The notes under the pieces were generated by a model. That model was not told the DNA's origin, did no database searches, and worked only from the letters and a program-made list of their open reading frames with translations. Positions 1 to 64,000 of a stretch of DNA of 64,000 bases are shown here, piece by piece. Where the stretch lies: positions 3,100,001-3,164,000 of the forward strand of contig OZ218950.1 in assembly GCA_965112735.1 (NCBI GenBank). The letters run 5' to 3'. The translations under genes and the position numbers were made by a program. Origin of the DNA: Phaeosaccion multiseriatum. Taxonomy: Eukaryota > Protista > Ochrophyta, other classes. Positions within the stretch are counted from its first letter, which is position 1. Every line of letters starts with the position of its first letter.

Positions 1-176
1 CGAGAGATAACAGGGCCTGCCAAACGCCACACTTTCACCCGCTTTCGATGTGTCGAACACCAACAAACAGTGCTGCCTCTCCTCCTCTGCTAAGTCCAGC
101 CGCCACTGGGTGTGCCCCTTTTCGAAGGAAGCCCTTCGAGAATAAGGGCCGGTGCTTCAGTGCCCCCCCCCCCCGC

Positions 177-215
<39 letters not shown>

Positions 216-244
216 ATCAAGGCTCTTGTCCCTCCGTCCCTCGC

Positions 245-1764
245 TCAGTTGAGGCCCGCGTCGTGCAAGCACTTGGTAACAATCGCAAAGTCTGCCTCCC
301 CAAACCCTTTCAGCATGGCCGTGTCAAACACCCTCCCCGCAGCGGGCAGGAGGGGAAGCTTCAACCCTACGCTCTCCACTGTTGCTCGAATGAGCTCCAG
401 ATCCTTCTTGAGGTTTCTGATGGGGGCGAGTGACTTCTCCAGCGCCTGTGAGGGCAAGGAAAGCAGCGTGTATTCGTTGGGTAGGGGGGGGTCGGCCAAA
501 CTCACGTGTACCTTCATTTTTGGGGTAAAGGAGATGGGGCGAAGAACAGACGAAGCTTGCGGAAGATGGCACTTGGCTCACACCCCCCTCCCCCCACCTC
601 AATGAGATGGGAAGCTGGCAAATACTGGGGAGTGGGCCATCAAGACAGGCAGGGACACGCTTTCGCTAGACTGGTACCACCCTATCTGATTCCTCTTCCT
701 TGCTTCTTTCCTTTCCTCCCGTACGTACCTCATTGCCCTCTTCTTCTGCCCGAATGAGATCCTCGAGGTTCTTGGAGAGCATCGTGGAGTGGCCCCAAGA
801 CACGCTGAGGAGGTCCAGCAGCTTCCGCGTGTCGCTCACCCCGAGCGAGCGCGCCAAGGTATAGGCCTCGCACGCCGCCACAGTCTGCACAATCACTAGC
901 ATCTGGTTCACGAGCTTTGCAGCACAGCCAGCCCTAGCGCAGGAGCAGTAGCAGCAGTAGGAGTAGGAGTAGAGGCAGTAGGAACGGAGGTGAAAGGGGT
1001 GCGTCTACTTGGGGCAGCCACTGAGGCGCTGTGGAAGAAAGTGAAAGTGTTTAGCCCATGCAGGACGTCAAGAGAATTTGGTTTTCATGTCTTACGACTC
1101 TCTTTTCAAAGAGATCAGCCCCCCCCCCCCTCCCGATGAATGACTCCTCAAGCTCTTGACTCACTCACCCGGTGGGTCCCATGAGGGAAATGTGCGACCC
1201 CATCGCCTGGAAAGCAGGAAGGCACTCTTGAAAATGCTCTCTGTCTCCGCCTACCATGATGCTTAGTTGACCCGACGATGCACCACCCGGCCCGCCGGAG
1301 ACGGGCGCGTCTAGGAAAGCCACCCCATGAGGGGAGAGGCCATCGCGGAGCTCCACAGAGCTCGCTGGGCTGCAAGTCCCGAGGTCAACAATGACTTTGC
1401 TCCAAGCGGGGGAGCCAACTCCTTGGTCTTCTCCCCCTCCCCCTCCTCCTCCTCCTCCTCCTCCTCCTGCTCTTCCTCCTCTGCCCTTCAGCCCTTGCAC
1501 GAGGCCGTCCGGCCCGAATACAACCTCGCGGCTGATAGCCTCACTGGGAAGAGACAGGAAGACGATGTCGCTTGCCTCCATGAGTGCAGATGGAGAGGCA
1601 GTGAGGCTGACTTGCCCAGCAGCAGGAGGTTCAAGGGAATTGCCCTTCTTGTCGAACACGCTGAGAGGAAACCCCTTCTGCGCAAGTTGCCGCACCATGC
1701 CACTTCCCATAGCCCCCAATCCCACAAAGCCCAATCGGCCCCCCAGCTTTCCTAAGCTCCCCAT
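245..1764 (-). CDS. NAD(P)-dependent beta-hydroxyacid dehydrogenase (3-hydroxyisobutyrate dehydrogenase / tartronate semialdehyde reductase family); 3 exons (1764-1169, 933-729, 445-245)
   Basis: Rossmann motif GFVGLGAMGSGM, substrate motif FLDAPVSGG, catalytic-Lys motif GAGCAAKLVNQ reconstructed across a GT-AG intron, C-terminal KDL...ADF; exons join in frame. Confidence 0.9.
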
Positions 1765-1888
1765 CGGAAGAAGAGGAGGGAGAAGGGCCGGGAATGAAAA
1801 TCTCTTGACTTACGAGCGACCACCAAAGCAAAGCAGTTGGTTCTCTGACTCACAGATTTGGCGATTCTTCATTCGAGAAATATCAAAT

Positions 1889-3569
1889 ATGGCCCCGAGC
1901 AGGGCTCTTGCTGCGGCACTTGCAGCAACGGGAGCGCTACTGGTTGTTACCTGGAAAAGGGCGAAGCAAGCGAGACTGCAAGCATCCAGGAGGATTTTGA
2001 AAGGGTGGAGTGAGGTGCAGCAAAAGGATCCTCAAGGGCCGCCGAGCTCACAGCGCGTTCCCGTCGTTGATCTACGAAGGTGGGGCTTCTCTCACACTTT
2101 CTTACACAGCCTGGGCAGGGTCCTTCGAGATATCTCGCGACCCTTTGGGAGCTAAGCACCCTTCCTGCTTTTTTCTGTCCTTTTCATTTCTCGTGCGCAA
2201 ACTCCAACCCAGTGATGTCGACTTTGTTCAACGTCGGCTGGTGGGCTCCTGCAGCATACCGGCCGAAATTCTATGGACAGAGGACTGGTGGTTCTCACTG
2301 CCGGATAAGAAGCAGCCCTTTGTGTTGCTACTGCCCAGGAGGGAGTGGAGGGCCCTGTACGCGAAGCTCCTATTGGCCAGGCCAGATGCTGCAGGCAATG
2401 ACTTGTAATGCACGAGAATGGTCACGCTCTGTGAATCTCTGAGTGGTGCTCGACTAACCTCTCGTCCCCACACTCTCCTCCATTCCCTGCTCGTGTGCCC
2501 CATACCCAGGAAACTTGCTCCTTCTGGATACCCCCGAGCTGTGGCAGGCGGCTGACGAGCAGGGACTGCTGATATCCGGGGCGGTGTCACCCCAGGAGCG
2601 TCGCGAAGGTCTGTTTTTCGAGCCGTGCCCCTTTCTGGCGCGCATCGTGAGCGGGCTGGAGGAGGTGCTGCTGGCGACTGCGAGGGAGGGAGAGCAGGAG
2701 GTGGAGGAAGAGCACCCCACTCAGCAGTATAGACTCAAGGCGCGGCAGACCCCCCTGACCTGTCTCGACGTGGGCTGCGGAAGGTGAGAGAAACAGGAGA
2801 GAGACGCGTGGGAGCGGGTCATGAAAAGTCGCCCTTCTGACGGGGCGGCAGAAGGTTCTTGGGAGGGGGCGAGGAGAGTAGCAGGGACAGCAGGGCAAGG
2901 GTCCAGCAAAGCTCCGTAAAGGGAACATCGGAAGAGCTCGGCTCCATGTGTGACTCCGACGCTTTGTGTGGCACAGACCATTGACGGGCCAGACCATCTC
3001 CGCGCCGCCCCACTTGCTGCTTCCCCACTACCCCCTCTTGCTCCCCCTCGCGCTCCCGTAGCGGGAGGGACGTGGCCTACCTGGCTTGTCGCGGCTGGAC
3101 GGTGACGGGGGTGGACTGCTGGTCACGCGTGTTGGACCGCACTCGGCGCCTCGCGGAGAGAGCAGGCGTGAAGGAGAGGGTTGAGGTGAGGAGAAAGAGG
3201 AGGACAGTCGTGAATGTCGACGAGAGATGGAGGGAGAAGGGCGTATGTGTGTGTGTATGTGTGTGTGTATGTGTGTGTGTGTGTGTGTGAGACAGAGAGA
3301 GAGAGAGAGGGAGGGAGGAAGAGGTAGAGGGAGAGCTGGAAGGGGGAGGCCAACAGAATGTCGAAGCACCTGCTGAAACTCCCCCCCCCCCCCCTTCCCT
3401 CATGCCGACACAATTCTCCTCCGGCTGATTCCAAACTTTTCAGCGCCTAACCTTCTCGCTTGTCCTCGCTTGTCTCGCATCACAGACGTGGCAGGGGAAG
3501 GTCACCCCCAGCGGCACCTTGCAGCTAGCCGCAGAGCACGGGAGGGGCGTCCGGACACTCGGCATCTCG

Positions 3570-3606
<37 letters not shown>

Positions 3607-4358
3607 GCGAGCAGGAGGAGGGGAGCCAACGCGAGGAAGAGCCCCCTGTGTTCGCCTTGGTGATGGTGGTGCGTTATCTCAACAGGGCCTCCTTTGACAC
3701 GCTGGAGAGCCTCGTCAGAAAGCCAGGTACGTGCGCATGTGTGTGTACGTCGTATATTTTCTCCTCCTCCCTCACGACCGCTGTGCTGCCGTGCCCCGCG
3801 CCCTCCTCTCTTAAATAGGTGGGTATCTACTTCACTACACTTTTCAAGAAGAGGAGCAGGGCGAGCCTTGGCCGCACCACAGCCCCAAAAACATGAAGAT
3901 GGTGAGGGAGGGAGGCAGGGAGTGACTGAGTGACTGAGTGACTGAGTGAATGAGTGAATGAGTGACTGAGAGACTAAGTGACTGAGTGAATGAGGGGGGC
4001 CCGAGTGAGTGGGGGGAGCTCTCTCTCCTCTCTGAACACCGCTTGCTCGGCGTTGGAGCCTCGGGCCCATGCATACAGTACACACACTTACTTTCAAAGG
4101 CCTCTTACTGGAATGAATACGTGAAGAAAAATGAATGAAAGTCAACGTGTGTGCGCCTCTCTCTCTCTCTGCCTGCCTGCCTGACCAATGCACTGTTCGC
4201 ATTCCCCTCTCGCATTCGTGCAGGTGCTGAAAGTGGGAGAGCTGCGTGAGAGGTTCGGCCCTTCGCGCGGCTGGGAGGTGCTTGTCGACACCGTCACGAG
4301 GCTGCCCGACGGGCGGCCCATGAACTGCTTCCTGGCCAGGACGGTCGCCTCGGACTGA
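1889..4358 (+). CDS. Class I SAM-dependent methyltransferase (TehB-like) with N-terminal hydrophobic anchor and rhodanese-like segment; multi-exon
   Basis: ATG 1889; VVDLRS..FVQRRLVGSCSIP (rhodanese-like start); motif I LDVGCG|SGRDVAYLA..GWTVTGVD; later VVRYLNR...LVRKPG; last exon ends DGRPMNCFLARTVASD-stop at 4358. Confidence 0.7.
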
Positions 4359-4840
4359 GCCTCTCCCTATATACACTCGGTCCGCGGTGCGCGCGTTTGG
4401 ATGAGTAGAGTACAGCGAGCAGCAAAGTACATGTGAGGGTATGTGCGTAGCGATGGGAAGTGGCTCGTACGCTTGGCTGCAGCCACTCTTTCCGAGCAGC
4501 TTGGGGCTGGACCTCGCTCTTACTCACTCCGGCGCTGAAGACAGAAAAGACCACTGAGTTTCTGGGAAGAAGCTCATCGTCGGGAGCTAAGGGTGGATAG
4601 GGAACTGTTTCGACCCCGTACGTGTCTCGCTTGACGCTTGACGGTATCGTTACCTAGCTGAAGGTGGGCCACCGATGCCCTCTCCCGTGCGGTCAGTGCC
4701 TGCCCCCCTGCCCCTGCCCACCGCATACTGCCGTGGGGGCTCCTGGCAGAGGCAGGGGTCAGAGATGGGGCCGACGAATGCCTCGGATATCAGAGAGAGA
4801 GCAGCAGCGGCGGCGGCAGGAGCAGTAGTAGAGGCAGCAG

Positions 4841-5473
4841 TTGGTGGTACAGCAGCAGTGGCATCCCGGCGAGTGTACCGCTCGGTGCGTAAAGACGAGC
4901 AGGAGGGGAAGAAAGCATGGGTTTGACGGATCCTGTACTTGTGCCATTTTATGCTCTCCTCTCGAGAAGGGCCTCGCAGCGCTCAACAAGTTCGGCGGCG
5001 AGGTGAGCTATCCACACCAGCTGCGACTTGGCGGCCGCGTGACTGCTCTGCAAACAGTCTTCTTCCTGCACCCTTGACACACACGGCCTTTGAGAATCAC
5101 TTGTCCTCCCCAGGGTCTCATCGGTCGTAAGCTGCCTGCCTTTGAGACCGATGAGGACGCTGTGCTTGTGCTGCGTGAGCGCGTCAACGAGGCTCAGCGA
5201 ATCGCCACAAGAGAGATGAAGGAGATGGAGATTGAGAAGAGGGGGGGTGGAGCGAGGGGCAGGAAGCGAAAGGGAATGGGAGGGGACCGAGAGGGGAGAT
5301 GTGGAGGGCGCAGTGCGAGGCTTCAGCAAGATGGGAGGAGGGAGGGGCGGAAGGGGTGGGCGGGGGGGAGGGGGAAGGGGTCGCGGGGAGAGGCGGTAGC
5401 GCGGACGAGGAGCGCAGCTTGGCTGCGACGAGAGCGACGCATGGCAAGGAAGAGGAGCAGCAACAGTTGGTGA
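4841..5473 (+). CDS. Possible exons of a hypothetical protein (start not located)
   Basis: A GT-AG intron at 5003-5113 joins ...LAALNKFGGE to GLIGRKLPAFETDEDAVLVLRERVNE in frame; no recognisable domain. Confidence 0.3.
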
Positions 5474-5819
5474 TACGGCAGCAGCAATGGGAGGTGGAAT
5501 AGACCCAGGAGCTGGCAAGGAGACACGGCGAGGCGATGGCTGAGCTTGAGCCACCTACACCTCGCTCAGGCGAGGAGCGATGGGAAGCGCGAGCCGAAAC
5601 CCGCGATGCTACTGGATTGGTGCATTTTATTTACACTAAGGTGGCTCTTTCTCAGAACGCATGCTTCTCTGCCTACTCACCCTTCCTCAGAGCGAGAACA
5701 AGCAACGGCACGTCAGTCTTAGGCCTTCGTTCTTTAATCCCGCTGTATAAACATAAGCTATGTACACTGTGTGTGTGTGTGTGTGGGTGCCTTTCACGGC
5801 CGAACGGAGTTGACGGTTG

Positions 5820-7054
5820 CTACTCTGCTGCTACCAAGAATGCTCCCTCTGCGGGGGGCTGGGTGGGGGCGGACACGGGGAGAAAGCACTCCTTCGGGTC
5901 GGCGAGAATCTCGTCCTCCCAAGCCCAAGCCCCTCCTCGCGGGCTTGACGAAGAGTAGGAGGAGAAGGAGGAGGAGGAAGAGCGGTCGTAAGACGGCGAG
6001 GAGGAGGAAGAGGTCGTGATCGAGTACTTGTCGTCGGGAGATAGCGAGTCGGACATGAGCCAGTCCCAAAGCCTCTCCAGGAGGGCCCCGCCTGAGGTGT
6101 CGCCACCGCTGCTGCTGCTGATCCTCGCTTCCCCCTGCTCCTGAGCGCTGGGGCAGTATGCGGGCACCTCAAAAAAGTTGTCCTCGAATGACATTGGTTG
6201 GAACACGCCATAATCCTCCTGGTTCTTGTTGCCCTGAGTGATGGGTCAAAGCAGATGGACAATGAGTGGGACTGACAGGAAGGAAGAAGACTCAGGGCAT
6301 CAGCCCGAGAAGCTGCAGGACAGTCTCACCTTTTGGTCAAGGGGGGTGACAACGCGTGTCGGCCGCTTGGGATGCTCCACTGTTTCGTAGTACTCGTGAT
6401 CTTGAGTGACCCACTTGTTCGATAGGACGCTGTTCACCACCTGTGTGCCTTCGTAGGCGCCTCCCACAAACCAGTCCTGGGTGACGATACCGACGGGTAG
6501 CTGAAGGTACTCGCATGCCTGGTTTTGCTCATTGAACACCCAGCTATCGGTCCCACGAATGAGAAAGCTGGATGTGACTCCCTCCCTGCTGCACTCTTGC
6601 AGCATGCTCAAGCGCGGAGCGTCGTAATATTTGAGGATTTGCTGCGGTGGTCCTGTGCTCTCTCCGGCCGGAGTGCTCCCATTCCTAGGGAAGAGGGAGG
6701 GGGAGAAGGAGAGAGAGAAGAAGGCAGACGGAGAAGGGGTAGGGTGAGGCATGGAGAGAAGGAGAAGGGAAGATAAAGGGGAAAGGGGGGAAGGGGAAAA
6801 AAAAGAAGGATTTGTGGGGAAAGAAGCGAAGGAGAGGAACAAGGAAGAGCGCGGCAGGGAACGTACCTGAGCTCGCTGGCGAAGAAGGAGTCTGGCCACG
6901 CCTCTGGCTGCCCAGGAGCGAATGGGAGCGCGGGCGGCAACCTGGCTGGGTGCTCCTCTTGTCCCCCCTCTGCCTCCTCCAGCTCCGACCAAAACCCGCC
7001 AGCAGCCGCGAGACTCAACATGGACCCCAAAGCGAGTAGCGTAAGACGATTCAT
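5820..7054 (-). CDS. Secreted At4g14100-like / ependymin-related protein; 3 exons (7054-6867, 6684-6330, 6233-5820)
   Basis: Signal peptide MNRLTLLALGSMLSLAAA; PVGIVTQDWFVGGAYEG...KW...YYE...KRP and FEVPAYC motifs resemble this family; canonical in-frame introns. Confidence 0.7.
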
Positions 7055-7194
7055 CCTTTGTGCTTGTGTAAGTGGCGCTCTCTGGAGATGGAATGAATTC
7101 TCCGGACACGCGGCAAAAGCTCAACGTACAAGTCAATGGCCCAGTCTTAAGCAACGCAGGCGCGATCCCCATCAACAAACAGGACTGAGGAGCA

Positions 7195-7728
7195 ATGAAG
7201 GGAGGAGCTTTGGCATCAGCAACTGCTGTAGTCCTTTTTGGACGGTCGGTGTCGGCTTTCCTGCTGGCTCCTCCGCCCAACGCACCTGCTCAGCTGCAGG
7301 GGCAGTCACGTGCAAGTGTGCGGACTGGAGGTGGAGCGCACAGAGGCTCGCAAGGCGTGCTTTGGGACAAGCCCAGGGAGAGCGAAGAGTACGTGCCGGA
7401 GGGGCGCAGAGGGGAGAGACAGGTGTCCAAGGAGGCGCTGGACAGAATCATGGGAGACGTGCAGCTCAGGGGAATGCTACAGGACTACAGGGTGAGTGGG
7501 AGGGTCGCCTTTCGTCGTGCAATCAAGCCGTTTTTCACCCCCCCTTCCCCCCCCACCTCGCACCTCTGCTGCCACGCGCAGACGCAGGAGCTGATAATCA
7601 CTCTGAGGAACACCCCCCCGGAGGAGTGGAAGGAGACCATGTCCGATCACTATCGACACGATCCCTTCATCCGGCAGGTGCAGAGGGAGCTGTTTCCCAT
7701 TCTGTACGGGACCACCTTGGAGGACTAA
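7195..7728 (+). CDS. Small hypothetical protein with bipartite plastid-targeting presequence; intron 7492-7581
   Basis: Signal peptide ending in SVSA-FLL (ASAFAP-type motif) followed by a transit-like region; in-frame GT-AG intron. Confidence 0.65.
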   Translation: MKGGALASATAVVLFGRSVSAFLLAPPPNAPAQLQGQSRASVRTGGGAHRGSQGVLWDKPRESEEYVPEGRRGERQVSKEALDRIMGDVQLRGMLQDYRVSGRVAFRRAIKPFFTPPSPPTSHLCCHAQTQELIITLRNTPPEEWKETMSDHYRHDPFIRQVQRELFPILYGTTLED

Positions 7729-8983
7729 GGAGGTTGAGGGCGCAGTCGTGAGGACGCCAAGGCGGAGGGGTAGAGAGGGGATGCGCTGTAATGGCGCTCG
7801 CTAGTTCACAGGACACATCAAGACAGCGGGGGAAGGGGGGCGTATCGTCTCCTATGGGGGGGCTGCACAGTCAAGCAAGCTGGACTCTCACTCTCAGTCT
7901 TCCCTTCGCTGCAGCCCCCGGCCATTATTGCGGCGGGCGAGAGAGTAGCTTTCGCCCACAGTACCGCACAGCGCTAGTCGGAGGGGGTGCAGGGCGACGT
8001 GGCAGGTATGAATTTCAAGTGGCCTCAGAGGTGCTATGGGCACAGCCATCTCTCCGCTTGGCGCCTTCACTGCCCCAGCCACTGGGACTCGGGTCGGGTA
8101 TGGTACGCAAGATTAGGCAGCAAAGGATCGGTGGTCAACGCATCGGAGTAGTGAAGAAGGAGAAAGGCCCTTGCCCGAGGGGACATCGCCGTGTGCCCTG
8201 AGCAGGAGAGGGCTTTCTCCGCGCGACTGTCTGTGAGAGAAGGAATATGCAAAGCGCGACCTTCCCCTGGCCTTGGTCTCCTCCGGGCTGGTTCAGCAGC
8301 GTGGGGCTGTCGTGGCGAGCTGTGTGGTGAGCTGCGGCGTGACCTGTCGCCCCCCCCCCCACAGGCCTGAGCCATGGCACAGACGAGAGAAGAAGGAGTG
8401 CCTGGTCGGTCTGCATGTATTCTTCCACTCTACATTCTCATCTACCTTCGTGAGGAAGAACGGGGTTCGATATCAAAGGGCCAGCAACCCGGCGTGGTGG
8501 GAAGCTGCAGCAGCAGTATAGTCTTAGAAGCGGCCCACAGTTGCAGTGCCCAGTCAATGAAAGGGTGCGGCCGCCTTCCCCCCTTTGCGAAAACACGCAG
8601 CAGGAGTTGGAGGCCACAGACTGAGACTATTTCCCACGGCCGTAGATTTAGGTGGCCAGACCTGCAATGCTGCCTACAGTTTTCATTTGGAGCCAGGTTA
8701 CCAAAATTCTTTTCCCTTTTTACCTCTTCACACTGGCGAAGTTGGGTCCCCACGCCTTCGGGCGTGTGGGTGATAAATCGGTGGGCTCCGTCTGCTGAGT
8801 TCAGTCGGCGGCGCTGGATGTAGGTCGCCTGATGGAGCTGCCTGCAGGAGGGCTTTTTCCTGTGCAAAATCTAGGCGCAGCTGTGACGAGGGTTGGGAAC
8901 TTAATTGACTTAATAGGAAAGCGGGTGTGGGGGGGGGGGAGGGTAAGAGGAATCACCTGAGAAACTATTGATGACCGGTTTTG

Positions 8984-9060
8984 GTGGGGCGAGATGCCCC
9001 ACTCGGTGAAAGTGGGTATTTTTAGTACCCAATTTTTTTAAAAGTGGGTATTTTTAGTAC
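8984..9060. repeat. Crypton left subterminal structure: GTGGGGC-N5-GCCCCAC hairpin (8984-9002) and 20-bp direct repeat AAAGTGGGTATTTTTAGTAC (9009-9028, 9041-9060)
   Basis: Read directly; the same structure is in copy 2 at +11511. Confidence 0.85.
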
Positions 9061-9208
9061 AGTACCCAATATGGACCAGTAGCGCCCCTCCCCCCCCCCC
9101 TCCTTTTTGGTGTATCTCTCCCCTCCTCCTCCAAAATATACTACGCTATGATATGACGATTTAATGGTATTACCACGATAACAATGGTATTCATATTTAC
9201 AGACACAC

Positions 9209-9593
9209 TTAGTGTCCGTCCTCAATCATGCATGGCATACAGTAGTAGTCAAAATCGCCTTCCGCAAAACCCTTGCTGTCGCAAAACTCGACGGTGCACA
9301 TGTGGTGCACGAGGTTTCCACACGCTCTTTCGGATGGGCAGAGGAACAGCTTGACTTGCGAGGGCTTAGTACAGCCATACGAGCATGTGAAGGCCATGTC
9401 TCCCTCTCTCAAGCCGCCCAACGACGGCGCTGCTGACGCGGCAGCAGCGGCAGTAGCGGCCGCAGCGGCCGCATCAGAGGCAGCAGCAGAAGCAGCATCA
9501 GAAGCAGTACCAGTACCAGTACGCTGTTTTTTTTGGGCCCCCCTTCCCCCACCCCTTCCTCCTCGTCCTCCTCCGGCTCCGCCTCCTCCTGTT

Positions 9594-9630
<37 letters not shown>

Positions 9631-12272
9631 TGCTGCTGCCACCTCCCTCCTCGTCGTCCTCTGCACCGCTATCACCTCCATCCCCCTCCTTCGACTCGTC
9701 TGCACCAGTGCCACTTTCCTTCGCCCTCGCCCGCTTCGCCCGTTTTTTCGCGTCCGCCTGCTGCGCGCTCCATAAATTATACACGGTGGTCCACACCAGC
9801 TGATTGAAGCGGCGCTTGTGAGAATCAGAACGAGACTTGATGTCAAAGGCGTCTTTGACTGCGTCAAACATGCTTCGCGCTTCTTCAAGCGTCGGCTTGT
9901 CCTTCCAGAGCCCCTTTTCTTTCGCCGCGGATTCAATCGCACCCATCAAACAGCAAAATTTTGACATCCTTCGCTTCTCCGCCCTCCCCTGCACGTCTGC
10001 TGTCGTGAATTCTCGAAGGCGAGGAGTGCCTGTCATCCAAGCATCCCAAGCAGCGCGCACAGTGAAGCTAGGGACCTCAAAGTGCTCGGGAAGGGTATGC
10101 CACCGGCCGTTGTAGAGATACAGAGGTGGCTGATCTGCACCTGCACAAGAAGAAGAAGAGGGCGGGGCGCTGCTCGAACCCTCACCAAGGCCCAGAGTGC
10201 CTGCCTGGTGAGCCGCGAGAAGGTCGCTGAGCCCACTCTTAGAAAAGGCTGCGTCGAGGGTCGTCTGCAGGGCCCTGCTCACACCCAGACTGGTGACAGT
10301 GCCAGAGGCCTGTGCATTCTCCTCCAGAACGTCACGGATCAGCGTCTCCAAGTCGACCTTGATCGTCTGGCCCAACACCTCAAGCTTGCCGCCTAGAGAG
10401 GCCACGCTGTCCGCCACGACTTGGAATTGCCTCAGCTGCACGACGTGGGGAGGAATCCCGGTTGCAGAAATCTCGTCCGTCTCGTCCGGATACTTCAGCA
10501 CGACATGCTCTGAAAGGTCCGCCAGCAACCTTTGATCTCGGAAGAGCTGTGTCGTGAAAAGAGGGTGATTCTCCTGAAGAGTGCTGCGCAGAAAGCCGGC
10601 GTGGTACACCACACTGGCAAGACAGAATTCAGCCACCTTCCTCAATCTCAGCGGCACGTCCCTGAAGCAGCTCACAATGGCTCCCGCGAGCACGTCTTCA
10701 ATGCCCTCCTTCGCTGTGCCGTCCACCTTGAGGCGCTGAAAAAAGGGAGGAAGCAATGCAAACTCCTTCGCTGAGATGTTCGCCCCGGAGGCAGCCCGGC
10801 CCACATACTGATCTGCTGCATTGATGGGGTTGAAGTAGATGCCCTGGACGCCGGGAAGAGACCATCCCATTCGAAGTTGCACAGCAATTGGGTTGGGAGC
10901 AGCGGACGAGCCGCTTGTGACGTGCGAGGCAGCGCCCTTGCGCCCAGAATGAGTGCCGAGGTCCTCTGGAGTCAGCCCCATGCCTTCCAAAATGGACGAG
11001 TTCGCCGCCGCCGTACGTCTGAGGAAGCCGCAATACCTATCGTACTGATTGTTGCCAGCGAACAGCGCGTTCTTCTCAAAACCAAAGCTCAGGAGGTAAA
11101 CACCAAGCGCGAGGACGGGGCAGATCTCCGGCATGATTGGATTCGCGTAGACGTGGCGAGGATGTCGGGCCTTCTCTCCCAGCTGGTCGCCCTTTTGCTT
11201 CCCAAAATAGACGCAGAGCGCGTCCCCCTTCCACTCGAGATGATCGAGACAAATCTCCACACAGTTGGTGGCGCGGCACATCAGATTCCAGGAGAGAACG
11301 AGGAAGGGGTGGCCAAAGGCGCCCTGTCTGTGCCCGTTCTCACAGACTGCCGAGCTCAGCATTGCTGCGATGTACACAAGCGAAGGAAACAGTGGCAACC
11401 AAAGACGGCGTCAGGGCTAGGAAGTGAGTGGGGGGCAGTCAATGCATCAGCCACTTGTCTCCACCCACTCCACTAGTTTCCACTGTCCACTGACTCCACA
11501 CAGCTGGGAATTTACCTTTGGCAAGAGCGCGGTAGAGAGCGAACGGCATGGGAGCCTTCCCTTCTCTGACTTCGACATTTCCCTCCTGCTTCTCTCCTGC
11601 GATCGTCCTCTTCAGCCCCTTGGTGAGCGTCGCAAGGTCGCTTTGCAATTTGCGGTGCTGCTCCTCCTGATGGTAGTCTCTGTACAGATTGAAGAGTGCA
11701 GAGCGTTTCGACTGTGCACCGGCCTTGGATAAGCCCTTCGGCCCCTTCTTGACTTCAAGCAGCCACCCGAAGAACGCGTCGGCTGTCAGCAGATGGAACA
11801 GCAAAGGGTGCGGCGCCCGAGGTGCTTGGATCAAGTGTGCCTTCACCCGCTTCGTCCACTGCGCCTCAGCCTTCTTCTTGGCCTTTGCTTGGGCTTTCGC
11901 TGCTCTCGACACCTCAGCCGGCGTCTGCTGTGCCGCTGCAGTGGCACCACCCGCTCCGCCAGGTGCGGCGGCTGCTGCGGCTGCTGCTGCTCTCCTCTGT
12001 GCTTCCTCCTCTTCCCCATCTTCCCCGTCTTCCTCCTCTTCCCCCTCCGGTGGAGCAAATGCTGTCCTGAAGTCAGGGTCCAGAAGCTCCGGGTGCTTGC
12101 GGAAGAGGTATCGGATCAGCATCGTGGAGGCGCATGCATATCCACTTCTCGAGCGTGGGGCGATGGTGTTGTTTCGGGGGTTCTGAATCTGCTGCTGCTC
12201 TGCAGTAAGCGGTGCTTCTTCCCCCTCTGCTGCTGGTGCTTCCGGAACCGTAGCAACAGCGACGTCAGCCAT
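9209..12272 (-). CDS. Crypton tyrosine recombinase with C-terminal PHD-like zinc finger, about 970 aa; exons 12272-11516 and 11364-9209
   Basis: Phase-1 GT-AG intron 11515-11365 joins MPFALYRALAK to AMLSS...; catalytic set R (WNLMCR), K (QKGDQ), HxxR (THSGRK), W (MGW), Y (QGIYF); C-terminal Cx3C-x10-Cx5C-x4-Hx2C-x18-Cx2C. Confidence 0.9.
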
Positions 12273-12492
12273 GGTATACTCTGTTCTCCTGCAAATTCAC
12301 GTGGGAGATGCCCCTCCCACCACTGGCATCAGCTGTTACAGCCGGGTATCGTCCGCGCAGCCGCTGCTCCTCTTACATAGCTGCACTGTGCAAATATGCT
12401 GATGCTGTGAATGAAATAAACTCCACGTGGGGAGGGGGGGGAGAATGCCCCACAACCAAAAAATATTGGATAAAAAACTTGAAAAACGAGCA

Positions 12493-12545
12493 TTTATGGC
12501 CCATAAAATATCCAAAACAATTATTTCGTGGGGCAGGTGCCCCAC
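12493..12545. repeat. Crypton right subterminal structure: TTTATGG-C-CCATAAA inverted repeat (12493-12507) and GTGGGGC-N4-GCCCCAC hairpin (12528-12545)
   Basis: Read directly; the same structure is in copy 2 at +11508. Confidence 0.85.
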
Positions 12546-12769
12546 TTCACGGTACTATTAGACATACGGACTACAGAGAACTGAAACTGAAAGTGTGTGT
12601 TGGGTTGGGTGGTGTGCCACAGGAGACGACGCCCCTCACGCGTTGGTGCTCCAATTTTTTTCTTTTCTTTTTTTTGTGTTACAAAGACGCGAGGCATCGA
12701 GAACTGAGCCGCCCCTAACGGGGGCTAATAAAGAGACCCAGACTGTACTAGTCAAAACACACCCTGATC

Positions 12770-14673
12770 ATGTTGCAGCAGGCGCGGCGGCTGATGCTTT
12801 ACCGCAATGGAGCAGCCTCTCCTGCGGCCTCTCCTCTCGCGGTGGCCTTGAGGTGGAGCACCTGCGGTGGGCGGACAGGGGGGTCTCTTCAGAGGGAAGA
12901 GTCAGAGGCGGACAGTGAGACGGCAATGACAGGAGCAGGAGCAGCAGCAGGGGTCGATCCCGAGCCAAACGCTCCAGGCGAGGGCCCCTCGAGTGCAGCA
13001 GAATGGTTGGTGGTTGGGGAGCAGCAGCAGCCTACCCTTGGTTTCATTAGTAGTAGCCAACAAAGCAGCAACCGCAGCATCAGCAGGAGGAGGAGGAGAG
13101 CAACGGTTGACAGACGAGAAGTGCAGCGGAAGAAAATAAGAAGCCTCAGGATGGTGGAGATTGCAAGGCGATCGGGGAGCCAGGTAAGACAGCGCACAGA
13201 AAAAAAAGTGCAATGGAAAAGATCCATGACTCACCTGTGTGCAGACGGGGCTCCACCCGCCTCCACTTTCAACTTGGCCACGTGCTGGAGTGCTGGAGGG
13301 AGATTCGTCCCTGACCAGCGTGTTTCTTCTTGCGGGTACAGCGCCCTAGACTCTCTCGAGGGCATACGGCCTCTTGCCCCGTCTCCCATACACCCATACA
13401 CCTGCGCGTAGGCATTATCGAAGTATGAACGGATGTTTGTGTGCGTCAGCGTTACTGACTCTACACTCGCCCCCCCCCCGCCGCTCTTTCCCCTTCCTTT
13501 CCCAATACAAACCTGACTTTGTTGCCCTGCTTATCCGAACTCCCTTGCTCCCCTAATATCCACCACACAGCCCCCCTGGGCCACCGACAAAAATCCCCGT
13601 CACAGTAAGCATGTCAGCAGCAGTATTTTCTCTGAGGACATGGACGGAGATGTTATCTTCAGGCAAATCCACAAGCTAGGCCAGGAAGAGAAGGTACTGT
13701 ATTGTACTTACAAGCGCGACTGACGTTGAGCCCTTTTTCGTTCAAAACACGTTCTCTCTTCTCCCCCCACGCCCACACGCTGTTTTCCAATTGCAATGGG
13801 TCGAGGCGTCGCGCGAGCTAGTTCCAAAGTCTCCCGTAACTGTACTTCACTCACTCGTTGTTCCTTTCTTTTCGGCGCTTGTGCTCCTCAGTACGAGCAG
13901 GTGAAGCAACTCCTTCGTGACGCAGGCGAACGCGGCATCCGTCTCAGCCGTGGGGTGTTCAGGGCAGCGATATCGGTGTGTGGGAACAGTGGGGACTGGA
14001 GGGATGGAGAGTTGCTACCTGTTCAATATATCAGTCACCCAGATGCCACCACTCCACTAGGGAATCACCCGTGTGTGTGTGTGTGGGTGGGTGTTCCCGC
14101 GGGCACTTGTCGCTTTGCGTAGCCTCTTCCGCTTCTTGCTTCGCGGCGTCTTTCGCTCCCTACTTTCTTTGAAATTGCTCATACTTTCAATGCTGCATCA
14201 TGCTCTCTCGACCTACGCTGCATCTTGGCTCCCGCTCATCTCATGGCTGCATCCTTTGATTGCTCCCTGTGTACTCCTCGTTGCCATCCTGTCCTGTCCT
14301 GTGCATCGGACTGTTCATTCATCCCCCTGACTTGACCTCCACCTCTTGCCTCTGCCCCCGCCCCCTGCATCCGGTACTGCAGACGCTTGACGTGGGCGGA
14401 CAGTGGCGCGACGCCCTTGATATACTCCGAGATATGCGGGACGTGTACTTGCTTCCTCTGGACGGGGTGAGTGCTCACATCACACAACATCGGAGTTGGA
14501 TGGGATGGGCCATTCACACCTTCTCTCGTTGGGCCCGGTGGATTGTGCGCTCTGTGGAGCGAATAGTTTCATTCATTGATGGCATGGAGCTTCGAAGAGA
14601 GCACGCTGGAATGCGCGCGAGAGAGAGGATTCTTTCTGTCCATCCCAGCAACAGTAGTAGTAGCAGTAGCAGC

Positions 14674-14723
<50 letters not shown>

Positions 14724-16148
14724 CACATGCCATATGACTCATCTTGCCCTGCTTGCCCACCCCTACCCCCCCCAAAGGTTTGTTACGAGATTCTAATTAA
14801 GGCGAGCGGCTTGGACGGAGAGCGCGCAGTCATGCTCGACCTTTTGCGGGAGGTGAAAGAGGTATGTGAGTGTGTGAGTGTGTGTGAGTGTGAGAGTGTG
14901 TGTGTATGTGAGTGTGTGTCTGTGAGTGTGTGTATGTGAGTGTGTGTGTATGTGAGTATGTGTGTGTGTGTGAGTGTGTGTATGAGAGTGTGTGTGTGCA
15001 TGTGAGTGTGTGTGCATGTGAGTGTGTGTAATTGAGTGTCTGTGTGTATTTGAGTGTGTGTGGGGGGGGGTGGGTGGGGTCTTTGTGAGGGGAGGGAGGC
15101 TGAGATAGAAAGCCGGTCAGATTGGCAATCAGTCATCCGTCAGTCAGTCAGTCAGTCAGTCAGTCAGTCGGTCGGTCTGTCAGTCGTTCAGTCAGTCGGA
15201 CCGGCGGAAGAACCGCAGGGCAGGGAGAGCTCACATGTTGATGCATCATTTCACAGAGGTCGAAGGTGAACCAACAAGGTCGGCGTCTAATGCAGATGGG
15301 CAGACAATCTCCAGGCCTCACTCCCTACAACCCCTGCCAGTCTCACCGCTGCCCTCCTCCTCCTCCTCCTCCTCCTCCTCCTCCTCCTCCTCCTCCTCCT
15401 CCTCCTCCCTCTCTTCTTCCTCCTCCTCCTCCTGATCCTCTTTCTCCGTTGCCGTGGGTGTTTTTACATGTGTGTCTCGCAGCACGGCGATGAGGACCTC
15501 GCGAGGAGGGCCTTCAATACTGCCATTCGCGTCAACGTCATGTCCGAGTGAGTTCTCTGGAATACTTACCATTGTACTCCAACCTCTCCTCCTCCTCCTC
15601 CTCCTCATGCTCCTGTATGAAACGAAGCAGACTCTTTTCACTTCTGTTGACCCTGCGGTGCTCTGCCCCCCCCCCCCTCCCACCCCCTCTTCTCGCTTCT
15701 GTGCACGAATGAATCGCCTCTACAAAGCGACCTCAAGGGCGCGTGCAGCATTATAGAGCAAATGGAGCGCGGCGACGGGGAGATGGAGCTGTGCCGCATG
15801 GTAATTCAGTGACTGACGGACTGTAGCACTCCTGTGATCATTTCCACTCACTGTGATACTTACCACTGACTGATGCCGTTATATTGACCCACTTTCTCTC
15901 TCTCTCTCACACACACATACACTGTTCCCACCCTCAACCGGAGCAGATGTACATTCCCATGATCGCTCTATATGGGCGGGCAGGCAAGCCGGACGAAGCT
16001 GTGAGACTCTTTGAGGTGAGGAGGGGGGACAAAAAGGAGGAAGGGGCAAGGGAGTATGCGAAAACTGACGAGAAACGGACTTTGAGTTCCGCTTTTCAAG
16101 GCTGTCCAAAGCAAGTCCCTCTCAAGCCCACTCTGACCCAATGTCTTT

Positions 16149-16197
<49 letters not shown>

Positions 16198-19100
16198 CTT
16201 CTCCCTTGCACTGTGCTCACTTGTGCCGGGGGCAATTGCATTTTGGGCGTAAATGTGGTTCTGTGTCCTGGAATGGAATGGAATGGAATGGCGCTGCAGC
16301 AAATGGCGTATCGCGGCATAGAGAGGAATCGAGAGGCGTTCATGGCCACCATCCGAGCGTGTGCAGCGGGCGGCTGGCACGAGAGGTGAGGGGGGGAGGG
16401 GGGGAGGGAGGGAGGAAGGGAGGCAGGGAGAGCATGAGAGGGCGAGATTGCAAGTGTCAATCGTGCACAAATGCATGTCTCTCACGCTTTGCACACTCCC
16501 CTCCCTCCCATCGTTGTCCCAACGACCCTTTTTTCCCATGCTCCTCTTGGTATGCGTGCGTGCGTGCGTGCGTGCGTACGTGCGTGTGTGCAATGTGCCC
16601 CGCTCTTGCGGTTTGGCTTGCCCTCACCTCACCTCATCTTCATCTCACTTCACTTCATGCCACAGGGCCCTTCTGCTGTTCTCGCACATGGAGAGCGAGG
16701 GCTTCCAGCCGAGGGCCAGCGAATACCTAAGTGCCATGTTTGAGTGCGAGGAGAAGGCGGACCTCCAGGGGGCCCTGCGCATTCTAGAGACCATGCTGGA
16801 AGAGGTACGTGCGTGCGTGCGTGTATGGATGCGTGGATGTTTGTGTCTGCGTGCGTTTGTGCCTCTTGCGATGAATGACACTCCGTCTTCCCATCTCCGG
16901 CCGCCACTGCCGCCGCTCAGGGAGTGCCAGTGAGCAGCTCAGCGTGTCGGGTGGGAATGAAGGCCGTCATGCAGAGGGAGGGGGGAGACGACCTGAAGGG
17001 GCAGGGGAAGGGGGTAGAGGCGGGCTTGCAGGGGGCGGAGCTGTGGCTGAGGAGAGTGCTCGAGGTGAGTGACTGACATGGGCGTTGGCGTTGGCGTTGG
17101 CAATCGTCATTGACCTCAGATCGATCAGGGAAATGGGAGGGGGATGGCGGTGAGGGGAGGGCAAGGAAGGGGAGGGGAGGGGAGGGGAGGGGAGGGATCT
17201 GGCACCTCGCACTTGCTTTATCCCTGTTTGAAACTCGGCACTTGGTGATGGTCAGTGGCCACTCCTCTCACTTACGTACTCACTTACGTACTCTACATGT
17301 GCGCAAGACCCCAAAAGCTCTGCACTGAACCCTACTCTTACGACCGACCCACCCACGCACACACACCCCACGCACGCACAAACGCACGCACGCACACGCA
17401 TGTCCGCCCATGCACATGCCCCCCCCCCCCCCCCGGGACCCACACACACACACCCAGGGCGAGGTGTGCCCACCCCCAAGGAAGAGCGACCTGCTGCTCG
17501 TCCAATGCGTGATGCTGCAGCTGCTGGAGGCGGCGGGGCGGACAGAGGCGGCGCTGGAGCTCATGAGGGTAGAGAGGCTTGAGCACCGGGTCGACAAGTA
17601 CCTTAGGGAGAGGAGCGCAAACAGGAACAGGAATCGGAGGTGGAACAAAAACAGGAGGAGCAGGAGGATCAGCAGGAACTCAGCAGGTGGAGGTAGAGGA
17701 GGAGTTGGCGGTGGGGGTGGCGGTGGCGGCTCGCTCCTTCCTCTCACGCCCCTCAACCAAAGCAGCAGGACAACCCCACCCCACCTCGAGGCCCCGTATG
17801 CTGGGCATGCTGGTCCTGCTGCTGCTGCTGCTGCTGCTGCGGATGACGATAATAATGCGTATGACGGTAGCGATTATGGCGGACAGCAGGAGAGGGATCG
17901 CAGTCCTGATACCACCACGATGAACAACAACTACTACAACAACATCATCAACAACAACAACAACAACATCGACAGCAACAACCACTACAACTACAAGTAC
18001 AGGTGTGAGGGGTCGTTACGAGACCTTGAAGACGTCATCTTGATGTACGGAGCCGTAGCTCGGGCTTTGGCTGCGACTGGACTGCTGGCGGACAGCGTCA
18101 AGATCCTTCAACAAATCCCACGAGCGGTTTCCCTCAGGGCCCGTCAACGAATCCCACCGGACTCTGGGTGGCTTGGTGAGACAAGAGGGGTTGCTGGGGT
18201 TGCTCGAGGTCTTGCTCAGTGTTGGTTTCATCTTCCGGCTTCCCTTTCTCCGAGTGATACGAGGCTTGAGCTTGAGATGCCTCGAGGTGCTTTCTTCACG
18301 CGCGTTTCCGTCTCTCCTCCTCCTGCTGCTACTGCTACTGCTGCTGCTCTTGTTGTTGTTGCTGCTGCTGCTGCTGCTGCTGTCCCCCCACAGACTCCAC
18401 AGAGGAGTCCACCTTCGAGTGTGTGTTGGAGGCTTGCGGGCGCCAGGGAAAGGTAGAGCTTGCCGAGCAGACGCTGATCGCCATGTTTAAAATGCAAGTG
18501 GAGCCCTCGCCCACATGCTACTCCTGGGTAAGTCGGGTCGGTCGATTCACAGAGTATCAGAGAGAGAGAGAGTGAGAGAGAGAGTGAGAGAGAGAGGGGG
18601 GGCTGTCTCAGTCCGTCGTTTGGCATACATAACATACCTCGTGTCTTATTACCTGCATGTATTGATGCATCTCCATCATGACTTGACTGACAATGGTTGG
18701 TTTGGTTTGGTTTGGTTTGGTTCCCTTCTCTTCCCCTCCTTCGCCTTCGCAAACAAACGTAGGTACTGGTGGCTTGTGCCATGCAGGGAGAGGCAGGCGC
18801 GGCGGTGGACATTCTGTCTCGTGTCCGGGCCTCTGGGGTGGAGCTCGGCTCACTGGGGTACAATGCTGCGATAATTGCTTGCGCCAAGGGCGGGCGGCTG
18901 GAGCAGGCCGTGGCTCTGTTCGAAGCAGCGAAGAGCGCGAGGAGGAGGCCGGGAGGCGACAGAGAAGAGGAGGAGGGAAGGGTTGAACAGGAGCGGGAGC
19001 AGGGGCAGGGGCAGGGGCAGGAGGAGCTGCAGATTGAGATCAAGGGTCAGACTTACCAGGAGTTGATTTCCGCCGCCGCAGCAGCGCAGGAGGAGGGCCC

Positions 19101-20390
19101 TCATCGCGTAGAGCTGGTGACAAGGCTCTTCGAGGAGAGGAAGCAAGAGGCCAAGAGACTGGGGCCGTGTAGAGCGCGCATGTTGTCCACGGTTCTGTGG
19201 TGCTACACCCGCGGGGGCAAGGAAGACCTTGCCATTGAGCTCATGCGAGAGCTGATCCAACAAGAGCAGCTAAGGGGAGAGCTCACGTGGCCGGAATACC
19301 TGCCTCTACCGGTGTTTCCGAGTTTGAGTGGTGGCAGGCGGGGGGTGGGTGGCGGGGGGTGTGGCAGTGATGTCCAGAGCACGCCACCTGCTACTGCTAC
19401 TGGCAGTGCTGGTGGTGGTACTGGTGCTGATGCTGGTCGTGGGGATGGTGAAGATCTCCCCGCGAGGACTGAGAGTAGTGTCGCTTTCCACAGGAGGAAG
19501 AAGAAGGAGCAGCGGCAGGAAGAGGAGAGAACCGGCGGAGGCTCGCTGACGCGCATCAATACGTCGTGCTTCAACGCCGCGATGAGCGCTGCGATAAGGT
19601 AGGGGCGTAAGGTAGAGGAGAAGGCATCGATTGACTGTTGAGACATGGTCCAACTGACCACTGAAGGCGCTACAGGACGGTCTCTCTCACACACTCGTTT
19701 ATCTCTGTCTCTCTCCCTCTCTCTCTCCCTCTCTCTCTCTCTCTCCCTCCCCATCCCCCTCCTTTTCATACACATGTGTGCATGTATGCTGTGGGTGTGC
19801 ACGCTGTGTGTGTTTGCCGTGTTCCATCTCTAAGGCTGGACAACTCGAGCAGCGCGGCCACAGTGCGGTGGCTCATGGCCTCCATGGTGGGCCTCGCTCC
19901 CGGCAAGAGTCGATTGGCCCCAGACAAGGACTCCTTCCGCCTGTACCTCTGGGGCACAGCCAAGTCGGGAGAGGTAAGCGGCGTATATTTGTGTGTGTGT
20001 ATGTATGTGTGTGTGTGTGTGTGTGTGTGTGGAGGTTTGTCTGCTCTGTCTGCTCTGTCTTGTCTCTCAGTCTGTCCTTCCGTCCTTCCGTCAGATATCT
20101 ATCTGCACTAGGCACTAGGGAGGCTTCCTTCTCTCCGTCCCGCTCTCGCCGCACTTACTCGTGCCCTCCCCCCTCCCCTCCAACAGGTTGATGACTTCGT
20201 ACGTGCAGTGGACGAGGCGCGGGATGCCAACTGTGATGTGGTGACTGAGGACAGCTTTGCCGCGGCTGTGCTCAGGGCCCGCGCAAGAGGCAGTGACGCA
20301 GGAGAGGAGCGAGCGAGGAGGCACCTCGCCGTCGTGGCCGAGAAAGGACTCGACTGCTGGTTGGAGAGAGGAAGGAAGACAGTGAAGTAG
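12770..20390 (+). CDS. Pentatricopeptide repeat (PPR) protein, multi-exon, probably organelle-targeted
   Basis: PPR-type units across exons: YEILIKASGLDGE..., MYIPMIALYGRAGKPDEAVRLFE, AFMATIRACAAGGWHERALLLFSHMESEG, YNAAIIACAKGGRLEQAVALFE, CFNAAMSAAIR; Arg-rich N-terminus; stop at 20390. Internal exon structure not fully resolved. Confidence 0.8.
14862..15062. repeat. Intronic degenerate (GT/GA)n microsatellite
   Basis: Begins at the splice donor GTATGTGAGTGTG... Confidence 0.9.
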
Positions 20391-20470
20391 ATGTGTCTTG
20401 TTTGTTGGTCGCCCAGTTGTAGGAGAGGAGCGAGGGGAAAATACTTTATTGACTTAATAGGAATCACCTA

Positions 20471-21104
20471 AGAAACTATTGATGACCGGTTTTGGTGGGG
20501 CGAGATGCCCCACTCGGTGAAAGTGGGTATTTTTAGTACCCAATTTTTTTAAAAGTGGGTATTTTTAGTACAGTACCCAATATGGACCAGTAGCGCCCCT
20601 CCCCCCCCCCCTCCTTTTTGGTGTATCTCTCCCCTCCTCCTCCAAAATATACTACGCTATGATATGACGATTTAATGGTATTACCACGATAACAATGGTA
20701 TTCATATTTACAGACACACTTAGTGTCCGTCCTCAATCATGCATGGCATACAGTAGTAGTCAAAATCGCCTTCCGCAAAACCCTTGCTGTCGCAAAACTC
20801 GACGGTGCACATGTGGTGCACGAGGTTTCCACACGCTCTTTCGGATGGGCAGAGGAACAGCTTGACTTGCGAGGGCTTAGTACAGCCATACGAGCATGTG
20901 AAGGCCATGTCTCCCTCTCTCAAGCCGCCCAACGACGGCGCTGCTGACGCGGCAGCAGCGGCAGTAGCGGCCGCAGCGGCCGCATCAGAGGCAGCAGCAG
21001 AAGCAGCATCAGAAGCAGTACCAGTACCAGTACGCTGTTTTTTTTGGGCCCCCCTTCCCCCACCCCTTCCTCCTCGTCCTCCTCCGGCTCCGCCTCCTCC
21101 TGTT

Positions 21105-21138
<34 letters not shown>

Positions 21139-24094
21139 TGCTGCTGCCACCTCCCTCCTCGTCGTCCTCTGCACCGCTATCACCTCCATCCCCCTCCTTC
21201 GACTCGTCTGCACCAGTGCCACTTTCCTTCGCCCTCGCCCGCTTCGCCCGTTTTTTCGCGTCCGCCTGCTGCGCGCTCCATAAATTATACACGGTGGTCC
21301 ACACCAGCTGATTGAAGCGGCGCTTGTGAGAATCAGAACGAGACTTGATGTCAAAGGCGTCTTTGACTGCGTCAAACATGCTTCGCGCTTCTTCAAGCGT
21401 CGGCTTGTCCTTCCAGAGCCCCTTTTCTTTCGCCGCGGATTCAATCGCACCCATCAAACAGCAAAATTTTGACATCCTTCGCTTCTCCGCCCTCCCCTGC
21501 ACGTCTGCTGTCGTGAATTCTCGAAGGCGAGGAGTGCCTGTCATCCAAGCATCCCAAGCAGCGCGCACAGTGAAGCTAGGGACCTCAAAGTGCTCGGGAA
21601 GGGTATGCCACCGGCCGTTGTAGAGATACAGAGGTGGCTGATCTGCACCTGCACAAGAAGAAGAAGAGGGCGGGGCGCTGCTCGAACCCTCACCAAGGCC
21701 CAGAGTGCCTGCCTGGTGAGCCGCGAGAAGGTCGCTGAGCCCACTCTTAGAAAAGGCTGCGTCGAGGGTCGTCTGCAGGGCCCTGCTCACACCCAGACTG
21801 GTGACAGTGCCAGAGGCCTGTGCATTCTCCTCCAGAACGTCACGGATCAGCGTCTCCAAGTCGACCTTGATCGTCTGGCCCAACACCTCAAGCTTGCCGC
21901 CTAGAGAGGCCACGCTGTCCGCCACGACTTGGAATTGCCTCAGCTGCACGACGTGGGGAGGAATCCCGGTTGCAGAAATCTCGTCCGTCTCGTCCGGATA
22001 CTTCAGCACGACATGCTCTGAAAGGTCCGCCAGCAACCTTTGATCTCGGAAGAGCTGTGTCGTGAAAAGAGGGTGATTCTCCTGAAGAGTGCTGCGCAGA
22101 AAGCCGGCGTGGTACACCACACTGGCAAGACAGAATTCAGCCACCTTCCTCAATCTCAGCGGCACGTCCCTGAAGCAGCTCACAATGGCTCCCGCGAGCA
22201 CGTCTTCAATGCCCTCCTTCGCTGTGCCGTCCACCTTGAGGCGCTGAAAAAAGGGAGGAAGCAATGCAAACTCCTTCGCTGAGATGTTCGCCCCGGAGGC
22301 AGCCCGGCCCACATACTGATCTGCTGCATTGATGGGGTTGAAGTAGATGCCCTGGACGCCGGGAAGAGACCATCCCATTCGAAGTTGCACAGCAATTGGG
22401 TTGGGAGCAGCGGACGAGCCGCTTGTGACGTGCGAGGCAGCGCCCTTGCGCCCAGAATGAGTGCCGAGGTCCTCTGGAGTCAGCCCCATGCCTTCCAAAA
22501 TGGACGAGTTCGCCGCCGCCGTACGTCTGAGGAAGCCGCAATACCTATCGTACTGATTGTTGCCAGCGAACAGCGCGTTCTTCTCAAAACCAAAGCTCAG
22601 GAGGTAAACACCAAGCGCGAGGACGGGGCAGATCTCCGGCATGATTGGATTCGCGTAGACGTGGCGAGGATGTCGGGCCTTCTCTCCCAGCTGGTCGCCC
22701 TTTTGCTTCCCAAAATAGACGCAGAGCGCGTCCCCCTTCCACTCGAGATGATCGAGACAAATCTCCACACAGTTGGTGGCGCGGCACATCAGATTCCAGG
22801 AGAGAACGAGGAAGGGGTGGCCAAAGGCGCCCTGTCTGTGCCCGTTCTCACAGACTGCCGAGCTCAGCATTGCTGCGATGTACACAAGCGAAGGAAACAG
22901 TGGCAACCAAAGACGGCGTCAGGGCTAGGAAGTGAGTGGGGGGCAGTCAATGCATCAGCCACTTGTCTCCACCCACTCCACTAGTTTCCACTGTCCACTG
23001 ACTCCACACAGCTGGGAATTTACCTTTGGCAAGAGCGCGGTAGAGAGCGAACGGCATGGGAGCCTTCCCTTCTCTGACTTCGACATTTCCCTCCTGCTTC
23101 TCTCCTGCGATCGTCCTCTTCAGCCCCTTGGTGAGCGTCGCAAGGTCGCTTTGCAATTTGCGGTGCTGCTCCTCCTGATGGTAGTCTCTGTACAGATTGA
23201 AGAGTGCAGAGCGTTTCGACTGTGCACCGGCCTTGGATAAGCCCTTCGGCCCCTTCTTGACTTCAAGCAGCCACCCGAAGAACGCGTCGGCTGTCAGCAG
23301 ATGGAACAGCAAAGGGTGCGGCGCCCGAGGTGCTTGGATCAAGTGTGCCTTCACCCGCTTCGTCCACTGCGCCTCAGCCTTCTTCTTGGCCTTTGCTTGG
23401 GCTTTCGCTGCTCTCGACACCTCAGCCGGCGTCTGCTGTGCCGCTGCAGTGGCACCACCCGCTCCGCCAGGTGCGGCGGCTGCTGCGGCTGCTGCTGCTC
23501 TCCTCTGTGCTTCCTCCTCTTCCCCATCTTCCCCGTCTTCCTCCTCTTCCCCCTCCGGTGGAGCAAATGCTGTCCTGAAGTCAGGGTCCAGAAGCTCCGG
23601 GTGCTTGCGGAAGAGGTATCGGATCAGCATCGTGGAGGCGCATGCATATCCACTTCTCGAGCGTGGGGCGATGGTGTTGTTTCGGGGGTTCTGAATCTGC
23701 TGCTGCTCTGCAGTAAGCGGTGCTTCTTCCCCCTCTGCTGCTGGTGCTTCCGGAACCGTAGCAACAGCGACGTCAGCCATGGTATACTCTGTTCTCCTGC
23801 AAATTCACGTGGGAGATGCCCCTCCCACCACTGGCATCAGCTGTTACAGCCGGGTATCGTCCGCGCAGCCGCTGCTCCTCTTACATAGCTGCACTGTGCA
23901 AATATGCTGATGCTGTGAATGAAATAAACTCCACGTGGGGAGGGGGGGGAGAATGCCCCACAACCAAAAAATATTGGATAAAAAACTTGAAAAACGAGCA
24001 TTTATGGCCCATAAAATATCCAAAACAATTATTTCGTGGGGCAGGTGCCCCACTTCACGGTACTATTAGACATACGGACTACAGAGAACTGAAA
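20471..24094 (-). mobile_element. Crypton-type tyrosine-recombinase DNA transposon, copy 2
   Basis: Same orientation and sequence as copy 1 except one fewer unit in a (CAG)n tract; ORF translations in the different frames are otherwise identical. Confidence 0.9.
20720..23780 (-). CDS. Crypton tyrosine recombinase with PHD-like finger, about 969 aa; exons 23780-23024 and 22872-20720
   Basis: Identical to the copy 1 protein apart from one Ala in a poly-Ala tract. Confidence 0.9.
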
Positions 24095-24404
24095 GTGTGA
24101 AAGTGTGTGTGTGTGTGTGTGTGTGTGTAGGTGTCGCTGTGTCTCCGGGGCCCGCGAGGGGCCGGTTACTCCCCCTCTAGGGCGGGGAGGGGGAGTGCGG
24201 GACCGGCTCCGCGGTTGAGCCGGCCCAGGAAGGCGCGCTGCAGCGAGGGGAAAAGAAAAGAGAACAAATTGCAAATGTCAACTGCAAGTGAAGAACCAAC
24301 GTGAATTTCGGGCCACTTGCTTGATTCGGCCCACAAAGCCGTGGAGGGTAGAGGGCTCCTTCTTGAGGGCTGTGAGGCAGCGTTTAGACAAATCATTCGT
24401 TCAG

Positions 24405-26119
24405 ATGCTTGGGCTTATATGGACCGGGCTTCATGCGCTGGTCCTGCTCCTTTGTGCCGGGTGCAACGTCTCGCATGCTTTCCTGCTTCCCACATCAACC
24501 ACCTCAACCGTTGCCCCATACAGTAGCAGCAATCGTGCTTGTGGGAGTGTTTGCAACCACGTCTCGGAATCATGGCGTAGCGCTGACAGGAGAAGGTGCA
24601 GTGAAGGGGCGAGTTCTGCTTTGGCGAGCAGCTCCAGCGGCACTGTTGGAGCGACGGTGGGGAAGGGTGGCTTGGAGGATTACAACGGTGACAACTACAA
24701 GGCCTACATCTCTCGCGGCATGATGCGGTTCAGGGACTGCCGAATTGAAGCCAGTTTACGTGAGTGCTCACTTGATTGGCCCATGTGACGAAAGAGCTGT
24801 GCGTTGTGACTAAAAACTTCTCTTCAAGTTAGAGGCTTTCGGCCTCTAGGCATATCGGAAAGAACCATGATGACTTGGCCGCATGCTTGAGTCCGCTGTT
24901 GCCCTCTCCTACTGAACAGCTGGATGTATCCTCCTGCAACCCCCCCCCGCGTGATCTCGTGCTTGAGCGTTTTCGAGAATTACTATTACCGACCTACAGT
25001 GGGTCTTGAATGGTGAAGAGTGAAGAGTGGATTGGGGGTATTGACAGCGTCCCATTCTTCCCCCCCTCCTTCCAACAGGTGATTTTGATAAGGTCGTGGA
25101 GATTCAGCCGAGCCTGGCCCCTTACATGTGGCAAAGGGGTCTCAGTCTATACTATGGTACGTCTTGCAGAGGAGGAGCGAGGTCCTCTCGCTCCCCCCTT
25201 CCTCCTCTTCCCTTTACTCATGTTTGTTCTCATGGTTCCTCCTCCGCCCAACTCTTCGCGGTCCGCATTTGACACCTATCCCCGTTCGACCTCAACCCCC
25301 TTGCTGTTCGTGTCCCAATGCCCTTTCTGCAGACGATCGCTTCGCGGAGGGGGCAGAGCAATTCAGAAAGGATGTGTCTGTGAATCCGAATGACACAGGT
25401 ACGTAAGTACGTACGTGAATGCATGCACCATCTCCCTTCTTCCCTCTCTCCCCGTGGTGGTGCCTCAAAGCCGTCCACCCACGGCAATCACCATCCTCTC
25501 CTCCCACCCGACCCCAAGAAGGGTTGAAGCACATCCCTCTTCTCCCTCCCACACTTTCTATTGAAGCAAATCCCTCGTCCCTCTCCCGCGTTTTTTGTTC
25601 TTTCTCTCCCTCTTCTCCCTTTGTTCCTTACTGCCGTCCTATTGTTGCAAACTTGCACAGAGGAGGCCATTTGGGCCCTGCTGTGCGAGGCTCGACAGCC
25701 GTCCATCGGCTTCGACAAGGCGCAAAAGAGCATGATCCCTTTGGGCAAGTAAGTGCATGTGCATGTGTCAACCACGACTGCCTCCTCTCTGACACGAGTG
25801 GTGTGCTACCATTCTCTCTCTATCTCCTTTTCCCTCTCTCGTTTCTCCCCCTCTTCTCTCTTTTCTCCCTCCTCCTCCTTCTCGTCCTCTTCACCCTCAT
25901 CCATCCACTGCCATCCACCCACCCACCTACCCCCTTCCACAGGGAGCCTCGACCCGTCATGAAGGTTGCTTACAACCTCTTTGCCGGCAAAGCAACCCCC
26001 GAAGACCTGGCCAAATTCACTACAGTCACGTCGGACAATCGAGGCGACTTCTACTCAAAGCTCTATTTGGGGCTCTACCACGAGGCCAAAGGACACGACA
26101 AGCTTGCTCAGATGTGTAA

Positions 26120-26161
<42 letters not shown>

Positions 26162-26601
26162 TCTCTCTCTTTATCTATCTCTCGCTCTTTCTATTTCTCC
26201 TGTCAGTAGCAGCTCCGGATGATGGCGGATGATGCCACACACAGTTGTGCGGACTCTCCTCTCCTCTCCCCATGACATACTCAATCGACCTCAGCAGACG
26301 CCCTAGATGATGTCGATTCAGCCCTGTTAGTGACGACGTACTTGAGCTGAGCTTTCTTGAGCTGGCGCATCATGACACGCACGCGCCCACCTCCCTCCCT
26401 CTCAGAGTCCCTCTCCTCTTATCCCTTATCCTCGCCGTCCTCTGCCCTGCCCTGCTCTGGTGTGGTGGTGTTTGTTTCTTCATTGTTGCTGTGTGCCTCC
26501 CCGCCGCAGACATTACAATGGCGGTCAACTCGCCGTACGGGAGCTCAGGGGATTACATGTACTCCCTCGCCGCTGTCCATCAACACAAGAGGGGTTGGTG
26601 A
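24405..26601 (+). CDS. Plastid-targeted NlpI-like TPR protein, multi-exon
   Basis: Signal peptide + VSHA-FLL; PYMWQRGLSLYY, FAEGAEQFRKDVSVNPNDT|EEAIW, PRPVM, FYSKLYLGLYHEA and DYMYSLAAVH motifs typical of this TPR family. Confidence 0.85.
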
Positions 26602-27705
26602 GCGATGTACAAGGGTTGGTGATACAGCCTCCAATCGGAGCTCCAAGAGGCGCCCGGGGTTGATGCAGGCCAGAGGAGAGGGGAGGGATGGAACGAAGGG
26701 GGGGGGGGAGGGTGAGGGGGTGACCATTGGGGGATGTATAGATCAAGGCCTCTTGCTTGGTGCCGAATGCTTGGCCTCTTGTTGAGGGCAGGGCCAGCGG
26801 GGTTACTCCCGATCAATTTTTTGAAAGGAGGAATGATTTTGTATTTTTGCTTCTCAGAGACTGCGATTTCACTCAGCCACTTCCACTCATTGCCAGTGAG
26901 AGAGGGAGGAAGGGACAAGCGAGGGATGCACTTGGGAAGGTGGAGGAAGGCAAGGTGGGTGAAGGGAAAAGACGAAGTTCCGTTTGTTTTCTTTTTGGAG
27001 TTAATAACGAGAGGGGACAGTTAACGTTAAGCCTGGGTTGAAACTCGACATCAGACTAACCCTTGGCGACACGCTCAGTTGAATGGGTGTGGTGGCGCTT
27101 TCTGCACCTCCTCCTCACCCGTCCCCACGTCAGTAAGCTCCCCGCGTGCCGTCTACTTCCCAGCGAACCTATCACCCGCTACCACGGGCTTGCTGGTGCT
27201 GGTGCTGCTACTGCTGCTACTGCTGCTGCTGCTACTGCTGCTGCTGCTACTGCTGCTGCTGCTACTGCTGTCTGCTGCTGCTGGTGTGGCTTTGGTGTTG
27301 CTGTTGCAGCTGTCGTAGAGTCCACGACGCACGCTGGCCGCACCTCTTCGTCAGCAATTGACTGGCTTGTGGTGGGGGATACAACAGAACATGTCCTAGG
27401 TGCACATTTGCCGATGGGGACTCGGTAGTGCATGAAGCCCGTAGCCGGCTTCTCCAGTCCGCGGGTATGGCGAGAGAGCTACCGCTATCGCCTCCTGGTG
27501 GTGTGTGGTGTGTGGCATACGGCCAGCTATGAAGCTCATTTTCCTCTCTGGCTGTGGCGTGCAGATCCTGGTGGAGGTGTGAGACACACACCCTCACAAC
27601 CCCACAACCCCGTGTGCCATTTTCGTTGGCAATCCAGTCCGCATGGCTGGGCGGGCCGAGAAAGCCAGACACGAGCACTCTCTCCGAGTTGAGAGGGAGG
27701 GGCTC

Positions 27706-27864
27706 CTACGTACCCTTGAGCTTGACGTAGGAGCTCTCTTTGCTGAGCTTTCCCAGCCAGAACACAAAGGCCAGCATGTGCACCACCACGAGCCCAAAGA
27801 TGAGGGACTGCACCGCTGGGCTCAGCTTCCCCATCCCAAACAGGTCCACCAGCTCCTGCTGCAT
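27706..27864 (-). CDS. 52-aa single-pass membrane micropeptide
   Basis: MQQELVDLFG...LIFGLVVVHMLAFVFWLGKLSKE...: one TM helix containing His, then a basic tail; lies divergent to the calpain start. Confidence 0.5.
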   Translation of the reverse strand: MQQELVDLFGMGKLSPAVQSLIFGLVVVHMLAFVFWLGKLSKESSYVKLKGT

Positions 27865-28244
27865 CTTGAAAGGCAGGTGCCTCCGGCTGCTGGTCTTACG
27901 TTCGTCTCTTAGCCTACTATCGCTTGCAGAACGACGCTCGGGCTGGCGCGAATATTGGGGGGGGATCGAGCGGAAAAGCAGAGTGGAGGGGAAGTAAGTG
28001 AACGAACGGGACTTGGGACATAGAGGAAAGCCCATCATCCAAAGCGAAGAACATCGAGAAGATCGACACTTACCTCCGGAGATCGACACAACCTCTCCAG
28101 GATCAACAAGGGGAAGAGATGGAAAAAAGAAAAAAAAAGGATGTCAAAAAAGACGGGAACCTAGCAGTAAGGCAATGAAAATCGAGATCGATTTTAGGCA
28201 ACGGTTGGGTTGAAATCTCACAAAAGAGTGTTTGCTGCACCAAG

Positions 28245-44423
<16,179 letters not shown>

Positions 44424-44902
44424 TCAAGTGTGCGTGAGAAGAGACAGGAGTCAAGGAGCAGCCAGCGCAGGAGAGGATTTCGTCGTGAGTTCGTGCGTGC
44501 GTGCGTGAGTGGGTGCCTGCCTGCATGCGTGCGCCACAGAGACGGAGATAGATGGCGGCCAGGGGCAATGGGTGTCCAGCCTTAGCACACAAACACCTGT
44601 CCCTTCAATGGATCGAATGGAAGCTTCCGATTCCCTCACCCTGAATCAAACCTTCAGTCTCGACCCCGAGATCACCAAAAAGAAACCAAAACAAGAAGTT
44701 CACACCCAGGGGGTGGGATGTTGTGTTGTGTTGTAGCAGTTTTTTCAACAAAATTTCAGCTCATGATTGCACCTGAGATTCGCTTAGAGTTGGGGCAGGT
44801 GGGGGTGAGTTAGATGAGCAGAGAGCCCTCACAAGGCAAACGAAGGGGACATTCGACGCTTAACCAAGACTAGCTCGTGCCAGAGTCATCTCTCTAGCAA
44901 GG

Positions 44903-47496
44903 ATGGCCGCTGAGGTGGAGAGTGGGGAAGGAGCCGAAACCACGGACAAGTTGAAGGGCCCTGTTGTCGGAACCGAACAAGAAGACGGGACATTTGGAGA
45001 CGAGGCGTGCGGAGAGCACACGCCCTTCCCCCTGACCGATGTTTTGGTGGCGTCGTGCCTCCTCTTCCTTTCCACCTCGGACCTCATCAACTACCGGGGC
45101 GTGGCCCGCTCCACAAGGAAGGTCTTCGCGGCCTCCACACACGGGCTCCTGCACAGCCGGAGGTTGTTGAGAGACATTGAACACCTCAACGAGCTGCTCA
45201 AGATCCTGTCCAGTCTGGGGGAGGGCAGTGGGGAGGAGGAGGAGCAAGAGGATGTCAATGCTGCGCACCAGCATGACCTCGTAGATGTGGTGCATCGGGC
45301 CGCCACATCCACCTCGCCGACGCGGAGTCGCTCGCGCAGCGCAGCATCAACAACCCGCAGGCAGAGAGATTGTTCCCAACATCAGCAGGAGGAAAGGGAA
45401 GAGCAGCAGAAGAACGGGGAGGCCTTGGTTTCCCCGCCCTCCTCTCCTGTGCCTCTGGAGCAGCCACAGGCACTGACTGAGGAGCCCTCGAACCAGACCA
45501 ACCAAAATCCAGGAGGGGAGCACACGCAGGCTCCCCACAGTTCCACCGATGGTACGGTCGTGCACCACCAGAGAACCACTTCGAGGCCCATTCTGAGCAT
45601 CGGACATAAGGGCGCTCCCGGAGACGGGCGCACCTTCCACGGCAACACCATCGCCTCCTTTGTCGAGGCGGTGCGTCTCGGGGTCGACATTATTGAATTC
45701 GACCTTGTCTCTACCAGCGACGGAGGCCTGCTGTGCCACCACGACCCCATGGACGAGGAGAGTGGCAGGTGGTTCGGCGAGATGCGCATGTCGGAGGCCC
45801 GCAAGATCCTGCCGCCTGACGTGGCGTCGCTCGAGGATCTGCTGCGTTGCAAGCATCTGCGCGACGCCGAGCACGTCGGTCTTTACTTCGACCTCAAGGT
45901 AGGTGGGGTAGGTTAGGGTAGGGTAGGTGTGCGGTGCTGTGCCGTGCCGTGTAGAAAGGCGAAGCCAACCATATTTTTTTAACCTGTGTGCTGAACTAAC
46001 TCCCTCCCCCCCCCCCCCGTCGTCCGACCCGAAGTTCCGAATCTTAACCACCGACCCCCCCCCCCCCTCTTTCCCCTCCCCCTTCTCCCTCCCCCCCCAC
46101 AGCATACCAACATCGTAAAGCCCACCATGGCCATGATCCTGCGTGCCGTGACGGAGTGGGGCTGGGCCCCCGAGCGAGTCATCGTGGGCACCTTCAAGCA
46201 GATTGAGCTGCTCGAGATCAACGCATGGAGACGCTCTCACACAGAGCTGGCCACCATAAAGACAGTCTGCATCATCGACGCGGTACGTCGAGTCGCTTCA
46301 GTGGGCACGCTCACCGCACCCCTTTGTGTCGTCCCCCTTGTGTCTTACAAGCGTGTCTCTCTGTCTCTCTCTCGTTTATGAACCGCCTGGCTGATCACCT
46401 CCCCCCCCCCGCATCGCCCGCCCCGCCCTCGCTCCACCCTACCCAACCCTCTATGCTATCACAGGTGCCCATGTCCTTCGCTCGCGACTTTGAGGCCCTT
46501 CAAGTGTCAGCCCTGTCCATCGGTCTGAGCTGCGTCTTTCCCGAGTTTGTTGCCGACTGCCACCGTCGAGGCATTAGCGTCTACGTGTGGACCGTGAACA
46601 ACGAATTCATGATGGAGCGCCTTCTTGCCCTCAACGTCGACGGGGTGTGCACGGACTACCCTTTGCGTCTCGCGGCAGCGGTGGAGAAGCTCCAGCAGCA
46701 GAAGCAGAAGCAGGAGAAGGAGAAGGAGCACCTCGGGAAGGAGGAGGGGGAGTGGATTTCCATACCCCCCGTGCTGCACCGCATCAAACAGGAGCAGTGC
46801 CAGCAGCAGCAAGAGACGGGCAGCGAGGAGGAGAGGGCCGTTGGGGCGAGCGAGAGTGGCGGCAGCTGCGGCGAAGAGAGTGACGGTCTAGACTCGTGGC
46901 ACAGTGGGGGGGAGAGGAAGGGTGCCCCCGAGAAGGGCGAGAAGGAGGAGGAGGAAGAGGAAGAGAAGGCAGAGACCCTGCTGTCTCTGCTGTATAACAG
47001 CAACGCCCTTCGGGGCATTCGCAAGCAACTCGTGAGCCTTATGGAGGAAGCACGCAGCCTGCTCTCCCTCTGCAAACTCGACGCAGTTGTGGGCTCCTGC
47101 CTTGATACGGAGACAAAACACGCCCTCAAGGTGATGCTGGTGGCAGCCGAGCAGGGCGCCTCTACGGTGGTGGAGCACCTAAAGACGGGGCGGTGGGGGG
47201 CGGGGCTGGTCAGGTCCCTGTGTAACAGTAAGGTTGGGAGGGAGCTGCTGCTGTCTGTGGCCTCCAAGGACAAGAAGGGGGCTGTCTACACCGCCGCCAA
47301 CCCCACGGGGGAAGGGAGCAGTAGCAGCAGCAGCAGGAGTGGTGATGGGTGGGGCTTCTCGAAGGGGAACGGGGCGGATTCTCCGTGTCAACCCAAGAGG
47401 AAGGGCTCGATGCTTCCCATCGAGAAGGAGTGGGTCCAGTCCTGGGCGGACCAGGCACTTGCTGCGGACATGAAGAAGAAGCAGCAACAGCAACAA

Positions 47497-47527
<31 letters not shown>

Positions 47528-47574
47528 GGCAGAGTGCGAGGAGTGCGCAGGGTGTGGGCTGTGCACAGGACTAG
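44903..47574 (+). CDS. Glycerophosphodiester phosphodiesterase (GDPD) family protein with N-terminal F-box-like motif; exons 44903-45898, 46103-46282, 46465-47574
   Basis: IGHKG, NTIASF, IEFDL..TSDG..CHHD, YFDLK, VYVWTVN, VDGVCTDYP; in-frame GT-AG introns. Confidence 0.85.
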
Positions 47575-48509
47575 CAAGAGGAGGAGGAGAGGGAGGAAGA
47601 GTAGTAGTAGTAGTAGTAGTAGTAGGAGGAGGAGGAGGAGGAGGTAGAGAAGGAGGAGGAGGAAGAAGAAGAGGAGGAAGACGAGGAGGGGGAAGGGGGG
47701 GAGCTGTCAACATGGGGCCGACCTAGTCCGTTCATTTTCCATTTTCGTCGCTTTTTTTAGGTAAAAAGTGATGGAGGCGGGTGAGAGGCCGGGCACAGCA
47801 CAGACACGCTATAGACGCACTGAATACGGGGGGGGGGAGGGGCTGTAGTTAGCTAAATAGAAGCATGGTACTTGAGGTGAATAGGAACAACACACCAAGC
47901 TGGGGGAGGGGGGGCAGGGGCAGGGGCAGAGCAGCATTTGTTTTGTTCACCTGAAGAAACTTTGACATCGACGTGAAATAATCAGAGTTGGCATTCCCAA
48001 GTTGACTGCAACTATCTATATCTTAGTTCGAATTGCCCCAATTTAGAGAGAGAGAGAGGGGGGGCAAGCGAGTCACCACGCGCCTCTCCCTCCCTCCCTC
48101 CCTCCCTCCCCACCCCCGCGCGTCGAGAGAGCAAGGTGCGCATCTGCTTGCTCAGTGCAAATCAGTTGTCATTCATCAACTCCTCCTCCTCCTCCTCCTC
48201 CTCCTCCTCCTTGCTGCTGCTCCTTCCCCGAGTGGCCGGCCTCGGTCAAGCGTAGACCAAAGCATGTATCATAGGCACGCATGCCTCCTACCACCCCACC
48301 CCACCCCGCGTGCTTGCGCGTGCGAAGCGAGGGAGGTCACGAGTCGGTCATTTCTCCCCGTGGTATAGCGCTCAAGGGGACATCCGCCCATCCTGGTCAT
48401 CAACACACACACACCATGCCCCCTTTTTTATTGCTGTGGGGAGTTGAATCGGCCGAACGGGTCGATTCCACGTTCCAAATTCGCTCTGGATCATAGTCTA
48501 CATTTTGGG

Positions 48510-49536
48510 TCAGCTGGCATCGATGGTTTCGGCGGGTATGACGGCCCTGAGGCCTGCCAGATCCTTCGTCACCTTCACCTGACAGCCCAGGCGAGACCTG
48601 CCCCCAGAAGCCCAGTGGCGTATGAAAGAGAAGCGAGGTCACAAAACGATAAACCAAGAACATGTGGCCGTGTAAGGTATGATAACACAACGTCTCTGGG
48701 CTTCAGCCGGCCGCTTCCCAGCTCAGATCATGAAGAAATGAAATACAAACAAGTCTGAGGGCTGTTCTGCTCTTCCCCCCGACAACACTTGCTTTACGTA
48801 CGTGTCTGTGAGTCCCCATGCGAGGTCCAGCATGTCGTCCTCCTCCTCGTGCTTGGACGGCAGCTTGGCGAAGTACTCAGGGGGGAGCACGAGGTGGCAC
48901 GTGGAGCACGCAAGGTCTCCCCCACACGCTCCTGTGATTCGAGTACGTGGCAGTATGTTAAAGGGGGGATTGTTGTCTATTCACCACATCACTAACCCTC
49001 CTTCCGCCCGGCCTCCTCTTGCCAGGAAGAATCGTGAAGAATTATCATCAGCTTCTTTCCCCATGTGCCAATACGCATGCGTCATGCGTACCTTCCAGGT
49101 CGACATCGTTGTCGTGGGCTACTTCTAGGAGCGATTTGCCTATTGCAGCGTCCACCACCACCTCCGTCCCGTCCTCCTCTACGAAGGTTATGGAGACGGT
49201 CTCTGTCTCAGCCTCACCCTGCCCTTTCCCATCAGCGACCGCCGCTGAGGAACTGCTCAGTGACCGTGCCAAAGGCATTGTCGACGAGGGCATTGTTGTC
49301 ATCGCAGACGCTCCAGGAAGGCTCCGCCGCCTCCCGAGAGGTCGCTGCGGAAACTTCCTCTTCCCTACTTCTGGGCCACAATGGTGCTTCCTCTGCTGTT
49401 GCGGCTGCGGTCGCGCTGCCCATTGGCGTGATGCTCCAGCTGAGGATGAGATTCTTGTTCGTGGACAAGAGCTCAGAACTGACGCCGCTTGAGCGCTTCG
49501 TCCTACTATTCGCACTACACCTCGGCTCCAGGTCAT
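48510..49536 (-). CDS. Mitochondrial adrenodoxin-type [2Fe-2S] ferredoxin, 3 exons
   Basis: Arg/Ser-rich presequence; LE|[22 protein letters not shown]|SRLGCQ. Confidence 0.93.
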
Positions 49537-49626
49537 ATTTACCTACGTAGTCGAGGTTGGTACAGATCTAAGGCTCTCTCTAGGGGGCGGGCGCGGCTGT
49601 TTGTTCGGGTGTGGAGAGGAATTCAG

Positions 49627-49656
49627 TTTCAGTTTCGTGGGGCGGGCAAACTGAAA
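49627..49656. promoter_or_regulatory. Inverted-repeat motif TTTCAGTTT-N12-AAACTGAAA upstream of ferredoxin (function unknown)
   Basis: Perfect 9-bp arms; a related motif is at 56208-56244. Confidence 0.35.
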
Positions 49657-49893
49657 ACTCGGGCCGATCGGCCTCTTCCATACAATTCAACGATAACGAT
49701 ACCCAGCACCAATGGTGCATATCGACTCTCTCTCTTCTCTGGCTCTGCTTTAATGTTTTGCTCAAGCTTCGAAGTTGCTAAAGACGTGCCGCCGGTGGAA
49801 TGAATGGTGGAGTGCTGAGTCTCTCACCATGCCACCATCTATTGCCTCCCCAGAAAGCTTTCCCTCCCCCCCCCCCCTCCCTCCCTCCCTCGC

Positions 49894-52586
49894 TTACTTC
49901 TTCTTGTTACTCTTGGCCAAGAAGCTGTCCAAACCAAAAGGGTCCTCCTCCTCCTTGTTCCTCTCAAACTGCACCGGCTCCTTCCTCGGGCCCCCATCAT
50001 GTCCGCCCTCCGTGCCCTTGAATCCTTTATCGGCCTTGAAGCGCTTCGTGGCCCCTTGCTCCAGCTCCTTGTGCAGGGCATCCCCGTCCACCTCCCCCTT
50101 GTCATTCTTGGGTCGGTAAATGGACTGCGCAGCACCCTTGTCGAACAAGTCCTTGCTATACACATTGTAACCGTCCTCCCCTCCAAAGCCCGCGTCCATC
50201 CCGGAGCTCTGGTTGAAGAGGCGCTGATCGTACAGCCCTTCTCCCCCGGCCCCTGCCTGCGACTTGCCCTTGAGCTGCCCCAGTGCCACCTTCTCACTAA
50301 CGTCCCTCTCCCTCTCGGCCATACCCGTTCTGCCCTTACCCTTCATGTTCTCGAGGCGGATCTCCCTCTCGCGGTCTCGCTTGCGCTGCGCTCGCAACTT
50401 ATCTCTTTGCTGTGCTGCCACACGCTCCTCTTCGTCGCCCTCTCCCCTCCTACCGTCCTCCTCTCCCTCGCTATCACCCCCACCACCTCCTCCTCCTGCG
50501 GCTGCCGCAGCTGCTGCTGGTCTGTCGCTCTGACTAGGCACCCCTTCGTCATCGCTATCCTCCTCCTTCCCTCCCCCCTCTGGTCCGGTGGCTATCCCTG
50601 CCCGCTCCATCCTCGCCCGCGCTGCCATCTCCCTCAGCTCTCCCTCCTTGGTCTCCTTCTCCTTGAGACTCAGCTGCTTCATCATCTCTCCCCGCAATCT
50701 CGTCTCGTTTCTGGCCTTGCGCTCGGTAATGTACAATGCCTCACTCAGCGTGGCAAAGTTCGTGTTGACAGTTACATCCTGCAAGCCCCGCCCGTCCGAC
50801 GCCAGCCTCTTGTCCAGCGGAATGGTGTACCCCTTTGCGTTTTTCCAGTTGGAGATGGAAGGAGGGAGCTTCCAAGCCTGTTGATCGGCCACGGAAACCT
50901 TCCGCGGGGGGCTGTGCAGCACTGGCACAGGGGCGTCCGGGGGCCCACGTGGGATCTGTCGGCGAATAGAAGAGAACAGAGGAGACGGTAGGGGGGGGGG
51001 GGGGAGTTGTCAAGGTGCAGGGAAGGAGAGACAAGAAGAAGGAAAAGAGCAAGGGAGGATGGGTGCTAGAAGCAGGAGGAGGAGACGGGGCGAAGGGAGA
51101 CGGAGGCGCAACGGGAAATATGCATCCTGTCACCTCAGCAGAACGCAGACTGGCACCAACACCATCGACTGTGGCTTGCCTCCTCCTCCTCCTCCTCCTC
51201 CTCCTCCTCCTCCTCCTCCTCCCTCCCATCAACACTCGATACAGGCCGCAGGTGGTGTTCAAGTCAAGCACGCGCAAGGACATCGACCCTCACCTTCTTG
51301 TGCTTGTGCTTGGCGGGCTCCATGGGGTCCACTTGTGCCTCAACCATGCGGATGATGCGCTGGCTCGCGGCCGGGTTGTAGCCCGGGGCCGACGGGTTAG
51401 GCGTGTATTTGATGTACTCGGGAGCCTTGACGGGGCCCACCGCGGCGGGGTTGGGGGCAGATTTGTCGGCCTGAGAGAGGAGAAACGCCACACGTACACA
51501 CACACGCCACAGGAGAGGAAAGAGAGAGAGAAGAGCAGGGCAGAGAGAGTGGGAGGAAGGGCAGAGGGTGGGAGGAAGGGTGTTTGGGGGTGGGGGCAGG
51601 GAAAGGCAGGGAAGGGGATGAGCACGTCGGGTCAAGGGGTCACATCGGGTGAAGCGAGTCAGGGGAGAGGCGACCAAGGAAGCCGCCCATGTCTACGTTC
51701 CGAAATACATGGCACTTGAATCACGGCTTCAACACCTTCAAGCCCCACGCTCCGAACCCAAAAGCGGGGGGAAGACTCTTGCGTCCAGACAAATAAGCGG
51801 ACGAGACCTCTAAGACATATACGCAGCACGCACGCACCTGCTTGCCCAGGATCATGGCCAGAGCTTGCGCAGTGCGGGCCGCGGTGGCCGCCGCCTCATC
51901 CTGCGTGGGTGCGGCAATGAGCTCCTGGTCCGCCTCCTTCTCGCGTGTGTTGTTCAGGCGGGAGTACACAATCTTGTTTTTGTTGTCTCCCTGCTTCACA
52001 ATGGCGTCGTGCTTGACCTTTCCAGTCTCGTCGACGTCTACTGACACAATGGACGTTGAGCTTTGCCCTACGCCGATGCCACCTCCTCCACCGCCCCCGC
52101 CCGCTCCTCCTGGAGTATTGCCAGCATTGGGTCGGCCCATGTTGAGCGGAAACTGCGCCACGTGCACTTCAGGGTAGGCGCCTGATGGATGGACGTGTTG
52201 GTGTACATAGATGGTCGGGGGATGTGTGTGTGTATGTCAAGAGGGCGTGCGGCGGAGAGGGATACACAACAACTGTCAGGCAGAGTTCGTCCTTTTTTTG
52301 GGTGAAAATTGTCTATCTCTATAATACCGTCAATGAGGCAACCCACCCTTCCCGCTCTTGCTATTCAACACCTCCGCCTTCCCATCAAGCATCATCACGG
52401 CTCACCTCCGTCGCCAAAGTCGGCCATTGTCCTTGGGACGAAGCGTTGCCTCTGTCCGTAGGCAGGTACCGGCCTTCGCGGAGCCTGGGCCATGGCCGCA
52501 GCTCGAGCTTCTGCCTGCACCGCCGGGCTGGGGCCTTCCTTGTGCACCTCATAGCTGTGCTGTGGGGCGGGCAGGAACGTCGCCAT
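49894..52586 (-). CDS. SNW1: SNW domain splicing/transcription factor SKIP / Prp45
   Basis: DFGDG|GAYPEVHVAQFPLNMG, YIKYTP, QRIIRMVEAQVDPMEP, PVLHSPPRK, ISNWKNAKGYTIPLDKRLA, YDQRLFNQ, DPFGLD. Confidence 0.95.
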
Positions 52587-53129
52587 TCTAGGCCCACGGC
52601 CAAGGGGTTAAAAAGGCCCTCCCTCCGAATCCCGCGAAGGAGAGTACTGCTGCGTATGCTGCGACTGCAGCCTGTCCTACTGATCACACAGACCTAAAGA
52701 TGTGCTTGTGATCTGGGTTGATGCTAATGAATGGGAGAGGGGGGGGGCGGGGATGGAGGGGGTTGGGGGGGCTAATGCCCTTAAACTCCAATTCCCGGAT
52801 CCGCCCCCCCCGACTCTCGACTCTCATTCTCTCATTTTTTGCCTCGCCTTCTTCTCTCCTAAGGCTGTGCAAGGCAGGCTTGCACGTCAGCATAGCACCT
52901 TGGACCCAGAGCGCCCCCCGTAGCTAAGGTTGCGGTTATTTCTCCTTTTTCTTTCTTAATTCTTCCACACTGGATGGGGAACTCCAAAGGAGCTGGCAAC
53001 AGGATGGAGCAGCGGCAGCAAACCAGATGCAAATCGCCAGCAAGAAGCCAAGATGGGTGCTGACTTAACCGCGTGAGAAGAAGGAACCAGAGTTTCTCGT
53101 GGAAAGCGAAGAGGGGGGACGCGGGAGAG

Positions 53130-55411
53130 ATGGCTTCGTTTGGTGACGATCAAGAACAGCTGCTGAACTCCGTATCTTACGCATGTGCGGCAATCAGCTT
53201 CTGCAGCAGCTGCATCGTCGTTGCCAGCTACTACAGGTTCAAGTCGGTGAGTAGTCTGAGACCTTATGTCTCCCCCCCCTCCTACTGCCTGACTATCGGC
53301 CAGAGCAGCGGCGTGACAGAGCACGGCACGCCAAGCAAACAAGCAAGCAAAGCAAGCAATCAAGCACACTTTCCCTTTTCCCCTGGCGTTCCTCGCTTGG
53401 CCGTACTTCCCTTCCTCGCCACGACACCTTGCTCACGCTGGACCTTGACATCTCCTTTCTTGCCCCCCTCCTCTCCCGCCCTCCTCCGCCCTCACTGCCG
53501 CAGCTTCGAAAGTTCGCCTGCAGCCTCGTCGCTTGTCTTGCTGTGGCAGACATCGGTGCTAACCTCTCCTACTTTTTGGGTAATCCCAAGGACCCGTCGA
53601 TTCGCTGCAGTCTTCAAGCGGGTAAGAAAGGACAAGGTTTTTGTCTTCCACGATAGCTTGCCCTCCCAATGATTCGTCTTCGCTCCGCCGCAGCCTTTCT
53701 CCTGGCGTTGGCCTCCTCTCTGATTTCGCCTCTCATAGTCCCCTCCACACTCTGACCCCCCGCCCTTTGCTTCCCACTGTGTGCATGATGATTTGTATCG
53801 TAGTTTTGCAGCAGTTCTTTCAGGTGGCCCTCATCCAATGGACGGTGGTGATTGCCTACTCTATGCACCTCGTCACGACGGCCTTCAGCAAGTTCGACGT
53901 CTCGAAGCGAATGCCTTACTATCATGTGTGGTACGTATCGTATGGCGCGACATCCCCCCCTTCCTTCCTTCCTTCCCTCCAGGCTCTCTTCCAAATCTGG
54001 CTGGCCCCTCTTACCCCACACACTGTCCACTGTCTCTCATCTCTCTCCGGTGCCTCCCTTCGACCGACCCTCACCTCACCCCACCCCCTCTGTCTCCTGT
54101 TGTCCCCCAAAGGTGCTACGGTGTGGCGGCGTTGCTCACCATCGCCCCCACCCTCACCAGCTCGTACGGGCAGAGCGGCGCCTGGTGCTGGATCAAGGGG
54201 GACCACATGGGCTCGTATCAGCGCATGGCCTCCTTCTATATACCGCTCTGGATCAGGTGCGGGCGCGTGTGTGGGTGTGTGGATGGGTGGGTGGGTGGGC
54301 TGAGCGGACTTGCTTACCTGCTGTTCTGGCGCGCTCCTTGGCTTTTGAAAGGTCTTGTCTCGCTCTCTCCTCGCGCCCCGTCTTTCCATCAGCTAGCTCC
54401 CTTGCTAGAATCAAATATTGGTGATGTGTCTTCTGTCTCCCTTGAAACACCAAAGTCTCATCCACGACTCTTGTTCTTTCCCGTACCCCTCTCGCCCCCC
54501 TCCCCCCCCTCCCCCATTGTGCTCCTTGCTCTCCGCTGGGCGGATGACGGCGGACGGGGGGCACGCAGTATGATGTACATCATTGTCATGTGGTTTAAAG
54601 TCGTTCGCTCCTTGCGAGAGAAGAGTTTGGAGTTTATTGATGAGCCCATAGGGGGAGAGGATTATGACAACGACGAACTCGGCGAGGAAGGTGAAGGTGA
54701 GACCAGGAATGGCTCGGACGGACACCACAAGAGAGGGAGGTCCCTGAGCATTGGCAGGAAACGGCGAGGTAGCAGATCTAGGTCCGGGACAAAAGACAAC
54801 GGGACCACCTCAAGAGGGCGGAGTTTGACCGCTTCGTCTACTCCCAAGAGCTCCCCGTATGGCTCTCGGAGGCCGTCCGAGTCTCGCACGGGCACACCGA
54901 AAAGTAGAAGTGGTTCTGGGCCCCGGAGGAGCTTGACCCCATCTCGCCGGGCGAGCGTGAACGATGATGTGGAGGACAGCAACCGACGCATTCGGGCCTT
55001 TATGAACCGCATCAAGGTCTTCCCGGTCATTTTTGTGTTTTGCTGGCTCTTCGCCTCCATCAACCGCGTGCAGAACATTATCCAGCCCGACAAGCCAATC
55101 TTTGCGCTTTTCCTGCTGCAGGCGGTGAGCGTCCGCATCCAGGGCTTTCTCAACGCCTTGGCCTATGGCATCAATTTCTCCACCTCCTGGTCCGCCAAGA
55201 GCCGCCTCATTCGCGTACAGGAGAAGTGCGGCTCGGCCAATGTGTGCTGTGGTCTGTGCGCTCTGCTCGCAAGGGTGTTTGGCTGCTGTGGGTGTTGTGC
55301 TGTGATGCACGATGACGACGATAATGATGATGGTGATGATGTGCACGACGAAGGAGGCGCAAGAGGGGAGAGAGGGCGGGGGGGGGAGAAGGCCGCGGCA
55401 GCGGCAGCCGC

Positions 55412-55443
<32 letters not shown>

Positions 55444-55832
55444 TGGAGGAAGGGAGCTCAGGGGACAGTGACCACCATGGCCATGGAGGAATAGGGGACG
55501 GAAAGCGTCGCAAGGGCAGCGGGGTGGGAGAAGGCGCGGGGCTGAAACGACCTCCTTCGAATGTGAGCAACGTGTCGTTTGGAGGGCCAGGCCCAGGTCA
55601 TCGTTATGACGGAGAAGAGCCCCCTCACCATCCGCACCCGCAGGAGGTTGCAGTGGTTCGGGCCGACCCTGCTTTGGTGCGGGCCGCTGCTGCCCAGTTG
55701 GGGGTGGAGATTATGGGAGCGGGTGCGGGGGGCGGGGGGGAGGACGCAGAGGGGCAGACTCTCATCGGTCCAGCGGCAGCCAAGCCCAAGAAGAAGTACA
55801 GAAACTTGCTTAGGCGCAATAGTAAGAAATGA
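53130..55832 (+). CDS. GCR1 / cAMP-receptor-like 7TM G-protein-coupled receptor, multi-exon
   Basis: Seven hydrophobic segments; LRKF..LV..LAVAD, C.LQA..QFF, YGQSGAWCWI, FYIPLW, FP.IFVFCWLFASINR, QGFLNALAYG. Confidence 0.85.
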
Positions 55833-55922
55833 GAGAACGGAGAGGCGATGCTTAACACAACATGGGCTTCTCACTTCGAGGGTTCTCAATATCAATCAGA
55901 CTCTTTTTTTAGGGCCAAGAGA

Positions 55923-55968
55923 CAAGGGTACTTCAAGTAAACGACGTCGTTTACTTTAAGTACCCTTG
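55923..55968. repeat. 46-bp loopless palindrome (one mismatch)
   Basis: CAAGGGTACTTCAAGTAAACGAC|GTCGTTTACTTTAAGTACCCTTG. Confidence 0.9.
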
Positions 55969-55974
55969 CAAGAG

Positions 55975-56173
55975 AGTCGGCCCCTGACATGGTTCTGAGA
56001 CAGGCCAGCCCAGACCTTGGCCCTCATCATTGCCTTATTACGTGGCTTTCCCCCAGAACCTGGAACCTGCCTTCGGCCATGCTTCTGAGACAGGCCAGCC
56101 CAGAAGCAGGAAGCAGGCCGGCTGGCGCCGGCCAGAAGCAGGAAGCAGGAATTAAGCATGTCAGGGGCCAACT
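55975..56173. mobile_element. MITE-like element of about 200 bp
   Basis: 20-bp terminal inverted repeats (18/20 match; perfect core GGCCCCTGACATG); internal direct repeats TTCTGAGACAGGCCAGCCCAGA x2 and CCAGAAGCAGGAAGCAGG x2; no TSD seen; single copy in this window. Confidence 0.4.
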
Positions 56174-56207
56174 GCCTGGCCGGAGCGTCGAGGAGCGACG
56201 GCGGGCG

Positions 56208-56244
56208 AGTTTCAGTTTCATTTTCGTGGCCACAAACTGAAACT
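56208..56244. promoter_or_regulatory. Inverted-repeat motif AGTTTCAGTTT-N15-AAACTGAAACT (function unknown)
   Basis: Perfect 11-bp arms; TTTCGTGG core shared with the 49627 motif. Confidence 0.35.
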
Positions 56245-56785
56245 AGAAATTCGTGGGCTGATTCTCACCACTCTTTTTTTGTCGCTCCTTGTTTGAGGGG
56301 CAACTGATGCTAAGGTGAGAGATGTGGAGGGGTGAGAAACGGGAACAGGATCACGAGTGTGACCTAGAAGATGTTGTGGGACGGAAGAGTCCCTGCGAGG
56401 TAGGCAGAAGAGAATAGGACTCGTGTTCATCAGCCTGCTCAACGAACAGAGAGCGACGACAGCACAGCAAGAGCACAAAATAAGGCACCCACCAATCAGT
56501 GGCGCGGCGTGGCTTGGAGTGGGGGGGAGAGGAGGGAGAGGGAAGGCTACCGGGTCGATTGGGTGGTGCATGGTATGTATAGTCGATGGACACAAGCGTC
56601 TTACTTCGGCTGCACAGAGTGGGCACGTGGAGCAGCAACCGCACCGCCTCTCAACAGACTGAAGACGATGCAAGTTCCCCACTCTAAGGATAAGGTGGAG
56701 GGAGATCGGAGGGAGATAGTATATCATAGGAGAGGGATTGTGTAAAAGGGATTTGAAGAGCACCCTGAGGTGTGCGTCCTGACCC

Positions 56786-56882
56786 GCTGTTGAGGTGATG
56801 ACCAATATTCTGCGACTCTGAAGTCTAAAACTCATGTCGACTGAAAGAATCCACTTATGACTACGATGGCCTGATCATCAGC
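56786..56882 (+). ncRNA. Box C/D snoRNA, copy A (predicted 18S and 5.8S 2'-O-methylation guides)
   Basis: Box C GTGATGA 56795-56801, D' CTGA 56818-56821, D CTGA 56871-56874; terminal stem CCGCTGTTGA/TCATCAGCGG; paralogue at 60311. Confidence 0.85.
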
Positions 56883-56995
56883 GGAAGGAGGACAATGCAC
56901 TGCTTTCCTCTCTCTCTCTGTCTCTCAAGACGCACCAAGAAGCACAAATCTTAACTCTCGCCCTCCCACCGACCCAATATCTCGCGAGCAGGAGG

Positions 56996-57920
56996 ATGTT
57001 ACTGCGACAGGGAAGCTCGATAGCGGCGCGGACCGTCAGTAGGGCTGCTTCGCGGGGTGGAGCTGAGGCACAGAAGCAGCAACAACGTGCTCTATTGCAC
57101 AACAGCAGACCTGCTTTGGCAAAAATCTTATTAGGAGATCCCACAGACCCCGTGTGTCAGGAGGTGTTTCTGGCGAGGGGGCATGATGTGGACTGCAAGC
57201 CCGGGCTGAGCAAGGACGAGCTGCTGGTTAGTTTCCGAGCACATGCGAAGGAGGAGAAGAAAGGGGGAAAGAATGGTGTAGCGCAGATCGTAGTGCGGGC
57301 GGGAGCGGAGGGGCCAAGTGGCGAGTGAGGGCGAGCGAAGTGAGGGGGGATCGCGAAAACCCAGCACTTATCGGTGGATGTAGCCTCGGTAGGATTGTGC
57401 CGCTTTCCCTCCTCCGACTCTACACTCACATAGGTCTTTCATGGCCAAGGCAATAGACGACGCGTCGTCCCGTCCGCCCTTCCCTTTCACCCTCCCCCCC
57501 CCGACCGCTCATCCCTCTCTCTCTCCTTCTCTCTCTCGTGTTGCTCCTCTACACTCTCCACTCTCCCAAAGGCGGTGATTGGCGAGTATGAGGGCCTTGT
57601 TGTCCGCTCGGGGGTGCAAGTGGACAAGGACGTGTTAGAGGCCGGTAAGAAGCTGCGCATCGTGGGCAGGGCAGGCACAGGAGTGGACAATATCGACGTC
57701 CCTGCAGCGACCGCCAAGGGAGTGCTTGTGATGAACACGCCGGGCGGCAACACCGTGTCCACCGCGGAACTTGCCATGTCGCATCTTCTGTCCATGGCGA
57801 GGAACATTCCCCAGGCCGTGGCCAGCATGAAGGCGGGCAGGTGGGATCGGAAAAAGTACATGGGAACCGAAGTCACGGGCAAGACGGTGAGTGTAGGTAC
57901 ACGAAGTGTTGTGTGTGTGT

Positions 57921-57962
<42 letters not shown>

Positions 57963-58872
57963 AGTCAACAGCAGCAGCAGCAGCAGCAGGAGAACAAGAG
58001 GTCTCTGGCAGAGAGGATCCTGCAGCAGGTCTTTCGTATCCCGCAGCCACCGTAGCCATGTGCGGAAAGTCGGGAAAGTCGCACCCCGGCACTCCTTTTC
58101 CTTTCTCTTTCACTCCTTCTTAACCCCATCTCTTCTGCTCGTCCTTGCTCTGTCTCTCTCTCTCTCCCTCTCTCGTCCCAGGTGGGGATTGTTGGACTGG
58201 GCCGTATCGGTCGGCAAGTGGCGTCGTGGTGCTCGGAGTTGGGAATGCATCCCATCGGGTACGACCCAATCTTGACCGACGCCTCAGCCATTGCGGCGGG
58301 GATCGAACCCGTGTCTCTGGAGAACATCTTTAAGCGCAGCGACTTCATCACGCTGCACACGCCACAGACCAAGGACACCAAGAACCTCATCCGCAAGGAG
58401 AACTTGGACAAGTGCAAGGATGGTAAGTGACGTTGCAGACAGAGGTGTATGATGTCTCTTTTGTCCTTTTGCATTTTGCTTTTGCATTCATGGCATGCAC
58501 TCGGTCCGTCCTTGTGTCCGTCCTTGTGTATCTTCAGTGCTTTGCTTGCCTGTGTGGCATCCAATGTAGCCTTCTCTCTCCTGTCCCCTTTGAATGTGTC
58601 TCTGTGTCTGCACGCACTTGACAGGGGTACGCATCATCAACTGCGCTCGGGGAGGTATCGTGTGTGCGGAAGACCTGCTCGCAGCCTTGGAGAGTGGCAA
58701 GGTGAGCATTTCCTCACTGGTGCCACAGCACTCGTGTGAATAGTAGGGCCCGTTGGTAGAGCGGGTCGCTCTGATTACGACTTACATTGATGGGTGCTCA
58801 GATATGCCATCCCTCCTGGAGAGATCGCGTGTTGCTGTGCGTCTCCCCTCTCTTCACCTTCCCCAACCTGTA

Positions 58873-58919
<47 letters not shown>

Positions 58920-61900
58920 TTCTTTTGGATTGGATCTGGTGTTTCTCGGACAGGTGGGCGGGGCTGCTTTGGACGTGTACCCACAGGAGCCGCCAATGGA
59001 GAAGTGCCCCGAGCTGGCCCCTCTCATCATGCATCCCAATGTGGTGTGCAGCCCGCACCTCGGGGCATCCACCTTGGACGCGCAGGTGAGAGAGAAAGTG
59101 GGAACGAAAGAGAGATTGGAGATTAGAAGAGGAGAGAAGAGTCAAAGAGACAAGTTAGACAGTAGAAGAGGAGAGGAGAGTGAAAAGAGACAGGTTATGA
59201 GAGAGAGAGCGTTCAGATGGAGCCAATCTTCTAAGGAGAGCATTGCGCCCCCACTCAGGCTCGAAGCTCTGCAAAGTCTTTGTGTGTGGCAACGCCAAAA
59301 CACCTGGGTGGCCTTTCTGCATAACTGGTGCGCTTCACACTCAAGACCTTGTATGCTTTTGCGTGTTTTGTCTTGTGGTGCAGGTGACGGTGGCAAAGGA
59401 CATTGCCACGCAGATGAGCGACGTGCTGGACGGAGGCGAGTTCGTCGGGGTGCTCAACGCGCCCAACATGGCCTTTGCGCGCAAGAGCAATCTGCAGCAG
59501 TACGTGCTGCTGGGAGAGAAGATCGGCATGCTGCAGGCACAGCTGCTTGGACCCGGCAAGGTGAGCAGGGAGAGAGGAAGAGAGGAAGGAGAAGACGCAG
59601 GGAGGGAGGAGGAGGGGGAGGAGAGGAGAGGCGCCACAGGCGGTAGTGGGACTCGACTCTTGCAATCTTATCATCCTCACCCTTCCTTGGCTGGCCTTAC
59701 TTCTCTCTCTCTGTGTGTGTGTGTGTGTGTATCAGGTGCAATCCATCCGCATCGTGCTGCACGGCAAGCAGCTGGCAGTTACGGACATGACCGGCCCCAT
59801 GACCGCAGCGGTGCTCAAGGGTGCCTTGGACCACTTGCTGGTGCAGGAGGTCAATTACATCAACGCCGTGCCCATCGCAAAGGCCATGGGACTCAACATT
59901 GAGGTGGCCTTCAGCGAACAGGTGGGGCAGGGAGGAGGGGGATGTGTGTGTGTGTGTGTGTTTGGCGTGTTATTTTGCTTATTTTCGGGGGGTTTTTTGT
60001 TTTATTTTAGTATGCTTGTTGATATTGCCTTTTTTCTGCGCCTTCGGTTGAGCGTGCCCTCCCCGCCCCTTATCATACCCTTAATCTATGCTTGGCTTGC
60101 ACCCCTTCCTTTGTCTACGCCCTTTTGTGCATTGTATCAATTGTGTTGTGATTGTGCGCGTAGCCCGGGGCCTACACAGAGGCTCTGGATGTGGAGTTCG
60201 AGCTTGAGGGGGTGCTCAACGGAGCAAGGAGCATGACGGGAACCTGCTTCGGTAAGTCAAGGGGGGTTGGGAGGGTGGGGTGTGGAAGGGGAGGAAGTAT
60301 CGGATGTTTCGCTGTTGAGGTGATGACAGATATTCTGCGACTCTGAAATCTAAAACTCGTGTCGACTAAAAGAATCCACTCAATGACTACGATGGCCTGA
60401 TCATCAGCGAAAGAAGACAAACCTCCTTCCAGCCTTCCTGCGCGCGCGCGCGTGTGTGTGTGTGTGCGTGTGCGAGTGTGTATGTAGAGCGTATCGAACG
60501 TGTCTGTGCGCGCGCATGGTGGCCCGCACAAAACTCTCTTAGCCTAAGCTCCAATCTTGTTGTCTCTGTGCGCACCGCCCCACAGGCTCCGACTTCCGAG
60601 TGACGGAAATCGATGGCCTCGACATCAACTTCGTACCAACAGGTATGATACATTTGTCTATGGGTTGTGTGTGACGCTCTCCTTCCCCCAATGAGAGAGA
60701 GGGACGTTGCGATCGCCACTCACCCCACCTAGATAGAACCTGGCCCTGTCTCAGACTGTGGAGTACAGTCTTGTTGGCCTGCTCTTGGTTCATTCATTCA
60801 GTCATTCGCATGCTCCCCTCCTGACTCGTTCTCACTGTCCGTCTGCCTGCCTCTCTCTGGGCGTCTGCTGGATGTTGATCTATGGCCCGCTGGACGGACT
60901 GACTGACTGACTGCAGGCCCTAACATCTTCTTCAACAACCCCGATGAGCCGGGTATGCTGAGGAAGGTGGCGGCAACGCTCGCTTCGCACCAGGTCAACA
61001 TCGCCAACTTCGGTAAGTTGAGTGAGCGAGGGGCCTCGAATATGAGCGTCGAGTCTGAAGCGAAGGGAAGGAAAGGAGAAGACAAGGGAACGGAAGGGGA
61101 GGCGAGAGCCACCGGAGAGAGCAGTCGCATTGCAGCAAGGGAAATTCGCCTCCCACCCCATCCACCTTTCTCTTTCTCCACGTGTCTCTTACCTTTCATC
61201 GTCTCCCTCCCCCCTCTCTCCCTCTCCTCTCTCTCTCTCTCTTGGTCAACACCCCCCCACCAACCCATGCCCCCCCCCCCCCCCCCCTACAGCTCTCGGC
61301 CGAATCCGCACCGGAGGCACCGCCATGTCGTGCATATCCGTGGACGGAGCCGTGGACGACGACGTACTGGATGAACTCCGAGCCATCCCAGGCATCCGAA
61401 ACGTCATGGCCGTCAACCTCGGGGAGACGCCCGAGGATACATACGTGTCCACGCACCAGGGGGCGGTGTACGGCACGCCCATGCCGCGTGACAAGCCCGT
61501 CAACCCGCACTTCTCGTCCGGCCCTTGCAAGAAGCGTCCTGGTTACAGCGTAGGGATGCTGAGGACGGATGTCTTGGGCCGAAGCCATCGCTCCAAGCTC
61601 GGCAAGAGTAGGCTCAAGGCAGCCATTGAGGAGACAAGGCGGCTCTTAGGGGTGCCGAATGACTACCTCATTGGCATCGTGCCAGCTTCGGACACGGGGG
61701 CGTATGAAATGGCTATGTGGAACCTGCTGGGGCCTCGACCTGTGGATGCGTGCTATTGGGAGAGCTTTGGCAAGGGCTGGTTCACGGATGCGGTGAGCCA
61801 CTTGGGGCTGAAGGACCAGACCAACAACATTACGGTTGACGGGTACGGAGAGCTGCCCGACCTTACACAGACCGACAAGGACCACGACATTATGTTCACG

Positions 61901-63569
61901 TGGAACGGGACCACTTCGGGGGTCAAGGTGAGCAGCGAGGACGATGATGATGATGATGGTGATGATGATGGGTATGATAGGATCTATGTATTACACCCTT
62001 GAGTGCCATCTATGGTATGATAGGATCCATGGCCAGGCAAGGAAAAGAAAAGGGGTAGGGAAGTGGGTGGCAGTGGGGAAAGGATGGCTGAGGGCGGTTG
62101 TCCAAGACGCACGGTTTGCCTGTTTCCTTTCCAGTCTCTTCTCCACGCTCTGCCTGTTTTCTTTCCTTACTCTTCTCCCAGCAGCAGCTGCCTGCCAACA
62201 AAACCAACCACACACAAAACCCCAACACAAAAACAAAAAAACACGGCCACCACCGCCACCACAGGTGCCCAACGCGGACTGGATCAGCGCCGACCGCACC
62301 GGTTTGACCCTCAACGACGCCACCTCCGCCGCTTTCGCCATGGACATCGACTGGAGCAAGTGCGACGTCACCACCTACTCATGGCAGAAGGTGCTCGGCG
62401 GGGAGGGCGCGCACGGCGTCATGATCCTCTCTCCTCGGGCGGTGGAGCGGCTCGAGTCCTTTGTGCCCGAGAACAGGCCCCTGCCCAAGATCTTCCGCAT
62501 GGTCAAGAAGGGCAAGGTGCGTGCGTGGGGATAGGTGTCAGGACAGTAGGGTGGGGTGCCTCCACTTTGGTTGTCAGGTGGACCATCGGATGTCTCTTCC
62601 TTTTTCACGCCCTCCTCTCCTCTCCTCTCCTCTCCTCCCCAGGTGGACCGGTCCATCTTTGAGGGCAGCACCATCAACACTCCCTCCATGCTGTGTGTGG
62701 AGGACTACCTCGATGCCCTAGCCTGGTCCGACTCAGTGGGCGGCCTGCAGGGCCTCATCAAGCGCAGCAACGCAAACTTTGGGGTGCTCGAGGACTTTGT
62801 CGAGACCAATGATTTCGTTGACTTCTTGGCCAAGGACCCCGCCACCAGGTGCGTGCATCCCAGTCACAGATAGGGGAGAGGAAAGAGAGGAAGAGGGTAT
62901 ATGTGGAGGGGTACGGGCATGCATGCATAGATAGGCAACCCCCCAGAAAAGCACTTCGTTTCCCCAAAGTTTTTTTATGGCTTTCTTTTGTCTCGCAGAA
63001 GTGCAAGTTATGCAGTAGAACTACGGAAATGTCGACCTGCACACCCCACCTGGCTCCGCACACCTTTGCAGCTGCTTACACCTTGTCTTACACGGTTTCA
63101 CCACGATGCTCACCCTCCCTCTGTCCCTCCCTTCCCTTGGCTCGACAGGTCCAACACGAGCGTGTGCCTGGAGGTGAAGGACATCAACCCCGAGGGCGTC
63201 AAGAAGATGGTGGGACTGCTCGAGAAGGAGGGCGTGGCCTATGACGTGGGCAGCTACAGAGACGCCCCACCGGGACTCCGCATTTGGTGAGTTAGAGAGC
63301 GAGCGATGTCGAGCCTCAAGTGAGACAGAGGAAGGGAGGCAGTATTTGACACCCAAGTCGTTGTGCTGTCATACGATTCTTGCCTTCCATTTCTTCTCCT
63401 CCCCCCATATCCCGCCACTGCCACCGCTTGTTGACTCGCCCTCTCTTGCCGTTTGACGGTCTTCCCTTCCATCTGCTGCTGCAGGTGCGGAGCCACGGTG
63501 GACAAGGAGGACGTGGAGGCTTTGGTACCTTGGTTGGAGTGGGCATACACAGAGGCCAAGTCTCAATAG
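56996..63569 (+). CDS. Fused D-3-phosphoglycerate dehydrogenase (type I, with ACT domain) - phosphoserine aminotransferase, mitochondrial presequence, multi-exon
   Basis: [46 protein letters not shown]; ACT NPDEPG..NIANF; within one exon the frame continues into [42 protein letters not shown] (PLP Lys), [18 protein letters not shown]. Confidence 0.93.
60311..60408 (+). ncRNA. Box C/D snoRNA, copy B (intronic in PGDH-PSAT)
   Basis: Box C 60320-60326, D' 60343-60346, D 60397-60400; stem TTTCGCTGTTGA/TCATCAGCGAAA; both guides unchanged relative to copy A. Confidence 0.88.
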
Positions 63570-64000
63570 TCATACGGTGTGCGTCACTCGGCTCGACTCC
63601 AAGACAAAAGGCCGACAGGACACCCCTGTCGTCTTACACATGTGATTTACAGCCCTTCCGCAAGTAAAGGAGGAAACCAATTTTGATAAGAATGGGACGA
63701 GTGGGAAAATGAAAACACGGGCCAGAACGTTTCTCTCGCTTTAACTTTGTCCTATGCGCTGCTGCTGCTTCTTGTGGTGGATCGGCTCTACTGCCCCAAA
63801 GTCCTGCTCTCATCAGCAATCCACGTTAGCAAGGTCTTCGGGCGGAGAGGATGCGGAGGAGCTACTCCCTCGTTCACCACGTCAGACCCCTGACATCGTC
63901 TTGATGTTGGCCGCCCTCTTGTGTCGCCCCCGCTTCTCCTACTAGTAGACCTTGTCCTACGCTTCTTCCGGCGGTTCTTGCGAAGGTCCCACCGTGGCAA

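Follow-up and report, generated by a model that had tools for sequence, protein, structure and literature searches.

Among eukaryotic DNA transposons, no class is less well understood than the Cryptons, whose activity was directly seen only in 2023. Members of the CryptonS group, described from oomycetes and diatoms, carry one tyrosine-recombinase gene without a GCR1_C domain, possess a conserved C-terminal region and are bounded by terminal direct repeats of 5-6 bp, with TATGG as the common end (Kojima & Jurka 2011, PMC3212892). CryptonF elements carry GCR1_C, and a C48 peptidase is present in published elements of both groups (Kojima & Jurka, PMC3212892). The accessory parts published for Cryptons are GCR1_C, C48 peptidase, HTH and DDE (PMC3212892; PMC13465315). 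CryptonF-1_cRei of Chlamydomonas reinhardtii, the activity of which was seen in mutation-accumulation lines, is a CryptonF element with a GCR1_C DNA-binding domain, a CACCG/CAYCG core and near-gene insertion (Lopez-Cortegano et al. 2023, PMC9977147). A PHD domain appears in a figure legend of that paper on the active elements, but is not attributable to a Crypton.

Transposases with an appended PHD finger have been described for Ginger1-9_HM and Mutator (Bao et al. 2010, PMC2836005). In these systems, as in RAG2, a small C-terminal C4HC3 finger is joined to a DNA-recombination enzyme of the DDE class, is recognised by standard domain models and often stands beside, or alternates with, OTU or Ulp1 protease domains. 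The integrases of chromoviruses (Ty3/Gypsy) carry a chromodomain tethered at the C-terminus of the integrating enzyme.

The element analysed here is located in a 64,000-nucleotide stretch (the window) of the genome of the ochrophyte Phaeosaccion multiseriatum. The best named matches of a neighbouring calpain gene are from Phaeothamnion and Ochromonadaceae, consistent with a stramenopile host. The element shares with CryptonS a single tyrosine-recombinase gene, the lack of GCR1_C, a conserved post-catalytic region, short terminal direct repeats, a stramenopile host and oomycete proteins as its nearest relatives. It thus appears closest to the CryptonS group, an assignment that fits these features and rests on similarity to unannotated oomycete proteins. 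However, its ends read GAAACT instead of TATGG, and its protein is ~270 aa longer than typical relatives, has a lineage-specific N-terminus and ends in a linker followed by a Cys8His3 finger.

The element resembles CryptonF-1_cRei in its evidence of current activity, in a short target-matching motif at its ends and in its insertion near genes; the two differ in group and core sequence, and the current activity of the present element would follow from its identical copies and spliced transcript, as opposed to direct observation. Compared with the PHD-bearing DDE transposases, the enzyme is a tyrosine recombinase and its finger has no Pfam match and lacks the tryptophan of an H3K4me3 cage, while protease domains occur among its relatives as they do in that group. 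The chromoviral integrases embody the same concept of a tethered module as is predicted here, but differ in enzyme class and reader fold and in belonging to retrotransposons. The earlier note knew of no characterised Crypton with this architecture, and no description of such a Crypton was found in the searched literature.

Copies, termini and activity of the element

Two copies, in direct orientation and both encoded on the minus strand, were identified in the window. Copy 1 (8961-12588) measures ~3.62 kb from the left to the right 6-bp repeat, and copy 2 occupies positions 20472-24096. Regions 8944-12615 and 20455-24128 show 99.6% identity across 3677 bp, and the sole difference between the copies within 8960-12586 is a 3-bp GCA indel at 9594-9596, in a poly-Ala tract, of which copy 2 has one unit fewer. 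The claim of two virtually identical copies was therefore borne out. The left terminal direct repeat, GAAACT at 8961-8966, represents a candidate crossover core; the right one, at 12583-12588, is GAAACT in copy 1 and GAAAGT in copy 2. Such ends agree with the short, target-matching direct repeats (4-6 bp) that characterise Cryptons. Reads from other copies diverge at 8962-8966 and 12582-12590, and contigs from public runs exit at these same positions into unrelated flanks, indicative of a dispersed element.

No long direct or inverted terminal repeats were detected in the 3.6-kb element. Its subterminal regions contain an exact 20-bp repeat (9009-9028 and 9041-9060) and GCCCCAC-type motifs at 8987-9003, 12434-12453 and 12530-12546. 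Among the copies represented by reads, six synonymous and two non-synonymous variants were observed.

Each copy contains one two-exon gene, which specifies a product of 970 aa and is free of internal stops. In copy 1, the gene runs from an ATG at 12272 to a stop codon at 9211-9209. Exon 1 (11516-12272) encodes aa 1-252 and the first base of codon 253, and exon 2 comprises 11364-9209. The spliceosomal intron that separates them (11365-11515; 151 nt, GT..AG, phase 1), which had been proposed on the basis of the letters only, was verified by a 2794-nt contig in public run X2 that omits precisely these positions. The finger-encoding end of the gene is also present in transcript-like contigs, which cover 8965-9470; positions 9471-9658 were skipped as repeats in the read comparison. 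The description of an intact and recently active Crypton consequently stands, given the identical copies, the uninterrupted reading frame and the spliced contig. The element is an autonomous, young and transcribed Crypton DNA transposon of an ochrophyte genome.

The recombinase and its relatives

The tyrosine-recombinase catalytic domain was assigned to aa 254-470 (10712-11362, minus strand) on the basis of conservation, a structure model and matches to PDB structures. The model has a pLDDT of 90.4, and the best 50 PDB structure matches obtained with Foldseek are all tyrosine recombinases (Flp, XerH, Cre, Tn1549 Int, XerA and phage integrases). In an alignment of 30 relatives, each of the residues R283, K310, H391, R394, W420 and Y429 is retained in 28 or more of them. 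The R-K-HxxR-W-Y set is thus complete and conserved, as had been claimed, but its tyrosine was corrected to Y429, which is located nine residues past W420; Y439 of the 'DQY' motif varies among relatives. PDB sequence searches with exon 2 and with a 30-sequence family profile returned nothing meaningful, recombinases included.

The core of the protein (aa 140-785) exhibits 30-40% identity to oomycete and protist proteins of ~700 aa, with E-values down to 1e-103 for relatives from Phytophthora, Globisporangium, Aphanomyces and protist data. These alignments start at about aa 140, upstream of the catalytic domain, and end at aa 785; the preceding part of exon 1 (aa 1-139) is lineage-specific, acidic and Ala-rich. 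The conserved post-catalytic region (aa 471-785; 9767-10711, minus strand) aligns with the oomycete relatives, is common to these and the protist proteins and contains no GCR1_C. Pfam searches of the whole protein yielded no reverse transcriptase (RT) domain and no match to GCR1_C or DUF3504. A DIRS or Ngaro element was ruled out by the lack of an RT domain and of long repeats, CryptonA by the lack of a DUF3504 match and CryptonF by the lack of a GCR1_C match.

None of 120 protein relatives contains the Cys8His3 module. An alignment-based metagenome scan retrieved 67 distant loci, none of which possesses a comparable finger on either strand, and scans of metagenome and viral contigs returned no close relatives of the protein or of the finger.

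A probable divergent cross-brace finger at the C-terminus

The tail (aa 786-970) begins with a lineage-specific linker (aa 786-905; 9407-9766, minus strand) composed of a basic NLS-like patch (KKRAKRARAK), an acidic patch, a poly-Ala tract (A12), an RGG box (GGRGGRGGGRG) and an Ala/Ser-rich stretch, in agreement with the long Ala/Gly/RGG linker with a basic stretch that had been reported. The Cys8His3 module follows (aa 906-970; 9212-9406, minus strand), and its ligand span, C913-C964, corresponds to 9230-9385. Its eight potential ligands occur in C4HC3 order over 52 residues, with the spacing C913-x3-C917-x10-C928-x5-C934-x4-H939-x2-C942-x18-C961-x2-C964; C947, H940 and H970 represent spare potential ligands.

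The last 66 aa contain eight cysteines, as against a cysteine content of 1.4% elsewhere in the protein (the binomial tail is 5e-7 for at least nine cysteines, and somewhat larger for the eight observed). A loose C4HC3 pattern matched just the two Crypton copies among 79,000 residues of six-frame open reading frames in the window. It is very unlikely that such a Cys/His module arose by chance. The GC3 of the finger codons (0.68) is close to that of the recombinase domain (0.70), and the only read variant in the finger, M962K, affects a non-ligand position. The copies are too alike to reveal selection on the finger.

Canonical PHD fingers follow the spacing C-x2-C, C-x2-4-C, x4-5, H-x2-C and C-x2-C. 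The x4-H-x2-C and final C-x2-C elements of the module fit this scheme, whereas C-x3-C and C-x5-C fall outside it. The C4-H-C3 assignment of the earlier note therefore holds for ligand order, with the qualification that two knuckles are longer than those of a canonical PHD finger. The x4 spacing between ligands 4 and 5, the H-x2-C element, the hydrophobic VKLFL segment before C928 and the aromatic Y959, two residues before C961, are features that we take to agree better with PHD than with RING or RING-CH. RING-CH and C1-domain assignments were rejected for the finger, owing to a spacing misfit and the absence of an N-terminal His.

Profile and sequence searches returned no zinc-finger family. 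With Pfam, neither the whole protein nor three finger constructs matched PHD (PF00628 and related) or another zinc-finger family up to E<=10. In PDB sequences, phmmer found no match for the finger and no PHD chain, and a phmmer search of 1.84 billion representatives gave only two matches, both internally repetitive proteins unrelated to zinc fingers. A word-indexed search restricted to the finger region produced five candidates, none of which scored, and the single-sequence AlphaFold model of the finger (pLDDT 44) was unusable.

Conversely, PHD clusters were the nearest protein-language-model neighbours of two constructs (0.90 and 0.88, where a score of 0.9 counts as a lead only and the finger scores at or below it), with a Pygopus-type PHD cluster in first place. 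The number of shared features, 155-164, falls short of the 170 that true family members typically have. When the main PHD families were excluded, the best neighbours were the plant type PHD_pln (0.77), RING (0.76) and UBR (0.76). The identification as a PHD finger thus draws support from ligand order and language-model neighbours, while Pfam, PDB and AlphaFold provide none. Judged from its sequence, the module most likely represents a PHD-type finger with a two-zinc cross-brace, in which the first and second knuckles are enlarged.

Target sequence and proposed mechanism

The two insertions have ~20 bp of left flank in common, share GAAAGTGTGTGT on the right and contain a GAAA(C/G)T core, such that the target pattern of both copies can be written as AGGAATCACCT..GAAA(C/G)T..GAAAGTGTG. 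The location of both copies in a similar target with this core indicates sequence-directed recombination, and leaves the chromatin-guided insertion that had been suggested without support.

Both copies occupy short gaps between genes, towards the 5' side of plus-strand open reading frames; for the flanking frames, Pfam matches were limited to a PPR repeat and a weak one to SR-25. The statement that each copy lies immediately upstream of a gene is correct in the literal sense but not informative, as it concerns two cases, one of them (copy 1) in an intergenic gap of ~330 bp. Promoter-directed insertion was accordingly not upheld: the target sequence is similar at both copies, and no conclusion on promoters can be drawn from two insertions in a compact genome.

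In the mechanism that we propose, which follows the Crypton recombination model of Goodwin et al. 2003 in the form summarised in PMC9977147, the recombinase would excise or copy the element via a junction with a GAAACT core. Site-specific recombination would then insert the element at targets resembling GAAA(C/G)T, the choice of which would be set mainly by core and flank sequence. The tail may act as a flexibly tethered docking module for a nuclear protein or chromatin partner, and would bias the place or the timing of recombinase action without defining the target. A young Crypton with a sequence-directed recombinase and a PHD-type tail as a predicted tethered docking module is the best explanation, and on balance a probable one.

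Alternative explanations for the tail

The tail might instead comprise a RING-like or other cross-brace finger of the ubiquitin/SUMO system, of E3 type or docking an E2, which would act on the recombinase or on host factors, by modification or protection, and not as a chromatin reader. Its function would parallel that of the OTU, C48/Ulp1 and RING accessories in related elements. An OTU protease domain is present at the C-terminus of several relatives, a genuine RING-finger open reading frame is situated 157 bp downstream of the recombinase gene in one metagenomic relative (L039), and the C48 peptidases of CryptonS and CryptonF point in the same direction. RING-CH ligases, furthermore, share the C4HC3 ligand order. 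However, RING clusters reached 0.76 in the language-model comparison, against 0.88-0.90 for PHD, and the spacing of four between ligands 4 and 5 fits neither RING (2-3) nor RING-CH (7). Pfam RING models, which match the L039 frame easily, do not match the present module, and the module has no similarity to the L039 finger. We regard a role in the ubiquitin/SUMO system as unlikely.

A reader of the histone H3 tail, of H3K4me3 in the manner of RAG2, could tether the recombinase to promoter chromatin, causing insertions to accumulate upstream of genes. The C4HC3 ligand order, the leading position of Pygopus-type PHD fingers among the language-model neighbours and the intergenic position of both copies are in keeping with such a reader. 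In the fingers of BPTF, ING2, Pygo and RAG2, the cage tryptophan is found two residues before the ligand His; in the present module this position is occupied by Leu937, which speaks against the RAG2-like H3K4me3 reading put forward in the earlier note. The module also lacks an acidic cluster of the kind found in readers of unmodified H3K4, the common flanks and core argue for site choice by sequence, and only two insertions in a gene-dense region are available. Moreover, the promoter-biased element of Chlamydomonas belongs to CryptonF, a group that carries GCR1_C according to Kojima & Jurka, so a PHD finger is not needed for such a bias. The sequence makes it unlikely that the module recognises H3K4me3 by means of a canonical aromatic cage, and the promoter-tethering account as a whole seems quite improbable.

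Similarly improbable is a DNA-binding zinc finger that would recognise the subterminal repeats or an extended target, thereby conferring the specificity that GCR1_C gives CryptonF. The similar extended target sequence at both copies, the repeated subterminal motifs at both ends and the neighbouring RGG box and basic patches, which suit nucleic-acid binding, would be explained in this manner. Nevertheless, the relatives that lack a finger presumably recognise their sites via the conserved N-terminal region and that of aa 471-785, the finger itself lacks a basic character, and cross-brace C4HC3 fingers mostly bind proteins.

A recent, functionally neutral extension, in which read-through might have added captured or newly arisen sequence and metal binding would be incidental or absent, would agree with the orphan status of the finger, the microsatellite-like low-complexity tract that precedes it and varies between the copies, and a family too young for visible selection, but is highly improbable in view of eight ordered ligands with PHD-like spacing that are very unlikely to occur by chance, a codon bias that matches the rest of the gene, the retention of the tail in transcribed copies and a lone finger variant that leaves the ligands intact.

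Significance

An intact, expressed and evidently mobile copy provides a workable model for target choice by a eukaryotic tyrosine recombinase, and the zinc-finger tail represents a natural experiment in possible recombinase tethering. Should the tail prove to be a divergent orphan finger only, the element would be an ordinary young CryptonS-like family. It is a rather doubtful prospect that this is the first tyrosine-recombinase transposon with a reader of its own, a divergent PHD-type finger on an RGG linker that biases integration to particular chromatin, for example gene-proximal chromatin; if true, this would be a case of convergence with the RAG2 PHD finger and the chromoviral chromodomains, in a third enzyme class. 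If the tail is a chromatin- or protein-docking reader, tyrosine recombinases would join the enzymes that have independently acquired guides, and such a reader could suggest designs for programmable recombinases.

Two near-identical copies of a Crypton with defined ends

Self-comparison of the window identified a single long repeat (8944-12615 versus 20455-24128, direct orientation, 99.6 % identity over 3677 bp), which contains two minus-strand elements, designated here as copy 1 (8961-12588) and copy 2 (20472-24096). The earlier note's claim of two virtually identical copies was borne out by base-by-base alignment, in which one GCA unit (9594-9596) was the sole difference across 8960-12586. 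This unit lies within a poly-Ala-coding tract of 12 versus 11 residues, giving ORFs of 729 versus 728 codons; the linker is a microsatellite, with a faster rate of change than other parts of the element.

The element body is bounded by 6-bp direct repeats (GAAACT at 8961-8966 and 12583-12588 in copy 1; GAAACT at 20472-20477 and GAAAGT at 24091-24096 in copy 2), corresponding to lengths of 3622 and 3619 bp, respectively, when one repeat is counted. No long terminal repeats, direct or inverted, were found in the element. It was also detected in four public runs, all from one sample. At positions 8962-8966 and 12582-12590, contigs from these runs pass out of the element into several unrelated flanking sequences; the family therefore has further copies with identical ends. 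In a low-depth contig of run X1, 8966 is linked to 12583 through a single additional G; this junction could represent an empty or excised site at copy 1 or a similar locus, or a right-end variant. Near the 3' end of the element, 9009-9028 is repeated exactly and in direct orientation at 9041-9060 (20 bp, AAAGTGGGTATTTTTAGTAC), and GCCCCAC-containing subterminal motifs were observed near both ends (8987-9003, 12434-12453 and 12530-12546); both kinds of repeat are candidate recombinase-binding sites.

A search with the exon-2 protein retrieved 180 relatives (E down to 1e-103; 30-43 % identity), many from short environmental contigs, the named sources being Phytophthora, Globisporangium and Aphanomyces. 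These relatives align to residues 140-785 of the 970-residue protein, and most stop within ~20 residues of position 785. When 30 sequences were aligned, R283, K310, H391, R394, W420 and Y429 were each retained in no fewer than 28, confirming the R-K-HxxR-W-Y catalytic set that had been read from the sequence. The nucleophile is assigned to Y429, nine residues past the Trp, because this residue is conserved whereas Y439, the Tyr of a 'DQY' motif, varies; the same W-to-Y spacing is found in Cre. The recombinase domain had no match in Pfam or PDB sequence searches. An AlphaFold model of residues 254-478, based on an alignment of 110 sequences, reached a pLDDT of 90.4, and the best 50 Foldseek matches in the PDB were all tyrosine recombinases, with query-normalised TM-scores mostly of 0.41-0.57. 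The complete active site, the recombinase fold and the open 970-residue frame thus uphold the description of an intact Crypton recombinase. No Pfam match to GCR1_C, DUF3504 or reverse transcriptase was found in the protein, and a tyrosine recombinase without these domains, combined with 6-bp terminal repeats, corresponds to the definition of a Crypton. By sequence, the element fits what has been published on CryptonS (PMC3212892), a group of stramenopile hosts that lacks GCR1_C and has terminal direct repeats of 5-6 bp and a conserved region at the C-terminus, except that TATGG, the usual CryptonS terminus, is absent.

Probable splicing of the recombinase gene in a transcript-like contig

Two long minus-strand ORFs are joined via a 151-nt intron (11515-11365), with exon 1 (12272-11516) ending in AAAG|GTAAAT and exon 2 (from 11364 to the stop codon at 9211-9209) beginning after ..CGCAG|. 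The joined coding sequence of 2913 nt specifies 970 amino acids without an internal stop. A 2794-nt contig of run X2 covers 9659-11364 and then 11516-12550, omitting exactly the predicted 151 nt (GT..AG on the coding strand), in agreement with the spliceosomal intron proposed previously, while contigs of runs X3 and X4 were unspliced. X2 is most simply read as a cDNA-type library, which would mean that the gene is transcribed and spliced. A second X2 contig spans 8965-9470, including the C-terminal Cys/His module; read mapping left out the repeats at 9471-9658, so linker continuity is read from the open frame alone.

Among the copies in the runs, the coding sequence varies at eight positions, six synonymous and two non-synonymous, as expected for a family propagating from functional copies. 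Most run copies carry T rather than A at 9237, converting C-M-P-C to C-K-P-C at a non-ligand position in the last zinc knuckle.

Insertion sites point to target sequence

The left flanks of both copies share TAA(G/T)AGGAATCACCT(G/A)A (8944-8960 and 20455-20471), and the right flanks share GAAAGTGTGTGT (12589-12600 and 24097-24110), with a core of GAAA(C/G)T. In copy 1, a partial second copy of TTGACTTAATAGGA was observed ~30 bp further left. The likeness of the flanks outside the 6-bp core suggests a preferred, dispersed target sequence. That the two copies occupy similar target sequence indicates that the target would be picked by its sequence, in keeping with site-specific recombination; a short core may suffice, because the flanks of other copies in the reads are unrelated.

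Insertion guided to promoter chromatin, as raised in the earlier note, found no support, given this shared target sequence and the residue at the cage position. In the H3K4me3-binding fingers of BPTF, ING2, Pygo and RAG2, the cage Trp stands two residues before the ligand His, a position occupied here by Leu937. Both copies do literally lie just upstream of genes, but for copy 1 this is unavoidable, as it sits in an intergenic gap of only ~330 bp. The sole Crypton with a measured 5' UTR bias is a member of CryptonF (PMC9977147), a group that carries GCR1_C (Kojima & Jurka, PMC3212892).

Downstream of the copies, plus-strand host genes (at 30437-31819, 32841-36689, 44903-47571 and 53781-55829) include those for a calpain, a large EF-hand protein, a split GDPD phosphodiesterase and a cAMP-receptor-like GPCR. 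The best named relatives of the calpain, from the ochrophytes Phaeothamnion and Ochromonadaceae, are ~40 % identical, so the protein collection includes no sequences from a close relative of the host.

A C-terminal tail with a PHD-like module

Past residue 785, the protein extends for a further 185 residues absent from the relatives. This tail consists, in order, of a basic NLS-like patch (KKRAKRARAK), an acidic patch, A12, GGRGGRGGGRG, an Ala/Ser-rich stretch and the Cys/His module, matching the noted arrangement of a basic stretch and Ala/Gly/RGG linker before a C4HC3 end. The module is spaced C913-x3-C917-x10-C928-x5-C934-x4-H939-x2-C942-x18-C961-x2-C964, with C947, H940 and H970 to spare. 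Eight Cys fall in the last 66 residues, compared with 1.4 % in the remaining protein (the binomial tail is 5e-7 for at least nine Cys and somewhat larger for the observed eight). In the window's six-frame ORFs (79,000 residues), a loose C4HC3 pattern matched only the two Crypton copies, and GC content at codon positions 1/2/3 is similar in the module (0.49/0.43/0.68) and the recombinase domain (0.60/0.47/0.70). By these sequence measures, the module is real coding sequence and no chance pattern.

PHD fingers typically show x4 before the His, H-x2-C, a final C-x2-C, a hydrophobic run before the third Cys and an aromatic residue two before the seventh ligand. The module has the C4HC3 ligand order and these three spacings, with VKLFL preceding the third Cys and Y959 two residues before the seventh ligand; its first two knuckles (x3 and x5) exceed the canonical PHD length. 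In an ESM Atlas feature search, the nearest clusters were PHD fingers, Pygopus-type first (0.90 for 70 aa; 0.88 for 62 aa), and when the main PHD families were left out, the top-scoring clusters (only 0.76-0.77) were plant PHD_pln type, RING and UBR. Conversely, no Pfam model matched even at E<=10, no PDB chain matched by sequence, and an HMMER search of all 1.84 billion representatives yielded only two matches, both to proteins with internal repeats and no relation to zinc fingers. A word search restricted to the region produced no match, metagenome and viral contig scans supplied no homologues for an alignment, and single-sequence AlphaFold was unusable (pLDDT 44). The PHD reading thus stands on ligand order and language-model neighbours but not on profile or structural matches; a PHD-type fold is slightly favoured, as a lead rather than a result.

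Accessory modules among relatives

No Crypton with a PHD or other zinc finger is mentioned in the searched literature, where the Crypton domains are GCR1_C, C48 peptidase, DDE, HTH and DUF3504; among DDE transposases, appended PHD fingers have been described in Ginger1 and Mutator (PMC2836005). Likewise, no Cys-rich tail was present in the 120 protein relatives listed, and no similar finger was present on either strand of 67 metagenomic loci encoding relatives. Within these papers, proteins and loci, Repbase and Dfam apart, the architecture appears to be new.

Other C-terminal additions were found. Four of the 120 listed relatives (P0043, P0047, P0048 and P0049), among the longer ones, carry an OTU match in the C-terminal 230-300 aa after the conserved core, two above the Pfam cutoff and two just below. 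In L039, a metagenomic locus encoding a distant relative, a separate 91-aa ORF (2081-2356, plus strand, contig Ga0209712_10055229) follows the recombinase gene in the same orientation at a distance of 157 bp. Pfam identifies this ORF as a genuine RING finger of C3HC4 type; it has no similarity to the Phaeosaccion module. The RING ORF and the OTU tails suggest that this clade repeatedly recruits ubiquitin-system or cross-brace modules.
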